A stretch of DNA of 64,000 nt from Gemmatimonadales bacterium (GTDB lineage: Bacteria > Gemmatimonadota > Gemmatimonadetes > Gemmatimonadales > GWC2-71-9). This document shows positions 1-64,000 of this stretch, in pieces; position 1 is the first letter of the stretch; every line of letters begins with the position of its first letter. Location: positions 1,878 through 65,877 of the forward strand of contig JBGSKF010000241.1 of the NCBI GenBank assembly GCA_041741375.1, given 5' to 3'. Below the pieces are notes generated by a model. That model ran no database searches. It had not been told where the DNA came from and was given only the letters and a program-made list of their open reading frames with translations. The translations under genes were made by a program, and so were the position numbers.

Positions 1-360
1 CGGCTCCCGGGGATACACCCGCACCTCGTCCCATCGCCTGAGAACCACCTGGCCTCGGGGTGCCCCACGGCGCTTGCTCACCTCGGCGGCCCGGCACCAG
101 TGAACCGGCACCTTTCCGCGGGCACGTCGGGCCTCTGAGAACCAGACCGCGATCCGCGCCGCCTCCATCACCACCTCCTTCGGGATCGGTCCTCCCCCCG
201 GGTTCCGGATGACAACATGGCTCCCTGCATGTCCGGCCACATGGAGCCACCCGTCGGCGGGATCGGCGTGCCGGAGGGTCAGTTCCTCGTTGCCCGCCGC
301 ATCCCGGCCGACGAGTACCTGGTAACCACCAATGTCATAGGTCTTCCAGGAATCGGCCAT
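1..360 (-). CDS. DUF814 / NFACT-R_1 domain protein (N-terminal 120 codons; runs off the left edge)
   Basis: Own translation of the minus strand from ATG at 360: MADSWKTYDIGGYQVLVGRDAAGNEELTLRHADPADGWLHVAGHAGSHVVIRNPGG... The VGRxxxxNExL and W-x-H...GSHVV motifs are typical of DUF814. The frame is open to position 1, so it is absent from the ORF track (no stop in window). Confidence 0.55.
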   Translation of the reverse strand, partial: MADSWKTYDIGGYQVLVGRDAAGNEELTLRHADPADGWLHVAGHAGSHVVIRNPGGGPIPKEVVMEAARIAVWFSEARRARGKVPVHWCRAAEVSKRRGAPRGQVVLRRWDEVRVYPREP

Positions 361-427
361 GGCCCGCCTTCCTTTCCTCGTGCCCCACGGGAAGTTAGCT
401 TGCAGCATGGTACGTCGTGGAGGATTC

Positions 428-1798
428 ATGCGCATGCTGCTCGGGGTCGCTGCCGCCCTGTGGGGGATACCCTTCTCCGCAGGAGCCGTGGCGGCCCAGA
501 ATCCAGTAGTCTACCGGATTCCCGTCACGGGGGTCATCGAGAACGGCCTGGCCCCGTACATTGCCCGCGCCCTCTCCGAGGCGGCCGGCGCCGGGGCCAA
601 GGCGGCGATCCTGGACATCGACACTCCCGGGGGGCGGGTGGATGCCGCCCAGCGCATTGCCGATGCCATCCGGGGTTCCGAGGTGCCGGTTTTTGCCTAC
701 GTGAACCCCAGAGCGTACAGTGCGGGGGCTCTGATCGCATTGGCCACCCAGGGCATCTTCATCCGGCCCGGTGGAGTGATCGGCGCGGCCACCCCGGTGG
801 ACGGACAGGGAACCAAGGCGTCGGAGAAGATCGTCTCCGCGATGCGCGGGGAGTTCCGTGGTCTGGCCGAATCGCATGGGCTTGACCCGGCCGTCGCCGA
901 GGCGATGGTGGACGAATCGATCGAGATCCCCGGCATCACGGAAGCGGGAAAACTCCTGACCTTGAGCGCCAACGAGGCCGTCTCGGTTGGCTATGCTCGT
1001 GGCATCCTGGACGACATGGATGCCGTCCTCGACGCGATCGGCCTGGCCGGGGCCACCGTCACCACCCCGAGCCTCAACTGGGCCGAACATCTGGTCCGTT
1101 TCCTCACCAACCCGCTCGTGGCGCCGATGCTCCTCTCCCTGGGCATGCTCGGTCTGGTGTTCGAGGTGAAGAGCGGCGCCTTCGGTCTCGGGGGACTGGT
1201 GAGCCTGGCATCGCTCGGTCTCTTCTTCGGTTCCAACCTTCTGCTCGGTCTGGCGGGATGGGAGGAGGTCCTCATGCTTGGTCTCGGAATGATCGCCGTG
1301 GGGATCGAGGTCTTCCTGCTCCCCGGGTTCGGAGTGGCGGGCATCCTCGGTGCCGTACTGATCGGTGGAGCCACCGTCATGGCGATGCTGGGGTCCGCCC
1401 CCACCCTGGCAGACTTCAGCCAGGCGGCAGCGATCCTCGGCGCGAGCCTCATCATCACGGCGGCCGTGTTCATCGCCTGGCTCCGACACATTCCGAACTC
1501 GACGCGATTCACCGGTCTCTTCCTGAGTCGGACCACGCAGGCCAGTGAGGGGTTTGTTTCGGCCCCGACCCGTCCGGAGCTGGTGGGACAGGTGGGAATC
1601 GCGGTCACGTCGCTTCGGCCCAGTGGCACCGCCCGCTTCGGGGAGGAACGGGTGGACGTGGTCACCGATGGAGAGTTTCTGGCCGCGGGCACCGCCATTC
1701 GTGCTCTGCGCAGTGAAGGATATCGGCTCGTGGTTGAATCGGTGCCCGAGATCGCGGCGCCGACGACGTCCACCCCTCGTGAACAGGAGTCAACGTGA
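428..1798 (+). CDS. NfeD-family membrane-bound ClpP-class serine protease
   Basis: ORF 359..1798. Start placed at ATG 428 ([13 protein letters not shown], signal-like). ClpP-like domain ([25 protein letters not shown]), a multi-TM middle, and a C-terminal NfeD-type soluble domain. The stop overlaps the floA start (GTGA). Confidence 0.8.
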
Positions 1799-2790
1799 AT
1801 CTCGACCAGATCGCCCCGGGCCTGCTGATTGGGCTCATCGTCATTGCGTTCATCGCCATCACCATCGTCTTCCGTTTCATTCCGATCGGGCTCTGGATCA
1901 CGGCACTCTTTTCCGGGGTGCGCATCTCCTTCCTCACCCTCTTCGGCATGCGGTTCCGGCGGGTGAATCCGCAGGCGATCGTGCTCCCGATGATCGCGGC
2001 CCACAAGGCGGGGATCCAGCTCGCCACCAACGATCTGGAAAGCCACTACCTGGCTGGCGGAAACATCCAGCGGGTGGTGAGCGCCCTGATCTCGGCCGAC
2101 AAGGCGGGCATTCCGCTCAACTACAAGCAGGCCACCGCGATCGACCTCGCGGGCCGCGATGTGTTCGAGGCGGTGCAGGTGTCGGTGAACCCGAAGGTGA
2201 TCACCACCCCGAAGGTGGCGGCGATGGCCAAGGACGGCATCCAGTTGCTCGCCCTGGCGCGCGTCACGGTCCGTGCCAACATCAACCGGCTGGTGGGTGG
2301 CGCCGGCGAGGAGACAATTCTGGCGCGGGTCGGCGAGGGGATCGTGAGCACCATCGGGTCGGCCGAGTCCCACAAGAAAGTGCTCGAAAACCCCGACATG
2401 ATCTCGAAGACGGTGCTGGCGAAAGGTCTCGACGCCGGGACCGCGTTCGAGATCCTCTCCATCGACATTGCGGATGTGGACGTGGGGAAGAACATCGGGG
2501 CCGAACTCCAGACCGACCAGGCCGAGGCCGACAAGCGCATCGCCCAGGCCAAGGCCGAGGAACGCCGGGCACTGGCGGTGGCCATGGAGCAGGAGTACAA
2601 GGCGGAAACCCAGAAGGAACGGGCCAAGGTCGTGGCCGCGGAGGCCCAGATTCCCCTCGCGATGGCCGAGGCCTTCCGGAACGGCACCATGGGTGTGATG
2701 GACTACCAGCGCTACCGGAACGTGGAAGCGGACACGAAGATGCGCCGCTCCATCGCCGACGGCGACGCCCCCGACACCTCGGCGAGCTGA
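1795..2790 (+). CDS. floA: Flotillin-like protein FloA (UPF0365/YqfA family)
   Basis: 331 aa with an N-terminal TM hairpin, then motifs matching the FloA family ([44 protein letters not shown]). It follows nfeD, as in the B. subtilis yqeZ-yqfA pair. Confidence 0.9.
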
Positions 2791-2796
2791 TCCGCG

Positions 2797-3423
2797 ATGG
2801 AAGGTCTCTTTGGACTCCTCCTGCTGTACGGCGTGCTGGCCCTGATCGGTGCGGCCCAGCGCGCCGGTAAAGGGAAAGGCAAAGGGAGGCGGCCGCCGTC
2901 CCGCCCGGTGCCTGAAGCCGAGGTACCGGACCTGCCCGAGTTGCCGGAACCGAGCGGAGGCACTCGCAGCGAGGGATTCGACCTCGACCGGTGGCTTCGC
3001 CAGTTGGAGGGGGGCGTTCCCGTCGAGGGCGAAGGAGGCCCTCGGGGTCGTCGCGCCGATCGGGCACTCCCCGAGGCCGAGGAGGTGGAGGATCGGGAGA
3101 CGTTGGAGACCGAACCCGTGGTCGTCCCCCACGAATACGTGGAGCGGCCGGAGCGCGTGGTCGTCGACTATGACGCCGCGGCCCAGCGCACCGTGGCGCG
3201 TCGGGTCGCCGCGGCCGAGAAGCGGGACCATGCCCTCACCCTCGCTGACCATCGCCGGTTCGATGCCCGGATCCGCCCGGCGCCGCCCTCGGTCACACCG
3301 GCCGTCGCCCGAGTCCCGATCCGGAAATCGCTCTCCGGGGCCTCTCTCCGCCAGGCCATCATCCTCCGCGAGGTGCTCGGGCCGCCGGTGAGCGAACGGG
3401 GTGAACCCCGCGATTTCGAGTGA
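2797..3423 (+). CDS. Hypothetical membrane-anchored protein (third gene of the nfeD-floA operon)
   Basis: 208 aa with one N-terminal TM helix (LFGLLLLYGVLALIGAA), then a charged, Pro/Glu/Arg-rich, probably disordered region. No family recognised. The stop overlaps the tyrA start (GTGA). Confidence 0.5.
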   Translation: MEGLFGLLLLYGVLALIGAAQRAGKGKGKGRRPPSRPVPEAEVPDLPELPEPSGGTRSEGFDLDRWLRQLEGGVPVEGEGGPRGRRADRALPEAEEVEDRETLETEPVVVPHEYVERPERVVVDYDAAAQRTVARRVAAAEKRDHALTLADHRRFDARIRPAPPSVTPAVARVPIRKSLSGASLRQAIILREVLGPPVSERGEPRDFE

Positions 3424-4556
3424 CTCCACCGGACGACTCTCCCCCCCCTCCACCGCCGGGACTCGACGCCCTCCGGGCCCGGATCGCGGCGGTGGACCGG
3501 GAGCTCATGGCTCTGGTGACCGAACGTCTGGCACTGGCCGAGCAGATCGGTGCCACCAAGCGTGTGCGGGGTCTCCCAATCCGGAACTATGGCACCGAAA
3601 CGGAGGTCCTGGCGCGGTATCGCGAAGCGGCGGCCGCCGCGGGGCTCGAGCCCGAATTCGGTGAGGGGCTCGCCGGCATGCTGATCGCCGAAGCGGTGCG
3701 GCGCCAGGAGGAGGGTCTGGGGCCGACGGGCAACGCGGCCGCCGCACTGGAGGTGCTGATCCTGGGCGGGGCCGGCAAGATGGGCCTCTGGTTCACCAAT
3801 TTTTTCCGGGGGCAGGGTCATCGGGTTCTCCGGCTCGACCCGGCACTGCCGGCGGGGAGTCCCGACGCGGCGTCCGGCATCGAGGCGGTGGACACGGCGG
3901 ACGTCATCCTCCTCGCCATGCCCCTCTCGCTGGGTCCGGAACTGCTGGAGACGGTACTCGCCCGGAGCCCTCACGGCCTCGTGGTCGACATCTCGAGCCT
4001 CAAGAGCCACCTGATCGGCGTGCTCCGAGAGGGGGCTGCGCGCGGGTCCCGGGTGGCGAGCCTTCACCCTCTCTTCGGTCCCGGAGTGCGCACCCTCGCG
4101 GGCCGAATCATGGCAGTGTGTGACTGCGGAAACCCTGACGCAGCGGACCAGGCGGCCGGCCTCTTCGCGGACACCGCGGTGACCCTCGTCCGGCATCCGA
4201 TCGAGGAGCATGACCAGTTCATGCAGTATGTACTCGGCCTGAGCCACGCCGTGTCCCTCCTGTTTGCCACGACGCTGGCCCACAGCGGGCGATCCTATCA
4301 GGACCTTGCCGCCCTGGCGAGCACCACGTTCCTGAAACAGGTGAGGACCGCCGGGGAGGTGGTGCGGGAGAACCCCGGCATGTACCACGAGATTCAGCAC
4401 CTGAACCGGCACACACCGGCGCTGTTCCGTCTGCTGGCCGAGCGATTGGACACGCTCCAGGCCGCGGCGACCGCCGACGATCCGGCGCCCTTCGTGGCGT
4501 TGATGGAGGAGGCTCGGCGGTATTTCCCGGAGACGGTGGAGACGGCGTTACCGTAG
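3420..4556 (+). CDS. tyrA: Bifunctional chorismate mutase / prephenate dehydrogenase
   Basis: N-terminal AroQ chorismate mutase helix pattern (LDALRARIAAVDRELMALVTERLALAEQIGATK). This is followed by a Rossmann GxGxxG (ILGGAGKMG) and prephenate dehydrogenase motifs (VVDISSLK, SLHPLFGP). Confidence 0.8.
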   Translation: MTPPDDSPPPPPPGLDALRARIAAVDRELMALVTERLALAEQIGATKRVRGLPIRNYGTETEVLARYREAAAAAGLEPEFGEGLAGMLIAEAVRRQEEGLGPTGNAAAALEVLILGGAGKMGLWFTNFFRGQGHRVLRLDPALPAGSPDAASGIEAVDTADVILLAMPLSLGPELLETVLARSPHGLVVDISSLKSHLIGVLREGAARGSRVASLHPLFGPGVRTLAGRIMAVCDCGNPDAADQAAGLFADTAVTLVRHPIEEHDQFMQYVLGLSHAVSLLFATTLAHSGRSYQDLAALASTTFLKQVRTAGEVVRENPGMYHEIQHLNRHTPALFRLLAERLDTLQAAATADDPAPFVALMEEARRYFPETVETALP

Positions 4557-4569
4557 GGGAGAACAGACA

Positions 4570-4618
4570 GGACCTAGGACATAGGACATAGGACATAGGA
4601 CATAGGGCAGAGGCCCGT
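4570..4618. repeat. Heptamer tandem array, GGACATA type (left arm of cassette A)
   Basis: Read directly: GGACCTA GGACATA GGACATA GGACATA GGACATA GGGCAGA GGCCCGT. It starts 14 nt after the tyrA stop and ends 2 nt before the stop of the 4HB gene. Confidence 0.9.
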
Positions 4619-4620
4619 CC

Positions 4621-5037
4621 TTAGCTCCTGCGGGATCTCCGGCGGAGTGCTCCCAGCATCTTCCCCACCTCATCCATCAGGCCCCGGACGTGGACGGTGT
4701 CCTTGTTGGCGAGAAATCCCACCTGCTCGCACAGCTCCAGGAGTGTTTCCACCTCTGCCAAAGAGCCGTGGGCAATGGCCAGAAACTGAGCCCGCTCGCG
4801 GACGGATTCGCGGACCCACCCTTCCGCAATGTTCGCGGGAACGGACGCCGCGGCACGGGTGATTTGCGACCGGAGACCATAGACCTCCTCCGTCGGGAGA
4901 CGTGGGGCCATGCGATAGATGTCCGTCGCCACGTCCATGGCTTTGCGCCAGACGGTCAACTTGCGGTAGTACAGGCCCACGAAGGCATCCTCTGTCTGGG
5001 GTGCATCCCAGACTACACATCGCCTTGAATTCTGCAT
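4621..5037 (-). CDS. Four-helix-bundle protein (23S rRNA intervening-sequence protein family, PF05635/TIGR02436-like)
   Basis: ORF 4621..5082. Start moved to ATG 5037 (MQNSRR...). Family hallmarks: YRKLTVWRKAMDVATDIYR, GLRSQITRAAASVPANIAEG, AHGSLAEVETLLELC. Confidence 0.8.
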   Translation of the reverse strand: MQNSRRCVVWDAPQTEDAFVGLYYRKLTVWRKAMDVATDIYRMAPRLPTEEVYGLRSQITRAAASVPANIAEGWVRESVRERAQFLAIAHGSLAEVETLLELCEQVGFLANKDTVHVRGLMDEVGKMLGALRRRSRRS

Positions 5038-5101
5038 GATCCATCCATGACATCCTGTCACGGCAGGTCGTGGATTTCCCACCAGATCGCGGATCCCGCG
5101 C

Positions 5102-5172
5102 GTCCCTATGTCCTCTGTCCTCTGTTGTCCTATGTCCTCCCTCTTGTCCTACGTCCTCTGTCCTATCCTGTC
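5102..5172. repeat. Degenerate heptamer array, TGTCCTN/TATGTCC type (right arm of cassette A, inverted relative to 4570-4618)
   Basis: GTCC cores at 5102, 5110, 5117, 5127, 5134, 5147, 5153 and 5160, mostly spaced 6-8 nt apart. The units are the reverse complement of GGACATA/GGACAGA. Confidence 0.85.
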
Positions 5173-5180
5173 ACCCCCCC

Positions 5181-5630
5181 TCAGGGATCCTGCCTGCTGA
5201 GCGTCACCTCGGCGAGAATCCCGCCGCCGGCGTCGCCCGATGAGGTGAGCGTCTGTCCGGCGATGGTCCAGACGAAGTCGCGGATGAAGGTGTCGGCCGA
5301 TTGCGTGAACCGCAGGGTGGACCCCGTGACCGTGAACGTGCCGACCAGGTTCGTGGTGAAGGCGTCCCCGAACTCCGGGGTGTCGGGAATGATCATTTGT
5401 CCGGTGACCCCTCCGGTGGCTGTGAGGGTGACCTCGATACTGCCCCCTCGGGCCAGCATGTTCACGACCGGGTTGGTCCCCTCGCGAAGGGTGAACGTCG
5501 TGGTGCTGTAGTCACCCGCGACGCCGGCCGTCGGACCCATCGGGTCGTCGTCGTCGTCGCTGCACCCGGCGAGAAGGAGGACGAACGGAAACAGCAGGCT
5601 GGTGCGCAACATCCGGGTGTGGGGCTTCAT
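5181..5630 (-). CDS. Hypothetical lipoprotein
   Basis: ORF 5181..5696. Start at ATG 5630 (MKPHTRMLRTSLLFPFVLLLAGCSDDDDD, a lipobox LAGC). The rest is beta-rich, and no family was recognised. Confidence 0.6.
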   Translation of the reverse strand: MKPHTRMLRTSLLFPFVLLLAGCSDDDDDPMGPTAGVAGDYSTTTFTLREGTNPVVNMLARGGSIEVTLTATGGVTGQMIIPDTPEFGDAFTTNLVGTFTVTGSTLRFTQSADTFIRDFVWTIAGQTLTSSGDAGGGILAEVTLSRQDP

Positions 5631-5753
5631 GAGGCACCTCTGTCCATCAGGGAAAGTCGCGATTCCGGCCGCTGGATGGCGACCGGGTGTGGCCATCGTG
5701 CTGTCGGGAACTCGTGGTGACGTCCGACGGAATCACCGGGAACGCAGCGGTGA

Positions 5754-6251
5754 TCATTTCCCGAAACCGACCCGGATCCCGCCCCAGAAAAATCCCGCGA
5801 CGGAACCATCCTTGAACCCGCGCGCCTCCACGAAGGGCCGGAGCCATCCCCGGCCCGCCTCCATGCCGGCGCCGAAATGAAACCCCATGTCGTCCGACGT
5901 CACCCTGCCGGCAGGGGAAGGGAAGGGGCTCGATGCATGTTCCAGAGAGAGACCACCGAGGAGGTAAGGGCTCGCAAGACCGGAGTGCAGAACGAATCGG
6001 AGTCCCGCTTCATAGTTCGCAAGGTCGACACCGGGGGGGACATCCGTGACCCAGGTTCCGGTGACGTAGCCGACCAGGCGGGGGAATATCCGAACCGCAA
6101 CCTGGCCTCCCGCGAGGCCCCGCCCATCATCCAGTACCCCTCCATGGCCGCCAACCTGAATCAACCGTTGCTGGGCTCCGGCGCTGACCGCGGTCACGGC
6201 GAGGAGAACCCCACAAATCCATCCGATCCTCTTGAGCATCTGGCCCCTCAT
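5754..6251 (-). CDS. Small outer-membrane beta-barrel protein (OmpA_membrane/OMP_b-brl-like)
   Basis: ORF 5754..6371. Start at ATG 6251 or 6239 (MLKRIGWICGVLLAVTAVSAGAQ signal peptide). Alternating Gly/aromatic beta-strand pattern with a C-terminal ...GIRVGFGK. Confidence 0.6.
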   Translation of the reverse strand: MRGQMLKRIGWICGVLLAVTAVSAGAQQRLIQVGGHGGVLDDGRGLAGGQVAVRIFPRLVGYVTGTWVTDVPPGVDLANYEAGLRFVLHSGLASPYLLGGLSLEHASSPFPSPAGRVTSDDMGFHFGAGMEAGRGWLRPFVEARGFKDGSVAGFFWGGIRVGFGK

Positions 6252-6398
6252 GTCGTGGACGTTGACGATTTCGACTCTCCCTGGCCCAGCCCGGGGAGGT
6301 GACTGAGGGTAAGGCACACCCCGTGAGTGACTTCCCGATCGCGAGATCGGCTGCACTGTGCGCTCCCTCACCCACCCCTAGAGGGCAGACCCGGTCCG

Positions 6399-7745
6399 CT
6401 AATACTTCACAATCTTCATCCGGCCCTCTATCGCGCCACTCATGTTCGCAATCGCAAAATTCGCGTCCGAGTAGGTCTGACCCACATCACCAGGCTTGAC
6501 GAGTATCCCGATGATATCGTCCTTGCTACTTGAGGTCAGTGCTCCGAGCACTGTGCGGGCCAGGTTGAGCGCCAGGAGAATCGGATCTTGAGGGCCGGCT
6601 CTATTCCTCCACTCTATCCTACCTCCCAAAACGCCGAGGCGAGTCCCCGCGAGGAACTCCTGTAAACCAGGATCTCCGTTCCCGAGGTTGATCACACACG
6701 CGGTGTTATCGTCCTCGAACACCCAATAGCCCACAGCGGAGTCGGGTACCGCTGCCGCGTCGATCTGAGCCTGGCTCAGGATGAGGGTCCGACTGTCCCA
6801 GGTTTGGCTGTTCTGGTCCCAGAAGTAATCGCTGCTCTTGATGCCCGGCCCGCCTCTCCCCTGATCTCCAGCGTGGGCCCCCACACACTGGTTGAAAGTC
6901 ATCGAGCTGGCTCCAGGAGCAAGCTTGAATACCGGGAGGATCTCATATTCAGGATCCCCTCCAAGGAATCCCTCGTGGTCATCGGCGATGAAGCTGAACT
7001 CCAGGTTGATCCCCGGCAGCGGCGGTGGCGGTGGGTTGGAGCCGCCGCCGGTATCCTCGGAACAGTCGATGGCCATCGGGTCACACTCCGACAGCATGAT
7101 GAAGGGTGATCGCGGGAATCGTGTTTCGGAACGCACGAGAGCAATGACCGGGATACCGGGCGGAGTCTCGGCGGACGTGAGTGTCACCTGGTTGCCCTGG
7201 ACGTCGTATGCGATCGGAATGTCGGTGTCGATGTCGAACGAAGTGGCGACCACAATGTTGGCATCCCCGGTCCACCGGGCGAAGTGCTCCTTGACCGGAA
7301 CGTAGAGTTCGAGATCCACGGCGGTATCCCGAATGGCCCGGATTCTTGGGACATCGGAACCAAGGCGCCGAGCCAGCTCTGCGATGAGGGGCGAGCCCGC
7401 CTGGTCCAGGTAGGTGGCGAAATGGATCTTGTGTTCCTTGACCCTGGAGTCCTGGATTGCCTGGTAAACGGCTTGTCGTACTGAATCGTTCGCCAAGGCC
7501 ATCGCTGTCAGCCTTGCGAGCGTGGTCATGGCTCGAAAGGCGTCAATCTCTGAAACCGGCCCGGCTCCGAGGCTGGCTGTGGTCCGAGAAAGTTGTGCGG
7601 AGGTGGGCCCCGATACTGGGGCGCGTGGCGTGGAGGCCGTCGGCTCTCCGCTACAGCCGAGCATTCCGGCAACGAGCATGCTCGCAAGTAGCGGGAGTCG
7701 GAGTCGAGTTACTCTGCCGGGGGGTGGGGGGAGGAAATTGTGCAT
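6399..7745 (-). CDS. Hypothetical two-domain lipoprotein, no family recognised
   Basis: 448 aa with lipobox LVAGMLGC. A poly-Pro linker (GGGSNPPPPPLPG) separates the two halves. Spot G+C is about 53% (line 6901). Confidence 0.55.
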   Translation of the reverse strand: MHNFLPPPPGRVTRLRLPLLASMLVAGMLGCSGEPTASTPRAPVSGPTSAQLSRTTASLGAGPVSEIDAFRAMTTLARLTAMALANDSVRQAVYQAIQDSRVKEHKIHFATYLDQAGSPLIAELARRLGSDVPRIRAIRDTAVDLELYVPVKEHFARWTGDANIVVATSFDIDTDIPIAYDVQGNQVTLTSAETPPGIPVIALVRSETRFPRSPFIMLSECDPMAIDCSEDTGGGSNPPPPPLPGINLEFSFIADDHEGFLGGDPEYEILPVFKLAPGASSMTFNQCVGAHAGDQGRGGPGIKSSDYFWDQNSQTWDSRTLILSQAQIDAAAVPDSAVGYWVFEDDNTACVINLGNGDPGLQEFLAGTRLGVLGGRIEWRNRAGPQDPILLALNLARTVLGALTSSSKDDIIGILVKPGDVGQTYSDANFAIANMSGAIEGRMKIVKY

Positions 7746-7844
7746 GGACCAACCCTTTCGTCATCATGCTCCGGCCCCGGGCAGAGCGTCCCATCAAGCG
7801 GTGAGCGTTCCCCGAAGTCATGGGACGCAAACCCCACGCGAGGA

Positions 7845-7874
7845 ACCATACTGCCTCAGTGCCGATCGTGTCAA
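7845..7874 (-). promoter_or_regulatory. Candidate sigma70-type promoter for the 6399-7745 gene
   Basis: The minus strand reads TTGACA (7874-7869), an 18-nt spacer, then TATGGT (7850-7845). This lies about 100 nt upstream of the ATG at 7745. Confidence 0.4.
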
Positions 7875-7891
7875 GTCTTTGACACGATCGG
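7862..7891. promoter_or_regulatory. Perfect 13-bp inverted repeat (candidate operator)
   Basis: CCGATCGTGTCAA (7862-7874), loop GTCT, TTGACACGATCGG (7879-7891). It lies in the divergent intergenic region and overlaps the -35 element above. Confidence 0.5.
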
Positions 7892-7990
7892 TGCCTGCCG
7901 AGAGGACATGGGGGCGCCGTTGAAGTAGCGTGAAGGTTCAGGAATCAACCCACGCGACGACCTCAACAAGCAGTCGGCTACGACAAATAT

Positions 7991-8019
7991 TTGACAATTC
8001 CCATGACATGAACTAGCTT
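7991..8019 (+). promoter_or_regulatory. Candidate promoter for the protease gene
   Basis: TTGACA (7991-7996), a 17-nt spacer, then TAGCTT (8014-8019). An AAGGA ribosome-binding site precedes the ATG at 8048. The -10 element is weak. Confidence 0.3.
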
Positions 8020-8047
8020 GGCACCATCCCTTTCAAGGATAAAATTA

Positions 8048-9612
8048 ATGAGCGTGAGACTGCCCGCGACAACCCGGGGGGTATTCACATGCCTTCTGTC
8101 AGTGATGTTCGTTGCTGGGTGCTTTGATCAGGATACTCCCGTGGCTCCTACTGTCGCCCAGCCCAGCCTGTCATTGAGCTCGATGCCGCTTGAGGATGTT
8201 GGCGAGCTTCCACCATTTGTCGAGATCGCCAACGAGGTTCCGTCCTTCGGCGGCTTCTGGTTCAACGAGAAGGACCAGATCGTGGTGGCGGTGACCGATC
8301 TGGCCGATTTCGAGCGCGTGGCCGGCATGATCCCGAGGTATCTCGGTGCACACCAGCCAACCGGCTACGTCGCGATGCAGGTCGAACGCTCGTTCGCAGA
8401 TCTGGCCCGGTTTCGTGCCGTGTTGCGCGCTCCCGCATTTGCGCGCCAAGGGGTCGTGAGTCTCGGGGTGAAGGAATCGGCCAACCGGGTGGAAGTCGGG
8501 ATCACCGACCCTGGTGTTGAGGCAACGGTTCGAGGTTTGGCTCGCGGACTCGGCATTCCAGATGAGGCCCTTGTAATAGCGCGGGTGCCGGAACCTCGAG
8601 TGCATCACATACCCTTCGGAGTCAGCATCCGGCAGGGGGAATCGAGGGCGGGTGGGAGATTGGAAGCGGTGCTGGTAGGTGCAGCTTGGGGTTCCCGGCG
8701 GTCCGAATCAACGGTGGATCGTATGTCTTCGTGACGAACTCCCACTGTACGCCGACTGACCATGGGTTCGACGGAGCCGCTATTACCCAGCCGTGGCTTG
8801 GTACGATCGTGGGGTGGGAGATCGCGGACCCTCCGACCTGGCCTTGCGGAGGAACGTCATGCCGCAACTCGGATGCGGCGCTCATCTCCGCAGTTCAGCC
8901 GGTCCAGTTCGCTCGCATCGCGCGAACCGTGGAGCGGGTGTTTACCGATATCTCCGGTGGTGATCTTCGTATCGATCACCTCAACCCGACGTTCACCATC
9001 TCCGGCCGGCTCAACTTCGTGTGGGAGAACGAAACGCTCGAGAAGGTCGGAAGGACCACCGGATGGAGCTCTGGATCGGTTGAGGACACCTGTACTGACT
9101 TCAGCAGCAGCAGACCAGGAGAACCGAACTGGACGAAATTGTGCAGCGATCGTGTGGACTTCGCTGTTGACAGCGGAGACAGTGGGTCTCCGGTCTTCTT
9201 CTGGAAGCAGGATGGAACGGCGGAGCTTCGCGGAATCGTTCACGGCCGGAAGGGGTGTAGTTCTCCCTTCACCTGTTTCAACGATGGGATGATGTCCAAC
9301 CTCCATCAAATCGAGCTCGATCTCGGACTTCTCAGTGTGCATGGTGTAATCGCGAGGATCGAAGGGCCCACCGTTGTGCAGCCGAATACGAACTTCGTGT
9401 GGTCTGCGGTAGTCTCAGGCGGCAAGGCCCCGTTCGCCTTCGCCTGGTACCGGGATGGCGGCCTCGTCTCCACGTCTTCCACCTACTCGGGGAACAGTGA
9501 GGCCAGCGACTTCCAGTTGCGCCTGGACGTCTCGGACGCCTTGAGTGACGCATCGTCGGACACCGTGTTCGTTCAGATCATTACCTGCCCTCCCCCACTG
9601 ATCTCATGTTAA
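8048..9612 (+). pseudogene. Alpha-lytic-protease-like S1 serine protease (lipoprotein signal, prodomain, protease, Ig-like C-terminal domain), split by a frameshift
   Basis: ORF 8018..8734 carries the lipobox (MFVAGC) and a prodomain-like region. The frame containing ORF 8686..9612 carries the catalytic domain (TNSHC His, NSDAALI Asp, GDSGSPVF Ser). That frame is already open upstream and reads ...GGIEGGWEIGSGAGRCSLGFPAV. One extra G in the G5 run at 8635-8639 would fuse the two frames. Confidence 0.65.
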
Positions 9613-9680
9613 CGAGACATTTCCTCCGCATTGGGGCGCTGATGAGCCGCTCCAAGGGATCAGTCGCACGGGTAGGAACG

Positions 9681-10265
9681 ATGACCGTGCCCCCTCGCCT
9701 CATCGCGAGGACTCTCGCTATACTGCCTGTGCTGAGCGTTGCTGTCACCGTTGGTGTGCTCACCCCGACGCCAGGCACAGCCCAGTCTCTCGTTCTATCT
9801 CCCCGAGCGTCAGTGATGGGCGGTGACGTAGGCGCATGGTCTACTGGACTCCGCGCTGAGGTCGGATCGTCCACGATTGCTCTCTTCGGTCAGTTTGGTT
9901 GGTTTGGTGCGTCACACGACTGCCTGCTCAGCGCCCCGCCCAGCTGCACGACCCCATCTTCCGGTGGCCTCGAGCTCCTTGGGGGTGTGCGGCTTGCCCT
10001 GCCCCGCCTCGGTCCAGTGCGCCCGGCGATTTCCCTCGGTGCCGGTGCCATGATCTGGAACAATGACGGGCCGTTCGAGAGCGGGACCGGGAGCGTCTGG
10101 GAAGCGGAGCTACGACTGGGAATAAGAGCGTTTTCCTGGGGTGACCTTCTTCTCGGGGGCACTGTGAAAAGTGTAGGCCAAAGTGTCTCAGGCGGGATTG
10201 GACTCGCCAGAGATCGTGGCACCTATGGGGGGGTCGTGGTGGGACTGTTGATACCCGTGATGTGA
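9681..10265 (+). CDS. Small secreted/outer-membrane protein, paralog 1
   Basis: ORF 9606..10265. Start at ATG 9681 by alignment with its neighbour (194 aa each). Signal peptide ending TAQS, two Cys, and C-terminal YGGVVVGLLIPVM. Confidence 0.6.
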   Translation: MTVPPRLIARTLAILPVLSVAVTVGVLTPTPGTAQSLVLSPRASVMGGDVGAWSTGLRAEVGSSTIALFGQFGWFGASHDCLLSAPPSCTTPSSGGLELLGGVRLALPRLGPVRPAISLGAGAMIWNNDGPFESGTGSVWEAELRLGIRAFSWGDLLLGGTVKSVGQSVSGGIGLARDRGTYGGVVVGLLIPVM

Positions 10266-10319
10266 CGTTCCGATTCTGCCACAAGTTACTCCGGAGGGTC
10301 CCTTGGTGAGTGAGGTAAT

Positions 10320-10904
10320 GTGAGCATGCATCACCGCTTCGTCGTCTGGGCGTTCCCCGTGATGCCAGCACTCGCGGTTGCCATCACGGTGTTGGCTCTG
10401 ACACCCACGCGGGGGGCGGCACAGTCGCTCGTGGTTTCGCCCCGTGTCACCCTGATGGGCGGTGACGAATCCGCTGCATCTGCCGGGCTACGCGCCGAGG
10501 TTGGATCGTCCAGGTTTGCTCTCTTTGGTCAGCTTGGAGGGTTCGCTGCATCGCAAGAGTGTAGTGACCTCATCGCCCCGCAACGGTGCAGCACTCCATC
10601 CTCCAGTGGCCTCGAGCTCCTTGGGGGGGTGCGGCTTGCCTTGCCACGACTCGGTCCTGTCCGTCCCGCGATCTCCCTGGGTGTCGGCGCCCTTCTCTGG
10701 GACGATTTCAGGACCACGGACAATGGGACCGGGAGCATATGGGAAGCGGAGTTGAGGGTGGGAGTTACGGTGGCCTCCTGGGCCGATCTCCTTCTGGGAA
10801 CAGTGGTGAAGAGCGTCGGTAATCGCGCCGGCGGGACGACACTCGTCCCGGACCGCGGCACCTATGGGGGCATCGTGGTGGGGCTGTTGATACCCGTGAT
10901 GTGA
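10320..10904 (+). CDS. Small secreted/outer-membrane protein, paralog 2
   Basis: 194 aa, collinear with 9681..10265. Shared blocks: GLRAEVGSS..ALFGQ, STPSS.GLELLGGVRLALPRLGPVRPAISLG, DRGTYGG.VVGLLIPVM. Confidence 0.6.
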   Translation: MSMHHRFVVWAFPVMPALAVAITVLALTPTRGAAQSLVVSPRVTLMGGDESAASAGLRAEVGSSRFALFGQLGGFAASQECSDLIAPQRCSTPSSSGLELLGGVRLALPRLGPVRPAISLGVGALLWDDFRTTDNGTGSIWEAELRVGVTVASWADLLLGTVVKSVGNRAGGTTLVPDRGTYGGIVVGLLIPVM

Positions 10905-10914
10905 CGCGCACCCC

Positions 10915-11046
10915 GTAGGGGCGAATTAAATTCGCCCATGGCATGATAGCCGAGCGCTCGTAGGGGCGAATAACATTCGCCCGTGGCCTGGTAGCAAGCG
11001 CCCGTGGGGCGAATCACATTCGCCCATCGCATGACGACCGGACACC
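10915..11046. repeat. Three tandem ~44-bp repeats, each with an 8-bp-stem hairpin (REP-like)
   Basis: Units start at 10915, 10960 and 11004. Consensus: GTAGGGGCGAAT-NNN-ATTCGCCCRTGGCMTGRTAGC... Hairpins GGGCGAAT/ATTCGCCC lie at 10919-10937, 10964-10982 and 11007-11025. Confidence 0.85.
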
Positions 11047-11082
11047 CGGCGGGGGACGCCGCGGGTGCGGCGAAGATATGAA

Positions 11083-11165
11083 TGCCCGAGGCGAGAGTCG
11101 AACTCGCACGGGGTCGCCCCCGGTGGATTTTGAGTCCACTGCGTCTGCCATTCCGCCACTCGGGC
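11083..11165 (-). tRNA. tRNA-Leu (anticodon CAA), class II with a long variable arm; no encoded CCA
   Basis: Reverse complement: GCCCGAG TG GCGGAATGGCAGACGC A GTGGA CTCAAAA TCCAC CGGGGGCGACCCCGT GCGAG TTCGACT CTCGC CTCGGGC A. It folds by hand into a cloverleaf. Confidence 0.9.
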
Positions 11166-11237
11166 CCGGCCGGAAGTTGGCGGGCCGGAGGCGTTGGCGC
11201 AATGGGCCCGGGGGCAGGTCCGATCAACCGGATCTCG

Positions 11238-11307
11238 GGGCGAATGTGATTCGGCCCTACGCCGATCATACCGGAACCGGTGATGGGCGAATGTGATTCG
11301 CCCCTAC
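11238..11307. repeat. Two copies of the same hairpin repeat, in inverted orientation
   Basis: GGGCGAAT GTG ATTCGGCCCTAC (11238-11260) and GGGCGAAT GTG ATTCGCCCCTAC (11285-11307). These are the reverse complement of the units at 10915-11046. Confidence 0.8.
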
Positions 11308-11492
11308 GACGCGGACCCCCGCTCCCGTCCCGCACTCGAAGCGCCCGGTCCCGGGTGGGAAAGTCCTTTCCTAAAATCACACCGGGATTACCTTCCACGA
11401 GTTCCGGAAGTACAGCATTGTGATGGGGTGTGTGGGATCGCCAATCGGTCCGGCGCTCCGCCACACCCGAACTTGCGCGAGGTGTGAGGCTC

Positions 11493-12998
11493 ATGGGATT
11501 CACAACCGAAGTCACTCGAATTCGCCCCGAACACCATGCCACGGCGGTGCTCGGAATCCTCCTGCCCAAGCTGACCGCCACCGAAGGGCTCCCCCCCAGC
11601 CTTCAGGCGCTCGATTCCGCCACCGGAGGCATCCTCGGCCGTCTGGTCGCCAGTGGAGACCTGACCGGCACCGCCGACGAGGTGACGGTGGCCTGGCCCG
11701 CAGCCGCTGGGGTGGGTCCCGAACGCCTGATGGTGGTGGGTCTCGGGCCCGCCGCCGATCTGACCCGGACGGCCATCCGCCGGGGAGCCGCCGTTTTTGC
11801 CAAGCGACTGCGATCGGTCGGCGTCACGTCAGCGGCCCTCTACCTCCCCAAGGAATCCATGGGGAAGGCCTTGGATCGGGACGCGGCCCAGGCGCTCGCC
11901 GAAGGGGCCCACCAGGGCATCTGGAAATACGAGGCGATGCAGCGCCCTCCCGAGGACAAGAAGCCGGTTCCGGACGCGATCTCCCTCGTACACGAGGCGC
12001 CCTCGCCCGAGTGGATGGCGGGGGCCGCCGCTGGTGAGGCGATCGGGGCGGGGCACACCCTGGCCCGGACCCTCCAGATGCTTCCCGGAAACGTCTGCAC
12101 GCCGAGCTATCTGGCCCGGACCGCCGAAGAGCTGGGACAGCGGCATGGGATGATGGTGACGGTACTCGGTGAGGAGGAGCTCGAACGCGAAGGGATGCGC
12201 GCTCTCCTGGCGGTGGGGCAGGGAAGTGCCGAGGAAACCCGGTTTATCACGCTGGAGTACGCCGGATCCGAGGGCGCCCCGGTGGTCCTCATCGGCAAGG
12301 GGATGAGCTTCGACACCGGAGGCATCTCCCTCAAGCCGCCCCAGAACATGGAGGACATGAAGTACGACATGTCGGGCGCCGCGGCGGTGCTCGGCACTTT
12401 CGAGATGCTCGGGCGTCTCCAGCCCAAGGTGCGGGTGATCGGACTGGTGCCCACGGCGGAGAACATGCCGGGAAGCCGGGCGGTCAAGCCGGGAGACGTG
12501 ATCACGAGCCACCTCGGGAAGACCATCGAAGTGGTCAACACCGATGCCGAGGGCCGCATGGTCCTGGCCGATTCGCTCTCCTGGGCTCGGCGGTATGAAC
12601 CGGCGTGCGTTCTCGATGCCGCAACCCTCACCGGCGCCGTGGTGATCGCGCTCGGACATGAGGCGGCGGGGGTGATGGGGACGGACGAGGACCTCATCGC
12701 CTCCGTCCGGGAGGCGGGAGATCGGGCCGGGGAACGGGTCTGGCCCCTGCCGCTCTGGGACAGCTATCGGGATCAGATCAAGTCCGACATCGCCGACATC
12801 AAGAACAGCGGGGGGCGTCCGGCGGGCACGATCACGGCCGGCTGGTTCCTCCGTGAGTTCGTCGAGGGCTTCCCCTGGGCTCACCTCGACATCGCTGGAA
12901 CGGCGTACACCGACAAGGAGAGTGCCACCGGGGCGCGCGGTCCCACGGGCATGGGAGTACGTCTGTTCGCCGAGTTCCTGCTCGCCCGATCGGCCTGA
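11493..12998 (+). CDS. pepA: Leucyl aminopeptidase (M17)
   Basis: ORF 11430..12998. Start at ATG 11493 after GAGG. M17 motifs: GKGMSFDTGGISLKP, MKYDMSGAAAV, NTDAEGRMVLAD. Confidence 0.9.
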   Translation: MGFTTEVTRIRPEHHATAVLGILLPKLTATEGLPPSLQALDSATGGILGRLVASGDLTGTADEVTVAWPAAAGVGPERLMVVGLGPAADLTRTAIRRGAAVFAKRLRSVGVTSAALYLPKESMGKALDRDAAQALAEGAHQGIWKYEAMQRPPEDKKPVPDAISLVHEAPSPEWMAGAAAGEAIGAGHTLARTLQMLPGNVCTPSYLARTAEELGQRHGMMVTVLGEEELEREGMRALLAVGQGSAEETRFITLEYAGSEGAPVVLIGKGMSFDTGGISLKPPQNMEDMKYDMSGAAAVLGTFEMLGRLQPKVRVIGLVPTAENMPGSRAVKPGDVITSHLGKTIEVVNTDAEGRMVLADSLSWARRYEPACVLDAATLTGAVVIALGHEAAGVMGTDEDLIASVREAGDRAGERVWPLPLWDSYRDQIKSDIADIKNSGGRPAGTITAGWFLREFVEGFPWAHLDIAGTAYTDKESATGARGPTGMGVRLFAEFLLARSA

Positions 12999-13004
12999 TC
13001 GTCT

Positions 13005-14840
13005 GTGGGGTCTTTGCTCCGGGGGCTGGTTGGGGTTGGTCTGGCAGGTCTGGTCTCCGGGGCAGGGCTTCTGCACGGGCAGAACCCCCCACCGCCGCCC
13101 CCTCTCCCTCCCTTGCCGGGGGCAGTGGTTCGGGACACCGTCGAAGCCGACACGGTCGATCGCACGGCCCGGCTCCTCGATGTCGCATCGGCGGCCAGCA
13201 CGGTCACACCGGTGCTTCCCACCATCGGCACCGAGCGGCTCTTCACCCCGCATGCCCTCATCGTCTTTGACCAGGACTCCATCGATTGGACCAACGCCGA
13301 AACAGTGGGAGACCTGGTGGCCCGGGTGCCAGGAGCCTTCCTCTGGCGGGGGGGATGGCTCAATCGGGCGGAGATGCCCAGTTTCCGGGGTCGCGGGGCC
13401 AGTTCGATCTCCTGGTGGCTCGACGGGGTCCCCCTTCTTCCCCTCGGACCGGACAGCGTCTCCATCGACGCAACGCTGTTTCCCCTCAGCATGCTCGAGC
13501 GCGTGGAAGTGGAGCGGCTCCCGGGTGAACTGAGGGTCCACCTGTATACCCCGCGTCACGCGCGTCGGGCCCCGCGATCCCGGATCGGGGTGGCGGCGGG
13601 AGACTTCGAGATCGCCCGCTTCCAGGGGAGCCTCGAAAGGCGCGGCGAGGAGGGATTTGGCTTCGGAATCGGAGTGGACCATATCAGTCTTCCCGCCACC
13701 GTGGGGCCGCTGGGGAGTTATGAGAACAACGCGAGCTGGTTCCAGGCATCCTATCTGCCGAATCCTCGAATGGGAGTCCTTCTCCAGCTCTATCAGTCGC
13801 GGCCCGAACGGGAGCCACAGCTCGCGTTCGGGAGCCTGGCCGACACCATTGATCCCGGCGTTGACGGCAACCGGACCGATCTTTTGCTCCGCGGCCACTG
13901 GCGGCGGCAGGAGGATGGGCTGGGCCCTCGCCTCGACCTGATCCTCTCGCGGTCCTCGTGGAGCAGTGACAGTCTCAACCAGGGGATCACCCAGGTCGGA
14001 GCCATTGGTGGCTGGCGCAGCACCAACACCCATCTCGGATTCAGCGGCTTCCTCCGCTCGGATCGCACTCCCCTCGATCTCCGACTCACGGGGGGCGCGG
14101 CTCGCGGGCGCATTCTCTCCGCCACCGCGGAGGCGGCATTCCAGCGTCATGATGGTGGCCGCACCGCACGATGGCTTCTGGTGCGGGTCGGGGCGGACCT
14201 CCCGCTGGGCTTCACTGCCGCGGGAGTCCTGCGCACCGGACGAGTTCTGGCGGTTCCTTCCGACACCGCCGACGAGGTGCAGTCGGTGTCGGAGCGGAGT
14301 CTCACGGCGGGATGGGAATCGAAGGGGGCGGGGTTCGAGGTGGAGTACGCCCACACGGGAGCATTCCGTGGACGGGGGTTTCAGCAGTTCCGGACGGTGC
14401 CAACCCTCTCCCCTGTGCCCAGTGCCGACTGGATCACCTTTCGGGGGCGGGTGGCCCCGAAGCAGTGGCTCACGCTCGAGGGATGGGTGTCGGATCCGGT
14501 GCAGAACGGGGTCGAGGGAACTCCTCCGGAGCACATGGTCGGAACGGCGACCATCCGGTCCAAGTTTCTCCGGACCTTCCGGAGCGGGATCTTCGATCTG
14601 AAACTCCAGGTGGGTTTCGAACGCTGGGGGCAGGCGGTGATGGGACGCCTCGAAGACGGAACTGCCATTCTCCTTCCCTCCGCCACGCATGTCCGGGCCC
14701 AGATCCAGCTGCAGTTCGATTCGTTCATCGCCTTCTGGGACCGGAGCAACCTCCAGAGCACGGAGAACGGGTTCGTCCCGGGATTCCGTCCTCCATCGAT
14801 CACCAGCACCTTCGGGGTCCGCTGGCGATTCCTGAATTAG
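13005..14840 (+). CDS. Outer-membrane protein with a TonB-dependent-receptor plug-like domain
   Basis: GTG start and signal peptide. Plug-like region (TVGDLVARVPGAFLWRGG...FRGRGASS...DGVPLLP...LERVEVERLPG). The remainder is beta-rich and ends FGVRWRFLN. At 611 aa it is shorter than classical receptors. Confidence 0.55.
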   Translation: MGSLLRGLVGVGLAGLVSGAGLLHGQNPPPPPPLPPLPGAVVRDTVEADTVDRTARLLDVASAASTVTPVLPTIGTERLFTPHALIVFDQDSIDWTNAETVGDLVARVPGAFLWRGGWLNRAEMPSFRGRGASSISWWLDGVPLLPLGPDSVSIDATLFPLSMLERVEVERLPGELRVHLYTPRHARRAPRSRIGVAAGDFEIARFQGSLERRGEEGFGFGIGVDHISLPATVGPLGSYENNASWFQASYLPNPRMGVLLQLYQSRPEREPQLAFGSLADTIDPGVDGNRTDLLLRGHWRRQEDGLGPRLDLILSRSSWSSDSLNQGITQVGAIGGWRSTNTHLGFSGFLRSDRTPLDLRLTGGAARGRILSATAEAAFQRHDGGRTARWLLVRVGADLPLGFTAAGVLRTGRVLAVPSDTADEVQSVSERSLTAGWESKGAGFEVEYAHTGAFRGRGFQQFRTVPTLSPVPSADWITFRGRVAPKQWLTLEGWVSDPVQNGVEGTPPEHMVGTATIRSKFLRTFRSGIFDLKLQVGFERWGQAVMGRLEDGTAILLPSATHVRAQIQLQFDSFIAFWDRSNLQSTENGFVPGFRPPSITSTFGVRWRFLN

Positions 14841-14841
14841 T

Positions 14842-15078
14842 TCAAGGCCCCTTGGTAGACTGGCGCGCCGACTTCGGCTCCTTGAAACGATCCTCGAACT
14901 CCTTCACTTCCTCCTCGATCGCCTCCTGCGTCTTGCCATACCGCACCTGGAGTCGACCCAGCAACTGGTCCCGCTTCCCGGCAATGACATCGAGATCATC
15001 GTTGGTCAGCTTGCCCCACTGCTCGGCCACCTTGCCTCGGATCTGCTTCCATTCACCCTTGATCTGATTCGCGTTCAT
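14842..15078 (-). CDS. CsbD-family stress-response protein
   Basis: 78 aa. NQIKGEWKQIRGKVAEQWGKLTNDDLDVIAGKRDQLLGRLQVRYG is the canonical CsbD pattern. A GAGGA ribosome-binding site lies 7 nt upstream. Confidence 0.85.
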   Translation of the reverse strand: MNANQIKGEWKQIRGKVAEQWGKLTNDDLDVIAGKRDQLLGRLQVRYGKTQEAIEEEVKEFEDRFKEPKSARQSTKGP

Positions 15079-15285
15079 CGGATTGATCCTCGGTGCATGA
15101 GTGCCGGGCTTTCATGGGACGCACCGGACGGTTCGCCCGCGGCTGCCTGACCATTCACCCTCCCCGGTGCGGGTGAGTCGGCCGCGAGGCCCCTCGAACC
15201 GACCTCGTCGCCCGTCCGGTGCAGCCGATCACCCGTCGGGAGTGGCGCCCCCGGAGGGAACGCCTTCCGAGCTCCCAGAGCCCAT

Positions 15286-15438
15286 TCAGAGCGTGCCACG
15301 GCGACCTCCCACGAAATGCCAGATGAAGGCGATGAGGGCGATGACGAGAAGAAGGTGGATCAACCCCCCGCCCACGGGAACCACAACAAACCCGAGGAGC
15401 CAGAGCACCAACAGTACGATCGCAACGGTTACTAACAT
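15286..15438 (-). CDS. lmo0937-family small membrane protein
   Basis: ORF 15286..15489. Start at ATG 15438. MLVTVAIVLLVLWLLGFVV...GGLIHLLLVIALIAFIWHFVGGRR matches the two-TM lmo0937 pattern. Confidence 0.7.
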   Translation of the reverse strand: MLVTVAIVLLVLWLLGFVVVPVGGGLIHLLLVIALIAFIWHFVGGRRGTL

Positions 15439-15720
15439 GAGCGCCCTCCTGATGAAGAATTCGGGCCGGGTTGCTCCCGACTCACCCAAAGCCCGGCACT
15501 AGAACAACAATACGGACGGCCAGGGACTGGCGGTATTGATCGTTGGAACGAGAGGGACTATATCTTTCGAATGATCTTGGAGCAGAGCCGTCGCTCGACA
15601 ACCGTTTCCGGCGCCCCCGCCGACCGATCGTGAATTCATTTACTGGATTTCGGGAGTGAGAATGGATTCTCGCGTGCGCGGGAATGACGGGCATTGGCTG
15701 TCGTCAATTGATTAGAGCCT

Positions 15721-15790
15721 CCCTAGGTCCTATGTCCTGCTGTCCTAAGTCCTGCGTTCTCCACCGCCCCTGCCTTCCGATCCACCCGCC
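15721..15790. repeat. Solo heptamer array (GTCCT type) plus a degenerate cassette core
   Basis: CCCTAGGTCC TATGTCC TGCTGTCC TAAGTCC TGCGTTC, then CCACCGCCCCTGCCTTCCGATCC. This shares CGCCCCTGCC and CCGAT with the cores at 33016-33047 and 40794-40822. Confidence 0.6.
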
Positions 15791-15848
15791 CACCGAGTAA
15801 GTTTCATGGCTTGTCTCTGCTCAACCGGGGGGAACTGTGCCACGGAGC

Positions 15849-16718
15849 ATGACCGGGTTCGGGGTTGCTGAGGGAGACGTCGACGGCGGCCGCCTCCAGG
15901 TGGAGATCCGGACGGTGAACCACCGGCATTTCTCGGCCACGATCCGGGCTCCCTCCGACCTCGGCGTCTGGGAAGTGGCGATTCGCGAGCGGGTGCGGCG
16001 GGAAATCGACCGCGGATCGGTCACGGTACAGTGCCGATGGATCGAGCGGCCTCCGGGGCAGGCGCCCACTCTCCTGCTCGACGTGGACCGGGCCCGGGAA
16101 GCGATGGCACGGCTCCGGGAGTTGCAGATGGCTGTCGGCCTGAGCGGCGACATCCCTCTCGATCTCCTGGCCCGGCAGCCCGACGTGTTCCGGATGCCGG
16201 AGGAGGAGAACGGACAGGCTCCCTCGTGGGACGCGGTCGCCTCCGTTGTGGACGCCGCTTCGGCTGGATGCCGCGCGGCACGAACCCGGGAAGGGAGGGC
16301 CCTCGGCGAGGACCTCGGCGGGCGGGTGACGGAACTGGAGCGCGCGGCTGCGGCCATACGGGAGCTGGCGCCGGATCGCCTGGTGCGCGAGCGGGACCGC
16401 CTGAAAGCGTCGGTGGCTGAGCTGCTCGAGGGTCGTCCCGCACCGGAGGACCGGATCGCGCTGGAGATCGCGCTTCTCGCGGACCGGCTCGATATCTCCG
16501 AGGAGCTGGTCCGGCTGGAGGCCCACTTTGCCGCCGTACGGGATCTCCTCGGGGCCGATCGTCCGATCGGGAAGGAACTGGGATTCCTGGCCCAGGAGAT
16601 GGGGCGGGAAGTCAATACCGTGGGATCGAAGGCCAACGACGCCGCCATGGCAAGACTGGTCGTGACCATGAAGGGAGAACTCGAGAAATTTCGCGAGCAA
16701 CTCGACAACTTGGAGTGA
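15849..16718 (+). CDS. yicC: YicC-family stress-induced protein
   Basis: ORF 15837..16718. ATG at 15849 (MTGFG...). The N-terminal YicC domain and the C-terminal EINTIGSKAND-like motif (EVNTVGSKANDAAM) are present. Confidence 0.85.
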   Translation: MTGFGVAEGDVDGGRLQVEIRTVNHRHFSATIRAPSDLGVWEVAIRERVRREIDRGSVTVQCRWIERPPGQAPTLLLDVDRAREAMARLRELQMAVGLSGDIPLDLLARQPDVFRMPEEENGQAPSWDAVASVVDAASAGCRAARTREGRALGEDLGGRVTELERAAAAIRELAPDRLVRERDRLKASVAELLEGRPAPEDRIALEIALLADRLDISEELVRLEAHFAAVRDLLGADRPIGKELGFLAQEMGREVNTVGSKANDAAMARLVVTMKGELEKFREQLDNLE

Positions 16719-17380
16719 CGCCCTTCCTCCTGGTCCTCTCCTCTCCTTCCGGGGTGGGAAAGTCGACCATTGCCCGGCACCTTCTGGCAGCCCGGGACGA
16801 CCTGGCCTACTCGGTCAGCGCCACGACGCGGGCCCCGAGGTCCGGCGAACAGGATGGGGTGGAGTATCACTTCCTGACGCCGGAGCAGTTCCAGGCGCAG
16901 GTCGACGCGGGGGCGTTTCTCGAGTGGGCCACGTACGGGGGCCACCGGTACGGTACCCTTCTATCCGAGGTGGAATCCAGCCTGGAGTCGGGGAAGAACG
17001 TGGTCCTCGACATCGAGGTGGCGGGGGCGGCTCAGGTGAGGGAGCGGATGCCCAATTCGATTCACGTCTTCCTGGTCCCGCCCGACGCGCGGACCATGGT
17101 CGAACGACTGACCGGACGGAAGACCGATTCGGAGGACGCCGTGGCGCAGCGGATCGCACACGCGAAGGAAGAGCTGTCCCATGTGGCCCAGTACGACTAT
17201 GTCGTCCTGAATGACGACCTGGTTCACGCGGTGGACCGGGTGGCCGCCATTCTGGATGCGGAAGGCACCAGGGTCAGCCGCCGGGCCGGCCTCGATGCCT
17301 TTGTGAAAAAGCTCCGAGCCGATCTCGGCACGGTAGCTCTTACTGAAGCGACGGGATCCTCCGTCCAGGAGAACGCATAA
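16715..17380 (+). CDS. gmk: Guanylate kinase
   Basis: P-loop SSPSGVGKST, then SATTRAPRSGEQDGVEYHF. GTGA overlap with yicC. Confidence 0.9.
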   Translation: MTPFLLVLSSPSGVGKSTIARHLLAARDDLAYSVSATTRAPRSGEQDGVEYHFLTPEQFQAQVDAGAFLEWATYGGHRYGTLLSEVESSLESGKNVVLDIEVAGAAQVRERMPNSIHVFLVPPDARTMVERLTGRKTDSEDAVAQRIAHAKEELSHVAQYDYVVLNDDLVHAVDRVAAILDAEGTRVSRRAGLDAFVKKLRADLGTVALTEATGSSVQENA

Positions 17381-17607
17381 TGGAAATTTTCACACCGATG
17401 GAAACGGCCCGGTTTGCCGGGACCAAATACCGGAGCATTCTGGTGGCGGCTCGCTTTGCCCGGCAGGTGAACGAGCTTCCCCGCGATCGCCTGCTCCAGG
17501 TAGAGGGGGAGGATCGTCCGAAGAAGCTCACCACCCTGGCCCTCCAGAAGCTCACGACCGGCGCGCTCAACTTCCGGGAACTGCGGCGTCGGCGCGCCGG
17601 GGCCTGA
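17380..17607 (+). CDS. rpoZ: DNA-directed RNA polymerase subunit omega
   Basis: 75 aa with KYRSILVAARFARQV (omega helix pattern). Conserved gmk-rpoZ synteny, with overlapping stop and start. Confidence 0.75.
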   Translation: MEIFTPMETARFAGTKYRSILVAARFARQVNELPRDRLLQVEGEDRPKKLTTLALQKLTTGALNFRELRRRRAGA

Positions 17608-18806
17608 TGTCGTTCGCCAACCGGCACGTCGTCCTGGGCGTGACGGGAGGCATCGCCGCGTACAAGAGCTGCACTCTGCTCCGGCGCCTGGTGGAGGCGG
17701 GGGCCCGGGTGGACGTCATCCTGACGCATGGTGCCATGGAATTCGTGCGTCCCTTGACCTTCGAGGCGTTGAGCGGTCGACCGGTCCTGACTGACCTCTG
17801 GGCCCTGGACGCGGCACTCTCGCATGTGCGGCTGGGGCAGGACGCCGACCTGATCGTCGTGGCCCCCGCCACCGCCCACCTGATTGCCCGGCTGGCGCAC
17901 GGCCTGGCCGATGATCTGCTGACCTCGCTCCTCCTCGCACGAACGGCACCACTCCTGGTCGCCCCCGCCATGAACGATGCGATGTATGCCGCCCCGCCCA
18001 CCCAGGTCAACCTCGCCACCCTGCGGGCGCACGGGGTGCACCTGGTCGGTCCCGAGGTGGGACCTCTCGCCGAGGGCCCTTCGGACCGGCCGGGGCGAAT
18101 GAGCGAACCTGGGACCATCCTCGATCACGCGGCCCGTCTCCTTCACGGCGCCGGTCCCCTCTCCGGTCTCCGAGTGGTTGTCACAGCGGGAGCCACGCGG
18201 GAGGCCCTCGACCCGGTCCGTGTCGTCACCAACCGGTCCAGCGGCAAGATGGGCTTCCGGCTCGCGGAGGCCGCCTGGCAACGCGGGGCCGATGTCCACC
18301 TGATCACGGGGCCCTCGGCGGAGCCGACTCCCACCGGCGTCACGCTCGAAAGGATCACGACCACGGCAGACCTCCAGGCCGCCGTGGCCTCGGCGCTTCC
18401 CACGGCCGACGTCCTGATCATGGCCGCGGCACCCGCGGATTACCGGCCCGCCCGGTCCGCCGACCGGAAGCGTTCCCGAAGCGAGGGCACCCTGCAGGTC
18501 GACTTCGAGCCGACGGAGGACATTCTTCTCTCCACACGGGAGGCACGGAAGCCCGGGGCGGTCATCGTGGGGTTTGCTCTGGAGACGGGAGATGCCGTGG
18601 CGAAGGGACGCGCCAAGCTGGAACGCAAGGATCTCGACATCATCGTCATCAACGATGCTCTGGAACCGGGGGCCGGGTTCGACGTGGAAACCAACCGGGT
18701 GACCCTGGTGGATCGGACCGGGCAGGTGATCGAGGTACCGCTGGCCAGCAAGCGTGAGGTGGCCCACGCCATCCTCGCCACGGTGGAGGGTCGCCTTGCC
18801 CGATGA
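17607..18806 (+). CDS. coaBC: Phosphopantothenoylcysteine decarboxylase / phosphopantothenate-cysteine ligase
   Basis: 399 aa with VVLGVTGGIAAYKS, PAMN and NRSSGKMG motifs. Confidence 0.9.
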   Translation: MSFANRHVVLGVTGGIAAYKSCTLLRRLVEAGARVDVILTHGAMEFVRPLTFEALSGRPVLTDLWALDAALSHVRLGQDADLIVVAPATAHLIARLAHGLADDLLTSLLLARTAPLLVAPAMNDAMYAAPPTQVNLATLRAHGVHLVGPEVGPLAEGPSDRPGRMSEPGTILDHAARLLHGAGPLSGLRVVVTAGATREALDPVRVVTNRSSGKMGFRLAEAAWQRGADVHLITGPSAEPTPTGVTLERITTTADLQAAVASALPTADVLIMAAAPADYRPARSADRKRSRSEGTLQVDFEPTEDILLSTREARKPGAVIVGFALETGDAVAKGRAKLERKDLDIIVINDALEPGAGFDVETNRVTLVDRTGQVIEVPLASKREVAHAILATVEGRLAR

Positions 18807-19638
18807 CCTGCGGCGACGCTATCTCCGGCAGCAGATGGAGATGGGAGGGGAGGTCGTGATCCTCCCGGCCGGAATCAACCGCGCCGCCGCCGCACCAACG
18901 GCAGCCCGGCCTCTGCGGACGACCAAGGCCCACGGGGCCGCGCCCGCTCCCGCGTCCCCGTCGACACCGGCCGGGACCACCCCTTCGGCATCTTCCGAGG
19001 AGAAATGGCGGGTTGACGCCCCCGCCATCCCCGGACCCGGACGAACCGTCACTCCGGCGCCCGGCGTGATTTCCTCGGCGAGGGCCCTGTTCCCCGACCT
19101 CGGGGCTCTCGCCGAGGCGGTTCGTGGGTGTGATGCCTGTCCGCTGTGCCGCGAACGGGCCAACGCGGTCCCGGGCGAGGGGAATCCCGAAGCTCGGCTG
19201 ATGCTGGTGGGGGAAGGACCGGGTGCCACCGAAGATGAAACGGGACGCCCCTTCGTCGGGCGGGCCGGTGAACTCTTGACCGGAATCCTGGGCGCCATCG
19301 GGCTCACCCGGGAGGAGGTTTTCATCGCCAATGTGGTGAAGTGCCGGCCCCCGAAGAATCGCAAACCGCTCCCCGATGAGATGGCCGCCTGTTTCCCCTA
19401 TCTCCATCGCCAGATTACTCTGGTGAAGCCCCGTGTCCTCCTGGCGCTGGGAGGAACAGCGGCCGAGGCGCTGCTCGACGTTCGCAGCAGCCTGGGACAG
19501 CTCCGCGGGGCGGTGCATCGATACGACGGGATTCCGCTCATCGTGACCTATCACCCCGCAGCACTGCTTCGCAACCCGCAGTGGAAGAAACCGACCTGGG
19601 ATGACGTACGGATTGCCCGACAGCTCCTCGACGGCTGA
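18796..19638 (+). CDS. Uracil-DNA glycosylase, family 4
   Basis: ORF 18754..19638. CxxCxLC cluster (CDACPLC), GEGNPEARLMLVGEGPGATED and FVGRAG motifs. The start is uncertain; TTG 18796 was chosen, with ATG 18835 as the alternative. Confidence 0.8.
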   Translation: MPDDLRRRYLRQQMEMGGEVVILPAGINRAAAAPTAARPLRTTKAHGAAPAPASPSTPAGTTPSASSEEKWRVDAPAIPGPGRTVTPAPGVISSARALFPDLGALAEAVRGCDACPLCRERANAVPGEGNPEARLMLVGEGPGATEDETGRPFVGRAGELLTGILGAIGLTREEVFIANVVKCRPPKNRKPLPDEMAACFPYLHRQITLVKPRVLLALGGTAAEALLDVRSSLGQLRGAVHRYDGIPLIVTYHPAALLRNPQWKKPTWDDVRIARQLLDG

Positions 19639-20977
19639 ACCGCAGATCGGCCGGGCCGCCCCCTGGAGCCTGGAGGCCGAGCAGGCGGTGCTCGGCGCCA
19701 TGCTCCTCGACCAGGACGCGGCACTTCGGGCCGTCGAGCTCCTCGACTATACCATGTTCTACAGGGAGGCGCACCGCCGCCTCTTCCGGGCCATGGCATC
19801 GCTGTCCGAACAAAGGACCGTCATCGATCATGTGACCCTCCGCGATGAACTCACCCGCCGGGGGGATCTGGAGGCGGCGGGCGGCATCGAGTACATCGCC
19901 GAGTTGCTGGAGGCCACGGCCACCGCGGCGAACCTCGAGTTCCACGCCAAGATCATCCGGGACCGGAGCATCCTCCGCCGACTGATCGAGGCGTCCACCA
20001 CCATCATCACCGAGGCCTACGAAGGGCGCTCCACCGCCTCCGATCTCCTGGATGTGGCCGAAGGGAGGATCTTCACGATCTCCCAGGAGCGACGGGATGC
20101 CGGCTTCACCCGGATCAAGGAGATGCTCTGGCCCACGATGGAGCGCATAGAAACGCTCCACAAGAGCGGGAAATCGATTACCGGAGTTCCGAGCGGTTTC
20201 CGAGATTTGGATCGGTTGACCAGCGGGTTCCAGGAGTCGGAGCTGATCATCGTGGCGGCCCGCCCGTCGATGGGCAAAACGGCGTTCTGTCTGAATCTGG
20301 CGGCGCATGCCGCGATCGAGGGCTATGGCGTGGCGGTCTTTTCCCTGGAAATGTCCAAGGAGGCGCTGGTGCAACGCATGTTGACCGCCGAGGCGCAGGT
20401 GGACGCCCAGCGGGTGCGCACCGGCTCCCTGCGGGACGCCGACTTCACCCAGTTGGCCCGTGCCGCCGGCATTCTCCAGAGTTGCCCGCTCTGGATCGAC
20501 GACACTCCCGCTCTGGCCCTGCTCGAGATGCGGTCCAAGGCCCGTCGGCTCCGGGCGGACAACGACGTCCGGCTGATCATCGTGGACTACCTGCAGCTGA
20601 TGCGGAGCCCCGAGTACTCCGACAACCGGGTGCAGGAAATCAGCGACATCAGCCGCTCCCTGAAGGGGCTGGCCCGGGAACTGGCCGTGCCGGTCATCGC
20701 GCTCTCGCAGCTGTCCCGCGCCTCGGAACAACGGGGCGGTGAACGGCGCCCGATCCTCTCGGACCTGCGGGACTCCGGCGCCATCGAACAGGACGCCGAC
20801 CTCGTCATGTTCATCCACCGTCCCGAGTACTACGACCGCGAGGACGAATCGAAGCGGGGCGTGGCGGAGATCATGCTCTCCAAGAACCGGAACGGTCCCA
20901 CCGGTGAAGTGACGCTTCACTTCCACCGCGAGTTCACGCTCTTCCAGGACTTCTCCCCCCGCAGCGATCGGGAATAG
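19601..20977 (+). CDS. dnaB: Replicative DNA helicase
   Basis: 458 aa. N-terminal PWSLEAEQAVLGAML, Walker A ARPSMGKT, and IIVDYLQLM. Confidence 0.95.
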   Translation: MTYGLPDSSSTAEPQIGRAAPWSLEAEQAVLGAMLLDQDAALRAVELLDYTMFYREAHRRLFRAMASLSEQRTVIDHVTLRDELTRRGDLEAAGGIEYIAELLEATATAANLEFHAKIIRDRSILRRLIEASTTIITEAYEGRSTASDLLDVAEGRIFTISQERRDAGFTRIKEMLWPTMERIETLHKSGKSITGVPSGFRDLDRLTSGFQESELIIVAARPSMGKTAFCLNLAAHAAIEGYGVAVFSLEMSKEALVQRMLTAEAQVDAQRVRTGSLRDADFTQLARAAGILQSCPLWIDDTPALALLEMRSKARRLRADNDVRLIIVDYLQLMRSPEYSDNRVQEISDISRSLKGLARELAVPVIALSQLSRASEQRGGERRPILSDLRDSGAIEQDADLVMFIHRPEYYDREDESKRGVAEIMLSKNRNGPTGEVTLHFHREFTLFQDFSPRSDRE

Positions 20978-20980
20978 ACG

Positions 20981-22345
20981 ATGGGGCGCCACGGTTCGTC
21001 GAGCTTTCGGTGCACCGAATGCGGGCACACCCACCCCCGGTGGGCCGGCCGGTGCGAGGCGTGTCACGCCTGGAACACGATCGCGGAGGAGGCGGGGTCT
21101 CGGCAGTCACCGGGTCGGGGCCGCCGGGGGGGCCGGGGAAGCCCGTCGGCGGAGGTACAGCCCCTCGGGGAAGTGACCGGGCAGCGCCTGGTGCGGTGGC
21201 CCACCGGCCTGCGGGAACTTGATCATGTCCTTGGGGGGGGCGTCGTTCCAGGATCGATCACCCTGATCGGGGGTGAGCCGGGCATTGGCAAATCGACTCT
21301 CCTGCTCCAGGTAGCCGCACGTCTCGTGGCGTCGGGGAGGCGGGTTCTCTATACCAGCGGTGAGGAGTCCCCGGAGCAGATCCGGATGCGTGCCGACCGG
21401 CTGGAGGAGGACGCCGGGGGGGTGCTCGTGGCGGGGGCCACCGGGCTCGAGGCCATTGTGGCCGCCACGGCCGAAACCAAGACCGACCTTCTCGTCCTGG
21501 ATTCGATCCAGACCGTATACACGGAGGCCCTGGAGAGCGCTCCCGGAAGTGTCGGCCAGGTAAGAGAATGCGCGGCGCGTCTCATGCGATGCGCGAAGGA
21601 AACGGGCACGGCTGTGATCGTGGTGGGACACGTGACCAAGGATGGGGGAATCGCCGGCCCCCGGACTTTGGAGCACATCGTGGACACGGTGCTCTACTTC
21701 GAGGGTGAGCCGTCGCTTGATTATCGCCTCCTCCGTGCCACCAAGAACCGCTTCGGGTCGGTGGATGAACTCGGGGTGTTCTCGATGACGGGACGCGGGC
21801 TGGTTCCGGTTCCCAATCCGTCTGCCCTCTTTCTCGCCGCGCGGACGTCCTCCACCAGTGGAAGCGCCGTGACGGCCTTGATGGAAGGGACCCGCCCCGT
21901 GCTGGTGGAGGTGCAGGCTCTCGCCTCGCCGAGTGGGTACGGCACCTCCCAGAGGGTCGCGACCGGTCTCGACCCCAAGCGCCTGGCGGTGCTCCTGGCG
22001 GTCCTGGAGAGGCGCGGAGGGGCGGATTTCCGATCCCTCGATGTGTTCGTCCAGGTCACGGCCGGGGTGCGCCTGACCGAGCCCGCGGCCGACCTCGCGG
22101 TGGCGGCGGCACTCCTCTCGAGTGGAACCAATGTCCCCATCCCCTCCGACCTTCTCTTCCTAGGGGAAGTGGGCCTCGGCGGGGAGATCCGGCCGGTTGG
22201 CGGGGGCGACCGGCGCCTGGCCGAGGCCGAGCGACTCGGGTTTCGCCGGGCCGTTGCTCCGGCGCGAATGACCCTGTCGGTGCCCGGAATCCGGCATATT
22301 CCCCTGGAACATGTCGAGGAGTTGGCCCATGTCATTGCCGCGTGA
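20981..22345 (+). CDS. radA: DNA repair protein RadA/Sms
   Basis: Zinc finger (FRCTECGHTHPRWAGRCEACHAWNT), Walker A (GGEPGIGKST), KNRFG, and a Lon-like C-terminal domain. Confidence 0.95.
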   Translation: MGRHGSSSFRCTECGHTHPRWAGRCEACHAWNTIAEEAGSRQSPGRGRRGGRGSPSAEVQPLGEVTGQRLVRWPTGLRELDHVLGGGVVPGSITLIGGEPGIGKSTLLLQVAARLVASGRRVLYTSGEESPEQIRMRADRLEEDAGGVLVAGATGLEAIVAATAETKTDLLVLDSIQTVYTEALESAPGSVGQVRECAARLMRCAKETGTAVIVVGHVTKDGGIAGPRTLEHIVDTVLYFEGEPSLDYRLLRATKNRFGSVDELGVFSMTGRGLVPVPNPSALFLAARTSSTSGSAVTALMEGTRPVLVEVQALASPSGYGTSQRVATGLDPKRLAVLLAVLERRGGADFRSLDVFVQVTAGVRLTEPAADLAVAAALLSSGTNVPIPSDLLFLGEVGLGGEIRPVGGGDRRLAEAERLGFRRAVAPARMTLSVPGIRHIPLEHVEELAHVIAA

Positions 22346-23045
22346 TGTCGGGCTGGTGCTGCTCGGGGCCGGCGCCGGGCTCCGCGCGGGAGGGGAAATC
22401 CCGAAGCAGTTCCGTGACGTCGCCGGGGTCCCCTTGCTCCTCCGCAGCTTGCGAGCCTTCGCCTGGCATCAAGCGATCGGTGCGGTGGTGATCACCCTTC
22501 CCCCCGACGAGGTGGTCGATCCTCAGGCCTGGGTCCGGGCGGTGGAGGGGGAGCGGCTCCTGATCATCGCCGGGGGAGCCACGCGGGCGGAGAGTGTTCG
22601 GGCGGCGCTCGCCGTACTGCCTTCGGACTGCCACACGGTGGTGGTGCATGACGGCGTCCGGCCCTTTCCGAGCCGGAGAGCCATCGAGGCCGTGGTGTCT
22701 GCCGCGCGGAAGGGGCAGGCTGCGATCGCCGCGATTCCCGTGACCGATACCATCAAGGCGGGCTCTCCGGGCCCCGCGGGTGTCGGAGTCGTTGTCTCGC
22801 GGACGATTCCCCGGGAGACGCTCTGGCGAGCCGCCACCCCACAGGCGTTTCCCCGTGCCCTGCTGGAGCGGGCCCACGCGCAGGCGGCCACGGAGATGTT
22901 CTCCGCAGCGACGGACGACGCCATGCTGGTGGAGGCGCTTGGCGTGCCGGTTCAGCTCGTTGCGGAGGACCCCACGAACATCAAGGTGACGTTTCCCGGC
23001 GATTTCCTTCTCGCCGAAGCCATCGCCGCCCTGAGTCCCCCATGA
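22329..23045 (+). CDS. ispD: 2-C-methyl-D-erythritol 4-phosphate cytidylyltransferase
   Basis: ORF 22311..23045. ATG at 22329. Motifs: VLLGAGAGLRAG...PKQF, VVVHDGVRPF, PVTDTIK. Confidence 0.85.
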   Translation: MSLPRDVGLVLLGAGAGLRAGGEIPKQFRDVAGVPLLLRSLRAFAWHQAIGAVVITLPPDEVVDPQAWVRAVEGERLLIIAGGATRAESVRAALAVLPSDCHTVVVHDGVRPFPSRRAIEAVVSAARKGQAAIAAIPVTDTIKAGSPGPAGVGVVVSRTIPRETLWRAATPQAFPRALLERAHAQAATEMFSAATDDAMLVEALGVPVQLVAEDPTNIKVTFPGDFLLAEAIAALSPP

Positions 23046-23692
23046 TGATCCCCTTCCAGACCGGCACAGAGATCCGGGACGCACTTCCCCGGGTGATCCA
23101 GCACCTCCGCTCCGGCGGGCTGCTCGGCTATCCGACCGAAACGGTATACGGAATCGGGTCCCTGGCGGAGGAAGGCGCCCTCTCCCGATTGGCGGCGATG
23201 AAGGGACGTCCCGAGGGCAAGCCATTTCTCCTCCTCGTCTCGAGCCGCGCGATGGCGGAGCACCACGGACTGGTCTTCACTCCCTCCGCGAACCTGCTGA
23301 GCCAGGCCTTCTGGCCGGGGCCTCTCACCCTGGTGTTGGCCGGTGCCGAGGGTCGTCTCCCCGATTCGCTCCGTGGGCAGGAAGGGGGCATCGCGGTCCG
23401 TCACACCTCCCAGCCTGGCATGGCCGAGTTGATCGAGGCTCTCGGACAACCGCTCACCTCCACCTCCGCCAACCGTCCCGGAGGGCCGACGGCTCCCGGA
23501 GCCGCCCACGTGGAGGAGCTCTTTCCCGACGCAGTCCGTTCGGGTGACCTGCTGGTCCTCGACGGAGGAGTTCTGGGCAATGTGCCGCCCTCCACGCTGG
23601 TGGATTGCACCACCGTGGTCCCCCGGCTCGTCCGGGAGGGCGCGCTGCCCCGCGGCGAACTCCGCCGTGCCGTGGGACGTCTGGCGCCATGA
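23042..23692 (+). CDS. tsaC: L-threonylcarbamoyladenylate synthase (YrdC/TsaC domain)
   Basis: Motifs: GYPTETVYGIG, KGRPEGKPF, GPLTLVL, TSANRPGGP. Confidence 0.85.
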   Translation: MMIPFQTGTEIRDALPRVIQHLRSGGLLGYPTETVYGIGSLAEEGALSRLAAMKGRPEGKPFLLLVSSRAMAEHHGLVFTPSANLLSQAFWPGPLTLVLAGAEGRLPDSLRGQEGGIAVRHTSQPGMAELIEALGQPLTSTSANRPGGPTAPGAAHVEELFPDAVRSGDLLVLDGGVLGNVPPSTLVDCTTVVPRLVREGALPRGELRRAVGRLAP

Positions 23693-24177
23693 CTCGCCCC
23701 AGGCGCGTCCTGTTTGTCTGTACCGGGAACACGTGCCGGTCCCCCCTGGCGGCGGGGCTCCTAGCCCGCATCCTCGCGGAGCGGGGCATTGACGGGGTCA
23801 CGGTCGGCTCGGCCGGAACCGATGCCCTGGAGGGGTCGCCGGCGAGCGAAGGTTCGTACCTCGTGGGACTGGAGCGGGGGATCGACTTGTCGGGGCATCG
23901 GGCCGCTCCCCTCACGGACACTCTCCTTGCCGGAACGACGCTGGTTCTCGGGATGACACCCAGGCATGTGCGAGTGGCCCAGGCCCTCGATCCGATGGTC
24001 CCGGCGCATCTCCTCAGCAGCTTTGCCGGAGGCGCCGCGGAGGAGATCCCGGATCCGTTCGGCGGCGACATCTCCGCCTACCGGAACCTGCTCGACCGTC
24101 TGGAACCGCTGGTGGCCCGGGTGGCCGACCGGATCGCGGCCGACTCTCCCGACGATGAGGTGGGGACGGCCCGATGA
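23689..24177 (+). CDS. Low-molecular-weight protein phosphatase (CX5R)
   Basis: ORF 23605..24177. ATG at 23689 overlaps the upstream stop. VLFVCTGNTCRSPLAAG active-site loop, and DPFGG. Confidence 0.85.
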   Translation: MTRPRRVLFVCTGNTCRSPLAAGLLARILAERGIDGVTVGSAGTDALEGSPASEGSYLVGLERGIDLSGHRAAPLTDTLLAGTTLVLGMTPRHVRVAQALDPMVPAHLLSSFAGGAAEEIPDPFGGDISAYRNLLDRLEPLVARVADRIAADSPDDEVGTAR

Positions 24178-24977
24178 GAACGACCGGTCGGACCCGGCTC
24201 TTTGTGCTTCTTGGCGATCCGGTGGCGCATTCCCTGTCTCCCGCCATGCATTCGGCGGCGTTCCAGGCAATGGGACTTGATGCAACCTACGTGGGGTTGC
24301 CCTGCCGGAGCGACGATGTCGCGGTGTTGATGCGGGCGATCGCGCGGGGAGGGGGGGGCGGAAACGTCACCATACCCCACAAACAGACCGCGGTTGAGGC
24401 ACTGGATCGACCTGTCGAGTCTCTGGTGCCGGCCTGCAACACCTTCTGGGGCGACGAGAGCGGGGAGCTCGTCGGCACCAACACCGATGTGGAAGGGATC
24501 CGGTGTGCGCTCGCGCAGCTCGAGGTCGTGTCCGGTGACTGGTGGATCCTCGGCACCGGAGGGAGCGCTCGCGCGGTGATCGAGGTGGCCCGCCAGGCCG
24601 GAGCCCGCATTGCGGTCTCCTCGCGGGACCCGGATCGTGCCCGGCAGCTGTTGTCCGATGCCGCGGCGCTGGGCGTCCCGCCGGCATCACGGGACACGTG
24701 CCGGGTGGTGGTGAACACTACTCCCCTCGGCCTCCGGGCTGAGGACTCTCTGCCCCTGGATCCTGATCTCATTCCGGCGGGAGCGGTGGCCCTCGATCTG
24801 GTCTACGGACCGGCCGGCACCCCCTGGACACGCGCCCTCACCGCCCGGTCCGTGCCGGTGTCGGATGGGCGGACTGTGCTCGTGGCGCAGGGTGCCGCTG
24901 CCTTTCGCCACTGGTTTCCCGGCATGGACCCCCCGGTGGAGGTGATGCGCGCGGTGGTGAATCGTGTCCTGGGGTGA
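24174..24977 (+). CDS. aroE: Shikimate dehydrogenase
   Basis: Motifs: LLGDPVAHSLSPAMHSAAF, NVTIPHK, NTDVEG, GTGGSARA. Confidence 0.9.
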   Translation: MRTTGRTRLFVLLGDPVAHSLSPAMHSAAFQAMGLDATYVGLPCRSDDVAVLMRAIARGGGGGNVTIPHKQTAVEALDRPVESLVPACNTFWGDESGELVGTNTDVEGIRCALAQLEVVSGDWWILGTGGSARAVIEVARQAGARIAVSSRDPDRARQLLSDAAALGVPPASRDTCRVVVNTTPLGLRAEDSLPLDPDLIPAGAVALDLVYGPAGTPWTRALTARSVPVSDGRTVLVAQGAAAFRHWFPGMDPPVEVMRAVVNRVLG

Positions 24978-25737
24978 TCTGGCCCGGGTGGCGGTGGCGG
25001 TGGAGCGATGGGCATTTCCCGGAGAGTGCCTTCTCTGCCGGACACCCACCGCCGCCGCCCGGGATCCCCTCATTTGTGACCTCTGCCGGAGCCGGTGGCA
25101 GCGGCTTCCCGAACCCCTGTGCCCTCGGTGTGGCCAGCCCGAGGAACCGGGGTTGCCCTGCCGCCTGTGCGCCGACTGGACCCCGCCGATCCCCCTGGTG
25201 CGCAGTGCCGTCTGGCTCGACGACTCGGCGCGGCGCGCGGTCCATGCCCTCAAGTATCATGGGTGGACCCGTGCCGTCGAGGCGATGGCCGCCGTCATGC
25301 TCCCGCTCGCTCCTCTCGCGTCATCGAGCGCGGTGCTCATTCCGGTCCCCCTGGGACGCGCTCGGCGTCGGGCACGAGGTTATAATCAGAGCGAAGTGCT
25401 GGCGGAGGAGATCGGCCGGCTCCGGGGGATGGTGGTGGACGCAACGCGGGTCCGCCGCACCCGTCAGACCGTCACCCAGACCCGCCTCACGCCGGAAGAG
25501 CGGCGGGCCAACCTGGCCGGGGCCTTCCAGGCTGACGGGGCCACCGGACTGCACTGCGTGCTGGTGGACGATGTCTTTACCACGGGCGCGACTCTCCTTG
25601 CTGTCGCTGACGCTCTCCGGGATGCGGGCGCCTCCTCGGTGTCCGCCGTTACTTTCGGTCGTGCACTCCGTCCCCTCGATGGGGTGGACGCCGGTGACAC
25701 ACACCGTGACCTGAACCTTCCATTGCAGGAGACCTGA
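24964..25737 (+). CDS. comF: ComF-family phosphoribosyltransferase-like protein
   Basis: N-terminal Cys pairs (CLLC...CDLC...CPRC) and a PRTase motif (VLVDDVFTTGATL). Confidence 0.8.
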   Translation: MSWGDLARVAVAVERWAFPGECLLCRTPTAAARDPLICDLCRSRWQRLPEPLCPRCGQPEEPGLPCRLCADWTPPIPLVRSAVWLDDSARRAVHALKYHGWTRAVEAMAAVMLPLAPLASSSAVLIPVPLGRARRRARGYNQSEVLAEEIGRLRGMVVDATRVRRTRQTVTQTRLTPEERRANLAGAFQADGATGLHCVLVDDVFTTGATLLAVADALRDAGASSVSAVTFGRALRPLDGVDAGDTHRDLNLPLQET

Positions 25738-25743
25738 CACATC

Positions 25744-26757
25744 ATGACCACCAGAATCGCGATCAACGGGTTTGGACGGATCGGACGGAACGTGCTCCGA
25801 GCAGCACGTCGGATGGCGATCGACGATCTGGAGATCGTGGCCGTGAACGATCTCACCGATACCCGCACTCTGGCCCATCTGCTGACCTGGGACTCGGTCC
25901 ATGGCCGGTTCGACGGCACGGTCGAGCCGACGGCCGAGGGACTCGTGGTCAACGGGCGGGTGATCAAGGTCCTGTCCGAGCGCGATCCCGCCGCGTTGCC
26001 TTGGCGCGATCTCAAGGTGGATCTGGTTCTCGAGTCCACGGGGCGCTTCACCGATCGCCTCGGGGCCTCCAAGCACCTGGAGGCCGGTGCCTCCCGGGTG
26101 GTCATCTCCGCCCCGGCCAAGCAGGAGGACGTCACGGTGGTCTACGGGGTCAACCAGCAGGACTACAACCCCGCCCGCCACCGGATCATCAGCAACGCGA
26201 GTTGCACGACGAACTGCCTGGCCCCGATGGTCAAGATCGTCCACGAGCAATTCGGCTTCGTGAAGGGGTTCATGACCACGGTTCACTCCTACACCAACGA
26301 CCAGAACATTCTCGACCTCCCGCACAAGGACCTCCGGCGGGCCCGGGCGGCGATGCTCTCCATCATTCCCACAACCACCGGTGCGGCCAAGGCCACGGCC
26401 CTGGTCATTCCCGAGGTGAAGGGAAAGCTGGACGGCGTGGCCCTTCGCGTGCCGACCGCCGACGTGTCCTTCGTGGACCTCACCTGCGAGGTCCGCCGGC
26501 CCGCCTCGATCGATGAGGTCAACGCCGCCTTCCGGTCGGCGGCGGAATCGGGACCCCTGGCCGCGGTGCTGGCGGTGAGTGATCTTCCACTGGTCAGTTG
26601 CGATTACATCGGCAACCTGAACAGCTGCACGATCGACCTCCTCTCCACCAACGTGATCGGCGACACCATGGTGCACGTGTCCGGCTGGTATGACAACGAG
26701 ATGGGGTATTCGGCGCGATGCGTCGATCTGATGCGGTACATCGCCAGCCGAGGCTGA
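25744..26757 (+). CDS. gap: Glyceraldehyde-3-phosphate dehydrogenase
   Basis: Motifs: INGFGRIGR, SNASCTTNCLAP, WYDNEMGYS. Confidence 0.95.
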   Translation: MTTRIAINGFGRIGRNVLRAARRMAIDDLEIVAVNDLTDTRTLAHLLTWDSVHGRFDGTVEPTAEGLVVNGRVIKVLSERDPAALPWRDLKVDLVLESTGRFTDRLGASKHLEAGASRVVISAPAKQEDVTVVYGVNQQDYNPARHRIISNASCTTNCLAPMVKIVHEQFGFVKGFMTTVHSYTNDQNILDLPHKDLRRARAAMLSIIPTTTGAAKATALVIPEVKGKLDGVALRVPTADVSFVDLTCEVRRPASIDEVNAAFRSAAESGPLAAVLAVSDLPLVSCDYIGNLNSCTIDLLSTNVIGDTMVHVSGWYDNEMGYSARCVDLMRYIASRG

Positions 26758-26758
26758 C

Positions 26759-27955
26759 ATGAAGCGAACCCTCGCCTCCCTCGACCCCAGCCGCCTGGAG
26801 GGACAGCGGGCCCTGGTTCGCGTGGACTTCAACTGCCCGATCCGCGAGGGCGTGGTGACCGACGCGACGCGAATCCAGGCCGCTCTCCCGACCATCTCCT
26901 GGCTCCGGGATCACGGCGCCCGGATCGTGCTCTGTTCCCATCTGGGGCGGCCCAAGGGCACCGTGAGTCCGGATTTCTCCCTGGCCCCGGTCCGGCGATC
27001 CCTGGAGCAGCACCTGGCCTCTCCCGTCGAATTTCTGGAGACTCCTCTGGGAGCGGAGACGGTGGCCGAAACGCGCCGTCTCCCCCGGGGGGGGATTGCC
27101 CTGCTGGAAAACCTCCGTTTCTATCCGGGAGAGGAGCGGAACGACCCCGAGTTTGCCCGGCTGCTGGCAGACCACGGAGATCTGTTCGTCAACGATGCGT
27201 TCGGAACCGCCCACCGGGCTCATGCCAGCACCGAGGCGGTGGCCCATCTCCTCAAGCCGGCCGTGGCCGGATTTCTCCTGGAGCGGGAGTTGCACTATCT
27301 CGGAGAGGCCCTCCAGAACCCCGCCCGTCCCTTCGTGGCCATTCTCGGTGGGGCCAAGATCTCGGGCAAGATCGACCTGGTGGATGCCCTGCTTCCCCGG
27401 GTCGATGCCCTCCTGGTTGGAGGGGCCATGGCGTGCACCTTCTTCCGCGCCATGGGATTCGAAACCGGCTTGAGTCTTGTGGAAGACGACCGCCTCGAAA
27501 TGGCACAGGACATTCTTTCCCGGGCGGGTACCAAGCTGGTGCTCCCCGGAGGTGCCCTCGTGGCCCCCGAACTCCTCGAGGGGATCACGACCCAGTCGGT
27601 GCCCCGGGATCGCATTCCCGTGGGGTTCGCCATGTACGATATCGACCCTCACACCACCACCGCGTTCGTCGACTGGATCAGAAAGGCCGGGACGGTGCTC
27701 TGGAACGGACCGATGGGCGTCTTCGAGGTTCCCCCATTCCATGTCGGAACGATCACGATCGCCCAGGCGATGGCGGAAGCCACCGATCGGGGGTGTATCA
27801 CGATCGTGGGGGGGGGAGACTCCGCGGCGGCCGTGGCGGAGGCGGGATTGAGTGACCGAATGACGCATGTCTCCACCGGAGGTGGAGCGTCGCTCGAATT
27901 CCTGGAGGGGAGGCCCCTCCCGGGCGTTGCCGCGCTCGATGAGGTCACCCCGTGA
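26759..27955 (+). CDS. pgk: Phosphoglycerate kinase
   Basis: Motifs: RVDFNCP, SHLGRPKG, GGAKISGKI, GGGDSAAA. Confidence 0.95.
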   Translation: MKRTLASLDPSRLEGQRALVRVDFNCPIREGVVTDATRIQAALPTISWLRDHGARIVLCSHLGRPKGTVSPDFSLAPVRRSLEQHLASPVEFLETPLGAETVAETRRLPRGGIALLENLRFYPGEERNDPEFARLLADHGDLFVNDAFGTAHRAHASTEAVAHLLKPAVAGFLLERELHYLGEALQNPARPFVAILGGAKISGKIDLVDALLPRVDALLVGGAMACTFFRAMGFETGLSLVEDDRLEMAQDILSRAGTKLVLPGGALVAPELLEGITTQSVPRDRIPVGFAMYDIDPHTTTAFVDWIRKAGTVLWNGPMGVFEVPPFHVGTITIAQAMAEATDRGCITIVGGGDSAAAVAEAGLSDRMTHVSTGGGASLEFLEGRPLPGVAALDEVTP

Positions 27956-28704
27956 TCTTCGCCGCCAACTGGAAGATGAACATGACCCCGGCGGAGGCAA
28001 GGCGATTTGCCAAGGTCTTCCTCTCGGCAGTTCCCCTGGAAGCCCATCGCCAGATCTGGTTCTTTCCGCCCGCGGTCACCCTCGGCGTGGCGGTGACCGC
28101 GTTTCGGAGTCGCCCGGACATTCGCTGCGGTGTCCAGGATGTTCACTGGGAACCTTCCGGCGCGTTCACCGGCGCCCTTTCGGTTCCCCTGGCCGCCGGC
28201 GCGGGGGCCACCCTCGCCCTGGTGGGGCACAGCGAACGGCGGCAGCTGTTTGGGGAGACCGATGACGACACGCGCCGGAAGGTTGCGGCGGTGCTGTCCG
28301 GTCAACTCACTCCCGTGCTCTGTGTGGGGGAGACCCTGGCCGAGCGCGAGCGCGGCGACACGATGGCGGTTGTTCTGCGCCAGCTCGAAGCTGCCCTGAA
28401 GGGACTCGGCCCCGAGGAGGTCTCTCGGGTGGTGGTCGCGTACGAGCCGGTCTGGGCCATTGGAACCGGTCGGAATGCCACTCCCGAGGATGCCGCACGG
28501 GTCCACGCATTGATCCGGGCGACACTGGATGGATTCGGGGCTTCCGCGCCTCGCGTCCTCTACGGGGGGAGCGTCAATCCGGGAAATGCCGGGGCGCTTC
28601 TGGCCCAGCAGGAGGTGGACGGTGTGCTCGTCGGGGGGGCGAGCCTCGAGCCGGCCACCTGGGCGGAGGTGGTCCTCGCGGGGGCATCGACCGGAACCGG
28701 TTGA
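27952..28704 (+). CDS. tpiA: Triosephosphate isomerase
   Basis: Motifs: ANWKMN, VGHSERR, AYEPVWAIGTG, YGGSV. Confidence 0.95.
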   Translation: MIFAANWKMNMTPAEARRFAKVFLSAVPLEAHRQIWFFPPAVTLGVAVTAFRSRPDIRCGVQDVHWEPSGAFTGALSVPLAAGAGATLALVGHSERRQLFGETDDDTRRKVAAVLSGQLTPVLCVGETLAERERGDTMAVVLRQLEAALKGLGPEEVSRVVVAYEPVWAIGTGRNATPEDAARVHALIRATLDGFGASAPRVLYGGSVNPGNAGALLAQQEVDGVLVGGASLEPATWAEVVLAGASTGTG

Positions 28705-28764
28705 CCCGCCGACACTTCCCCTGATATCTTTCAGCACTGGTCCGGAACACATACAAGGTCGCCC

Positions 28765-29124
28765 ATGTTCTACTTTCTCCTCATTCTGCTCATTCTCGAT
28801 GCCCTCCTGTTGACCACCGTCGTGCTGTTGCAGGCGGGGCAGGGTGGCGGTCTCGCTTCCCTCGGAGGCGGGACCACGGAAAGCGTTCTGGGGGGACGCC
28901 AGGCCACGACGGTTCTGACCAAGGCCTCCTGGATCACGGGAGGCGCGCTCCTGGTCATTTCACTCCTCCTCTCGCTCATGTCGGGAACCCCGGGGGGTAC
29001 AAGCGCAGTTCAGCAGCAGCTGCAGCAGGGGCAGCCCACGGCGCCCGCTCCCCTCCAGCCCGCCCCGATCTCCCCCGTTGCCCCGGTGACCCCACCGCCT
29101 GCCCCCGGTGGCAACGGTCAGTAG
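28765..29124 (+). CDS. secG: Preprotein translocase subunit SecG
   Basis: Two TM segments with [16 protein letters not shown]. Conserved tpiA-secG synteny. The C-terminal tail is Pro/Gln-rich. Confidence 0.85.
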
Positions 29125-30247
29125 TTTCCCGGACTCTGCACCCCGGCCGGAGCCACGGCCGGGGTTCGTCCTCCTGGAGGATGGGCGTTGGTTCCGGGGA
29201 GAGTACTGCGGAACTCTCACCCGGGCATTTGGCGAGGTCGTCTTCACCACGAATCTGACCGGCTATCAGGAAACCTTCACCGATCCCTCCTATCTCGGCC
29301 AGATCGTCGTCATGACGGCCCCGATGATCGGCAACTACGGGGTGACATCGGACGATTGCGAGGCCACCACGCCCCAGGTTGCCGGAGTGGTGGTCCGGGA
29401 GCTGTCACCCTCACCCTCGAACTGGCGCTCAGAGGGTACCCTCGGCGAATGGCTCACCCGGCACCAGGTCCCCCTCCTGGAAGGGGTGGACACGCGCGCC
29501 CTGACCCGGCATCTCCGGGAGCGGGGAGCGATGCGCGGCCTCGTGGCCCCGGGTGATTCGCCCAGCGAGGAGGACCACAGCAGGCTTCAGGCCTCGCCCT
29601 CCATGAGCGGACGAGATCTCGCCTCCACTGCGGGAGTCGCCACCGCGTATCGCGCGGGATCCGAGGGCCCGCACGTGGTGGCCTTCGACTTCGGGATGAA
29701 GCGCAACATCGTGCGAATGCTGGTCGGGGCGGGATGCCAGGTGACGGTCGTCCCGGCCCGAACCACCGTGGCCGAAGTGGAGGCGCTCTCCCCCGACGGG
29801 ATCTTCCTCTCGAACGGCCCTGGAGACCCAGCCGCCATCCCGTGGGCAGCCGACACCATCAGGACCCTCGTGGAAAGGGGCATTCCCACTTTCGGGATCT
29901 GTCTGGGCCATCAACTGCTCGGACTCGCGTTCGGAGGGCACACCACCAAACTCCCCTATGGGCACAGGGGAGGGAACCACCCCGTGCGGGACCTCGCGAC
30001 AGGGCGGGTGCTGATCACCGCCCAGAACCATGGATTCGCCGTGGCCGGTGATGAACATGGGATCCCCGGGGCCCCCGAACTGGCCGTCACCCACATCAAC
30101 CTGAATGACGGAACCGTGGAAGGTATTCGCCACAAGCAACTTCCGATGTTCGGCGTGCAATACCATCCCGAAGCAAGTCCTGGCCCGCATGATGCATGGC
30201 CTCATTTCGGGGACTTCATGAGCCTTCTGAGGCCGATTCCTGTGTGA
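29108..30247 (+). CDS. carA: Carbamoyl-phosphate synthase small (glutaminase) subunit
   Basis: Motifs: [36 protein letters not shown] start at 29108 would overlap secG by 17 nt, and the true start is uncertain. Confidence 0.9.
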
Positions 30248-30262
30248 CGGGGTCGCAAGCTC

Positions 30263-30291
30263 TTGACAGACAACAGGTAAGCTCCTAGTAT
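30263..30291 (+). promoter_or_regulatory. Candidate sigma70-type promoter for the HU/IHF gene
   Basis: TTGACA (30263-30268), a 17-nt spacer, then TAGTAT (30286-30291). This lies about 55 nt upstream of ATG 30347. Confidence 0.5.
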
Positions 30292-30346
30292 CGCCTCTAT
30301 GCGGTTGCGCAGGGCAGCCGCTCCAGGTGACCCGGACGGGGGACGC

Positions 30347-30691
30347 ATGACCAAGGCTGATCTGGTGGAACTGGTGACCGCTGCCATGGCGCGAACGGCG
30401 GGGCCTCTCATATCCAAGAAGGATTGTGCCCGGGTAGTCGATACCTTTCTCGATACGGTGAAGGACGCCCTCGCCGACCAGCAGAACATCGAGATCCGTG
30501 GCTTCGGCACCTTCAAGATTCGAAGCCGGAAGACCCGGATGGCTCGGAACCCACGCACCGGTGATCCGGTCGAAGTGGCCGCCCGCCCGGTTCCCGTGTT
30601 CAAGCCGAGCAAGGAGTTGCGCGCCAAAGTGGCCGAGGAAAGGAATCATCCCGAAGGCACAGCGGGTGCGATGCCGCCACTTCACAACTGA
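30347..30691 (+). CDS. HU/IHF-family DNA-binding protein
   Basis: ORF 30299..30691. ATG at 30347. MTKADLVE..., GFGTFKIRSRKTRMARNPRTGDPVEV (beta-arm with conserved Pro). Confidence 0.85.
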   Translation: MTKADLVELVTAAMARTAGPLISKKDCARVVDTFLDTVKDALADQQNIEIRGFGTFKIRSRKTRMARNPRTGDPVEVAARPVPVFKPSKELRAKVAEERNHPEGTAGAMPPLHN

Positions 30692-30718
30692 CATCCCACC
30701 CCTCCCACAGTCCCAGAG

Positions 30719-30745
30719 GCCCCCGGTCCCGGGGGCTTCCTTGTT
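30719..30745 (+). terminator. Candidate intrinsic terminator
   Basis: GCCCCCGG TC CCGGGGGC palindrome (30719-30736), effectively a 6-7 bp GC stem. It is followed by TTCCTTGTT. Confidence 0.5.
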
Positions 30746-30776
30746 CCAATCCCATCACTCGGCGATACTCCTCCCC

Positions 30777-31040
30777 ATGTCTGTCCGCGAACCACTGACC
30801 ATTCAGGTCCTCCTCTTTGCCCGGTACGCCGAAGAGGCCGGCACCGATTCGTTGATTATGGAGGTCCCGTCCGGGTCGACCGTCGGGGGGGTCCTGGACC
30901 TGGTCAGGACTCGGCTCTCCCGGCCGGACGTGCTCCCACCCCGGCCCCTGGTGGCCCTGAACCGCAGCCAGGCGGACCTGCTCACCGCGGTCAGGGACGG
31001 CGATGAGCTGGCGATCCTTCCTCCCGTGGCGGGCGGATGA
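30777..31040 (+). CDS. moaD: Molybdopterin synthase sulfur-carrier subunit
   Basis: Internal ATG at 30777 of ORF 30498..31040. 87 aa with a ubiquitin-like pattern, ending in the diagnostic C-terminal ...PPVAGG. Confidence 0.8.
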   Translation: MSVREPLTIQVLLFARYAEEAGTDSLIMEVPSGSTVGGVLDLVRTRLSRPDVLPPRPLVALNRSQADLLTAVRDGDELAILPPVAGG

Positions 31041-31483
31041 GTGCCGCGCCCCGGCGGGTTGTGGAGACTCCCCTCGATGCGGGCGAGCTGCGGGCGCTGG
31101 TGACGGATTCCGGGCATGGTGCCGTTGTCCTGTTCGAGGGAGTGGTGCGGGATCGTCACCAGGGACATTCCGTGACCTCCCTTGAGTACACCGCCTATCT
31201 TCCGATGGCGGAAGCGACCCTGGCGGACATCATTCACGAAGCTCAGCAGCGGTGGCGGGTCCGGGTGGAGGTGCGCCATCGGATCGGCCGGTTGGCTGTG
31301 GGGGAAACGTCGGTCCTCGTCGCGGCGGCGGGAGCGCACCGGGAGGAATCCTTCATGGCGTGCCGACATGTCATCGACGAGGTGAAGGCCCGGGTTCCGA
31401 TCTGGAAGCGAGAGCGGTACGCCGATGGTCGAGAGGTCTGGGTGGACCCGACGGCGCCGACCCTGCCGGGCGAATCGGGATGA
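31037..31483 (+). CDS. moaE: Molybdopterin synthase catalytic subunit
   Basis: Motifs: GAVVLFEGVVRD, LEYTAY, ARVPIWKRE. ATGA overlap with moaD. Confidence 0.85.
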   Translation: MSAAPRRVVETPLDAGELRALVTDSGHGAVVLFEGVVRDRHQGHSVTSLEYTAYLPMAEATLADIIHEAQQRWRVRVEVRHRIGRLAVGETSVLVAAAGAHREESFMACRHVIDEVKARVPIWKRERYADGREVWVDPTAPTLPGESG

Positions 31484-32517
31484 CGGGGATCGGCGGAGGC
31501 GCGACAGTGTCCGATCGTTTCGGACGCCCTCTCGGGAGTCTGCGGATTTCGGTGACCGACCGGTGCAACCTGCGCTGCCAGTATTGCATGCCCGAAGCCG
31601 AATACACGTGGCTTCCCCGGTCGTCGCTGCTGACCTTCGAGGAGATCGATCGCCTGGCGGGTCTGTTCCGCCAGAGTGGAGTCCGCCGGATCCGGCTCAC
31701 CGGAGGGGAACCTCTGCTGCGCCGAGACCTGGCGGACCTGGTCGGGCGGCTTGCCCGCCGCGTGGACGACCTCTCCCTGACCACGAATGGATTGCTTCTC
31801 GGGTCGCGCGCCGCCTCGCTTCGTTCCGCGGGGCTCGGGAGGGTGACCGTCTCCCTCGACACGCTCCGACCCGACCGGATGCGTGCCCACGCCGGTACCG
31901 ACCACCATGCGGACATCATTGCGGGAATCCGGTCCGCCCGGGGGGTCGGGCTTCCGGTCAAGCTGAACACGGTGGCGCTGAGGGGATTCAATGATGATGA
32001 GCTGGTCCCACTCCTGCGATTTGCGAAGGCCGAGGGAGCCGAACTGCGTTTCATCGAATACATGGATGTCGGGGGGGCCACCCGATGGGACCCGGCATTG
32101 GTGGTGTCCCGCGCGGAGATACTGCACCGGGTCGGCGACGCGCTGGGGCCGGTGGTGCCGGTCCCCGAGCCGGGGTCACGGGCGCCGGCAGAACGCTTCC
32201 GCGCGGGAGACGGAACCATGTTCGGCATCGTCGCCTCGACGACGCAGCCGTTTTGTGCCACCTGCGATCGGGCCCGGTTGACCGCGGACGGCACCTGGTA
32301 CCTCTGTCTCTACGCTCGGGAGGGGATCGACCTCCGGGGGCCGCTCCGGGCAGGCGCCTCCGAGTCCGACCTGTTGGCATTGATCCAGGAGGAATGGGCG
32401 CGGCGGACCGACCGCGGAGCGGAGGACCGCCTGCGTGATGTGTCGCGTTCGGTGCTCTACCCGGTGCAGGGGTTGCGGAGGGATCCCCGCCTGGAAATGC
32501 ACACGAGAGGTGGGTGA
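31480..32517 (+). CDS. moaA: GTP 3',8-cyclase (radical SAM)
   Basis: Internal ATG at 31480 of ORF 31252..32517. LRISVTDRCNLRCQYCMP (CxxxCxxC), C-terminal FCATCDRARLTADG. Confidence 0.9.
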   Translation: MTGIGGGATVSDRFGRPLGSLRISVTDRCNLRCQYCMPEAEYTWLPRSSLLTFEEIDRLAGLFRQSGVRRIRLTGGEPLLRRDLADLVGRLARRVDDLSLTTNGLLLGSRAASLRSAGLGRVTVSLDTLRPDRMRAHAGTDHHADIIAGIRSARGVGLPVKLNTVALRGFNDDELVPLLRFAKAEGAELRFIEYMDVGGATRWDPALVVSRAEILHRVGDALGPVVPVPEPGSRAPAERFRAGDGTMFGIVASTTQPFCATCDRARLTADGTWYLCLYAREGIDLRGPLRAGASESDLLALIQEEWARRTDRGAEDRLRDVSRSVLYPVQGLRRDPRLEMHTRGG

Positions 32518-32523
32518 CGGTTC

Positions 32524-32985
32524 ATGGCCCTGAACATCGCCCTCATCGAGCCGCAGATCCCGCCGAATACCGGAAACATCGCGCGCCTGTGCGCTGCCAC
32601 CGGAACCGGCCTCCACCTGATCGGTCCGCTCGGCTTTTCGCTCGACTCCGCGGACGTTCTGCGGGCCGGGCTCGACTACTGGGATGCGGTCGACCTCTGG
32701 CCCCATGCACACTGGCGCGAGTTCCGCGAGGCGATCTCCCGGGAGCGCTGCCTGTACTTTTCCGCGCGGGCCACCGTCCCCTTCTGGAACGCTCGCTTCA
32801 CACCGACCAGCTGCCTCGTCTTCGGGAACGAGACCGATGGGATGCCGGAGCGGATCCTGGAAAAGCATCCGGAACGGTGCTTCCGGATTCCCATGTCCGG
32901 TCCGGTTCGAAGCCTCAACCTGGCCACGGCGGCGGGGATCGTGCTGTACGAAGCGCTCCGGCAAACGGGAGGGAGTGGGGGGTAG
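32524..32985 (+). CDS. trmL: tRNA (cytidine/uridine-2'-O)-methyltransferase (SpoU/TrmL)
   Basis: Motifs: IALIEPQIPPNTGNIARLCAATG, LVFGNETDGMP, SLNLATAAGIVLYEA. The last six codons lie inside a heptamer array. Confidence 0.85.
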   Translation: MALNIALIEPQIPPNTGNIARLCAATGTGLHLIGPLGFSLDSADVLRAGLDYWDAVDLWPHAHWREFREAISRERCLYFSARATVPFWNARFTPTSCLVFGNETDGMPERILEKHPERCFRIPMSGPVRSLNLATAAGIVLYEALRQTGGSGG

Positions 32986-33008
32986 GGAGTCGGGAGTAAG
33001 GGACGACG
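32967..33008. repeat. Degenerate purine-rich heptamer array (left arm of cassette B)
   Basis: GGGAGGG AGTGGGG GGTAGGG AGTCGGG AGTAAGG GACGACG. It is partially complementary to GTCCTAC units (with G-U pairs). It overlaps the trmL 3' end. Confidence 0.6.
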
Positions 33009-33068
33009 CGTGCGTCGCCCCTGCCCCGGATGGAAACGACTGCCGATTGGCGGTCGAGGCGAATCCAT

Positions 33069-33173
33069 GTCCTACGTCCTACGTCCTACGTCCTACGTCC
33101 TACGTCCTACGTCCTACGTCCTACGTCCTACGTCCTACGTCCTACGTCCTACGTCCGATGTCCTATGTCCCGG
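33069..33173. repeat. Heptamer tandem array (GTCCTAC)x12 perfect plus 3 degenerate units (right arm of cassette B)
   Basis: Counted directly. Perfect 7-nt periodicity runs from 33069 to 33152, then GTCCGAT, GTCCTAT, GTCCCGG. Confidence 0.95.
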
Positions 33174-33176
33174 CTT

Positions 33177-33205
33177 CCCCCTCTCCCACTCTGTGGGAGA
33201 GGGGG
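33177..33205 (-). terminator. Strong hairpin downstream of the TonB-receptor gene (no U-tract)
   Basis: CCCCCTCTCCCAC (33177-33189), loop TCT, GTGGGAGAGGGGG (33193-33205): a 13-bp perfect stem, 23 nt after the stop at 33228. Confidence 0.4.
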
Positions 33206-33227
33206 GCAGGGGTGATGGCACCTAGCT

Positions 33228-36200
33228 CTAGAAGATGTACCGCAGGCCGAGCTGGGCCTGCCGGGGCTCTCCCAGGCCGCTTCGCACCGTCCCGTCAAAG
33301 TTCAGAAAGAGGCCCTGCGACGACGGATCCTTGAAATTGTCGGCGTTGGTGATGTTGAACACCTCGAACACCGCCTCGATCGTGCCCCCGGCACTGCGGA
33401 ACGGTCGTGAGATGCGGATGTCCCACGCGAAGGTGGCGTTGTCCTTGCGCAGGGTGTTGCGCTTGAGGATGGTCCCGTCGGTACAGATGCGGTCCTGAGG
33501 CCCGACGGCCCGTTCCCCGCTGGGCCGATTGTTCACACACTTCTCGGACGTCGGCTGTGCCGACGAAAAGGACATCCGGTTGTTCAGGAAAATGTCGCCA
33601 GGGATCCGGGCCAGGAGCCACGCATTGAGCCGATGGCGCTGATCGCGGTCGCTCCAGTTGAACTCGGGGCCCAGGTTGTCGGCCCGGGCGTAGCGGAAGC
33701 TGAACGGATCCCGCTCGTTGTCATCGTCCGACTTGTCGAAGGACACGGTGTAATTCACCTGAAACTGGAAGTCGCGGTGGAGCATCTGCTTGAGTCCGGC
33801 GGTGAATCCGTTGTAGCGTGACCGGGCGCTGCTCTCGACCACGGTGAGAACTCCGACGCCGTTGCCCCCGGGCAGACCGGTGGCCCAGGGCGAACCGAAA
33901 ACCGGATCATTGCGATCGATGAACCGGGTCAGATTGTCGGTCCGGGCATGCGTGTAGCTCAGGCTCGCCGCCACGCCTCCCCCCACTTCTCTTTCGTACG
34001 CAACGGTCGCGCTGAAGGTGCGGGGGTTCTCGAAGTCCTTGTCGAACACGAAGACTCCCGGCTGAAAGGGTGCCCCGGTCGGCGTGGGGAGAAGCTCCCC
34101 GTAGTTCGGCGGTGCGCCGAGGATCCCGGTCAGGGCACTGTTCCGGAAGATGGTCTGCCCGATCGAACCGTTGGTGCTCCTCGTGCTGGCCAGGTTCAGT
34201 CCGGGGGTGCGCGCGTAGTAGAGCCCCGCGCTGGCGCGCAGCACCTGACGGGAGTCCCCGTTGACGTCCCACGCAATGCCGAACCGGGGCTGGAACATCG
34301 AGTAGTCCGAGGGAATCCCCCCGTCCGATGGGAAGGCGAAGGTGCCCTGCTGGTTGGAGACAGTTTGTCCAATGAAAGGCGCGAAGAACACGTCCTCCGC
34401 CGGGGTGATGGGATCGGGCTGGATCTGGGCTTCCCAGCGCACCCCGTAGTCAATGGTCACGTTCGGGTGCGGCTTCCAGCTGTCCTGCAGGAAGAGGGCG
34501 AGCTCGTTCTGGGTGATGGACTGGGTGCCGGACTGCTCCACCGTCAAGCCCCCGACGCCCGCCTGCTGCAGATAGAGCACAACGGGTCCGGTGATCTCCG
34601 TCCCGGCCGGGCACGATCCCGTGGTGGACGAAGATCCGTTGGAACACTCGACATAGCCGTTGCCCAGGCGCACGAAGTTCAGGAACCCATCCACGGAACT
34701 GAACGCCATCCTTCCGTTGCCGAACCCGACGAAGGTCTGCTTGACATTGGTCCGGTTCCACTCCGCACCAAACTTGAACAGATGGTTCCCCTCCACCACG
34801 GAGATGTTGTTCAGAACCTGGAACCGGGTATCATGGGCCTCGACCGGGAGGAAGAACGGCATCCCGATCCGGAACCCGGTGAACGAAATGTCGGTATCGG
34901 GGAAGGGCCGGCCGGTGCGGGGGTTGACGGGCCCGTCATAGGGGCGGGGGCGTTCCTCCCGGGCCCACTGAAAGCGGAACTCGTTGAAGACGGTGGACGA
35001 GAGCACCGAATTGAGGCTTCCGTTGATCGCGTGGGAAAAATCCCTCTCGAGACCGTTGGCACTCCGACCCCAGAGATCCACATCGAACGTGCCGTTCTCC
35101 TGGCGCGAGTTCGTGTAGTTGTACTTGAGACTGGCGTTGTTCCGGTCATCGAGCCGGACGTCCACCTTGGCCATGAGCGCATTGGCGTCGTTGGTGCGCT
35201 TGATCGCTCCGAAGTCGCCTTGGAGAGCCCCACCAAAGGCCGTGTCGGTGAAGGCCCGGAGAGCGGGGTCGATCAAGGAGATGCGGTCCTGTTGCTTGGT
35301 GGAATTGAATTCCTGCTGGTCGTATGCCACGAAGAAAAAGGCCCGGTCCCGCACGATCGGCCCCCCGAATGTCAGGCCGAACTGGTGCTGAGTAAAGTCG
35401 GGCTCGAATCCGCGAAAGTTCGGATTCTCGGTGCTGAAGTCCTTGGACAGTCCATCGTACTTCCCGAAATAGTGTGCTGTACCCCGGAACTCATTGGTGC
35501 CCGATTTGGTGATCACATTGACGAAGCCACCTCCCGAGCGACCGAACTCCGCGTTGGCTCCCTGGGAGACCACCACGATTTCCTGGATCGCGTCCAGGTT
35601 GAACGTGAACGCCGGTCGTTGACCTCCGCGCTGTTCCCCGAAGAAGGGGTTGTTGAAATCGGCCCCGTCCACGCTCACGTTGTTGTGGATGCCCCGCTGT
35701 CCCCCGATCGTGAGCTCATCCCCATCGGGGCCCTGGACGATCCCGACGTTGGGGGTGAGCAGAGTGAGATTCAGGAAGTTGCGGCCATTATTGGGGAGCC
35801 CCGCCACCACTTGCGGTTCCAGGCGGGTGGCCGAGGCGACCCGGGTGGGATCCACCACCGGCTCCGACACGGCAACCGTGAGATCCGCCAGTTGCACGGT
35901 CACCGGGACCAGCCGGAAATCCACCTGCAGGACCTCACCCAGTCGAAGAGTCAGGCCCTCCCGCCGGGTGGCCTGGTAACCCACCAGGCGGGCCGTGGCC
36001 GTGTACCCCCCGACCCGCAGCAGGGACCCGACGAAGATCCCCCGGGAATTGGTGGTCACGGTCCGCTCCGCGTTGGTCTCGAGATTCCGGAGCACCACCT
36101 GGGCCCCGGGCAGCGGATTCCCCGCCGAGTCGGAGACGATGCCGCGGATCACGCCCGTGGTCGCCTGGGACTGCGCCATCAGCCGGGTGGGAACGACACT

Positions 36201-36266
36201 GCCAAGGAGGAACAGACAACACCAGAACCCTGCACGAACCGGCTGCCACCGCGAAGACGTGCGCAT
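33228..36266 (-). CDS. TonB-dependent receptor with an N-terminal carboxypeptidase-regulatory-like domain
   Basis: ORF 33228..36560. Start at ATG 36266 (MRTSSRWQPVRAGFWCCLFLLGS signal). TGVIRGIVSDSAGNPLPGAQVVLRN (CarboxypepD_reg), a plug, and a long beta-barrel ending AQLGLRYIF. Confidence 0.85.
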   Translation of the reverse strand: MRTSSRWQPVRAGFWCCLFLLGSVVPTRLMAQSQATTGVIRGIVSDSAGNPLPGAQVVLRNLETNAERTVTTNSRGIFVGSLLRVGGYTATARLVGYQATRREGLTLRLGEVLQVDFRLVPVTVQLADLTVAVSEPVVDPTRVASATRLEPQVVAGLPNNGRNFLNLTLLTPNVGIVQGPDGDELTIGGQRGIHNNVSVDGADFNNPFFGEQRGGQRPAFTFNLDAIQEIVVVSQGANAEFGRSGGGFVNVITKSGTNEFRGTAHYFGKYDGLSKDFSTENPNFRGFEPDFTQHQFGLTFGGPIVRDRAFFFVAYDQQEFNSTKQQDRISLIDPALRAFTDTAFGGALQGDFGAIKRTNDANALMAKVDVRLDDRNNASLKYNYTNSRQENGTFDVDLWGRSANGLERDFSHAINGSLNSVLSSTVFNEFRFQWAREERPRPYDGPVNPRTGRPFPDTDISFTGFRIGMPFFLPVEAHDTRFQVLNNISVVEGNHLFKFGAEWNRTNVKQTFVGFGNGRMAFSSVDGFLNFVRLGNGYVECSNGSSSTTGSCPAGTEITGPVVLYLQQAGVGGLTVEQSGTQSITQNELALFLQDSWKPHPNVTIDYGVRWEAQIQPDPITPAEDVFFAPFIGQTVSNQQGTFAFPSDGGIPSDYSMFQPRFGIAWDVNGDSRQVLRASAGLYYARTPGLNLASTRSTNGSIGQTIFRNSALTGILGAPPNYGELLPTPTGAPFQPGVFVFDKDFENPRTFSATVAYEREVGGGVAASLSYTHARTDNLTRFIDRNDPVFGSPWATGLPGGNGVGVLTVVESSARSRYNGFTAGLKQMLHRDFQFQVNYTVSFDKSDDDNERDPFSFRYARADNLGPEFNWSDRDQRHRLNAWLLARIPGDIFLNNRMSFSSAQPTSEKCVNNRPSGERAVGPQDRICTDGTILKRNTLRKDNATFAWDIRISRPFRSAGGTIEAVFEVFNITNADNFKDPSSQGLFLNFDGTVRSGLGEPRQAQLGLRYIF

Positions 36267-36478
36267 GCGTCGCTCCTGGAACGGGTGAAGGGATCCTGCC
36301 GGTCTATCGGATGAAGGACAAAGAGTATCGGACAGCCGACAGAACCGCAATGAGTCAGGATCGACGGCCTCCCGGGCTCCGCACCCGCGCGGTGGAGAAT
36401 CGGGCGGCATCCGATTAAACTGCATTACGTTTTGGCGGCATCCTGCGGGAGGCGACAACTTCATGACGTGGACATGAC

Positions 36479-37411
36479 ATGCTGAACAAGGTGACGGTGG
36501 TCGGTGCGGGCAACGTCGGGGCCACGGCCGCGCAGCGGGTGGCCGAAAAGCACCTGGCACGCGAGGTGATCCTGGTGGACGTTGTGGAGGGGATCCCCCA
36601 GGGCAAGGCGCTGGACCAGTGGCAGTCGGCTCCGGTCGAGGGGTTCGACGCCCGGGTCTACGGCAGCAATGACTACGAAATCGCGCGGGGGTCGGAGGTC
36701 TTCATCGTCACCGCGGGCATCGCCCGGAAGCCGGGGATGAGCCGGGATGACCTGGTCAAGACCAACGCGGGGATCGTGCGCTCGGTGTCCGAGCAGATCC
36801 GTCGTGTGGCCCCCGAGTCGATCATCATCGTCGTCTCGAACCCGCTTGATGCCATGTGCTATGTGGCCCGAACCGCCTCGGGATTTCCCCGCGAACGGGT
36901 GATCGGCATGGCTGGCGTGCTCGACACCGCCCGGTACCGGATGTTCCTGGCGGAGGCGATGCAGGTTTCCGTGGAGGATATCCAGGCCATGGTGCTCGGA
37001 GGCCATGGAGACACGATGGTGCCGCTGGTGTCCTATACCACGGTGAGTGGCATCCCGGTCTCCCAGCTGCTCAGCCCCGACGCGCTCGAGGCCATCGTCG
37101 CCCGCACCCGAAACGGCGGGGCGGAGATCGTGGGGCACTTGAAGACGGGCTCGGCCTACTACGCTCCCAGCGCCGCCGCTGTCCAGATGCTGGAGGCCAT
37201 CGCGCTCGACAAGAAGCGCATCCTGCCGGCCTCGGCCTGGCTGCAGGGGGAGTACGGCCTCCGGGATGTGTATTGCGGGGTGCCGGTCAAGCTCGGTCGC
37301 GCCGGCATCGAGGCGGTTCTGGAGGTGACCCTGACAGAGGATGAACGCCGGGATCTGCACGCCTCCGCCGAAGCGGTTCGGAGTGTCCAGCAGGTCATCG
37401 ACAACGGCTGA
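36479..37411 (+). CDS. mdh: Malate dehydrogenase (LDH-like type)
   Basis: Motifs: [38 protein letters not shown]. Confidence 0.9.
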
Positions 37412-37424
37412 CGCCGGAGATATC

Positions 37425-38081
37425 ATGCATTGGATTGGTCGGTTCTACGGCTCCACGATTGGCAAGAAGATCGTGATGGCCGTGACCGGAATCATCTTCA
37501 CCGGGTTCGTAGTGGGGCATGTCGCAGGGAATCTCCTCGTCTACAAGAGTCCTGAGGCCCTGAACGCGTATGCCGCCTTCCTCAAGAGTTCGGCTGTGGT
37601 GCTCTGGGGCGTCCGCCTGACGCTCCTGGCCTCGGTTCTCCTCCATGCCCACGCCGCATGGTCGCTCACCCGGCTCGCGCGGGCGGCCCGGTCCACGTCC
37701 TATGATCGGCTGGCCCACCGGGCCGGCACCTGGTCGGGATACACGATGCGCTGGGGGGGAGTGCTGCTTCTGGTCTTCATCGTCTATCACCTGCTCCACT
37801 TCACCGTGGGCTCGGTCCACCCCGCCTTCAGCCACACCGACGTGTATGCCAACGTGATCATCGGATTCCAGGTGCCGTGGGTGGCCGCCTTTTATCTCGT
37901 GGCGATGGTGGCCCTCGCCCTGCATCTCCATCACGGGGTGTGGAGCCTCTTCCAGACGCTGGGGATCAACCATCCCCACCTCAACATGGCGCGGCGCGGT
38001 CTCGCCACCCTGCTGGCGGTCCTCGTGCCCATCGGCTTCATGGCCATCGTGGTGGGCGTTCTCTTCCGCGTCGTGCAGTAG
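37425..38081 (+). CDS. sdhC: Succinate dehydrogenase cytochrome b558 subunit
   Basis: Internal ATG at 37425 of ORF 37341..38081. Five TM helices with conserved His residues ([31 protein letters not shown]). Confidence 0.8.
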
Positions 38082-38089
38082 GAGCGCAG

Positions 38090-40003
38090 ATGACACTCGA
38101 TCCGAAGGTTCCCGGTGGCCCCCTCGCCGACAAGTGGACCCGGCACAAGTTCGACCTGAAACTGGTCAACCCCTCCAACAAGCGGAAACACACCCTGCTG
38201 GTGGTGGGCAGCGGTCTGGCGGGTGCCTCCGCGGCCGCCACCCTCGGCGAACTCGGGTACCGGGTGGAGTGCTACTGTTTCCAGGACTCGCCCCGGCGGG
38301 CCCACTCCATCGCCGCGCAGGGGGGGATCAACGCGGCCAAGAACTACCAGAACGATGGAGACAGCGTTCACCGCCTCTTCTACGACACGGTGAAGGGGGG
38401 AGACTTCCGGTCGCGCGAGGCCAACGTGCACCGGCTGGCCGAGATCAGCGTCAATATCATCGACCAGTGCGCGGCCCAGGGCGTCCCCTTCGCCCGGGAG
38501 TATGGCGGCCTGCTGTCGAATCGCAGCTTCGGCGGCGCCCAGGTGTCCCGGACCTTCTACGCCCGGGGCCAGACGGGGCAGCAGCTCCTGCTGGGCGCCT
38601 ACAGCGCCTTGGAGCGGCAGATCGCGCGGGGCAGCGTGACCATGCATCCCCGCACCGAGATGCTCGACCTCATCGTGGTCGACGGCCATGCCCGGGGCAT
38701 CGTGGTGCGGGACCTGGTGACCGGGGAAATCAGTTCCCATCTCGGCGATGCCGTGATTCTGGCGACCGGCGGCTACGCCAACGTCTTCTACCTCTCGACC
38801 AACGCCAAGGGCTGCAACGTCACCGCGGGCTACAGGGCCCACCGCCGGGGGGCGGCGTTTGCCAACCCATGCTATACCCAGATCCACCCCACCTGCATTC
38901 CGGTGAGTGGGGACTACCAGTCCAAGCTCACGCTCATGAGCGAGTCGCTGCGGAACGACGGACGCGTCTGGGTGCCCCGGACCCAGGGGGACACCCGCCG
39001 GCCCGGCGAGATCCCCGACGCCGAGCGCGACTATTACCTGGAGCGGAAGTATCCCAGCTTCGGCAATCTCGCACCGCGGGACATCTCCTCGCGCAGTGCC
39101 AAGGAGGTCTGTGACGAGGGGCGGGGCATCGGGGAGACGGGCCTGGGTGTCTATCTCGACTTCGCGGACAGCATCCGCCGGCTGGGCGAGGACACGATCC
39201 GGGAACGGTACGGAAACCTCTTCGAGATGTACGAACGAATCACCGGCGACGATCCGTACCGCGTGCCCATGCGGATCTATCCCGCCGCCCATTACGCCAT
39301 GGGCGGACTCTGGGTGGACTACAACCTCATGAGCACCATCCCCGGCCTCCATGTGCTGGGCGAGGCCAATTTCTCGGATCATGGGGCCAACCGTCTCGGC
39401 GCGAGCGCCCTGATGCAGGGACTGGGCGACGGATATTTTGTCATTCCCGCCACCATCTCCGACTACCTCGCCACCACGCGCCCCGCGCCCGTCCCACGGG
39501 ACCATCCCGACGTGCGAGCCACCGAGGCCGCCGCGCGCGCGCGGATCACCCGGCTGCTCGGCATCGGGGGTCGCCGGTCGGTGGATTCGTTCCACCGGGA
39601 ATTGGGAAAGATCATGTGGGACCACTGCGGCATGGCCCGGAATGCGAGCGGACTCACCCGCGCGCTGGAGCTGATTCCCGCGCTCCGGGAGGAGTTCTGG
39701 GCCGACCTCCGGCTGCCCGGATCCGGGGATGCCCTGAACCAGTCGCTGGAAAAGGCGGGCCGGGTGGCGGACTTCCTGGAGTTCGCCGAGCTCATGTGCA
39801 TCGACGCGCTGCACCGGGAAGAGTCGTGCGGCGGTCACTTCCGGGAGGAGCACCAGACGCCCGATGGGGAGGCGAAGCGGAACGACGATGATTTCGCCTA
39901 TGTCGCCGCCTGGGAGACCCCCGGCGACGGCCGTCCTCCGATCCTCCACAAGGAACCACTCGTCTTCGAGAACATTCACCTCGCCACCCGGAGCTACAAG
40001 TGA
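38090..40003 (+). CDS. sdhA: Succinate dehydrogenase / fumarate reductase flavoprotein subunit
   Basis: Internal ATG at 38090 of ORF 37877..40003. [12 protein letters not shown] (FAD-binding), [11 protein letters not shown] (His for covalent FAD), [10 protein letters not shown]. Confidence 0.95.
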
Positions 40004-40761
40004 ACCTCACCCTGCGCATCTGGCGCCAGGCCGGCCCCTCGGTTCCGGGACGGCTCGAGACGGTGCAGGCCACCGACGTCAATCCGGAGATGTCGTTTCT
40101 GGAAATGCTCGACGTGGTGAACGAGGATCTGATTGCGAGGGGCGCCGAGCCGGTCGCCTTCGATCATGACTGCCGTGAGGGGATCTGCGGGGCATGCAGC
40201 ATGACGATCAATGGCGTGCCGCACGGCCCGAACCGGGCCACCACGACCTGCCAGCTTCACATGCGGTTCTTCCGCGACGGCGACACGATCACCATCGAGC
40301 CGTTTCGGGCCACTGCCTTTCCCGTGCTCCGGGATCTCATCGTCGACCGGTCGGGCCTGGACCGGATCATCGCGGCCGGGGGGTATATCAGCGCGAGCAC
40401 CGGAAGTGCTCCGGACGCCAACGCCATCCTGATTCCCAAGGAGGCTGCCGACCGTGCCATGGACGCGGCGCAGTGCATCGGGTGCGGCGCCTGCGTCGCG
40501 GCGTGTCCGAACGCCTCGGCGATGCTCTTCACCGGAGCCAAGGTGATGCACTTCGGCCTCCTCCCCCAGGGCCAGCCGGAACGGCACCGGCGGGTGGTGG
40601 CCATGGTGCACATGATGGACGAGGCGGGGTTCGGAGGATGCACCAACTTCGGGGAGTGTCACGAAGCCTGCCCGAAGGAGATTCCCCTGGAGGCGATCGC
40701 GCGGCTGAATGCCGATTTCTTTCGGGCCAGATTGGTGTCGCGGGACGGCGAAGCGGCCTGA
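40000..40761 (+). CDS. sdhB: Succinate dehydrogenase iron-sulfur subunit
   Basis: [11 protein letters not shown] (2Fe-2S), [12 protein letters not shown] and [12 protein letters not shown] clusters. GTGA overlap with sdhA. Confidence 0.95.
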
Positions 40762-40893
40762 GGAAGTTGGAAATCTGAAGTTTGAAGGAGGCCTGCCCCT
40801 CCCCGGATTGAACCGTCCCGATCTCGCTCCCGCGACATCGGCCCGAACTTACGACAGACTTCACACTTCGAATTTCACACTTCGAACTTCGTA
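40762..40893. repeat. ORF-less inverted heptamer-array cassette C (GAAGTTN arm, core, ACTTCNN arm)
   Basis: Left arm: GGAAGTT GGAAATC TGAAGTT TGAAGGA (40762-40789). Core: GCCTGCCCCTCCCCGGATTGAACCGTCCCGAT... Right arm: ACTTCAC ACTTCGA ATTTCAC ACTTCGA ACTTCGT (40858-40892). It fills the whole sdhB/dcd convergent gap. Confidence 0.85.
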
Positions 40894-41472
40894 CTACATC
40901 CGGGGAAGCGTCACTCCCCGTTGGGCCTGGTACTTGCCGGCCTTGTCCCGGTAGCTCACTTGACACTCATCATCGGCATCGGCCTCGAAGAAGAGGACCT
41001 GACAGATCCCCTCGTTGGCGTAGACCCGGGCGGGGAGGGGAGTGGTGTTGCTGATCTCCAGGGTGACGTGCCCCTCCCACTCGGGCTCGAACGGGGTGAC
41101 GTTGGTGATGATCCCGCAGCGCGCATAGGTCGACTTTCCGACGCAGATGGTCAGGACGTTCCGCGGAATCCGGAAGTACTCGACCGACCGTGCCAGGGCA
41201 AATGAGTTCGGGGGAACGAGGCAGATCTCCCCTTCGTACTCGACGAAGCTCCGGGCATCGAAGTTCTTCGGATCCACAATCGCCGAGAGCGCATTGGTGA
41301 AGATGCGGAACTCGGGGGCGACCCGCATGTCGTACCCATACGACGACACGCCGTAGGAGATCACGCGATCTCCGTCCGCCGCGGGCTTCCGAATCTGGCC
41401 GTCGACGAAGGGTTCGATCATGCCATGCTCGCGTGCCATGCGGCGGATCCAACGGTCGGACTTGATGGACAT
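40894..41472 (-). CDS. dcd: dCTP deaminase
   Basis: C-terminal 192 codons of ORF 40894..41994, from ATG 41472. [41 protein letters not shown]. Confidence 0.9.
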
Positions 41473-41559
41473 CGGGTGGGTCCGGGGTGAGAGGGAGGGG
41501 AGGGGAAAGGTCCTCTCGGTAAATATAGCCGGAACCGCAAGTTGCGGACGATGCGCGGC

Positions 41560-41588
41560 TTGAACTGCGTTACGGAACGGTATAGATT
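41560..41588 (+). promoter_or_regulatory. Candidate promoter of the nuo operon
   Basis: TTGAAC (41560-41565), a 17-nt spacer, then TAGATT (41583-41588). This lies 50 nt upstream of the nuoA ATG. Confidence 0.35.
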
Positions 41589-41637
41589 CGGGCTTCGTCC
41601 CTGAGGTCACGGTTCCTGCCACCGGGGTTCGGTTCCA

Positions 41638-42003
41638 ATGTTGCAGCCATATGTGCCAGTTCTGGTGCTCATCGGGTTCGTGGTCGTCAATGCGATCGGG
41701 ATGCTGGTCCTGTCGCATGTGCTGTCCAGCTACCGGCGCAGTGCCGTCAAGCTGGCGCCGTATGAGTCGGGTGTCCCCGTCCTCGGCGATGCCCGGGAGC
41801 GGTTCTCGGTGAAGTTCTATCTCGTGGCGATGCTCTTCATCATCTTCGACATTGAAACCGTCTTCATGATTCCCTGGGCCGTCGCGGTGCGGCAGCTGAG
41901 CGATCTCGCGGGACTCCTCCTCATCGAAATGTTCGTGTTCGTCGCCATTCTCGCGGTCGGATACGTGTACATCTGGAAGCGTGGAGCGTTGCAATGGGAT
42001 TGA
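41638..42003 (+). CDS. nuoA: NADH-quinone oxidoreductase subunit A
   Basis: 121 aa, 3 TM. Motifs: [22 protein letters not shown]. Confidence 0.9.
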
Positions 42004-42632
42004 CCCCCACGACGGAAGCCACCGATCTGCCCGACATCCCTCCGGAGGCGTCGGCCAACTTTCTCACGACCCGGCTCGATGCGCTGGGAAGCTGGGTCAC
42101 GAACTGGGCCCGGTCCAACTCCCTCTGGCCGATGCCGTTCGGGACCGCCTGCTGCGCCATCGAGTTCATGGCGTCGGCCGCCAGCCGGTACGATCTGAGC
42201 CGGTTCGGCATGGAACGGATGAGTTTCTCGCCGCGCCAGGCCGACGTCCTCATCTGCGCCGGACGGCTCCCCTTCAAGCTGGCGCCGATCATCCGGCGGG
42301 TCTGGGATCAGATGCCCCAGCCCAAGTGGTCGATCTCGATGGGCGCGTGCGCATCGACCGGGGGGATCTTCGACACCTATGCGATGGTGCAGGGGATCGA
42401 CACCATCATCCCGGTGGATGTGTACGTCCCCGGGTGCCCTCCCCGACCCGAGGGCCTGATTTACGGCATCATGCTGCTTCAGAAAAAGATCCGCGGGGAA
42501 CGGCTCTCCGACACCTCCCTGCGGGTGGAGCATCTCACCGACCCGGAAACCGGGCTCTTCCTCCCGCCGGAGAGGGTGGACGAGCTGTCGGAACCGTTCG
42601 GGAACTCCATCCACCAGACCCGCAGCGCATGA
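41994..42632 (+). CDS. nuoB: NADH-quinone oxidoreductase subunit B
   Basis: Motifs: [30 protein letters not shown]. Confidence 0.95.
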
Positions 42633-43255
42633 GCGCCGCCCCGCTCTCGCCCTCCGTGGCGACACTCCGGACCATGTTCGGGGACGCCATCGGTCGCAGT
42701 GTCGTCTCCTGCGGTGACACCATCATCTACCTGGATCGGGACCGGGCTCACGAGATCCTGGCCTGGCTCCGGGAGACCCCCGGAGAAGAGTTCGACTTTC
42801 TCACCGACATCACGGCGGTGGAGTACCGGGACCCCGAGCGCCCCCTCGAAGTCGTCTACCAGCTCCGGTCTCTGACTCGACGGGCCGACCTGCGCGTCAA
42901 GATCGCCCTCCCCGCCGACAGCCCCGATCTCGAAGTGGACTCGGTGACCGACATCTGGCGCGGGGCCAACTGGCTGGAGCGGGAGGTCTATGACATGTTC
43001 GGGATCCGATTCGCCGGGCACCCCGACCCGCGCCGCATTCTGATGTGGGAGACCTACGCCGAGGGCCATCCACTGCGAAAGGCCTTTCCGTTGCGGGGAC
43101 GGTTCTCCCGGTCCGAGCAGGTCCGGCAGGCGCTCGCGGCCGAACCGGAGGCGCATTATTCCCACGAGGAACTCTCCCTGGCGGCCGCCGCTCGTGAGCT
43201 CCCCGAGGATATGCGGCAACGGTTGTCCGAGGGAAGCAAGGGAGAAGTCCGATGA
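42629..43255 (+). CDS. nuoC: NADH-quinone oxidoreductase subunit C
   Basis: ATG at 42629 inside ORF 41981..43255. Motifs: [34 protein letters not shown]. Confidence 0.9.
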
Positions 43256-44523
43256 CCACCCGGACCGTGGAACTGGCCCTGGCCACCCCCGGCCTCGACG
43301 AACGGGGGCGGGCGGTGCGCCATCCCCTCGGCGTCAGTTCCACCGAGATCGAGCCCGGGGCGGAGCCGATGATCGTGAACATCGGACCGCAGCATCCGGC
43401 GACCCACGGCGTGCTCCGGCTGCTGGTCGAGCTCGACGGCGAGACGGTGCGGCGCGTCGTCCCCCACATCGGGTACCTCCATTCGGGCTTCGAGAAGCTC
43501 GGTGAGTACCGGCACTACAATCAGATCATCCCGCTGACCGACCGCACCGATTACCTCTCTCCGATGGCCAACAACGTGGGCTTCGCCCTGGCCGCGGAAA
43601 AGCTCATGGGCATCGAGATCACACCCCGGTGCCGGGTGCTCCGGGTCATCGCCTGCGAGATGAGCCGGATCATCAGCCACCTGGTCTGGCTCGGCACCAC
43701 GGGAATCGACCTGGGCGCGTTTACTCCGTTCCTCTGGTCGTTCCAGGAACGGGAACGCATCTACGACCTGCAGGAAGCGTGGACCGGCGCCCGCCTGACC
43801 ACCAGCCTGACGCGGGTCGGGGGAATGATGGCGGACGTCCCGGACGGATGGACGAACCGGCTGCGAACATTCTGCCGCACCTTCCCCGATACGCTCCGCG
43901 AGGTGGACACGATGTTCACCCGGAACGCCATCTGGATCGGACGCACCCGGGACGTGGGAGCGATCTCGGGGGAGGACGCCATCAACTGGTCCCTCACGGG
44001 GCCGATGCTGCGGGCCAGCGGAGTGGACTACGATGTGCGCAAAGATCGCCCGTATCTGGACTACGAGACGTACGATTTCGACGTGCCGATCGGGGAACAT
44101 GGGGACGTCTACGACCGGTACCGGGTGCGTCTGGAGGAGATGTTCCAGTCCACCCGGATCCTGGAACAGGCGCTCGACCGGCTGGAGCCGGGACCGATCA
44201 ATGTGGACGACCCCCGGGTGATTCTCCCCCCCAAGAGCCGCGCCATGAGCGACATGGAAGCGATGATCTTCCATTTCAAGCAGGTGATGGAGGGGGTGGC
44301 GGCGCCCGAAGGCGAGGCCTATTTCGGCGTCGAAAATCCGAAGGGGGAACTCGGGTACTACCTGGTGTCGGACGGCACCGCGAAGCCGGTGCGCTGGCGG
44401 ATCCGCCCCCCGTCCTTCATCAATCTGTCGGTGCTGCCAACCCTGTGTGAGGGAGTTCTGCTTTCCGACGTCATCGCTATCAACGCCAGTGTGGACATCG
44501 TGATGGGAGAGATCGACCGATGA
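43252..44523 (+). CDS. nuoD: NADH-quinone oxidoreductase subunit D
   Basis: Motifs: NIGPQHPATHGVLRL, GYLHSGFEKL, PPSFINL. Confidence 0.95.
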   Translation: MTTRTVELALATPGLDERGRAVRHPLGVSSTEIEPGAEPMIVNIGPQHPATHGVLRLLVELDGETVRRVVPHIGYLHSGFEKLGEYRHYNQIIPLTDRTDYLSPMANNVGFALAAEKLMGIEITPRCRVLRVIACEMSRIISHLVWLGTTGIDLGAFTPFLWSFQERERIYDLQEAWTGARLTTSLTRVGGMMADVPDGWTNRLRTFCRTFPDTLREVDTMFTRNAIWIGRTRDVGAISGEDAINWSLTGPMLRASGVDYDVRKDRPYLDYETYDFDVPIGEHGDVYDRYRVRLEEMFQSTRILEQALDRLEPGPINVDDPRVILPPKSRAMSDMEAMIFHFKQVMEGVAAPEGEAYFGVENPKGELGYYLVSDGTAKPVRWRIRPPSFINLSVLPTLCEGVLLSDVIAINASVDIVMGEIDR

Positions 44524-45029
44524 GTGCCGCGCACGCGACCGAGGCGGGAACCCACCCGCCCGTGTTCACCGGGGACACCCTCGCGCGCCTCGAGGCGCTC
44601 TACGACAGCTACCCGACCCGCCAGGCGTGCCTCCTGCCCGCCCTCTGGATGATCCAGGAGGCTCGCGGCTGGATCAGTCCCGAGGCTATCGCCGAGGTGG
44701 CCACGGTCCTCGGGCTCACTCCGGCCCACGTGCGCGGCGTGGTGACCTTCTACACGATGTATCATCAGCACCCCATGGGCCGCCACGTCATCCAGGTGTG
44801 CACCACGTCCCCCTGTCACCTGAACGGATCGGCCGACGTGGTGGGCGCTCTCCTGAAGGAGACCGGATGTGGCGAATTGGGCGCGACCAGCCCCGATGGA
44901 CGGTTCACCGTGGTCGAGGTCGAGTGCCTTGGTGCGTGCGGCTTTGCCACTCCGATGCTGATCGACGACGACTTCATCGAGAGCGTGACGCCGGAGCGGG
45001 TCGCCGGTCTTCTGCAGAGGTACGAATAA
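44520..45029 (+). CDS. nuoE: NADH-quinone oxidoreductase subunit E
   Basis: The 2Fe-2S pattern is present: CTTSPCHLNG...ECLGACG. Confidence 0.9.
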   Translation: MSAAHATEAGTHPPVFTGDTLARLEALYDSYPTRQACLLPALWMIQEARGWISPEAIAEVATVLGLTPAHVRGVVTFYTMYHQHPMGRHVIQVCTTSPCHLNGSADVVGALLKETGCGELGATSPDGRFTVVEVECLGACGFATPMLIDDDFIESVTPERVAGLLQRYE

Positions 45030-46336
45030 TGGGATTTCCCCATCCGATCCATCCCGGGGAAAACCCGGTTCTCTCGACGCATTTCGGTGACCCCGGAGCC
45101 CACTCTCACGCCGGCTGGGTCGAGCGCGGGGGATATACCGCGCTGCGCCAGGCCCTCGCCATGGCGCCCAGCGAGGTCGTGGAGGTGGTAAAGGCCTCGG
45201 GACTGCGAGGCCGGGGCGGAGCGGGGTTTCCGACCGGACTCAAGTGGTCGTTCATGCCGAAGGAGGACGGCCGCCCGCACTTCCTCGTCTGCAATGCGGA
45301 CGAATCGGAGCCGGGCACGTTCAAGGACCGCGAGATCATGCGCTGGACGCCCCACGCCCTGATCGAGGGGTGCGCCATCGCGAGTCATGCCATCGGCGCC
45401 GAGCGCTGCTACATCTACATCCGCGGCGAGTTCACCGAACCGTGGCGCATCATGACCGAGGCGGTGGAGGAGGCCTATGCCGCCGGGGTGCTGGGGGCCT
45501 CGGCGTTGGGGTCGGGCCGGCGGATCGACATCGTGCTGCATCGCGGGGCCGGGGCGTACATCTGTGGCGAAGAAACCGCCCTGATGAACAGCATCGAGGG
45601 CAAGCGCGGCAATCCCCGCATCAAGCCCCCATTTCCCGCCCAGGCGGGACTGTTCGGACTCCCCACGACCATCAACAACGTCGAGACCCTGGCCGCCGTC
45701 CCTCATATCCTGACCCGCGGGGCCGACTGGTATCGGGGTCTGTCGCTCGGCAACTCCAAGAGTACCGGGACCAAGCTGATTTCGGTCTGCGGTCATGTCA
45801 TGCGCCAGGGGAACTACGAGATCACGCTGGGCACCCCGATGCGGGATCTCATCTTCGACATGTGCGGCGGCATGCGTCCCGGACGCACCCTGAAGGCCGT
45901 GATTCCCGGAGGCTCCTCGGTGCCGATCCTGAACGCCACGGAGGTCGAGGGCTGCGTGACCGACTACGAGGGTGTCGTGGCGGCGGGATCGATGCTCGGC
46001 TCGGGGGGAATGATCGTCATGGACGACTCCACCGACATCGTCTACGAGATCTACCGGCTCACCCGGTTCTATGCCCATGAGTCGTGTGCCCAGTGCACGC
46101 AGTGCCGAGAGGGGACCGGGTGGACGGTCCGCATTCTCGAACGGATTCTCCGGGGCGAGGGAAAAGCCAGCGACCTGGATCTGCTGCTCGACCTCGCGGA
46201 GAACATGACCGGCAAGACCATCTGCGTCCTGAGCGATTCCTGCGCCGCACCGGTGGTCAGCGGCATTCAGAAGTTTCGCGCCGATTTTGAGGCCTACCTG
46301 ACGGCCGGGCGCCCCCACGCGCTCGCCGGAGTGTGA
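45029..46336 (+). CDS. nuoF: NADH-quinone oxidoreductase subunit F
   Basis: ATG at 45029 inside ORF 44627..46336. Motifs: GLRGRGGAGFPTG, CNADESEPGTFKDR, ESCAQCTQCREG. Confidence 0.95.
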   Translation: MGFPHPIHPGENPVLSTHFGDPGAHSHAGWVERGGYTALRQALAMAPSEVVEVVKASGLRGRGGAGFPTGLKWSFMPKEDGRPHFLVCNADESEPGTFKDREIMRWTPHALIEGCAIASHAIGAERCYIYIRGEFTEPWRIMTEAVEEAYAAGVLGASALGSGRRIDIVLHRGAGAYICGEETALMNSIEGKRGNPRIKPPFPAQAGLFGLPTTINNVETLAAVPHILTRGADWYRGLSLGNSKSTGTKLISVCGHVMRQGNYEITLGTPMRDLIFDMCGGMRPGRTLKAVIPGGSSVPILNATEVEGCVTDYEGVVAAGSMLGSGGMIVMDDSTDIVYEIYRLTRFYAHESCAQCTQCREGTGWTVRILERILRGEGKASDLDLLLDLAENMTGKTICVLSDSCAAPVVSGIQKFRADFEAYLTAGRPHALAGV

Positions 46337-46340
46337 ACCG

Positions 46341-47921
46341 ATGACAACCGAACTGGTCACCCTGACGATCGACGGTGCCACGGTCTCCGTTCCCAAGGGA
46401 ACGACGCTGATCGAGGCCGCCAAGCAGGCGGGGGTGCTCATCCCGCATTACTGCTACCATCCGTCGCTCCCCTCTCCGGCGGTGTGCCGGATGTGTCTCG
46501 TGGAGGTGGAGAAGGCACCCAAGCTTCTGCCCGCCTGTGTCACGACCGTGGCGGATGGTCAGGTGGTTCAGGTCCACAGTCCGGCCGCGGAAAAGGCGCG
46601 CGAGGGGGTGCTGGAGTTCCTGCTCATCAACCATCCCCTCGACTGCCCCATCTGTGACCAGGCGGGGGAGTGCGAGCTCCAGGACTATGTTTTCCAGGAG
46701 GGCCGCTCCGGCACCCGCTACGCCGACTACCCGAAACGGTTCAATCCGGTGGAGGAGTTCGGACCGGATGTCCTCTACGTCCCCAACCGCTGCATCCTCT
46801 GCACCCGGTGCGTGCGATTCATGGACGCCGTGGCGGAGACACCGGTGCTGAATGTGTCGGAGCGGGGGGACCGGGCCTACATCGGCATCGATCCCGCGCA
46901 CGCCCTGGATCATCCCTGGGCGGGTAACGTGGTGGACCTCTGCCCGGTCGGATCCCTGATTTCGAAGGATTTCCTGCACAAGGCCCGGGCCTGGGATCTC
47001 GACAAGAGCCCGAGTGTCTGCCCCGGCTGCAGCCAGGGATGCAACATCATGATCGACACGCGCGACGATGTGGTGGTTCGGCTCCGCCCGCGACCCAACC
47101 TCGATGTCAACCGCCACTTCATCTGTGACCATGGCCGGCTCGACTACCGATGGATGAACCGGGGCGACCGGGTCGAGGCCCCCCTGATCCGCGAGGGGGG
47201 ACGTCTGCGGGCCACCGATTGGGACGATGCGCTCGATCGGCTCTCCGCCGCCGTCGGGGACGCGGGGCAGGGGGACGTGGTCCTCCTGGCCTCCGCACGC
47301 GCCTCCACCGAGTCGCTCGGGCTGCTCCACCGCCTGGCGGAAGCCGCGGGGGGAACGGTGAGGGCCGCGGTGCACATCCCGCAGGGCGAGGAGCACTCGC
47401 TTCCGGGCATACCCCATCTGGCCCTGCGGGCGGAGCGGGTTCCCAATGCTCTCGGGGCCCGCCTCGTCGGGTACACCGATGCCTGGAACGCCGCGCTCGA
47501 CCGGGTGGCCTCTGCGGCCCTGGTGATGGTCCTGGATCTGAACCTGCCCGAGCTCCTCGACCGGCTCGCGGCGGCCACCGGGGTGGTGTGCGTGCTTGAC
47601 ACGATCGACCGGGAGTGGCCCGTCGCCGTGAGCCACGTCCTTCCCGTTTCGACCATGGCCGAGGAGCAGGGAACCTGGATCAATCGGGACGGCCGGGCCC
47701 AGGCGTACCACCCCGCCCGTCATGCCCCGGGCATGGCGCGACCCGCCTGGTGGGTGGCCGCCGAGGCCTGGTCCCGGCTCGAACCGGGGCGACAAGCGGA
47801 GGCGGGGGTGGATGATGCCATGGCCAGTGTGGCCTCGGTCATCCCGGCGCTCGACGGACTCACGCCCTCGCGGCTGGGACTGACCGGGCGGATCGTCGCC
47901 GGCGCGGGAGTCCACGGATGA
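46341..47921 (+). CDS. nuoG: NADH-quinone oxidoreductase subunit G (short form, 526 aa)
   Basis: Motifs: CYHPSL...CRMCLVEV, HPLDCPICDQAGECELQD, RCILCTRCVRF. Confidence 0.9.
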   Translation: MTTELVTLTIDGATVSVPKGTTLIEAAKQAGVLIPHYCYHPSLPSPAVCRMCLVEVEKAPKLLPACVTTVADGQVVQVHSPAAEKAREGVLEFLLINHPLDCPICDQAGECELQDYVFQEGRSGTRYADYPKRFNPVEEFGPDVLYVPNRCILCTRCVRFMDAVAETPVLNVSERGDRAYIGIDPAHALDHPWAGNVVDLCPVGSLISKDFLHKARAWDLDKSPSVCPGCSQGCNIMIDTRDDVVVRLRPRPNLDVNRHFICDHGRLDYRWMNRGDRVEAPLIREGGRLRATDWDDALDRLSAAVGDAGQGDVVLLASARASTESLGLLHRLAEAAGGTVRAAVHIPQGEEHSLPGIPHLALRAERVPNALGARLVGYTDAWNAALDRVASAALVMVLDLNLPELLDRLAAATGVVCVLDTIDREWPVAVSHVLPVSTMAEEQGTWINRDGRAQAYHPARHAPGMARPAWWVAAEAWSRLEPGRQAEAGVDDAMASVASVIPALDGLTPSRLGLTGRIVAGAGVHG

Positions 47922-49165
47922 CCCCGGAGCTCAAGGGGTTCCTGCTGCTGTCCACTCTCAAGATGCTCGCCGTGTTCACGGTCACCATGGTCGGGGTGGC
48001 CTTGCTCACGCTGATGGAGCGGAAGGTGTCCGCCTGGATGCAGAACCGGCGGGGCCCGAACCGGGTCGGGTGGGCCGGCCTCCTGCAACCCGCCGCCGAC
48101 GGCGTGAAGAACATCCTGAAGGAGGAGACCCTCCCGGGACAGGCCAACCCGATCATCTTCATGCTGGCTCCCGCTCTCGCCTTCATCCCGGCAATGCTCC
48201 TCGGGGCGGTCATTCCCTGGGGGGCTCCCGTCCAGGTCGACTTCGACTTCATGCTTCCCCTGGTGGGACGCTTCGTGCACCAGGGCCTGATGCCCCTGGC
48301 AGTGGTGGACCTGCCGATCGGATTTCTCTTCGTCCTGGCCATCAGTTCCCTCGGGGTGTACGGGATCGCCTTGGCCGGCTGGTCCTCGAACAGCAAGTAC
48401 AGCCTGCTGGGCGGTCTGCGGTCGAGTGCCCAGATGGTGAGTTACGAGGTCGCGATGGGGATGAGCCTGATCCCGGTGCTCCTCCTGTCGGGGAACGTGT
48501 CCTTCGGTGCCATCATTGCGGAGCAGCAGCAAGGACTCTGGTTCGTGCTGCCACTCTTCCTCTCGTTTTTCCTCTTTCTGATCTCCGGATTTGCGGAAAC
48601 AAACCGGCTCCCCTTCGACATGCCCGAGGCGGAGTCCGAACTGGTCGCGGGATATCATACCGAATACAGCGCGATGAAGTTCTCGATGTTCTTCATCGCG
48701 GAGTATGCCAACATCGTGACCATCGCGGCGATGGTCGTCACCCTCTTCTTCGGCGGATGGGACATCCCGTTCACGCGCTGGGACGAAGGGGGAGGGATAG
48801 TGCCGGCGGTGGCCACGGCCGGGGTCATGTTCCTCAAGGTGCTGTTCTGGATCTTCTTCGTCATGTGGATCCGCTGGACCCTACCCCGGTTCCGATACGA
48901 CCAGTTGATGGCCATCGGGTGGAAGTTCATGCTCCCCCTGGCTCTCGCGTACATCATGGTGACCGGGTTTGCCATCGTCGGCATCGACCAGGGCCTTGGG
49001 GTGACCAGTCCGCGCCTCAAGATGTTCCTTCTGTTCGGGCTGAATCTGGTCCTGGGGTATCTCGTGTTCTTCATTCTTGACCGCGGGGTCATCATCTCGG
49101 GGGTGGGCCCGCGGCGGTCTGTTCTTCCGATGGCGGAGCCTGGCCGCTCCGAGGGAGTGTCCTGA
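47918..49165 (+). CDS. nuoH: NADH-quinone oxidoreductase subunit H
   Basis: Multi-TM. Motifs: MERKVSAWMQNRRGPNRVG, ETNRLPFDMPEAESELVAGYHTEYS. Confidence 0.95.
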   Translation: MTPELKGFLLLSTLKMLAVFTVTMVGVALLTLMERKVSAWMQNRRGPNRVGWAGLLQPAADGVKNILKEETLPGQANPIIFMLAPALAFIPAMLLGAVIPWGAPVQVDFDFMLPLVGRFVHQGLMPLAVVDLPIGFLFVLAISSLGVYGIALAGWSSNSKYSLLGGLRSSAQMVSYEVAMGMSLIPVLLLSGNVSFGAIIAEQQQGLWFVLPLFLSFFLFLISGFAETNRLPFDMPEAESELVAGYHTEYSAMKFSMFFIAEYANIVTIAAMVVTLFFGGWDIPFTRWDEGGGIVPAVATAGVMFLKVLFWIFFVMWIRWTLPRFRYDQLMAIGWKFMLPLALAYIMVTGFAIVGIDQGLGVTSPRLKMFLLFGLNLVLGYLVFFILDRGVIISGVGPRRSVLPMAEPGRSEGVS

Positions 49166-49671
49166 TGGCGATCGGCGTCAAGGTTCTCACCCGACCGGGA
49201 CGGGAAACCAGCTACATCCGGGCCGCGTTGACGGGAATGGCCCTCACATTCCGCCACATGTTCGAGCCCAAGGTCACGATGCAGTACCCGGAGCAGAAGA
49301 GCACCGACGAGTGGAGCCTTTCGCCGCGGTGGCGGGGCACCCACCGGATGATGGCCGACGAGCAGGGACGCTCGAAGTGCGTGGCCTGCGGGCTCTGTCC
49401 CCAGATCTGTCCCGCCAACTGCATCAAGTTGGTCCCGGGGGAAGACGAGGCCGGGAATCGCTACCCCCTGATCTATGAGATCGACGAGTTCCGGTGCGTG
49501 TTCTGCGGGTACTGCCAGGAGGTGTGCCCCGAGGAGGCCATCCACGTGGGGGTGCACTTTGAGAACGCCGAATACCAGCGGGAGCGGTTCGTGTATGACC
49601 TGGAAAGGTTGACCGCCCAGACCCACGCTGTCTCCACCCTGTGGGACCCTGCGGACCCCCGGGGCGAATGA
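49165..49671 (+). CDS. nuoI: NADH-quinone oxidoreductase subunit I
   Basis: Two 4Fe-4S motifs: CVACGLCPQICP and CVFCGYCQEVCP. Confidence 0.95.
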   Translation: MAIGVKVLTRPGRETSYIRAALTGMALTFRHMFEPKVTMQYPEQKSTDEWSLSPRWRGTHRMMADEQGRSKCVACGLCPQICPANCIKLVPGEDEAGNRYPLIYEIDEFRCVFCGYCQEVCPEEAIHVGVHFENAEYQRERFVYDLERLTAQTHAVSTLWDPADPRGE

Positions 49672-50228
49672 TGACCGAACTCGTCTCCTACATCCTCGCG
49701 GCGGCCGCGCTGGTGTCCGCCCTGCTGACGATCGTGCAACGGAACCCGGTGGCGGCGGCCATGTGGCTCGTCTCCACGATGTTCGCTCTGGCGGCCATCT
49801 ACGTGCTGCTGGGCGCGCAGTTCATCGCCGCGATCCAGGTGCTGGTCTATGCCGGCGCGGTGATGGTCCTCTTCCTGTTCGTCATCATGCTCCTCAATCT
49901 GGGCCGCGACCAGGGTGATTTCCGGACCGGCCCTATCTGGGTCATGGCGGCAGGCCTCGCGCTGGCCCTGGCGGTGGAGTTGATGGTGCTGGGCCGGTAC
50001 ACCCCCGACCGGCTCGTGGTGGACGTGACCAGCCGACCCGCAGCCGGGGGGGCGGCCAGCGTCCTCGCGATGGGGGATTCTCTCCGCCTGTTGACGGAGA
50101 CCCGGGGCGCGGTGGGTGTCGTGGCCGAGCCTCTCTTCCGAAACTACCTGGTGCCGTTCGAGATCACGTCCATCCTCCTGCTCACCGCCGCGGTCGGGGC
50201 GGTTGTCCTCGCAAAGCGGAAACTCTGA
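49668..50228 (+). CDS. nuoJ: NADH-quinone oxidoreductase subunit J
   Basis: ATG at 49668 inside ORF 49641..50228. TM protein with [19 protein letters not shown]. Confidence 0.9.
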
Positions 50229-50524
50229 TGCTCCTTGGCCCTGCCCTGACCCTCTCGGCTCTGCTGTTCTGCATCGGCACGGTGGGTGTTCTCGTCCGCC
50301 GAAACGCCATCGTGGTCTTCATGTGTGTCGAGCTCATGCTGAACGCGGTCAACCTCACGTTCGTGGCTTTGGCGCAATACCATGGCCTGGGCGGGCAGGT
50401 GATGGTGTTCTTCGTGATGACGGTCGCCGCCGCCGAGGCCGCTGTCGGTCTGGCCATCATCCTGGCCATGTTCCGTCACGGGGCCAGCATTGACCTCCGG
50501 TCCACCACCCTCCTGCACGGATGA
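50228..50524 (+). CDS. nuoK: NADH-quinone oxidoreductase subunit K
   Basis: 98 aa, 3 TM. Motifs: [22 protein letters not shown]. Confidence 0.95.
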
Positions 50525-52566
50525 GCATGTCCTCGTTCCTTTTCCCGGCGCTGGCCCTGACCCAGGAGGCGGCGGGCACACCCCTCCCCGTCGCCGTCCA
50601 GCTGGTCTGGCTCACGATTGCCCTGCCACTGGTCGGATTCCTGGCCAATGGCATCCTGGCTCTCCGACGGCCCACGGCCACCGGGCTGGTGTCCCTGATC
50701 GGGCCGGGCGTTCTCCTCGCCGCCTTCGGCGTGGCGGTCGCGGCCTTCCTGGGATACAGCGGGTCCGGAGCGCATGAGCCCGCGCTGATCCCCCTCTGGT
50801 CCTGGATCGCGGCCGGACGCCTCTCCCTCGATCTCACGCTCCAGGTCGATCAGCTCTCCCTCGTGATGCTGCTCGTGGTCACCGGAGTCGGGAGCCTGAT
50901 TCACCTGTTCAGTGTCGGCTACATGAGGACCGACCCGGGATACGCGCGCTACTTCGCCTACCTGAACCTGTTCGTCGTCTTCATGCTGGTCCTGGTGCTC
51001 GGATCCAGCCTCCCGGTTCTCTTCATCGGATGGGAGGGGGTCGGACTCTGCAGCTACCTCCTCATCGGCTTCTGGTATACCGAGAAGGCCAACGCCGACG
51101 CGGGCAAGAAGGCCTTCATCGTGAACCGGATCGGCGATTTCGGCGCCTTGATCGCGATGTTCATGCTGTGGCACACCGTGGGGAGCCTCAGTTTCACCGA
51201 GATCACAGCCCGCGCCCCGGAACTCTTCCCGGTGGGGGGAGCGGTCATCACGGCCATCACCCTGTTCCTGTTCCTCGGCTGCGCCGGAAAATCCGCCCAG
51301 ATCCCCCTCTACGTGTGGCTGCCCGACGCCATGGCGGGCCCCACGCCGGTGTCCGCCCTCATCCACGCCGCCACGATGGTGACGGCCGGAGTCTATCTGG
51401 TGGCGCGCACCAGCGTGCTCTTTGCCCTGGCGCCGACCACCGGGATGGTGGTCGCGGGAGTCGGGGCGCTGACCGCGCTCTTCGCCGCCACCATCGGGCT
51501 GAGGCAGTATGACATCAAGAAGGTCCTGGCCTACTCGACAGTGTCCCAGCTGGGTTACATGTTCCTCGCCGTGGGGACCGGGGCCTGGGCCGCGGGCATC
51601 TTCCACCTCGTCACCCACGCCTTCTTCAAGGCACTCCTCTTTCTGGGGGCCGGCAGCGTGATCCACGCGATGCACCATGCCTACCATGCCACCCACTCCC
51701 ACGAAGACGCCCAGGACATGCGCAACATGGGGGGGCTGCGCTCGGCGCTTCCCTGGACCTGGATTCTGATGTGGCTCGCGACCCTCGCCATTGCCGGAGT
51801 TCCCGGGTTCTCCGGATTCTTCTCGAAGGACGAGATCCTGGCGTTCGCGTTTTCCCGGGGAGCAGACGAGCCGATCTGGTACCTTTTCTGGGCCATGGGA
51901 GCGCTCGCGGCACTGCTCACGGCATTCTACATGGCTCGCCTGATGATCATGACCTTCCATGGGTCCAATCGCACCGGAACGGCGGAGCGGCCCCACCTGC
52001 ATGAGGCGCCCTGGATCATGACCGGCCCCCTTGCCGTGCTGGGCGTGCTGGCGGTGATCGGGGGAGTGCTCAACCTGCCCGCCTTCATGCCCGCGGGGCC
52101 GCATCATCTGCTCGACGACTGGCTCGAGCCGGTCCTGGCTCCCGCGCTCGCCATCCTTCCCGTGGAGCTGCCCCATGGTGCCACGGAGACGGCGCTCATT
52201 CTCGGGGCGATCGCCATCGCGGTGATCGGCCTGGCCTGGGGAATCCGGGCCACGCTCCGGGCCGACACCGTTCCTGCCCGCGAGGCTGAACCGGACGTGG
52301 GCTGGGCCCGGCTCCTGTACGAGAAGTATCGGGTGGACGAGTTGTACCACGAGTTCATCGTCGGCCCCCTGGTCACCCTGTCCCGGGTGGTGCTCTGGAA
52401 GGGAATGGACCAGGGAGTAATCGACGGAGGGCTGGCCAACGGCTCGGCCCGGTTGATGCGCGGCCTGGGACGGGTGGGAAGCCGCCTGCAGTCCGGGCAG
52501 GTCGGAGTGTACGTCATCTTCTTCCTGGCTGGCGTGGTGTGGGTCCTCTACGCCGTGGGGCGCTAG
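50521..52566 (+). CDS. nuoL: NADH-quinone oxidoreductase subunit L
   Basis: 681 aa antiporter-like subunit. Motifs: [47 protein letters not shown]. Confidence 0.95.
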
Positions 52567-52570
52567 AACC

Positions 52571-54124
52571 ATGGCTGCCTTCCTCGACTCCGTTCTCTAC
52601 GGGCAGTGGATCCTCCACGCCCTCATTCTGGTGCCGCTCCTCGGGGTCCTTCCGGTGGCGCTGGCTCCCGCCCGCCATGCCCGGTCCCTCACCCTCGGCA
52701 TCACCGCCCTGGAGTTCGTGCTCTCCCTCGGTCTCTGGTGGGTCGATCTCTCCGCCGGGACCATGGCCCTGGTGACCACGACTCCCTGGTTGCCCGCCTG
52801 GGGGATCCACTACACCCTCGGAATCGATGGCATCAGTCTCTTCATGGTTCTGCTCTCGACCGGACTGACCCTGCTGGCGGTGCTGGGGAGCTGGACCTAC
52901 ATCACCACGAAGGAACGCGGCTATTACGGCTTCCTGCTGACCCTGCTGGCGGGGATGCTCGGCGTCTTCCTGGCGCTCGACCTCTTCGTGTTCTACGTGT
53001 TCTGGGAGCTCATGCTCATTCCGATGTACTTCCTCATCGGGATCTGGGGCGGCCACAACCGTCTGTACGCCGCGATCAAGTTCTTCGTGTTCACGATGGC
53101 CGGGTCGCTGCTGATGCTGGTGGCCATCCTCGCCATGGTCTGGCGGATCGGCGAGGCCACGGGAACCCTGTCGTTCGACTATCAGCATCTCCTGGCCAAC
53201 GCCGGTCATCTCGGTTCCCTCGCGCCGTGGCTCTTCACCGCCTTCGCCCTGGCCTTTGCCATCAAGGTGCCGGTCTTCCCGTTCCATACCTGGCTGCCCG
53301 ACGCCCACGTCGAGGCGCCGACGGCCGGAAGCGTCATCCTCGCGGGCGTGCTGCTCAAGATGGGCGCCTACGGGTTTCTCCGGTTCGCCATTCCCTTCTT
53401 CCCTGAGGTGGCCCTCGGCTCGTTCGTTTCGGGCCTGGTGGCGGTGCTGGCCGTAATCGGGATCATCTACGGCGCCCTGGTCGCCATGGTCCAGCCCGAC
53501 ATCAAGAAGCTGGTGGCCTACTCCTCGGTCAGCCACCTCGGGTTCGTCATGCTGGGCATCTGGGCTGGAACGGTGCAGAGCGTGCAAGGGGCGATGATGG
53601 TGATGATCGGGCATGGTTTCTCCACCGGGGCGCTCTTCTTTCTCATCGGCATGCTGTATGAGCGCCGCCACACCCGGGAGATCTCCGCCTTTGGTGGTTT
53701 GGCCCGGGTGATGCCGGTCTTCAGCCTCATCTTCACGGTGGTGGCCCTCGCCTCGGTGGGCCTTCCGGGACTGAACGGGTTCGTCGGGGAATTCCTGGTG
53801 CTCCTCGGGAGCTACGGCACGTTCCCTCTGGCCACGGTTCTCGCCACAACCGGTGTCATCTTCGCGGCAGCCTATCTCTTGTGGGCTCTCCAGCGCATCA
53901 TTTTCGAACGTCTCAACCCCGACACCAATGCCGGTCTCCCCGACCTCACCTCCCGTGAGCTGCTCGTGCTGATGCCCCTCCTGGCGGGCATCCTCTGGAT
54001 GGGTCTCTACCCGAACCCCGTCCTTCGGCGGATCGAGCCCGCCACCCGGCACTATCTGGAGACGGTAGGAATCCCCGCTCCGCCCCCCGGTCCCGGCCCC
54101 GTCGTCGCGGGAGGTGCACCATGA
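52571..54124 (+). CDS. nuoM: NADH-quinone oxidoreductase subunit M
   Basis: Motifs: FYVFWELMLIPMYFLIG, KVPVFPFHTWLPDAHVEAPTAGSV. Confidence 0.95.
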   Translation: MAAFLDSVLYGQWILHALILVPLLGVLPVALAPARHARSLTLGITALEFVLSLGLWWVDLSAGTMALVTTTPWLPAWGIHYTLGIDGISLFMVLLSTGLTLLAVLGSWTYITTKERGYYGFLLTLLAGMLGVFLALDLFVFYVFWELMLIPMYFLIGIWGGHNRLYAAIKFFVFTMAGSLLMLVAILAMVWRIGEATGTLSFDYQHLLANAGHLGSLAPWLFTAFALAFAIKVPVFPFHTWLPDAHVEAPTAGSVILAGVLLKMGAYGFLRFAIPFFPEVALGSFVSGLVAVLAVIGIIYGALVAMVQPDIKKLVAYSSVSHLGFVMLGIWAGTVQSVQGAMMVMIGHGFSTGALFFLIGMLYERRHTREISAFGGLARVMPVFSLIFTVVALASVGLPGLNGFVGEFLVLLGSYGTFPLATVLATTGVIFAAAYLLWALQRIIFERLNPDTNAGLPDLTSRELLVLMPLLAGILWMGLYPNPVLRRIEPATRHYLETVGIPAPPPGPGPVVAGGAP

Positions 54125-55611
54125 TCCTCGACCTCGACACTGCCCTCGGCATCACGCTCGCGCTGCTCCCCGAGCTCGTCCTGACCCTGGCCGCCGTGGT
54201 GGCACTCCTCGCCACCGCCTGGCGGCACACGACCCCGGCCGATTCCCGCCTCATCGGATGGATCAGCCTCGCCGGTACCGGACTCGCCACCGTGGCCCTC
54301 GCTGTCCTCTGGGCATGGTCCCCGGACTCCCGCGGCTCCCTGGCCATGGTGGCGATGGACGGGTTCCGCTACGCCTCTCTCGGGATCATCCTCCTCGCCA
54401 CGGCCGGCTCCATTCTCTTCAGCCTGGCCTACATGGAACGCGAGGAGATGAACGCTCCCGAGTACTACGTCCTGATCCTCCTGGCCGCCACGGGCATGCT
54501 GTTCCTGGCGGGAGCCACCGATCTCATCGTGCTCTTTCTCGGGCTCGAGGTCATGTCCGTGGCCATGTACGTGTTGGCGGGGTACGATCGCCGAAGCCGA
54601 TTCTCGAGTGAGGCCGCCCTCAAATACTTCCTGATCGGGGCCTTTGCCTCCGCGTTCCTGCTGTACGGCATCGCGCTGCTCTATGGGGCCACTGGCCACA
54701 CCGACTTCCGCAGCATCGGGCTCATTCTCCAACCGCCGGTCTCCACGATGGGTGCGCTGGGCATCGGCCTCCTTCTCGTGGCGCTCGCCTTCAAGGTCTC
54801 GGCGGTCCCTTTCCACATGTGGGCTCCCGACGTCTATGACGGAGCCCCCACTCCCGTGACCGGCTTCATGGCCACGGGCGTCAAGGCGGCCGGGTTCGTG
54901 GCGCTCACCCGGGTCCTGATCGAAGCCCTCCCGGGGGCCACCTCGGTCTGGATGCCGGTTGTGGGCGTGCTGGCCGGCGCCTCGATGATCGTGGGAAATC
55001 TGGTGGCGCTCTCGCAGCGCTCGCTGAAGAGGATGCTGGCCTGGTCCTCCGTGGCCCACGCCGGGTATCTGCTCCTGGCGGTGGCGACCGGCACACGCCT
55101 CGGGATCACCGCCATGCTGGTGTATCTCCTGGCCTACGTGCTCACGACCCTGGCCACCTTCGGGGTACTTGCCGTGCTCGGACGGGGCGGGGAAAGAGAT
55201 GTGACTCTCGACTCCCTCGCGGGGCTGGGCCGGACTCGTCCCGGTCTCTCGCTGGCCCTCACCATTGCGATGCTCTCCCTTCTCGGTTTCCCGGGAACAT
55301 TCGGCTTCATCGGAAAGTGGACAATCCTGACCGCCGCCGTGAGCGAGCACCACCTCGTCCTGTCGGTGCTCCTGGTCGTGACGAGTCTGGTGTCCGCGGG
55401 CTTCTATCTCCCGGTCATCATGGCGATGTACATGCGCCCGGCCGCGGATGACGAGGCCCACGCCCATGTCTGGATGAGTTCCCCCGCGGCCGCCACCGTG
55501 GCGTTTGCGGTGGCCCTGGTTGTCGTCTTCGGGTTCTGGCCTCTGCCTGCGCTCGACACGGCGTTGGAGGGTGCCCGGGCTCTGGTCGAAGCCACGCTCC
55601 ACGCCCCATGA
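54121..55611 (+). CDS. nuoN: NADH-quinone oxidoreductase subunit N
   Basis: Motifs: LGLEVMSVAMYVLAG, KVSAVPFHMWAPDVYDGAPTPV. Confidence 0.95.
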   Translation: MILDLDTALGITLALLPELVLTLAAVVALLATAWRHTTPADSRLIGWISLAGTGLATVALAVLWAWSPDSRGSLAMVAMDGFRYASLGIILLATAGSILFSLAYMEREEMNAPEYYVLILLAATGMLFLAGATDLIVLFLGLEVMSVAMYVLAGYDRRSRFSSEAALKYFLIGAFASAFLLYGIALLYGATGHTDFRSIGLILQPPVSTMGALGIGLLLVALAFKVSAVPFHMWAPDVYDGAPTPVTGFMATGVKAAGFVALTRVLIEALPGATSVWMPVVGVLAGASMIVGNLVALSQRSLKRMLAWSSVAHAGYLLLAVATGTRLGITAMLVYLLAYVLTTLATFGVLAVLGRGGERDVTLDSLAGLGRTRPGLSLALTIAMLSLLGFPGTFGFIGKWTILTAAVSEHHLVLSVLLVVTSLVSAGFYLPVIMAMYMRPAADDEAHAHVWMSSPAAATVAFAVALVVVFGFWPLPALDTALEGARALVEATLHAP

Positions 55612-55627
55612 GCAGACGGAGGATGTC

Positions 55628-57022
55628 ATGACCGAGTATGCCGCCGCACCTCCACGGCATGTTTTCCGGGAGTATGACGTTCGCGGTCTGGTGGACAGTG
55701 AACTGACTCCAGCACTCGCCGCCGCGTTGGGAAGGGCCTTCTGTAGTTCCGTCCAATCCAGCCCGGGACAGACGGGACCGCCACGCATCGTGGTGGGCCG
55801 GGACAACCGGCCCTCCGGGGGAGCCTTGTCCCAATGGGTGTGTCGAGGAATCGCCGAGGCGGGGGGCGTGGCCATCGATATCGGCATGCTTCCCACGCCG
55901 GCTCTCTATTTTGCCGTGCACCACCTCCAGGCGTCCGCGGGAGTCCAGGTCACGGGATCCCACAACCCACCCGAGTACAACGGATTCAAGCTGGCGCTCG
56001 CGACCGGAACCATGCACGGGGATGCCATCCTCGGGCTCCGCGATCTCATCGTGTCCCGGAGCTGGGACACCGGGACGGGAACCGTCGAGGGGCAGGGGGG
56101 GATTCTCGAGGCCTACCGTCAGGCGATCGTGAGCCGCCATCGGGTCGCGCGGCCGGTCCGAGTGGTCGTGGATTGTGGCAACGGCGTGTCCTCCCTCGTG
56201 GCGGTCGCCACCCTGGAGGCACTGGGGATCGAGGTCATTCCCCTCTTCTGCGAGTCGGACGGCACCTTTCCCAACCATCATCCCGATCCCACGGTGCCCG
56301 AGAACCTCCGGGATCTGCAGGATGCGGTCCGCCGGCATCGGGCGGAACTGGGGATCGCCTTCGACGGAGATGGTGATCGCATCGGCGCGGTGGACGAAAC
56401 CGGGCGTATCATCTTCGGGGATCAACTGATGATCCTCTTCGGCCGGGACGCGGTCCGCCGGTTCGGTCCCGGCATCCCGGTCATCTTTGACGTGAAGTGC
56501 TCCAATGCGCTTCCCGCAGCCCTCACAGCGGCCGGGGCGGAGCCGATCATGTGGAAGACGGGTCATTCCCTCATCAAGGCGAAGATGCAGGAGACGGGGG
56601 CTCCCCTGGCCGGTGAGATGAGCGGACACATCTTCTTCGGCGGGGACTGGTTCGGCTTCGACGACGCGCTCTTCGCCGCCGCGCGCCTTCTGGAGATCAC
56701 GGCCTCCGGACCCGGGGGATTGGCAGCTCTGCTGGCCGACATTCCGGCCACAGTGGCCACGCCGGAACTCCGGCTGGCCTGCGAGGAAGAACGAAAGTTC
56801 GCCATCGTGGAGGAGGCCGCCGCGGTCTTCGCGGACCGCTATCCCGTCAACACCATCGACGGGGTTCGCATCGCCTTTCCCGACGGGTGGGGACTCGTGA
56901 GGGCCAGCAACACCCAACCGGTCCTGGTGGCACGGTTCGAGGCGAACACGGAGGCGACCCTTCAGCAATACCGCGACGAGGTGATGTCGTGGCTTGCCGC
57001 CCGCGGCGTGGCGTCAGGGTAG
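55628..57022 (+). CDS. Phosphomannomutase / phosphoglucomutase
   Basis: ATG at 55628 inside ORF 55505..57022. Motifs: FREYDVRG, active-site TGSHNPPEYNGFK, FDGDGDR, GEMSGH. Confidence 0.9.
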   Translation: MTEYAAAPPRHVFREYDVRGLVDSELTPALAAALGRAFCSSVQSSPGQTGPPRIVVGRDNRPSGGALSQWVCRGIAEAGGVAIDIGMLPTPALYFAVHHLQASAGVQVTGSHNPPEYNGFKLALATGTMHGDAILGLRDLIVSRSWDTGTGTVEGQGGILEAYRQAIVSRHRVARPVRVVVDCGNGVSSLVAVATLEALGIEVIPLFCESDGTFPNHHPDPTVPENLRDLQDAVRRHRAELGIAFDGDGDRIGAVDETGRIIFGDQLMILFGRDAVRRFGPGIPVIFDVKCSNALPAALTAAGAEPIMWKTGHSLIKAKMQETGAPLAGEMSGHIFFGGDWFGFDDALFAAARLLEITASGPGGLAALLADIPATVATPELRLACEEERKFAIVEEAAAVFADRYPVNTIDGVRIAFPDGWGLVRASNTQPVLVARFEANTEATLQQYRDEVMSWLAARGVASG

Positions 57023-57025
57023 GTC

Positions 57026-59374
57026 ATGTTCGCGCTGAACCGGCGCACCGCGCTCGTGCTGGCCGGTCTCGCCGGGATCCTGGTGGTGTCGCGGTGGATG
57101 GCGGCTCTCGCCGTCGAACGCTGGTGGCGCAGCGCACTGAACACCGACCTGGCCACCTTCGGAACCTGGTGGCATCTGCTCGGCACCACGCTGGATGCGG
57201 TGGCGATCGCGATCGGATTCTCCTGGCTCCTCATTCATTTCCTGCATGCGGTGACCCGTGCGGGTCCCGGTGATCCGTCGGGAGAGATGGGGCCCAGCCG
57301 CCTCGGCACCATCCCCCGGCCCGTGCTCCGGCGCATCACCATCCTCCTGGCCTTTCTTCTCGCGGTCCTCACCGGAGCTGGATTTTCCCGGTGGACCGAC
57401 GAGGTCGTGCTGGTGTGGCAGGGAGTCCCGTTCGGAATCCGGGATCCCTCTTTCGGCCGGGACATCGGCGACTGGGTGGCGGCGATCCCCCTCTGGAATC
57501 ACATCCACGACACGATCGTCAGCCTGGTCCTCCTCGCGACCATCGGGTCTCTGGTGGCCTACGGCCTGGGGGGGGCGCTCGCCATCCGCCGCGGACACCT
57601 GCTCGTCTCCTCCAGCGCACGCCGCCATCTCGGTCTGCTGGGGGCCACCGTGGCCGCATGCATCGCGTGGGGATACCTCCTCGTCCCGGCCGAAGTGGCC
57701 GGCGGGTTTCCCCAGGTGGTTTCCCCGGCGCAAGTGCGACTCCATGAAACCACCGCCCTCGTCCTTGCCGGTGCCGCGGGCGCGGTGGCGGCCCTGACCC
57801 TGGCCTGGGGATTCCGGGCCACCCACATGACGGCCGTCGCCTCCTGGCTCGTCCTCCTCGCCGCCATGGTGATCGTCCGGTTTCTCGCTCCTCCCGATTT
57901 TCCGAGTAGGGGCTCGGGTGACGCCACCTGGCTCGATGCCCGGTGGCGCATCGAGCGCGCGGCGTACGGAGTCGACACCCGGGTCCAGGGCGATACTCTT
58001 CGGCCGTGGCCCGGATCGGTTCCCGCCTCACCACCTCCGGGCGCGTTGTGGGACCGGGACCAGATCATGCTATCCCTTCCGGCAGCCGATTCTCACCGGG
58101 TCGAGTGGGCCAACCGAGGCCGGACAACTGCGGATATCCCGAGCCTCATCTGGTGGGTTCTGGTGAACCGGGGCAATGGAACCCGATTCGACGTCCGCCA
58201 ACTCCCCGATGACCAGGTGGCACGCGATGGAACCCCGGTGCTTCCTGCCGTGGCCGCGGGAGACCAACCCCTCCTGGGTCCTGGCACGATCCGGCCGGGG
58301 GCTCCGGTCCATGTGGTCCTTCCCGATTCCGCCGCCGGGCGCGGAGTGCCGGCTGGCTCCTGGCCTCGTCGCCTTCTCCTGGCCTGGGTCCTTCAGGAGG
58401 GCGGAATTGTTTCGGCCGATCCCGGGGCTCGGGTCATCTGGCACCTGGATCCGGCGGACCGGCTCCGGACCGTGGCCCCGTTTGCCGACTGGGTGAGACC
58501 GGAGCTGGTCCTCCTGGAGGGGAGGCCGGTCTGGCTCGTGGATGGTGTCGTCACCGCTCCCATCCTCCCGGCCAGCCGACGGCTGCCGTGGAGAGGAGAG
58601 TCCGTGGCCTTCGCCCGCGCGGAGTTTCTCGCGGTGATCGGAGCCGAGGAAGGGTCGGTCCGGATCTACCTCCGTCCGGACGCCGGTCCCGTCGGGCTCG
58701 CCTGGGCCGCGGTGGCAGCTCCGATGATCTCCCCCACCAGTGATATCCCCTCGCATCTGGAACGAATCGCGCGGTATCCCGGCGGGGTGCTCGAACTTCA
58801 GGCCCACCTGTTCGGATCGCCGCTCGCGGGGGCGGAGATCGGCGGTCTCGGCATCGGCACGGCCGACCACACCCTGTTGCTGGGAGTGCTCCTTCCTCCG
58901 GGAGGGGGCCTCGGTGAGCAGGGAGGGCCACGATACCATCCGGTCGACTCGGTCATGCGGGGCCTGACTCCGGAGTCCCTGGAGCCACGATGGAACCGCA
59001 ATCCGCTCCTCCGCCAGATGCGGGACTCGGTCCTGGCCTCGGGGGGACGGGCCCTCCGCGGGGGGCTGCGATACCACGTCTCCGGAAACACTCTGCTCGC
59101 CTACCAACCCTGGTATGCCGTGCCGTCCGAGGGTCCGCCGGTTCTTCTGGCCGTCACGGCGGCGAGCGGCGCTCGCATCGGGGTCGATCGCACCCTCGAG
59201 GGTGCGCTCGAGGTGCTGGCCGGGCAGCGTGATCCGGCCCTGCCGACGGGACCGGACAGCATGCTCCTGGAGGCGCGAGTCTGGCTCCACCTGGCGGACT
59301 CCGCCCTGCGCCGGGGCGACCTGGCGGCCTTTGGGAGCGCCTTCACCGCTCTGCGCGACCTCCTCCTCCGGTAG
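57026..59374 (+). CDS. Large polytopic membrane protein, UPF0182-like
   Basis: 782 aa with about 7 N-terminal TM helices and a large C-terminal soluble part. RYPGGVLELQAHLF and LLAYQPWYAV resemble UPF0182 motifs. The assignment is from memory only. Confidence 0.5.
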   Translation: MFALNRRTALVLAGLAGILVVSRWMAALAVERWWRSALNTDLATFGTWWHLLGTTLDAVAIAIGFSWLLIHFLHAVTRAGPGDPSGEMGPSRLGTIPRPVLRRITILLAFLLAVLTGAGFSRWTDEVVLVWQGVPFGIRDPSFGRDIGDWVAAIPLWNHIHDTIVSLVLLATIGSLVAYGLGGALAIRRGHLLVSSSARRHLGLLGATVAACIAWGYLLVPAEVAGGFPQVVSPAQVRLHETTALVLAGAAGAVAALTLAWGFRATHMTAVASWLVLLAAMVIVRFLAPPDFPSRGSGDATWLDARWRIERAAYGVDTRVQGDTLRPWPGSVPASPPPGALWDRDQIMLSLPAADSHRVEWANRGRTTADIPSLIWWVLVNRGNGTRFDVRQLPDDQVARDGTPVLPAVAAGDQPLLGPGTIRPGAPVHVVLPDSAAGRGVPAGSWPRRLLLAWVLQEGGIVSADPGARVIWHLDPADRLRTVAPFADWVRPELVLLEGRPVWLVDGVVTAPILPASRRLPWRGESVAFARAEFLAVIGAEEGSVRIYLRPDAGPVGLAWAAVAAPMISPTSDIPSHLERIARYPGGVLELQAHLFGSPLAGAEIGGLGIGTADHTLLLGVLLPPGGGLGEQGGPRYHPVDSVMRGLTPESLEPRWNRNPLLRQMRDSVLASGGRALRGGLRYHVSGNTLLAYQPWYAVPSEGPPVLLAVTAASGARIGVDRTLEGALEVLAGQRDPALPTGPDSMLLEARVWLHLADSALRRGDLAAFGSAFTALRDLLLR

Positions 59375-59470
59375 CCGCTTGTAGGCGATGGGTGGTCGGA
59401 CTACCTTACGCGCGCCGCGTCACCGGAGAAGGGTGGCGCCCGTGAATCAAACCCTCACTCGAGGTCCAGC

Positions 59471-60610
59471 GTGAACCTGCACGAGTATCAGGCACGGGCC
59501 CTGCTCAAGGCGGCGGGCATCCCGGTACCGGATGGAGATGTTGCCAGCACCCCGGACGAGGTCGAATCGATCGCCCGGCGGCTTGGCCAGCCCGTGGTGG
59601 TCAAGGCCCAGGTCCACACGGGAGGACGAGGGAAGGCCGGTGGCGTGAAGCTGGCGTCCACCAGTGCGGAAGCCCGGCGGCATGGGGAGGCCATCCTCGG
59701 CATGAGCATCAAGGGGTTGACGGTCGAGAAGGTGCTCGTGGCGCCGGCCGCCGATATCGCGAGCGAGAGCTACGTGGGCATCATCATGGACCGGGAGACG
59801 CAGCGTCCGGTGTTCATGGTCAGCCCCGCGGGCGGGGTGGACATCGAAGAGGTCGCCGCGACCACCCCCGACAGGATTACCCGGCTGGCGGTGGACCCCC
59901 GCTACGGCCTCCTGCCACACCAGGCACTGGGCCTCGCCTTCTGTCTGTATGACTCCTTTGCCCAGGTGCGCGCCGCGGCTCGCATCCTCCAGCAGCTGTA
60001 CGAGGTGTTCGTGTCGAACGGTGCCTCCCTGGCGGAGATCAATCCCCTGGTCACGACGCCGGCGGGTGACGTGGTGGCGCTGGACGCCAAGATCACCATC
60101 GACGACAACGAACTCGATCGCCGACCCGATCTGGCCGCCCTGCGGGATCTCTCCGCCGAGGATCCCAGCGAGGTGGAAGCCCGGAACGCGGGACTCTCCT
60201 TCATCAAGCTGGACGGCAATGTCGGCTGCGTGGTGAACGGGGCCGGCCTGGCGATGGCCACCATGGACCTGGTGAAGTACTACGGGGGGGAACCGGCCAA
60301 TTTCCTCGACATCGGGGGCAGCTCGAATCCCGAGAAGGTCATCAACGCCCTCAAGATCATCACCCGCGATCCCTCGGTGCGCGCGATCCTCTTCAACATC
60401 TTCGGTGGCATCACGCGGACCGATGATGTGGCTAATGGCATCGTCGCGGCCACCCGGTCCTTTTCGGTCCCGGTCCCCATTGTGATCCGGCTGACCGGGA
60501 CCAACGAGGCCGAAGCCCTCACCATTCTGGAGGCGGCCGGCATGACCGCGTTGAACGACATGGACGAGGCCGTGGAGCGCGTCGTCACCTTGGCCCAGGG
60601 GGCCGCATGA
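59471..60610 (+). CDS. sucC: Succinyl-CoA synthetase beta subunit
   Basis: GTG start. Motifs: [11 protein letters not shown]...[33 protein letters not shown]. Confidence 0.95.
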
Positions 60611-61479
60611 GCATCTTCGTCACCGAAGCCACCCGGCTCGTCATTCAGGGCATCACCGGCCGCGAAGGATCCTTCCACGCCCGGCAGATGCTGGAGTATG
60701 GAACACCGGTCGTGGCGGGAGTCACGCCGGGGAAGGGAGGGCAGCAGTTCGAGACTGTCCCCGTGTTCAACACCGTGGCCGATGCCGTGGCCCGGACCGG
60801 AGCGAACACCTCGGTCATTTATGTCCCCGCCGCCCTGGCCGCCGGAGCCATCTACGAGGCCGCCGATGCCGGCGTGAGTCTCATCGTGTGCATCACCGAG
60901 GGCGTCCCGGTCATGGACATGACGCGGGTCATGCCCTATGTCCGCGAGAGGGGCGTTCGCCTGATCGGACCCAATTGTCCGGGACTGATCACTCCGGGTG
61001 TGGCCAAGGTCGGAATCATCCCGGGGAACATCTGCGCCCCCGGCCGCATCGGGCTCGTCTCGCGGAGCGGCACGCTGACCTATGAAGTGGTGAATCACCT
61101 GACGCGCCAGGGGCTCGGTCAGAGCACGTGCGTCGGGATCGGGGGGGACCCGATCATCGGCACCAATTTCATCGATGTGCTCCAGGCCTTCGCAGCCGAC
61201 CCGGAGACGGATGCCATTGTCATGATGGGCGAGATCGGCGGCACCGACGAGCAGCAGGCCGCGGCCTGGGTTCGCGAAAACACCTCCAAACCGGTGATCG
61301 GGTTCATCGCGGGACAAACCGCCCCGAAGGGGCGACGGATGGGTCACGCCGGTGCCATCATCTCGGGATCGTCGGGGACGGCCGAGGAGAAAATGACCGC
61401 GTTTCGGGAGGCCGGCATCTCCGTCATGGAGCGCCCGGTTGACGTGGTCCGGTTGGTTCGCGAGCGCCTTGGTCTCTGA
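60607..61479 (+). CDS. sucD: Succinyl-CoA synthetase alpha subunit
   Basis: Motifs: [26 protein letters not shown]. Confidence 0.95.
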
Positions 61480-61524
61480 CCCTTTTCGACTTCGTCCACT
61501 CATCCTTTGCGGGAGCCGACGGAC

Positions 61525-61956
61525 ATGGCTGGTCATGTGACACTGGGAATCGTCAAACCGGACGGCGTCGCTTCGGGAAAAGCGGGGCTGATTCTGGCCC
61601 ATATTGAACGCGCGGGTTTCCGGATCCGGGCAGCCCGCCTGGTCCGACTGGACCGGGCTCAGGCGGAGGCGTTCTATGAGGTACACCGGGGCCGCCCCTT
61701 CTTCGAGGAACTGGTGGACTTCATGACCAGCGGCCCCTGCCTTCCGATGGCACTGGAAGCCCCGGATGCGGTCTCGGCCTTCCGCGCCATCATCGGCGCC
61801 ACCGATCCGGCCGAGGCCGCCGAGGGCACCATACGGAAGCTGTACGCCGAATCCAAGGGGCGGAATGCGGTGCATGGGTCGGACAGTGATGAGAACGCGA
61901 GACGGGAAATCGGCTTTTTCTTCCCGGAAGGGGAACTGGCCCGGCTGGCGGGCTGA
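61525..61956 (+). CDS. ndk: Nucleoside-diphosphate kinase
   Basis: ATG at 61525 inside ORF 61507..61956, preceded by GGGAG. Motifs: [21 protein letters not shown] (active-site His). Confidence 0.9.
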
Positions 61957-62004
61957 TCCCGGTTCAGTTGCCATAAGGCGTGTGGCTGCGTATGTTTAAG
62001 GGCT

Positions 62005-62481
62005 ATGCTCCGGATTGATATTCGAGACCTACTCCGGGGGCCGGTTCGGACTGATTTCGTTCTGGCGCCGGACCATGAGGCGCTTGAAGGCCTCGATGTC
62101 CCTCTGGATGGCCCGCTCACGGTTCAGGGCTTGGTGGCCCGAGCGGCCGATGGAAATCACATCTGGGAGGCCACCCTCAGCGGGGTGGTGACCGGAGCCT
62201 GCCGGAGGTGTCTGGAAGAGGTCCGAACCGGGATCGACGGGGAGATCCGCGTCGTTTTCAGTTCCGACCCCGACCTGGAGTCCGATCCGGCCGTGTACTC
62301 GGTGGACCCGGCGATGACCGCGCTCGACCTCGGGGTCGCGGTACGGGAGGAGCTGGCGCTTCTGGTGCCGGCTTTCCCGCTGTGCCGGGAGTCGTGCGCC
62401 GGTCTGTGTGCCCGGTGCGGTATGGATCTGAACGTCGGGGCGTGCCGCTGTGGAGCCCCGGATGACCTTGAAGTGAGGTAG
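62005..62481 (+). CDS. yceD: DUF177/YceD-family protein
   Basis: CRRCLEEV...CRESCAGLCARCG...CRC pattern. Conserved position upstream of rpmF. Confidence 0.85.
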   Translation: MLRIDIRDLLRGPVRTDFVLAPDHEALEGLDVPLDGPLTVQGLVARAADGNHIWEATLSGVVTGACRRCLEEVRTGIDGEIRVVFSSDPDLESDPAVYSVDPAMTALDLGVAVREELALLVPAFPLCRESCAGLCARCGMDLNVGACRCGAPDDLEVR

Positions 62482-62483
62482 CT

Positions 62484-62666
62484 ATGGCGGTCCCCAAGCG
62501 CAGAACCTCGAAGTCCCGGAAGCGACTTCGCCGCGGGCATCATCACGCCGCCTCGGTCGCCCCTCAGGGGTGCGCCCGCTGCGGTTCCCCCAAGCGGAGC
62601 CACCGCGTGTGCCCCTCGTGCGGGTATTACGGCGGGGTCAAGCGTCTCGAGGTCGAGGACAGCTGA
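62484..62666 (+). CDS. rpmF: 50S ribosomal protein L32
   Basis: MAVPKRRTSKSRKRLRRGH..., zinc-ribbon type (CARCG...CPSCG). Confidence 0.95.
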   Translation: MAVPKRRTSKSRKRLRRGHHHAASVAPQGCARCGSPKRSHRVCPSCGYYGGVKRLEVEDS

Positions 62667-62668
62667 CC

Positions 62669-63682
62669 GTGATTCGCGTCGCGCTCGACGCGATGGGCGG
62701 AGACAGTGCACCCGGGGTGGAGGTCGAGGGCGCTCTCCGCGCCCTCCGGGACCTGCCACCGGGTTTTCTCGTCCAACTCGTCGGGCCGACGGACGTCCTG
62801 GAGGCCGAGTTGTCGCGCCACCCCGCGGTCGATCGTTCCCGCATCGAAGTTCATGAAGCCCCCGACGTCATCGGCATGGGAGAGAAGCCGCTGACCGCGG
62901 TGCGTCGCAAGCCGAAATCGAGCCTCGCGGTGGGTCTCCAGATGCAGGCCGAGGGTCTCTCGGACGCCTTCGTGTCCGCCGGCAACACCGGGGCACTTCT
63001 CGCGGGGTCCACGATATTGCTGGGGCTCCACGACGGAGTCGATCGCGCCTCGGTGGGCGCCCTGCTTCCCACCGCGGACCGCCCCGTCCTCCTGCTCGAC
63101 GCCGGCGCCAACGTCGACTGTTCCGCGCGGGAGCTGGTCAACTTCGCCTATCTGGGCAGTGCCTACATGCGGGATGTGTTGCGGCGGGACAACCCCGGAG
63201 TCGGCCTTCTGAACGTCGGCGAGGAGGACGGAAAGGGAGGCGCCGTCGTCAAGGAGGCCCACCGGCTTCTGCGGTCCGCGCCCCGGATCCGGTATCTGGG
63301 CAACATCGAGGGTCGCGACATCCTGCCGGGCCATCCGCGACACGGTCCGGTCGATGTGGTGATCTGTGACGGTCACGTCGGAAACGCGGTGCTCAAGTTC
63401 TACGAATCCGTCATTCACATGATCAACCGCCTTCTGGGGCGGGTTCCGGGATTGCTCCAACGCGAGGATATCCGCGAGGCACTCGGCATGCTCGACTATT
63501 CCCAATATGGCGGGGCACCCCTCCTCGGGATCCGCGGAGTCTCCATCGTGTGTCACGGATCCTCCCCGGCCAACGCCATCAAGCATGCGATCCGCGTCGC
63601 GGTGCAGTCAGTCGAGTCCGGCCTCGACGCCCATATCAAAGCCGAGTTCAGCCTTCACGAGGCCCCGGAGCCCTCCGCATGA
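62669..63682 (+). CDS. plsX: Phosphate acyltransferase
   Basis: GTG at 62669 inside ORF 62570..63682. Motifs: IRVALDAMGGD.AP, SAGNTGAL, GAPLLGIRG. Confidence 0.9.
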   Translation: MIRVALDAMGGDSAPGVEVEGALRALRDLPPGFLVQLVGPTDVLEAELSRHPAVDRSRIEVHEAPDVIGMGEKPLTAVRRKPKSSLAVGLQMQAEGLSDAFVSAGNTGALLAGSTILLGLHDGVDRASVGALLPTADRPVLLLDAGANVDCSARELVNFAYLGSAYMRDVLRRDNPGVGLLNVGEEDGKGGAVVKEAHRLLRSAPRIRYLGNIEGRDILPGHPRHGPVDVVICDGHVGNAVLKFYESVIHMINRLLGRVPGLLQREDIREALGMLDYSQYGGAPLLGIRGVSIVCHGSSPANAIKHAIRVAVQSVESGLDAHIKAEFSLHEAPEPSA

Positions 63683-64000
63683 GCCCCACACCGATCTGCC
63701 GGATCGACGGGATCGGCATCGCCGTGCCGGACCGCGTCGTCACCAACCACGACTTCGAGGCCAGGCTCGACACCAACGATCAGTGGATCGTGGACCGGAC
63801 CGGGATCCGGGAGCGCCGGTGGGCCGGCCCCGAGACCTCCCTGGCCTCGCTCTGTACCGATGCGTCCCGGGAAGCTCTGGACGCGGCGGGCGTGGACGCG
63901 TCCGAGGTGGATGCCATCATTCTGGGGACGGTGACTCCAGATCACCGTCTCCCCTCCACCGCCTGCGAGATCCAGGCGATGCTGGGCGCCCGTCAGGCCA
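63679..64000 (+). CDS. fabH: 3-oxoacyl-ACP synthase III (N-terminal part; runs off the right edge)
   Basis: Own translation from ATG 63679: MSPTPICRIDGIGIAVPDRVVTNHDFEARLDTNDQWIVDRTGIRERRW... This is the typical FabH N-terminus. plsX-fabH synteny. Confidence 0.85.
   Translation, partial: MSPTPICRIDGIGIAVPDRVVTNHDFEARLDTNDQWIVDRTGIRERRWAGPETSLASLCTDASREALDAAGVDASEVDAIILGTVTPDHRLPSTACEIQAMLGARQA

Follow-up and report, generated by a model that had tools for sequence, protein, structure and literature searches.

Proteins of the PF05635 four-helix-bundle family are also found in rRNA intervening sequences (IVSs). A precedent is the IVS of Coxiella, which carries an S23p ORF and has a 28-bp terminal stem that is cut by RNase III (PMC4990558), and PF05635 ORFs also occur in CPR 16S and 23S insertions (bioRxiv 10.1101/2024.02.27.582315). 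Heptanucleotide arrays have been reported from Calothrix, Xanthomonas, and Nostoc; the paper on the Xanthomonas and Nostoc repeats contains no mention of four-helix, S23, or intervening sequence, and does not tie the arrays to PF05635 genes (Rehm et al. 2015, PMC4692102). A literature search that left most subscription journals outside its range found no prior link between the PF05635 family and heptamer repeats. Two old puzzles, the protein of the 23S IVSs and the abundant heptanucleotide arrays of bacteria, meet at the locus described here.

The window, a 64,000 nucleotide stretch of DNA from a Gemmatimonadales bacterium, contains a compact cassette at positions 4569–5177. Read on the minus strand, it consists of a purine-rich heptamer arm, a leader with a ribosome binding site, a PF05635 gene, and a complementary pyrimidine-rich arm. 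The gene (4621–4980, minus strand) is the sole family match between the arms and most likely codes for 119 residues, from a GTG at 4980 to a TAA stop at 4621–4623. The first-pass annotation of this DNA described a 139 residue ORF, but the alternative ATG at 5037 gives 138 residues, and the true start is probably GTG 4980; an ortholog has an ATG at this position and does not have the upstream one. Assignment of the protein to PF05635/TIGR02436, suggested by the same annotation, is borne out by profile scores over the whole domain (PF05635: E = 3.8e-34, 117.5 bits, cutoff 33.8, profile positions 1–105 of 106; TIGR02436: E = 1.4e-33, 115.3 bits, cutoff 24). An alignment of 25 sequences shows no variation at R61, S65, N69, and E72, and the motif given for the four-helix-bundle family is R-x3-S-x3-N-x2-E (PMC3936711). 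The nearest solved structure is 2GSC (XCC0516; E = 7.5e-22, residues 6–118); by sequence match, the protein combines the conserved motif with homology to a solved four-helix bundle. Only PF05635 and PF22296 are matched in Pfam, no nuclease, recombinase, polymerase, or transposase domain is recognizable in profile searches, and a PADLOC search returns no match.

The 121 nt leader (4981–5101, minus strand), which runs from the 5’ arm to the start codon, is conserved in two orthologous loci, L004 and L005. It contains a Shine-Dalgarno-like AGAGGA at 4988–4993, 7 nt ahead of GTG 4980, and a small hairpin at 4994–5013, in which GUCUGGG..CCCAGAC becomes UUUGGG..CCCAAA in L004 with one compensatory pair. 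In most other family members this leader is missing, and the arm lies directly next to the start codon.

The 3’ arm, pyrimidine-rich on the sense strand (4569–4618, minus strand), begins 2 nt past the stop codon and comprises about five TATGTCC units and two degenerate units; TRF reports AGGACAT × 5.4 at 4569–4606 with 96% matches, and a degenerate extension reaches ~4618. The 5’ arm, purine-rich on the mRNA-sense strand (5102–5177, minus strand), contains ~9–10 degenerate heptamers of the form GGACAKA or GGACGTA, with indels. TRF detects a degenerate period of 7 at 5105–5164 (TGTCCTC/TATGTCC/TACGTCC with indels), and complementarity extends to 5177. The first-pass annotation was right to see a degenerate heptamer array here, but the indels leave no clean set of the roughly nine units that it counted.

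The two arms are mutually complementary period-7 arrays (GGACATA/TATGTCC), and they form a convergent pair with the purine-rich arm first on each strand (R..Y). A repeat finder returns at least 12 inverted pairs between them, reaching 33 nt at 76% and 22 nt at 91%, and the partners of the 5’ arm (5102–5177) fall within 4556–4613. The arms-only duplex has an energy of –74.6 kcal/mol on the plus strand (z = –6.6) and –87.3 kcal/mol on the mRNA-sense strand (z = –8.3), energies matched by 0 of 300 shuffles. Full-length minimum free energy folds of both strands also pair the arms with each other. That inverted heptamer arrays bracket the ORF had been noted at first reading and is confirmed by these results; the arms also pair better than shuffled controls on either strand, a comparison that the same reading had set as a test. 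The cassette thus has the terminal inverted repeats and long stem around an ORF that typify an IVS, and its arms, like heptanucleotide SSRs and STRRs, are head-to-tail 7 nt non-coding units whose copy number varies among relatives.

The cassette is flanked by a chorismate mutase-prephenate dehydrogenase (CM-PDH, tyrA) gene and by an ORF without a Pfam match that was initially called a lipoprotein gene; its location between protein genes, outside rRNA, stands as first described, and it does not lie in any of the 23S rRNA helices (9, 25, or 45) that mark IVSs. Its neighbors are FloA, a hypothetical gene, CM-PDH, and unassigned ORFs, and no reverse transcriptase is among them. Twenty related intergenic loci lack rRNA flanks and give no Rfam match at gathering thresholds, and at these thresholds the Rfam families over the 64-kb window return a tRNA only. 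A scan of 4400–5400 found no intrinsic terminator (GC-rich hairpin plus U-tract), and the promoter/terminator scan of the cassette region found no sigma-70-like promoter.

Other heptamer arrays are present in the window. A solitary short array at 15722–15755 (TRF and sequence) has GTCCTAT/GTCCTAA units of the same heptamer family as the cassette arms. An ORF-less array of (GTCCTAC) × 14.6, likewise of this heptamer family and one mismatch from TATGTCC, lies at 33069–33170 (TRF), with a non-complementary AGGGAGT array ahead of it at 32970–33003. This locus near 33 kb had been regarded as an ORF-less copy, but its arms are not complementary, and 32970–33170 folds no better than shuffles (z = –0.5 and +0.5). 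The supposed likeness of the leader to a “core” in the ORF-less copies likewise proved to be at chance level in local alignments against shuffles (p ~0.24 and 0.5); the one resemblance above chance is between the two ORF-less cores (p ~0.006). At 40763–40895 (TRF and fold) lies an ORF-less hairpin whose arms repeat another heptamer (GAAGTTT … ACTTCGA), with fold z-scores of –3.05 on the plus strand and –2.3 on the minus strand; its purine-rich arm comes first, and it is counted as R..Y in the census described below. From a reading of the flanking sequence in which ORFs were not listed, this hairpin appears to lie between two convergent gene ends.

Co-occurrence of heptamer arrays with four-helix-bundle genes, anticipated by the first-pass annotation, is seen family-wide. 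TRF, which replaced a strict period-7 run detector that missed degenerate arrays, identifies an upstream period-7 array in 49 of 71 homolog loci from many phyla and a downstream array in 45 of 71. The background in far flanks is 0.13 arrays per kb, giving a greater than 20-fold enrichment at PF05635 genes. RNAduplex on the 160 nt flanks of all loci was uninformative, as GC-rich random energies were similar and the window arms fell partly outside the frame; it was replaced by local complementarity alignment and the arms-only duplex, and the alignment scores flanks as complementary at z > 4 in 54 of 70 loci. The repeat unit differs across lineages, with both arms changing together, and the census of gene-containing pairs gives 30 R..Y and 0 Y..R. 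Among distant cyanobacterial and Gemmatimonadota plasmid homologs, arrays are present on both sides in 7 of 8; in 6 of the 8 the arms show clear R..Y complementarity, and the repeat unit is a different one in each. In some relatives the gene is flanked at both ends by an entire hairpin.

Arm type matches the protein tree in differing insertion contexts, and the window copy groups with copies that are intergenic or embedded in a methylase or a helicase, all with AGGACNT-type arms. Sequence comparisons show that the arms travel with the gene among contexts, which include intergenic positions, the interior of operons, and in-frame positions in large ORFs. In 36–37 of 73 loci the cassette lies in-frame inside a DUF1156 methylase or an SNF2-like helicase of BREX-related systems, and the host frame (+2) of ORF-embedded copies stays open across the entire gene, with no stop in 36 of 36. 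Empty DUF1156 sites from Burkholderia and Thermus plasmids measure 117 nt, compared with 501–651 nt in ~30 filled sites. The first DUF1156 site is empty in two loci (L130 and L131) and filled in ~30; the second is empty in nine (eight relatives and the Burkholderia reference) and holds ORF-less in-frame hairpin inserts in four lineages. The helicase host has two insertion sites, each of which provides the empty site of the other. Empty sites have no arms, which shows that both arms are part of the inserted unit and not a property of the target site. The MITE-like polymorphism of filled and empty orthologous sites characterizes relatives of the cassette, not the window locus itself. No target-site duplication is evident at the junctions, where the arms appear to have overwritten adjacent codons; no recent insertion was seen, and the cassette encodes no recombinase. 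Embedded cassettes and ORF-less hairpins occupy surface linkers of the large host proteins, and some cassettes are situated between cas genes. Carriers of the cassette include Xanthomonas campestris (XCC0516), Nostoc PCC 7120, and Anabaena sp. 90, whose copy is the cas6-cas4 one.

The window cassette is shared by L004 and L005 as orthologous cassettes. All three have the same heptamer, and arm lengths differ, the 5’ arm measuring 58 nt in L004, 125 nt in L005, and ~75 nt in the window. In both orthologous loci the tyrA side is syntenic and the opposite side is rearranged. The dN/dS ratio of the window gene against its orthologs is 0.12–0.29. These comparisons indicate that the protein is under purifying selection and that the window copy is old and vertically inherited within its own lineage. 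A search of metagenomes for empty sites of the window locus via tyrA relatives yielded only non-syntenic loci with 53–62% identity. In one relative, L091, an ORF-less hairpin directly follows tyrA, and the genes there look convergent by sequence reading, without ORF listing. The initial suggestion of a mobile element gains support from the empty and filled sites in relatives and from the agreement of arm type with the protein tree across contexts, and the overall idea of a free-standing, IVS-like, possibly mobile module is largely supported.

Somewhat more likely than not, 4569–5177 is a compact insertion cassette in an intergenic position, with arms that pair as an RNA stem. In the transcript, the arms would form a ~45–50 bp stem around the gene, similar to the terminal repeats of 23S IVSs, and this stem, of a length that should be adequate, may be a substrate for an enzyme of the RNase III type. 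A cut there would set free a discrete four-helix-bundle mRNA with protected ends, apart from the transcript of the upstream ORF (5181–5696). Cassettes may spread when their arms recombine with ORF-less hairpins that share the heptamer at other genomic sites, and the other same-family arrays of the window could be landing sites. The mechanism may be an RNase III-processed RNA stem, or the arms may have a DNA-level or protein-binding role. For ORF-embedded copies, the open host frame rules out obligatory RNase III excision without re-ligation, which would destroy the host mRNA. Other points that weigh against the RNA-stem reading are the empty promoter, terminator, and Rfam searches, the lack of a target-site duplication, a recent insertion, or an encoded recombinase, and the equal frequency of G:U-type mismatches on the two strands.

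Several observations would suit an element that acts at the level of DNA, a somewhat unlikely alternative in which the arrays are terminal repeats or recognition sites and a trans-acting pentamer binds the heptamers in single- or double-stranded DNA, at about one unit per subunit. The protein, alone or with a host polymerase or recombinase, would then maintain or disperse both gene-carrying and ORF-less hairpins in a RAYT-like manner, although it has no recognizable nuclease, recombinase, or polymerase domain, and the gene is multi-copy in many genomes whereas RAYTs are single-copy. Mismatches in the arms show no G:U versus A:C asymmetry as a signal of the RNA strand (130:127), so that this strand-symmetric pairing could belong to the DNA level or be maintained by gene conversion. 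Near cassettes, and elsewhere too, there are ORF-less hairpins with heptamers of the cassette family, and the ORF-less hairpins at the second DUF1156 site in four lineages are also consistent with dispersal at the DNA level, as is the match of arm type to protein phylogeny, but co-inheritance alone accounts for this match. Typical arms have 4–5 units (median 4.4–4.6), a number that agrees with the pentameric state of Avd and of XCC0516, for which a pentameric structure has been published; however, this mode may be an artifact of the detection threshold. The 5’-purine/3’-pyrimidine polarity would also fit templated extension of two 3’ ends that face a break. Xanthomonas contains ~186 GGGAATC arrays, of which 70–75 are in convergent pairs, with one array overlapping the XCC0516 start codon (PMC4692102 and supplement), a further point in favor of a DNA-level element.

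The position of the arms could instead reflect cis-regulation, which is quite unlikely as the main explanation: the purine-rich arm would provide Shine-Dalgarno-like units by the start codon, the pyrimidine-rich arm would sequester them, and expression would be tied to how the host RNA around it is translated or transcribed, or to binding by the encoded protein. In most relatives the 5’ arm ends 0–40 nt from the start codon with last units GGAGG or AGGAG, and the stop codon lies in or beside the first 3’-arm unit. The window copy, however, has its own Shine-Dalgarno-like site in the leader, outside the arm, and some units elsewhere (GGGTGTT, GAAGTTT, AAAAGCT) are not Shine-Dalgarno-like. ORF-less versions would, under cis-regulation, be bidirectional terminators lacking a U-tract or REP-like 3’-end stabilizers, as their apparent position at gene 3’ ends, with genes that look convergent (40763–40895 and L091), might suggest. 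Pyrimidine RNA forms a weak RNA:DNA hybrid, and R..Y polarity would mean such a hybrid while the hairpin closes, yet a 360 nt loop is far from terminator geometry and the terminator scan is empty. That an ordinary resident gene merely sits between two slippage-born heptamer microsatellites is highly improbable. Heptamers are the commonest 5–11 nt SSR class in many bacteria (cited in PMC4679880), and the window holds several other arrays; against chance stand a more than 20-fold enrichment at PF05635 genes, arms that are complementary and change together, in distant phyla as well with different units, empty sites without arms, and the 30:0 polarity. The comparative data already contradict this explanation. 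A remnant of a diversity-generating retroelement (DGR), with the gene as an Avd accessory protein bereft of its reverse transcriptase and template and variable repeats, is exceedingly improbable: the matches to bAvd (PF22296, 28.5 bits) and DivGenRetAVD (NF033474, 33.2 bits) that would suggest it are under the curated cutoffs of 40 and 80, the neighbors include no reverse transcriptase, and the arrays are tandem heptamers rather than a TR/VR pair. The combination of above-cutoff profile, adjacent reverse transcriptase, and TR/VR that defines a DGR is thus absent.

Comparison across loci shows the gene and its arrays to be one unit that inserts at new sites, including in-frame sites of BREX-related methylase and helicase genes and sites between cas genes, and embedded cassettes are a new example of dual-coding selfish DNA. 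The reported “CRISPR association” of the PF05635 family may reflect insertion and not function. Annotation suffers as well, with long host ORFs split or mis-called and assemblies broken at the arrays. As a tentative possibility, PF05635 genes and bacterial heptamer hairpins, such as the cyanobacterial STRR and Xanthomonas GGGAATC repeats, may be the halves of one unrecognized mobile-element class, in which a pentamer would recognize tandem heptamers and promote propagation or processing, and in which survival within rRNA helices, operons, and ORFs would depend on folding of the ends and a second frame kept open. Such a class would give a function to both the IVS protein and the heptamer arrays, for which the literature on them establishes none (PMC4990558, PMC4692102).

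The cassette shares features with several known systems. It resembles Avd of DGRs in its four-helix-bundle fold family and weak profile matches; unlike Avd, the protein scores below the family cutoffs, and there is no reverse transcriptase, template, or variable repeat near the gene. As in REP/REPIN and RAYT systems, a small gene is flanked by a hairpin-forming repeat that is also dispersed gene-less in intergenic regions, but the protein is a four-helix bundle rather than an HUH/Y1 transposase, the repeats are lineage-specific tandem heptamers, and the gene is often multi-copy. Similar to Rickettsia palindromic elements and coding MITEs, cassette relatives and ORF-less hairpins are inserted in-frame and read through by the host. 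However, embedded cassettes bring a whole second gene that is read in a different frame (dual coding, with the host always +2), the arms are tandem arrays, neither transposase nor target-site duplication is evident, and the window copy is intergenic. With the ORF-containing 23S rRNA IVSs of Leptospira and Coxiella burnetii (S23p), it shares the PF05635 family, a size of a few hundred nt, an ORF within terminal inverted repeats that form a long stem (PMC4990558), and a sporadic distribution suggesting horizontal spread (PMC4990558; bioRxiv 10.1101/2024.02.27.582315). Unlike these IVSs, the window copy lies outside rRNA and has, in place of the single 28-bp repeat of Coxiella, tandem heptamer arms that vary in length; relatives are found in-frame within protein genes, whose mRNA would not survive an excision without subsequent ligation. 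The arms themselves are most like the cyanobacterial STRR, Xanthomonas GGGAATC, and Nostoc GGGGAYT repeats (Rehm et al. 2015, PMC4692102), which are intergenic tandem 7 nt units whose length varies fast between close relatives, and which in Xanthomonas are often arranged as convergent inverted pairs, led on each strand by the G-rich arm (PMC4692102). Those arrays have been viewed as stand-alone SSRs or G-quadruplex motifs; the arrays described here, unlike in that view, are the two ends of a gene cassette.

The cassette at 4569–5177 consists of two period-7 arms enclosing a single minus-strand ORF. The left arm (4569–4606) reads AGGACAT x5.4 on the + strand with 96% matches, two degenerate units extending it to ~4618, and the right arm (5105–5164), also of period 7 but degenerate, combines TGTCCTC, TATGTCC and TACGTCC units and indels, complementarity continuing out to 5177. 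On the + strand the arms-only duplex reaches -74.6 kcal/mol (z -6.6), and on the - strand -87.3 kcal/mol (z -8.3), energies matched by 0 of 300 shuffles; minimum-energy folding of the full-length sequence likewise pairs the arms on both strands. The profiles PF05635 (E=3.8e-34) and TIGR02436 (E=1.4e-33) match the ORF, as does the solved structure 2GSC/XCC0516 (E=7.5e-22); its scores for the Avd models of diversity-generating retroelements lie under the cutoffs. Translation from the ATG at 5037 gives a 138 aa product. The probable product is nevertheless 119 aa (4621–4980), because the ortholog in locus L004 lacks a counterpart of the 5037 ATG and has an ATG in place of GTG 4980, a 119 aa protein from an NCBI-sourced contig (P0002, 99% identical) has the same start, and AGAGGA lies 7 nt 5' of this GTG. 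With a start at 4980, a 121-nt leader separates the 5' arm from the start codon; it is kept in orthologs, and the small hairpin within it shows one compensatory change. On one side lie FloA, a hypothetical gene and a chorismate mutase-prephenate dehydrogenase gene, the last convergent with the cassette; the unassigned ORFs on the other side share the strand of the cassette gene. Neither a reverse transcriptase nor rRNA is present among these neighbours.

Two relatives, L004 (GCA_017973855.1) and L005 (JGI metagenome), carry the same gene within the same GGACATA/TATGTCC arms at 88–89% protein identity; arm lengths vary, the 5' arms measuring 58 and 125 nt, respectively. Synteny with both holds on the tyrA side, and on the other side L004 has a tRNA-Leu gene and an ORF-less GGGTGTT hairpin where the window has an unassigned ORF (5181–5696). 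The existence of these orthologs and dN/dS values of 0.12–0.29 against them indicate that the window copy is inherited and the encoded protein constrained. G:U pairs make the tRNA-adjoining hairpin of L004 (4525–4670, GGGTGTT/AAYACCC) much more stable on one strand than on the other (-88.9 versus -58.8 kcal/mol), an RNA-like asymmetry that the cassette arms overall do not have. A soil-metagenome relative (L091, ~2390–2460) has an ORF-less heptamer hairpin, GGTGCGA.../...TCGCACC, directly 3' of the tyrA stop codon, the place held by the cassette in the window. An identical gene occurs on Logan contigs (L001–L003), and every short-read contig stops ~44 nt past the gene, within the array; arrays break assemblies, and metagenome data likely under-represent them.

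A homolog scan with one genome per species yielded 80 loci at 55–68% identity in Proteobacteria, Chloroflexota, Acidobacteriota, Planctomycetota, Cyanobacteria, Gemmatimonadota and other phyla. Among the 71 with complete flanks, period-7 arrays of 2.9 or more copies lie no farther than 250 nt away, upstream in 49, downstream in 45 and on both sides in 35, and the background in the far flanks of these loci is 0.13 such arrays per kb. In 26 loci the upstream consensus unit is the reverse complement of the downstream one, allowing up to 2 mismatches. In 54 of 70 loci, upstream flanks aligned locally to the reverse-complemented downstream flanks score above shuffles at z>4. The units are lineage-specific (GAGGAGT, GAAATAG, AGGACNT, GAGAAAC, AGAGAGG and others), and both arms of each cassette match, so that the arms covary. 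Complementary pairs enclosing the gene place the purine-rich arm first in 30 cases, the reverse in 0 and mixed in 3; tight ORF-less pairs are also purine-first. This polarity is identical from either strand and therefore says nothing on gene orientation. It agrees with the 'convergent' pairs reported for Xanthomonas (Rehm et al. 2015), whose supplement includes a GGGAATC x4 array lying across the start codon annotated for XCC0516, which is the closest homolog of solved structure; the PF05635 family is not mentioned in that paper.

Of eight distant homologs (35–48% identity) from cyanobacterial and Gemmatirosa plasmids, seven are flanked by arrays on both sides; the arms of six are clearly complementary and purine-first, each with its own unit (GGTGACA/TGTCACC, GGGTGTA/TACACCC, GGGAGTA/TACTCCC, GGAGATA/TATCTCC, and an octamer in Gemmatirosa). 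They lie between cas6 and cas4, cmr2 and cmr3, RNR subunit genes, or parA and parB. On the Gemmatirosa kalamazoonensis plasmid (L134, 1000–1600), the octamer GGGCAGGA / CTCCTGCC replaces the heptamer and a complete hairpin lies upstream. The cyanobacterial members L132, L138 and L139 have their own arrays between cas6 and cas4 (type I-D) or cmr2 and cmr3; in L138 (Pseudanabaena), an exception, AAAAGCT and AAAAGCC run in the same orientation. In six Caldilineaceae loci (L043, L048, L052, L055, L059, L063) and in L058, the gene is flanked on each side by a complete hairpin of purine arm, loop and pyrimidine arm. The two Caldilineaceae hairpins are direct repeats of each other, and the gene apparently lies, from the reading of the sequence, between a possible ABC substrate-binding protein gene and a permease gene. 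Other loci have an additional purine arm right after the stop codon, making alternative pairings possible.

Many cassettes lie within host ORFs. In 37 of 73 loci, the frame at +2 to the four-helix-bundle ORF stays open along the entire gene and for 300 nt or more on each side; the +1 frame and the antisense strand never do. In a slightly different cut, stops in the +2 frame average 2.9 over 29 non-embedded loci and number 0 in the 36 embedded ones, and the +1 frame has ~5 in both sets. The two hosts are a DUF1156 methylase and an SNF2-like helicase of BREX-related systems, as named in PMC12839542. In empty DUF1156 genes of a Burkholderia and a Thermus plasmid, the insertion point corresponds to a 12-codon linker, and IEIPP to DVR spans 117 nt, versus 501–651 nt in ~30 filled genes; the extra sequence is exactly purine-rich arm, ribosome-binding site, gene and pyrimidine-rich arm. 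The entire cassette lies in-frame in the methylase in L014 (1735–5229), L046 (1879–5208) and ~30 other loci, where the host +2 frame crosses the four-helix-bundle gene and gains ~130–180 residues, among which G, D, E and R are abundant. A second DUF1156 site, between EPVIE and GYRF, holds in-frame ORF-less heptamer hairpins of 60–171 nt in four lineages (L018 3193–3327; L053 3223–3453; L084 3154–3273; L056 3265–3405) and is empty in nine loci, the Burkholderia reference included. In the helicase (~2400–2900 in each locus), the cassette follows the YAPYLDYRPL motif in one lineage (L008) and precedes it in five (L022, L026, L034, L054, and L041, which ends at a contig edge); the sites are ~15–25 codons apart, and each lineage is an empty site for the other. 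In a neighbour-joining protein tree, the window copy groups with intergenic, methylase-embedded and helicase-embedded copies, all with AGGACNT-type arms; the arms therefore travel with the gene. Sequence comparison thus identifies the arms as part of an insert, and the insert as one that has moved.

Gene-free repeats also occur in the window. The ORF-less element at 40763–40895 reported by the first-pass annotation is a genuine GAAGTTT/ACTTCGA heptamer hairpin, and the two gene ends between which it lies appear convergent from a reading of the flanking sequence. The 32970–33170 element, taken for a like copy, is not one: its arrays are non-complementary and fold no better than shuffles. It comprises an AGGGAGT x4.7 array, a 65-nt core with small hairpins and (GTCCTAC) x14.6, with purine-first polarity kept. 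The proposed resemblance of the cassette leader to these two cores is at chance level (p ~0.24 and 0.5); only the cores resemble each other above chance (p ~0.006). A 45-nt tandem repeat x2.8 at 10912–11034, each unit with a hairpin GGGGCGAAT...ATTCGCCC, adjoins tRNA-Leu(CAA) (11083–11165, minus strand).

How arms that pair, covary and belong to the insert act around a constrained gene is best read as an RNA stem within a mobile cassette. RNase III excises rRNA members of the family at a terminal stem (PMC4990558); by analogy, a ~45–50 bp stem around the mRNA would be an RNase III substrate, and cutting would release a discrete, end-protected four-helix-bundle message. An obligatory RNA-stem role is weighed against by G:U-type mismatches between arms, which are strand-symmetric (130 versus 127), and by the open host frame of embedded copies, which makes sense only if the host mRNA is translated through the insert. 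Ranked second is a DNA-level or protein-binding role, in which the protein acts on the arrays or recombination carries the cassette into ORF-less hairpins that share its unit. The strand-symmetric pairing, the dispersed ORF-less hairpins, the agreement of protein tree and arm type, and same-family arrays in the window at 15722–15755 and 33069–33170 are compatible with it, as are the 4–5 units of a typical arm beside a pentameric protein family, but the protein has no catalytic domain. Cis-regulation by the arms, placed third, may be suggested by the final 5'-arm units, which double as the ribosome-binding site in most relatives, and by the stop codon touching the 3' arm; the window copy, however, has a leader of its own.

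A full-text search, with most subscription journals outside it, found no paper linking PF05635 genes to heptamer arrays or in-frame insertion, and prior description is possible. The family has been reported in association with CRISPR loci (PMC3936711; PMC10910872); these reports fit the insertion reading, and the cas and cmr copies may explain them. More broadly, the IVS protein and heptamer repeats may belong to one element class, which would be the novel reading. The window feature has the protein and the enclosing stem of rRNA IVS elements; it differs in lying outside rRNA and in having arms of tandem heptamers.

Follow-up and report, generated by a model that had tools for sequence, protein, structure and literature searches.

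The spacer between trmL and a convergent outer-membrane receptor gene (32967-33227) is probably, over its whole length, a mosaic of the ordinary intergenic repeats of its genome and not a single cassette. It lies in a window of 64 kb (the whole stretch of DNA that was analysed, the coordinates of which are used throughout) from the MAG of a soil bacterium of the Gemmatimonadales, which totals 3.86 Mb in 250 contigs. The locus typifies two kinds of intergenic repeat already known from bacteria, here in a poorly studied phylum. The only way in which it demonstrably affects a gene is through the heptamer array next to trmL, which sets the C-terminal tail of TrmL and its stop codon.

Anatomy of the trmL/receptor spacer

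trmL codes for a SpoU-family tRNA/rRNA methyltransferase and occupies positions 32524-32985 of the + strand (PF00588, SpoU_methylase, 1.4e-32, residues 3-142 of 153). The convergent gene, at 33228-36560 of the - strand, has its TAG stop at 33228-33230 and codes for a TonB-dependent-like outer-membrane receptor with a CarboxypepD_reg domain and an OMP beta-barrel, as assessed with Pfam (PF25183, 1.8e-76; PF13620, 3.3e-18). A Pfam search of all the ORFs through 32679-33334 matched no family, which supports the view, already taken in an initial annotation of this DNA, that the spacer has no credible ORF.

The left part of the spacer is a decayed heptamer array of the GTAGGGA/AGGGAGT type, with about 4.7 units on the + strand (32967-33003). 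The purine-rich array described in the initial annotation is thus real, and TRF reports it as 4.7 copies of the unit AGGGAGT with a period of 7 (32970-33003). As had also been proposed, it supplies the end of trmL: the array overlaps the final six codons and the TAG stop at 32983-32985, and the tail of the protein reads ...RQTGGSGG*. A canonical G-quadruplex motif, searched for as the regular expression (G3+N1-7)x4, fits the array at 32967-33002 on the sense strand of trmL.

The array runs into a module, which we term REP-A, at 33000-33039 of the + strand, where nhmmer returned a match of 9e-11 against an 11-copy profile. The hairpin of this copy is GGGA-CGACGC-GT-GCGTCG-CCCC; its GTAA(G) head is degenerate (GTAAGGGA), and the tail motif CCCCTGCCCCGGATGGAAAC follows. 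Folding detected a second small hairpin, CGACTGCC-GATT-GGCGGTCG, which together with decayed GGCGGTA-type units makes up positions 33037-33068 of the + strand. This segment terminates in GAGGCGAATCCAT, which is similar to half of a REP-B hairpin, and two other copies of REP-A (C3 and C213) have GGGGCGAATCACATTCGCCC at this position.

The right array, at 33069-33173, reads GTCCTAC on the + strand and (GTAGGAC)n on the - strand, and begins 54 nt beyond the receptor stop. Both the sequence itself and TRF (33069-33170, 14.6 copies, 96%) agree with the earlier description of 12 perfect units at 33069-33152 followed by three decayed ones, which are GTCCGAT, GTCCTAT and GTCCCGG. The perfect run is tied for third-longest among the perfect heptamer runs of the genome. 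The three open reading frames noted before across this array are those of the + strand (permutations of VLRPTSY), while all three - frames contain a TAG every 21 nt. Between the array and the receptor stop lies a REP-C element (33177-33219, + strand, identified through its BLAST copies), in which a tail, CAGGGGTGATGGC, follows the hairpin CCCCCTCTCCCAC-TCT-GTGGGAGAGGGGG at 33177-33205; its 13-bp stem is perfect, as the initial annotation had it. A promoter scan of the locus found none. In an Rfam search no match came near a gathering score; the best, of an animal miRNA model to the bare hairpin, scored 24.6 bits where the gathering score is 55.

Heptamer arrays follow genes on the sense strand

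A genome-wide count of such arrays, called for in the initial annotation, gave 301 perfect heptamer arrays of at least three units in the 3.86-Mb MAG, and TRF returned 959 rows of period 7, spanning 37 kb. Several unit families coexist in the genome, among them GTAGGGA, RTAGGAC, GTAGGCG, TGAACAA and GGGTGTT, and AGGGAGT is the commonest (154 TRF rows). Hundreds of arrays follow housekeeping genes.

The arrays are denser in convergent gaps than in divergent gaps (1.64 and 0.70 per kb, respectively). In convergent gaps, arrays of the TAGG type are sense to the nearest gene in a ratio of 72:5, and solo arrays in tandem gaps in a ratio of 52:10, whereas in divergent gaps the ratio is 13:18, with no bias. 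These counts of orientation and density rest on crude, GC3-based gene calls (83% coding) and therefore carry some error. In the GTAGGAC family the ratio is 12:0, every classifiable array carrying GTAGGAC as the sense strand of its upstream gene. We considered whether stop codons might be the sole cause of the bias; this was rejected because GGGTGTT arrays, which are free of stops, still have their G-rich strand on the sense strand (15:2). Replication direction was likewise rejected as the cause, since the two arrays of one convergent gap point in opposite ways.

Of 310 TAGG arrays, 34 are followed by a perfect hairpin with a stem of 7 bp or more, and two are preceded by one. Very stable flanks (-20 kcal/mol or below) made up 12.7% on the 3' side and 2.9% on the 5' side; the difference between the mean folding energies (-11.8 and -10.8 kcal/mol, respectively) was marginal (Wilcoxon p = 0.06). 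The raw number of TAGG-headed perfect hairpins, 164 as against 247 in a reversed-genome control, was uninformative.

Dispersed hairpin families in the spacer

The consensus of REP-A is (GGGAGTA)n-GTAGGGG-CGACGC[AT/GCCA]GCGTCG-CCCGAGCNCCAGGTGGAAAC, and BLAST and nhmmer together recovered 11 full-length and about 12 partial copies in the genome. The exact hairpin, GGGCGACGC-N2-4-GCGTCGCCC, occurs 13 times here and 37 (in the sister species G002) and 6 times in two genomes of the same genus; among 38 other relatives it occurs once in one genome and is absent from the remaining 37. Judged by this distribution, REP-A appears to be a genus-specific, GTAG-headed REP hairpin module, and the core of the spacer is one copy of it. 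At least 15 of about 17 copies directly follow a co-oriented gene, and at four of them (C70, C151, C3 and C211), as at trmL, the TAG stop lies within the array. At the family level the GTAG head is present on one side in 10/13 copies and on both sides in 0/13. At the locus we found a single copy of REP-A and no inverted, REPIN-style doublet; the reverse-strand nhmmer match is the palindrome itself.

REP-C has about 20 dispersed copies in the genome, with BLAST E-values down to 1e-9. In the 13 rows of the alignment that have 3-nt loops the penultimate pair of the stem is A-T in six, G-C in seven and mismatched in none. When the REP-A, B, D, F and G hairpins are taken together, a heptamer array abuts the side of the GTAG head 27 times and the tail side three times, in register.

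The genome has five Y1_Tnp matches, and one of the genes scores best against the RAYT model NF047646, under the cut-off (67 vs 80 bits). A RAYT-like Y1 protein is coded at C24:16046-16759. No RAYT gene flanked by REP-A was found, and the GTAG hairpins near three of the Y1 genes belong to other REP families.

The mosaic is kept in a sister species

The orthologous gap of G002 has the same mosaic, with three left units instead of about 4.7 and nine right units instead of 15. The REP-A module is kept there, and so is the REP-C hairpin, with one loop change; a clean GGCGGTAGGCGATGGGCGGTAGGCGGT array stands at the position of the segment 33037-33068. The trmL frame of G002 is 23 codons longer and ends at a TAG in a GGCGGTA array; the left array accounts for this 23-residue difference between the TrmL tails of the two species. 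The nine right units are a mixture of GTCCTAC and GTCCTAT (C or T at position 7). The initial annotation had foreseen a locus of variable repeat number, and between species this holds: 12 perfect and three decayed units face nine mixed ones.

Elsewhere, the number of units differs from that of G002 at three of four orthologous REP-A loci. At one site a REP-A module of G002 sits within a GTAGGCG array whose counterpart in the present genome is uninterrupted (L140 and C69, respectively); at two others the arrays are kept in both species and the REP-type element 3' of them is swapped (L125 and C71; L143 and C112). In a metagenome scan the top TrmL identity was 79%, so that no near strains were found, and other Gemmatimonadales carry different heptamers behind trmL.

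The spacer and the PF05635 cassettes

The initial annotation had also read the spacer as derived from the cassette at 4570-5172 but lacking its gene, and this reading found no support. The genome has four PF05635 matches in total, none of them at the trmL/receptor spacer. Like the spacer, the cassettes of this four-helix-bundle family (PF05635/TIGR02436, "23S rRNA intervening-sequence protein") have TAGG...CCTA arrays flanking a short, unique intergenic segment. Unlike them, the spacer has no gene, and its arms belong to different unit families and are very unequal in length (GTAGGGA, 4.7 units; GTAGGAC, 14.6 units), whereas each of the four cassettes has arms of the same family and of similar length (5.4/8.4, 4.7/4.4, 6.9/5.7 and 5.0/4.6 units). 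Outside the heptamer units, the core of the spacer shares no sequence with the cassette at 4570-5172. Rather, the core appears to belong to a GTAG-REP family whose copies usually have no GTCCTAY partner array.

The alignment of the core to positions 40794-40822 that the initial annotation had given was reproduced (25/31), but it is weak and statistically marginal: its local score is 17, where 1500 random intergenic segments gave 10.3 +/- 2.0 and 0.6% of them reached 17. In a genome-wide BLAST search the E-value was 4.9 and equal-scoring matches lay inside genes; other places in the genome resemble the core much more closely. The motif CCRGRTKGARMC, tried as a core motif of cassettes, has 90 matches in the genome and 31 in the reversed genome. 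Seven of the matches are near arrays, four of these being REP-A, and it is not a general core motif of cassettes.

Origin of the mosaic and alternative explanations

On the reading that we prefer, four parts make up the spacer: a GTAGGGA-type array sitting on the trmL stop; a GTAG-headed REP-A that keeps the register of this array and has decayed GTAGGCG units behind it; an independent GTAGGAC array that would belong to the receptor gene; and a REP-C hairpin between this array and the receptor stop. The genome-wide rule is that the G-rich, TAGG-bearing strand is the sense strand of the upstream gene. On the sense strand of the receptor gene GTCCTAC reads GTAGGAC, in agreement with every one of the 12 classifiable arrays of the family. 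The arms are therefore best taken as two separate arrays, each in sense orientation to its own gene; the right array would resemble a complementary arm only because both follow the same rule. Replication slippage presumably expands and contracts the arrays, and in this lineage the 12 identical units would have arisen by recent expansion. A Y1 (RAYT-like) transposase probably moves REP-A, or once did, and would set it down within heptamer arrays or next to them. The mRNAs of both genes probably extend into the structures of the spacer, which may be generic 3'-end stabilisers or terminators.

It is unlikely that the spacer is, instead, one hairpin cassette, either like a REPIN or of the four-helix-bundle kind but without a gene, whose heptamer arms pair in single-stranded DNA or RNA and which moves or functions as a unit. 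In favour of such a cassette, all four PF05635 genes are enclosed by inverted arrays, and the head-in order (a TAGG array, then a CCTA array) is strongly preferred beyond convergent gaps: tandem gaps have 13 pairs in this order and one in the reverse order. Pairs of mixed families in the head-in order number 21, with 10 of them in tandem gaps. Thus some intrinsic pairing architecture exists, to which this locus could belong. The arms can also pair at six of seven positions per unit, as first noted, and reading the sequence gives five Watson-Crick pairs and one G-U pair, in + strand RNA only; the MFE fold of the + strand uses this pairing, joining the left array to the far end of the right array. 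However, the frequency of the MFE fold in the ensemble is 0.0004, the pairing is not in the centroid, and z is about -2 on both strands. The arms, moreover, are of different families and unbalanced in both species (4.7 and 14.6 units here, three and nine in G002), most other copies of REP-A lack the GTCCTAY partner array, nothing outside the arrays is held in common with the cassette at 4570-5172, and a REPIN would need a second, inverted REP-A, which the locus does not have. Somewhat more doubtful still is a selected role for the spacer as a bidirectional terminator, or as a protector of RNA 3' ends, for trmL and the receptor gene, acting through a G-quadruplex of the left array with help from the hairpins of REP-A and REP-C. 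The initial annotation, too, had suggested a bidirectional terminator, or else a processing site. A role of this kind has been proposed for REPs and for G-rich heptamers (PMC3733652; PMC4692102), and it is consistent with the fit of the left array, on its sense strand, to the canonical G4 motif, with the stable local hairpins 3' of both stops and with the compensated stem pair of REP-C. Against it, a scan of both strands from 32800 to 33400 for a stem followed by a U-tract found no site, and the motif of four GGG tracts fits the left array alone; the GTAGGAC unit has GG runs only, so that the 12-copy array cannot form a three-tetrad G4. Copies of REP-C also occur in gaps that the crude gene calls class as divergent, orthologous gaps have been freely remodelled in their inner parts from one sister species to the other, and Rehm et al. 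saw no regulatory role for such repeats (PMC4692102).

The two remaining alternatives concern the 12-copy run itself. That it is partly an assembly artefact, with a copy number mis-estimated from short reads, is very unlikely. The number 12 is known from the MAG assembly alone, this genome is a MAG of 250 contigs, and Logan k=31 contigs from three runs all end 31 nt into the array. On the other hand, these three independent runs have the array with identical flanks, a diverged nine-unit version is present in the assembly of another species, and reads of 150 nt can span the 84-bp run with its flanks. Even less probable is a contingency (phase-variation) locus, in which slippage of the 7-mer would switch the expression or the protein form of the receptor or of TrmL. 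Such a locus would fit a long perfect repeat that adjoins a surface-receptor gene and has a unit length not divisible by three, and it would likewise fit the 23-residue difference that the left array brings to the TrmL tail. Phase variation at the locus is nonetheless disfavoured by the position of the 12-copy array, which is downstream of both genes, 54 nt beyond the receptor stop, and can therefore shift neither a reading frame nor a promoter; the hundreds of arrays behind housekeeping genes also speak against it, and the TAG in all sense-strand frames limits any change to the tail of a protein.

Returning to the mosaic, it is possible, although rather unlikely, that the heptamer arrays and the GTAG REPs are coupled in mechanism, the TAGG arrays being landing pads (reiterated target or cleavage sites) for small REP modules that RAYT-like Y1 transposases move, or else stutter products of this reaction. 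If so, a Y1-transposase system, and not plain polymerase slippage, would have left the hundreds of arrays as its footprint. The preference of arrays for the head side of the hairpins (27 to 3, in register) supports such a coupling. The REP-A at L140, within an array that is intact at C69, and the exchange of 3' elements behind conserved arrays support it as well.

Relation to known intergenic repeats

Heptameric intergenic SSRs are known as the cyanobacterial STRR and as GGGAATC in Xanthomonas and GGGGA(C/T)T in Nostoc (Rehm et al. 2015, PMC4692102), and TAACTGA repeats have been described in Beggiatoaceae (MacGregor 2015, PMC4679880). The arrays studied here are like them (PMC4692102; PMC4679880) in consisting of 7-nt units in tandem and in occurring by the hundred in a genome, mostly in non-coding DNA, with the G-rich strand as the sense strand near a stop codon and with few cases between divergent genes. 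Close relatives have them at the same sites with different unit numbers, inverted pairs are possible, and the forward orientation gives stops in three frames whereas the reverse is open. They differ from the published SSRs in their host, a member of the Gemmatimonadota, in the many unit families within one genome, in the 12-copy GTAGGAC unit without GGG, so that the G-quadruplex reading does not cover that array, and in being often joined in register to GTAG REP heads.

GTAG-tagged REPs, dispersed palindromic stem-loops of 20-40 bp with RAYT (Y1) transposases of their own, are known to supply stop codons (Di Nocera et al. 2013, PMC3733652), and in a REPIN two inverted copies of the same REP form one long hairpin (Bertels & Rainey 2011, PMC3116915). 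At the family level REP-A resembles GTAG REPs (PMC3733652): it is a GC-rich palindrome of 20-22 nt with, in 10/13 copies, an unpaired GTAG on one side only, dispersed, extragenic, 3' of co-oriented genes and lineage-specific, its copy number differs between sister species, its head can provide the TAG stop of the upstream ORF, and the genome has Y1 transposase genes. In contrast to GTAG REPs, its GTAG head runs into a tandem GTAGGGA array, and a conserved 20-nt tail (CCCGAGCNCCAGGTGGAAAC) and GTAGGCG units come after the hairpin; the copy in the window differs further in its GTAA head and in having no REPIN doublet at the locus, and no REP-A-flanked RAYT was found. In orientation and variation the arrays match published heptameric SSRs, and in the supply of stops the REPs match GTAG REPs.

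Annotation of the locus as the remnant of a gene cassette, an sRNA or a dedicated regulator is unwarranted, and the annotated C-terminus and stop of TrmL depend on a heptamer array. Of broader note are the sense-strand arrays behind genes, their fusion to GTAG REP heads and the presence or absence of REPs inside arrays between sister species. Were a Y1 transposase responsible, the excess of 7-nt repeats that has long been noted in some bacteria would have an explanation. Short-read assemblies break in the right array, and this is one cause of the fragmentation of the present MAG.

Heptamer arrays in the trmL-receptor gap and across the genome

The gap between trmL (32524-32985; SpoU_methylase, 1.4e-32) and a convergent receptor gene (33228-36560, minus strand; CarboxypepD_reg and OMP beta-barrel) belongs to two known kinds of locus, heptameric intergenic simple sequence repeats and GTAG REPs. 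The twelve perfect GTCCTAC units of the initial annotation (33069-33152) are present and are followed by the decayed units GTCCGAT, GTCCTAT and GTCCCGG; TRF agrees, reporting a period of 7 and 14.6 copies with 96% matches over 33069-33170. The decayed, purine-rich array to the left of the core was also recovered by TRF, with period 7 at 32970-33003 (unit AGGGAGT, 4.7 copies). As had been noted, it supplies the end of trmL, whose TAG stop (32983-32985) lies inside the array, giving the tail ...RQTGGSGG*. The separate perfect hairpin at 33177-33205 was found as described, with a 13-bp stem (CCCCCTCTCCCAC/GTGGGAGAGGGGG) and a TCT loop. The spacer had been called ORF-less, and no ORF through it has a Pfam match. 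Reading frames through the right array were said to be open, which is true of all three plus-strand frames; the three minus-strand frames each meet TAG every 21 nt. The array with identical flanks was seen in three Logan contigs that encode an identical TrmL and that each break 31 nt into the array. These contigs confirm the array flanks, not the copy number.

The genome, a 3.86-Mb MAG of 250 contigs with 66.9% G+C, contains 301 perfect heptamer runs three or more units long. Period 7 accounts for 959 TRF rows covering 37 kb, far above every other period, the main unit families being AGGGAGT (154 rows), ATAGGAC (73), GTAGGCG (60), GGGTGTT (53) and TGAACAA (39). Read on the other strand, GTCCTAC is GTAGGAC, a family with 23 rows genome-wide; among perfect heptamer runs, the one of 12 units shares third place in length. 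The GTCCTAC array is not exceptional within this genome. Among 301 sampled Gemmatimonadota genomes, (GTAGGGA)x3 was found in 12, with 136 occurrences here; the genomes that follow have 18, 14 and 12. The closest TrmL relatives in named genomes (66-77% identity) all belong to Gemmatimonadales or Gemmatimonadota MAGs. Exact tandem heptamer duplications lie just 3' of trmL in 9 of 90 trmL relatives, and about six of these have clear arrays, with other units such as GACTCGT, GACTGGT and GTGAGAG. At six comparison loci from metagenome contigs of other Gemmatimonadales (L031, L033, L035, L038, L039 and L040), mdh follows trmL in tandem and the heptamer units behind trmL contain TGA; L039 has an inverted heptamer pair, GTGAGAG...TCACCTG.

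Orientation of the arrays

Orientation was counted against crude gene calls of our own, based on GC3, which give 3145 genes and 83% coding DNA. In convergent gaps, the TAGG strand of an array matches the sense strand of the nearest gene 72:5, and solo TAGG arrays are sense 52:10 in tandem gaps; divergent gaps show no orientation bias (13:18). The GTAGGAC family is sense 12:0. Since GGGTGTT arrays, which lack a stop triplet, also have the G-rich strand sense (15:2), the rule is that the G-rich strand lies on the sense side, and does not concern stop codons as such. Both arrays of the trmL-receptor gap obey it, with GTAGGGA on the plus strand behind trmL and GTAGGAC on the minus strand behind the receptor gene. 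Their units are complementary at 6 of 7 positions because both are RTAGGNN read from opposite strands. The arrays of this genome show the orientation pattern published for the Xanthomonas and Nostoc repeats GGGAATC and GGGGAYT, which are found on the sense strand no more than 50 bp from the stop, seldom occur where ORFs diverge and differ among close relatives (PMC4692102).

The core and the terminal hairpin as dispersed repeats

The initial annotation had aligned the core with 40794-40822. The 25 matches in 31 columns were reproduced, but the similarity is statistically weak: its genome-wide BLAST E value is 4.9, tying with matches inside genes, and its local score of 17 compares with 10.3 +/- 2.0 in random intergenic segments, 0.6% of which score at least as high. 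Much better relatives occur on other contigs in the same search (E down to 2e-7), and an nhmmer profile built from them found 11 full-length and about 12 partial copies (E down to 2.5e-13). Judged by this similarity, the core is a copy of a GTAG-headed palindromic REP hairpin, REP-A, with the consensus (GGGAGTA)n-GTAGGGG-CGACGC[AT or GCCA]GCGTCG-CCCGAGCNCCAGGTGGAAAC-(GGCGGTA)n. The GTAGGGA array runs on into the head, and the hairpin is followed by a conserved tail and GTAGGCG units; in the window copy the head is slightly degenerate (GTAAGGGA) and the GGCGGT units are decayed. At least 15 of about 17 REP-A modules come immediately behind the stop codon of a gene in the same orientation, and in several copies (on contigs C70, C151, C3 and C211, and at trmL) a TAG stop falls within the array. 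The exact hairpin GGGCGACGC-N2-4-GCGTCGCCC occurs 13 times in this genome and 37 and 6 times in the two others of its genus; of the 38 other relatives searched, one has a single copy and 37 have none. REP-A is thus specific to the genus, with copy numbers that vary from species to species.

The terminal hairpin also belongs to a dispersed repeat, REP-C, with about 20 copies of the form CCCCTCTCCC[A/G]C-loop-G[T/C]GGGAGAGGGG, then the tail CAGGGGTGAGGGC. Of the 13 alignment rows whose loops measure 3 nt, six have A-T and seven have G-C as the penultimate stem pair and none has a mismatch there, a compensated change. Copies occur in all gap types, including gaps divergent by the crude gene calls. 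Elsewhere in the window, a 45-bp tandem repeat (10912-11034, 2.8 copies) has a unit that holds a GTAG-headed hairpin of another family, REP-B (CCCGTAGGGGCGAATAACATTCGCCC), and is a REP reiterated in tandem together with its spacer.

Comparison with a sister species

In a sister species of the same genus (G002; TrmL 98% identical), the orthologous convergent gap holds the same mosaic. The left array is about one unit shorter (3 versus 4.7), REP-A is kept, a clean GGCGGTA array stands where the window units are decayed, the right array has 9 units of mixed GTCCTAC and GTCCTAT, and REP-C is kept with one loop change. Because the left arrays differ, the trmL frame of G002 is 23 codons longer, and the TAG that ends it lies within the GGCGGTA array. 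REP-A is present in both species at three further orthologous loci; unit numbers differ at three of the four, trmL included, and the interior of one gap was rebuilt between species.

Among 20 further REP-A loci of G002 compared with this genome (G000), one is a clean case of presence against absence: a REP-A module of 80 nt splits a CCTACCG/GTAGGCG array (L140, C50:17900-19600) that is uninterrupted in G000 (C69:7700-7770). At two others (L125, G002 C3:124400-126000, versus G000 C71:2375-2930; L143 versus G000 C112:2310-2790), both genomes have the same flanking genes and a conserved or similar leading array, followed by wholly different REP-type elements: four tandem REP-A-like modules, or one REP-A, in G002, and three tandem copies of a repeat of about 150 nt, or an element of about 300 nt with REP-B and (GTCCTAC)4, in G000. 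At G002 C22:54800-54983, three REP-A hairpins are spaced by exactly 81 bp, the whole module being reiterated in tandem. At G000 C188:4770-5124 (L110:670-1024), a dispersed repeat of 190-350 bp adjoins a REP-A copy; it looks like a MITE-like element, with about 45 copies in G002, several at contig ends. G002 also carries roughly 720 additional bp there.

Cassette, terminator or coupled repeats

Could the whole spacer be a single hairpin cassette? Architecture of this sort does occur in the genome. The order TAGG...CCTA outnumbers the reverse, 13:1 in tandem gaps, and of the 21 pairs that mix unit families, 10 lie in tandem gaps. The genome's four PF05635 genes (C241:6528-6842, C151:57666-57983, C40:299-538 and C140:4069-4242, the last with an in-frame TGA) lie between inverted arrays of similar length and one family each, the units (ATAGGAC, GTAGGCG, TGAACAA and GAGTGAG) all differing between genes. 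The arms at trmL, however, are of different families and unbalanced (4.7 versus 14.6 units here, 3 versus 9 in G002), and a GTCCTAY partner array is missing beside most other copies of REP-A. The arms pair only in the MFE structure, with an ensemble frequency of 0.0004, and not in the centroid; the fold z-score is -2 on both strands, and the stable parts are local hairpins. We consider a single cassette unlikely. Derivation of the spacer from the PF05635 cassette at 4570-5172, as had been proposed, is not supported either, its core sharing nothing with that cassette outside the heptamer units. A role as bidirectional terminator or processing site had also been suggested; scanning both strands around the spacer gave no stem-plus-U-tract site, and the spacer matched no Rfam family. 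The left array fits a G-quadruplex motif; GTAGGAC has only GG runs. The original observation is confirmed, and its interpretation is supported in part.

Of all that is seen at this locus, only the coupling between heptamer arrays and REPs may point to something new. When the five REP families A, B, D, F and G are taken together, arrays adjoin the GTAG-head side in 27 cases and the tail side in 3, which supports a physical coupling of arrays with REP heads and does not tell the order of origin. The genome has five Y1_Tnp matches, none with a demonstrated link to REP-A; three of these genes have nearby GTAG hairpins that belong to other REP families. One Y1_Tnp gene has the REP-associated tyrosine transposase (RAYT) model NF047646 as its best NCBIfam model, at 67 bits, below the cut-off of 80. 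At the locus of this RAYT-like gene (G000 C24:16017-16759), the GTAG-headed hairpin GTAGGTGCGCCGTGTGCGGCGCACC begins immediately behind the stop codon.

Follow-up and report, generated by a model that had tools for sequence, protein, structure and literature searches.

The sdhB/dcd gap of a Gemmatimonadales bacterium is filled by inverted heptamer arms around a core and is probably an ORF-less member of a widespread type of palindromic cassette

This analysis indicates that the convergent gap between sdhB and dcd (132 bases, positions 40762-40893) is probably an ORF-less member of a widespread group of insertion-type palindromic cassettes, in which the inverted heptamer arms are specific to each locus and the gene-bearing form encloses an S23p/TIGR02436 gene, in the architecture of the Coxiella intervening sequence (IVS). 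All positions refer to the window, which is the whole 64-kb stretch of DNA that was analysed and has a G+C content of 66%. The gap, referred to as cassette 3, was delimited by reading the sequence and by ORF matches, and two further cassettes are present in the same window (Table 1). The over-representation of heptamer microsatellites in bacteria has been known for decades, as in the cyanobacterial STRRs and the GGGAATC arrays of Xanthomonas, and rRNA intervening sequences that carry an S23p ORF have been puzzling since around 1990. Both are joined by the present evidence in one architecture, consisting of a purine-rich arm, a cargo or loop, and a complementary arm, which is free in sequence, strict in polarity and found in several phyla. 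The general kind of element (IVSs and paired heptamer arrays) is already known, if uncharacterised. The locus-specific heptamers, the strict polarity, the hypervariable loop and the general link to four-helix-bundle (4HB) genes and IVSs have not been described before.

Table 1. Positions of the three cassettes of the window, their parts and the genes next to cassette 3
Feature	Position	Strand	Description
Cassette 1, gene-bearing	4562-5166	+	AGGACAT x6 and ATGTCCT-type arms around a 4HB gene
4HB gene of cassette 1	4621-4980	-	TIGR02436, E 1.4e-33
Cassette 2	32966-33172	+	5' arm GGGAGTA-type, ~5 units; core 33004-33068; 3' arm GTCCTAC x14.6
sdhB ORF	40000-40761	+	Succinate dehydrogenase Fe-S subunit, NF005746, E 2.8e-127
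sdhB stop TGA	40759-40761	+	Also readable as the start of a first repeat unit, TGAGGAA
5' arm of cassette 3	40762-40789	+	Four purine-rich heptamers, GGAAGTT GGAAATC TGAAGTT TGAAGGA, with TGA triplets inside
Core (loop) of cassette 3	40790-40857	+	68 nt
Motif GCCCCTCCCCGGATTGAACCGTCCCGAT in the cassette-3 core	40795-40822	+	Counterpart in the cassette-2 core at 33018-33048
Small internal hairpin	40818-40841	+	CCGAT-CTCGC-TCCC-GCGAC-ATCGG, predicted in MFE and centroid folds
3' arm of cassette 3	40858-40892	+	Five pyrimidine-rich heptamers, ACTTCAC ACTTCGA ATTTCAC ACTTCGA ACTTCGT, complementary to the 5' arm
dcd stop (CTA on the + strand)	40894-40896	-	One base beyond the last heptamer unit
dcd ORF	40894-41472	-	dCTP deaminase, TIGR02274, E 6e-45

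The division of the gap into a left arm, a core and a right arm, which had been proposed in the original prediction, was verified in both coordinates and sequence. The 5' arm begins at the base immediately following the sdhB stop codon, and the 3' arm ends one base short of the dcd stop codon. TRF reported the right arm alone (period 7, 4.4 copies; period 14, 2.4 copies), because the left arm is too short and too degenerate for it; a repeat search does detect the left arm. The 68-nt core contains no ORF. A known RNA family was rejected, given that cassette 3 had no Rfam match at gathering score and that a search of 40700-40950 up to an E-value of 10 returned only noise (E of 1.5 or more). An intrinsic (Rho-independent) terminator and a sigma-70 promoter were likewise rejected: no GC-rich hairpin followed by a U-tract is present on either strand of 40500-41100, and no sigma-70 consensus was found at cassette 3. 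G-quadruplex formation was dismissed because the GAAGTTN units lack a run of three or more G. The reverse complement of the core contains GGTTCAATCC, but the corresponding stem has only 3 bp and cassette 2 lacks it, and a tRNA-derived core was therefore rejected by inspection; the sole tRNA that the Rfam scan gave for the window lies at 11083-11165, and no rRNA was reported. Finally, the only direct repeat flanking the cassette (10 nt, 90%) is made up of sdhB and dcd coding sequence, which led us to reject it as a target-site duplication. Its dcd-side copy diverges in the cassette-free loci L102 and L103, where GGGGGAGGG is found instead of the GGGGAAGCG of the window, and the repeat is most simply a chance match.

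With regard to pairing, an inverted-repeat search found the arms of cassette 3 to be 80% complementary over 25 nt (40763-40787 with 40866-40890), and a second register spans 22 nt at 77%. A ladder of 5-bp helices had been expected from the complementary GAAGT/ACTTC units. The complementarity is indeed present, but the RNA arms are predicted to pair better than such a ladder, because G.U pairs extend the runs into continuous helices of up to 12 bp. The predicted stability exceeds that of dinucleotide shuffles modestly: with 200 shuffles, z was -2.5 for the + strand and -1.5 for the - strand, and slightly different ends gave -2.8 and -3.1. In L008, which belongs to a 95%-identical genome, the GAAAT/ATTTC of the window corresponds to GAAGT/ACTTC, a double change if the units are read in a unit-by-unit register. 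This candidate compensatory change is ambiguous, since it depends on the register and the MFE fold takes the neighbouring one, and it was set aside as proof of pairing.

Cassette 3 belongs to a class of loci whose period-7 arrays are far more frequent than in shuffled sequence. About 0.76 Mb of non-redundant sequence from related and unrelated contigs was surveyed; an SdhB metagenome scan, in which no relative exceeded 73% identity, supplied an unbiased 0.6-Mb sample without close orthologs. The 0.76 Mb contain 62 tandem arrays of period 7, compared with 2-10 in dinucleotide shuffles, and 4, 5, 0 and 0 arrays of periods 8, 9, 10 and 11, respectively. An inverted partner was found within 1.5 kb for 34 of 55 heptamer arrays, with scores well above the reversed-sequence control. 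The heptamers differ from locus to locus and include GAGTTCA, TGAGCTR, GGGCTGA, GGAACGC, TGAATAA, GGATATT, GGACGAG and TGGGTGT. The short cassettes, comprising cassette 3 and 15 others, are predicted to fold into long hairpins on both strands (z about -3 to -10). Nothing shows mobility directly: a target-site duplication is absent, and so is a pair of filled and empty sites whose flanks are identical, L102 and L103 being different in synteny.

The arms of separate loci are not homologous column by column, and the number of units varies even among orthologs; complementarity was scored in a 17 x 17 matrix of the left against the right arms of 17 cassettes. Arms score on average 18.9 with their own partner and 5.9 (sd 3.2) with the arms of other loci, and high off-diagonal values are confined to loci that are orthologous or have a common heptamer family. 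The arms of a locus are thus clearly more complementary to each other than to those of other loci, as the original prediction supposed. It had further proposed that selection acts on pairing and on the 7-nt period rather than on the repeat sequence. Period and complementarity do persist while the sequence is free, and the covariation between loci is real. It does not prove selection for pairing, because palindromic birth followed by slippage or intrastrand templating would look alike, and it fits both selection for pairing and a palindromic origin with concerted evolution.

Within the 64-kb window alone, at least three unrelated heptamers are present, and that of cassette 3 does differ, as had been noted, from both AGGACAT/ATGTCCT and GGGAGTA/GTCCTAC. 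Cassette 1 has an ortholog in L011 (9828-10411), which uses the heptamer GGACATA. The family of its gene, TIGR02436, was formerly named '23S rRNA intervening sequence protein' (S23p), and tblastn and HMM searches found no 4HB gene outside cassette 1 in the window. The protein also shows a weak NF033474 match; the 4HB family is related to Avd, a nucleic-acid-binding protein of diversity-generating retroelements. In cassette 2, a SpoU-like ORF (32524-32985) terminates at a TAG inside the 5' arm. The expectation that the two arms of each cassette are complementary holds for cassette 3 and is weak for cassette 2, whose GGGAGTA and GTCCTAC arms reach a Watson-Crick score of 5, as the arms of unrelated loci do, with a fold z of -0.5 to -0.8 that does not surpass shuffles. 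The possibility that the core is a remnant of the leader or trailer of a 4HB cassette was examined and rejected, as no core has significant similarity to the 4HB cassettes of the window and L011 or to the whole of either sequence.

Orthologous sdhB/dcd gaps were gathered via close homologs of Dcd and provided four orthologous cassette-3 sequences with two unrelated cores among them. An 8-kb stretch around cassette 3 is collinear with, and 95.3% identical to, the Gemmatimonadales MAG contig JBDIWC010000016.1, and the core is identical in four contigs of one strain. In L008/L104, from the 95%-identical genome, the core is ~95% identical and is bordered by 5 left and 4 right units, compared with 4 and 5 in the window. 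The small hairpin of the L008 core carries a single C to T substitution, by which a C-G pair becomes U.G on the + strand. Conservation of the core between the window and L008 says little at 95% genome identity. L098/L099, with a Dcd that is 96% identical, have GAAGTT/AACTTC-type arms (4/4 units) around an unrelated core of about 34 nt, and L101 (Dcd 95% identical) has arms of the same type (7/9 units) around an unrelated core of about 150 nt. The replaced core in L098/L099 and L101, CCACGTGTGACGTCACATGCA..., is similar neither to the window core nor to the other sequences fetched. In L102 and L103 (Dcd 90% and 88% identical, respectively), the gene order is different, the cassette is absent and dcd abuts the next gene; Dcd ends in ...PRL* in these cassette-free loci and in ...PRM* in the window. 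The arms are present at sdhB/dcd in at least four lineages despite the change of core, and assemblies break within the heptamer arrays. The loop turns over while the arms persist, and the core is not a defining part of the architecture.

The central core had also been described as shared by the three cassettes. Cassettes 2 and 3 do have a common motif of ~30 nt, GCCCCT(G)CCCCGGATKGAAMCG..TSCCGAT, which scores 29 in a local alignment, compared with at most 25 in shuffles, but cassette 1 has the 4HB gene in its place and no similarity to either core. A scan for GCCCCT(N)CCCCGGATKGAAMCG in one genome per species (185,579 species, 596 Gb) returned six loci, and heptamer arms are found at only one of them, the cassette-3 ortholog; the other five have no heptamers, and their number is about that expected by chance. 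A high-copy conserved core was accordingly rejected. The motif occurs twice in the window and once, as the ortholog, in the genome of the related species; all other cassettes lack it. In L104, the ortholog of cassette 2 retains the left arm, a small hairpin and nine right-arm units and lacks the GGATGGAAACG part of the motif. Given this absence and the unrelated cores of the orthologs, the motif is a peculiarity of the lineage of the window, and the view of the core as the conserved part of the element is not tenable.

Every 4HB gene that was examined lay within heptamer-type arrays. The gene-bearing form was found in the window, in L011, L012-17, L090 and L107-111, and at 11 of 15 plasmid loci, and its arms were seen in Gemmatimonadota, Chloroflexota and Cyanobacteria as well as on an Azospirillum plasmid. 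The cassette of L090 sits between sdhA and sdhB and has GGATATT/ATCCAAC arms. The plasmid sample consisted of 15 annotated 4HB genes from Nostoc, Calothrix, Anabaena, Geminocystis, Stanieria, Pseudanabaena, Picosynechococcus, Leptolyngbya, Oscillatoria, Azospirillum and Gemmatirosa. The arms are inverted and made of a locus-specific 7-mer at the 11 loci mentioned, and direct or one-sided arrays occur at the remaining four; L112, L123 and L124 score best at period 8, and the Gemmatirosa arms are a clear 8-mer.

One identical site inside a DUF1156-type DNA methylase ORF is occupied by 4HB cassettes, each with different heptamers, in Gemmatimonadota, a Fermentibacter-like genome, Chloroflexota (Viridilinea) and unassigned metagenome contigs (L015-L017). 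The 4HB protein of L015-L017 is identical to one from Thermochromatium tepidum. In four diverged embedded cassettes, no stop interrupts the methylase frame in either arm or across the 4HB gene, which occupies a different frame; when codons are shuffled synonymously, the probability of a stop-free methylase frame is 0.51, 0.11, 0.03 and 0.012 for the four versions. L012 has lost one heptamer relative to L013, which shifts the methylase frame.

The orientation of the arms is nearly invariant. The more purine-rich arm is the 5' arm in 29 of 30 cassettes (p = 6e-8), and stop triplets are present in 22 of the 30 5' arms and in 10 of the 30 3' arms. The order of the arms does not depend on the strand, because an inverted repeat reads alike on both. 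A purely double-stranded palindrome gives no reason for such a polarity, which points to a constraint on single strands. It probably acts on RNA, and the single strands are most simply transcripts that enter the element from either side. Mismatches of the G.U type and the A.C type within the arms (37 and 24, respectively, in repeat units that are not independent) pick out no transcribed strand, which would agree, if weakly, with a symmetric element.

These observations are best accommodated, with moderate confidence, by the cassette interpretation given at the outset. Cassette 3 would lie where the 3' parts of the converging sdhB and dcd transcripts overlap. A transcript would first read the purine-rich arm, whose TGA/TAG triplets in several frames could end translation, and transcription of the loop and then of the complementary pyrimidine-rich arm would yield a long imperfect hairpin. 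By analogy with IVSs, this hairpin may be an RNase III substrate, a barrier at the 3' end, or both. The complementarity of the arms could be kept by concerted evolution, through 7-nt slippage combined with copying or selection between the arms, and the loop would have no conserved function and turn over by insertion and deletion. We infer that ORF-less copies derive from gene-bearing ones; for cassette 3, it is the architecture that points to this derivation, because its heptamers differ and its core is unlike that of any 4HB cassette. We lean towards cassette 3 being tolerated selfish DNA rather than DNA that benefits the host.

Other explanations were weighed against this one. A host-selected, bidirectional 3'-end element, in which the hairpin serves as a terminator, mRNA stabiliser or insulator for sdhB and dcd and pairing is under selection, would account for the exact position between two convergent stop codons and for arms that are retained, with changing cores, in at least four lineages. 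Its symmetric polarity would present both transcripts with an identical order of arms, and the arrays of Xanthomonas cluster at stop codons as well (PMC4692102). Nevertheless, this explanation appears unlikely: the U-tract signature of an intrinsic terminator is absent, L102 and L103 manage without the hairpin, pairing is poor in cassette 2 of this window, and similar cassettes lie inside ORFs, operons and, according to the literature, rRNA, where a terminator would be harmful. It is distinctly improbable that the cassettes are a neutral by-product of DNA metabolism, that is, slippage-born heptamer microsatellites made palindromic by template switching, with neither function nor mobility. This reading fits the variable number of units in both arms among close relatives, the assembly breaks inside the arrays, the hypervariable loop, and the published over-representation of heptamer SSRs with its slippage hypothesis. 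However, it leaves unexplained the purine-first polarity, the near-obligate association of 4HB genes with arms across phyla, the host frame that is kept open through the methylase-embedded cassettes, and the excess of stop triplets in 5' arms.

The heptamer could also be the binding unit of a repeat-binding protein, such as the pentameric 4HB protein of cassette 1 or a cold-shock or S1-type protein, with inverted arms that load both strands. The strict 7-nt period whatever the sequence, and the 4HB genes lying within arrays at all 15 plasmid loci (inverted at 11), speak for an array measured by a protein, and CspB has been described as binding heptamer units in a statement quoted in PMC4679880. 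A further argument is the kinship of the 4HB family with the nucleic-acid-binding Avd, to which the weak NF033474 match relates. We nonetheless attach little probability to this explanation, since the heptamers differ completely between the cassettes of one genome, with a single 4HB gene in 64 kb, which makes a sequence-specific reader unlikely; moreover, some arms are octamers (Gemmatirosa), and the S23p protein of Coxiella is probably not made (PMC4990558). The reading of the element as a structured small RNA or riboregulator in which a conserved core is functional and the arms merely close the structure, which takes up the structured element of the original prediction, has in turn become highly improbable. 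The ~30-nt motif common to cassettes 2 and 3 and the G.U-compatible substitution in the small hairpin of L008 would favour it. In contrast, the cores of orthologous cassettes are unrelated, the motif is missing from the cassette-2 ortholog, the 596-Gb scan gave the ortholog and five armless matches at chance level, and there is neither an Rfam family nor a promoter consensus. It is largely refuted by the comparison of orthologs.

Beyond cassette 3, the preferred cassette interpretation can be extended, tentatively, to a wider model. It is possible that all heptamer-armed cassettes form one widespread family of promoter-less insertion modules that reside inside host transcripts, including rRNA, operons, CRISPR-cas loci and ORFs. 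The 5' purine arm would provide stop codons and Shine-Dalgarno-like units for the 4HB gene, the 3' arm would close the stem for excision by RNase III, ORF-less copies would be MITE-like derivatives, and gain or loss of one unit within an ORF could act as a phase switch (L013 compared with L012). If true, this architecture would offer a handle on the nature of the very common 'four helix bundle protein' genes, an explanation for many breaks in metagenome assemblies, and a testable model of an RNA hairpin processed by RNase III, with possible phase variation of a DNA methylase by heptamer slippage. For sdhB/dcd, the consequence is modest: the gap is not a conserved-core RNA dedicated to regulation.

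Although the original prediction knew of no described class with this architecture, precedents exist in the 23S rRNA IVS of Coxiella burnetii (PMC4990558) and in the paired arrays of Xanthomonas (PMC4692102). In our text search of the literature, no paper was found that links heptamer arrays in general to a 4HB gene. REP/BIME, Correia, MITE-like and Rickettsia palindromic elements resemble the cassettes in that they are short palindromes, inserted at the ends of genes or between two convergent ones, which form a hairpin when transcribed, and the Rickettsia elements also lie in-frame inside ORFs, as do the methylase-embedded cassettes. They differ in having a conserved, high-copy sequence, with terminal inverted repeats and target-site duplications in the case of MITEs, whereas the cassettes keep only their period and their self-complementarity; at cassette 3, neither a conserved many-copy sequence nor a target-site duplication was found. 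The cyanobacterial STRRs and the TAACTGA repeats of Beggiatoa (PMC4679880) are likewise intergenic tandem heptamers, often several different ones per genome and many of them with stop codons. However, they have mainly been described as direct arrays, in other phyla, for which inverted pairing and cargo are not defining.

Xanthomonas has 70-75 pairs of convergent GGGAATC arrays, which are near to or overlap stop codons, vary between species and are mostly transcribed (PMC4692102). Cassette 3 likewise consists of two convergent tandem-heptamer arrays on opposite strands that meet stop codons, and in both systems the same loci are found in related species with variation in length and sequence. 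The arrays of Xanthomonas have been interpreted as G-quadruplex formers, and Nostoc has GGGGAYT arrays (Rehm et al. 2015, PMC4692102). In contrast to the single G-tract heptamer that Xanthomonas uses genome-wide, the heptamer differs at every locus here, and GAAGTT lacks a G-tract. PMC4692102 makes no link to a 4HB gene and does not view the arrays as arm-core-arm cassettes.

The closest precedent is the IVS of Coxiella burnetii, which is located in the 23S rRNA, carries an S23p ORF and is bounded by terminal inverted repeats, whose 28-bp stem is cleaved by RNase III (PMC4990558). Its 5' end consists of three to four tandem GACAGAT heptamers, in a number that varies between strains, and its S23p protein is, as noted above, probably not made (PMC4990558). 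There are differences: S23p-type IVSs, known from Coxiella burnetii and Leptospira, are by definition inserted in helix 25 or 45 of the 23S rRNA gene, whereas cassette 3 is located between the protein genes sdhB and dcd, has another heptamer and lacks the S23p/4HB ORF; excision by RNase III is known for Coxiella and would apply to cassette 3 by analogy; and IVSs have not been described as a general class with locus-specific heptamers. Nevertheless, both have terminal inverted repeats that form an extended stem, the Coxiella IVS has a tandem-heptamer arm of strain-variable number, with the purine-rich, Shine-Dalgarno-like arm at the 5' side, and IVS loops hold the same protein family as cassette 1 while ORF-less IVSs exist as well.

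Cassettes in which two inverted heptamer-array arms enclose a four-helix-bundle (4HB) protein gene of the TIGR02436/S23p family were found within a DUF1156-type DNA methylase ORF, at one common site in all loci concerned. The insertion lies between ...PPVNP on the upstream side and ...GLAEDVRxYGQWMR on the downstream side, and the contigs come from at least three phyla (Gemmatimonadota, Fermentibacter-like and Chloroflexota) and from unassigned metagenomes. The methylase frame is open across the arms and across the 4HB gene, which is read in another frame; the synonymous-shuffle probabilities for this open frame were 0.51, 0.11, 0.03 and 0.012. A single AGGAAAT unit distinguishes the near-identical contigs L012 (5380-5400) and L013 (935-965), and its loss shifts the downstream methylase frame. 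This difference could represent phase variation of the DNA methylase by heptamer slippage.

With regard to L015, whose methylase has its N-terminal half replaced by an IS481-like transposase end, a mini-cassette of arm, core and arm without a gene (TTAGGACTCAGGGCTTAGGACATAG...CCTAAGTCCTATGTCCTGGGTCCTGG, 893-960) is found in-frame in the same ORF. It stands in place of approximately six codons present in L016. A third cassette, located further downstream (~1380-1500), breaks the methylase frame.

Features identified in the window and in related loci
Feature	Locus and positions	Remarks
Methylase-embedded 4HB cassette	L013 505-1030; L016 524-1002; L107 1455-1900; L111 1355-1935	
Methylase-embedded 4HB cassette, further loci	L012, L015, L017, L108-110	
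Gene-bearing cassette	window 4562-5166; L011 9828-10411	4HB gene (TIGR02436) flanked by AGGACAT and ATGTCCT arrays
Distant 4HB gene, 123 aa	L090 462-966	between GGATATT x7 and ATCCAAC x4 arms
4HB genes with heptamer arrays	L113 640-1260; L122 180-900; L123 340-790	cyanobacterial plasmids
Octamer arms around 4HB gene	L112 640-730 and 1148-1185	GGGCAGGA / CTCCTGCC; Gemmatirosa kalamazoonensis plasmid 1
Lone pyrimidine-type array and adjacent REP-like palindrome	window ~15640-15755; L011 16080-16115 and 17915-17950	GTCCTAT GTCCTGC TGTCCTA AGTCCTG
Unpaired arrays	L011 16002-16047; L011 17741-17809	TAGGACG x7; GGACATA x8
Arm-loop-arm hairpin	L011 9531-9660	TGGGTGT / TACCCAG, ~eight units per arm
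45-bp tandem repeat	window 10912-11034	2.8 copies, 81% matches

Among the 30 inverted heptamer pairs from the window and the loci, the purine-rich arm was the 5' arm in 29, independently of the strand. Stop triplets were present in 22 of these 30 5' arms, compared with 10 of the 30 3' arms. In the window, a TAG from the left arm of cassette 2 (32983-32985) terminates a SpoU-like methylase ORF, whereas in the 95%-identical genome L104 (18374-18420) this ORF continues through the arm and the core and ends at a later TAG. The C-terminus has therefore been replaced or extended by cassette 2.

The gene-bearing cassette of the window is conserved, with an identical heptamer, in the related Gemmatimonadales MAG contig L011. 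Homologs of ~65% identity are spread over many phyla and are often found on ~1-kb contigs, which suggests that assemblies break at the arms. Several metagenome contigs were found to end within a heptamer arm (L098 10580-10700, L099 3388-3508, L100 5129-5160 and L023 1-63), and heptamer arrays are therefore a recurrent cause of assembly breaks. The cassette of L090 is inserted between sdhA and sdhB, its 4HB gene having the orientation of the operon.

Upstream of the lone GTCCTAT-type array, only a degenerate GGGAGTG is observed. A REP-like palindrome adjoins this array; it reads CGTCATCCCGGCG..CGCCGGGATGACG in L011, and the window carries a related sequence. The TGGGTGT hairpin of L011, again built on a different heptamer, adjoins a putative tRNA gene, as judged by eye. 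Eight G.U pairs make its RNA far more stable on the + strand (-84.9 kcal/mol, z -8.4) than on the - strand (-58.7, z -3.7). The tandem repeat of the window, ~50 nt from a tRNA gene (11083-11165, minus strand), bears no relation to the heptamer cassettes.

On plasmids, the 4HB gene was co-oriented with its upstream neighbour in nine of the ~12 annotated loci. The cyanobacterial 4HB genes of L113, L122 and L123 lie within CRISPR-cas operons, in cas6/cas4 and cas10/cmr3 gaps, and have the same orientation as the cas genes. The Gemmatirosa kalamazoonensis locus exhibits an extra arm-loop-arm hairpin upstream of its 4HB gene. As its arms are composed of octamers, the arm period is not always 7.
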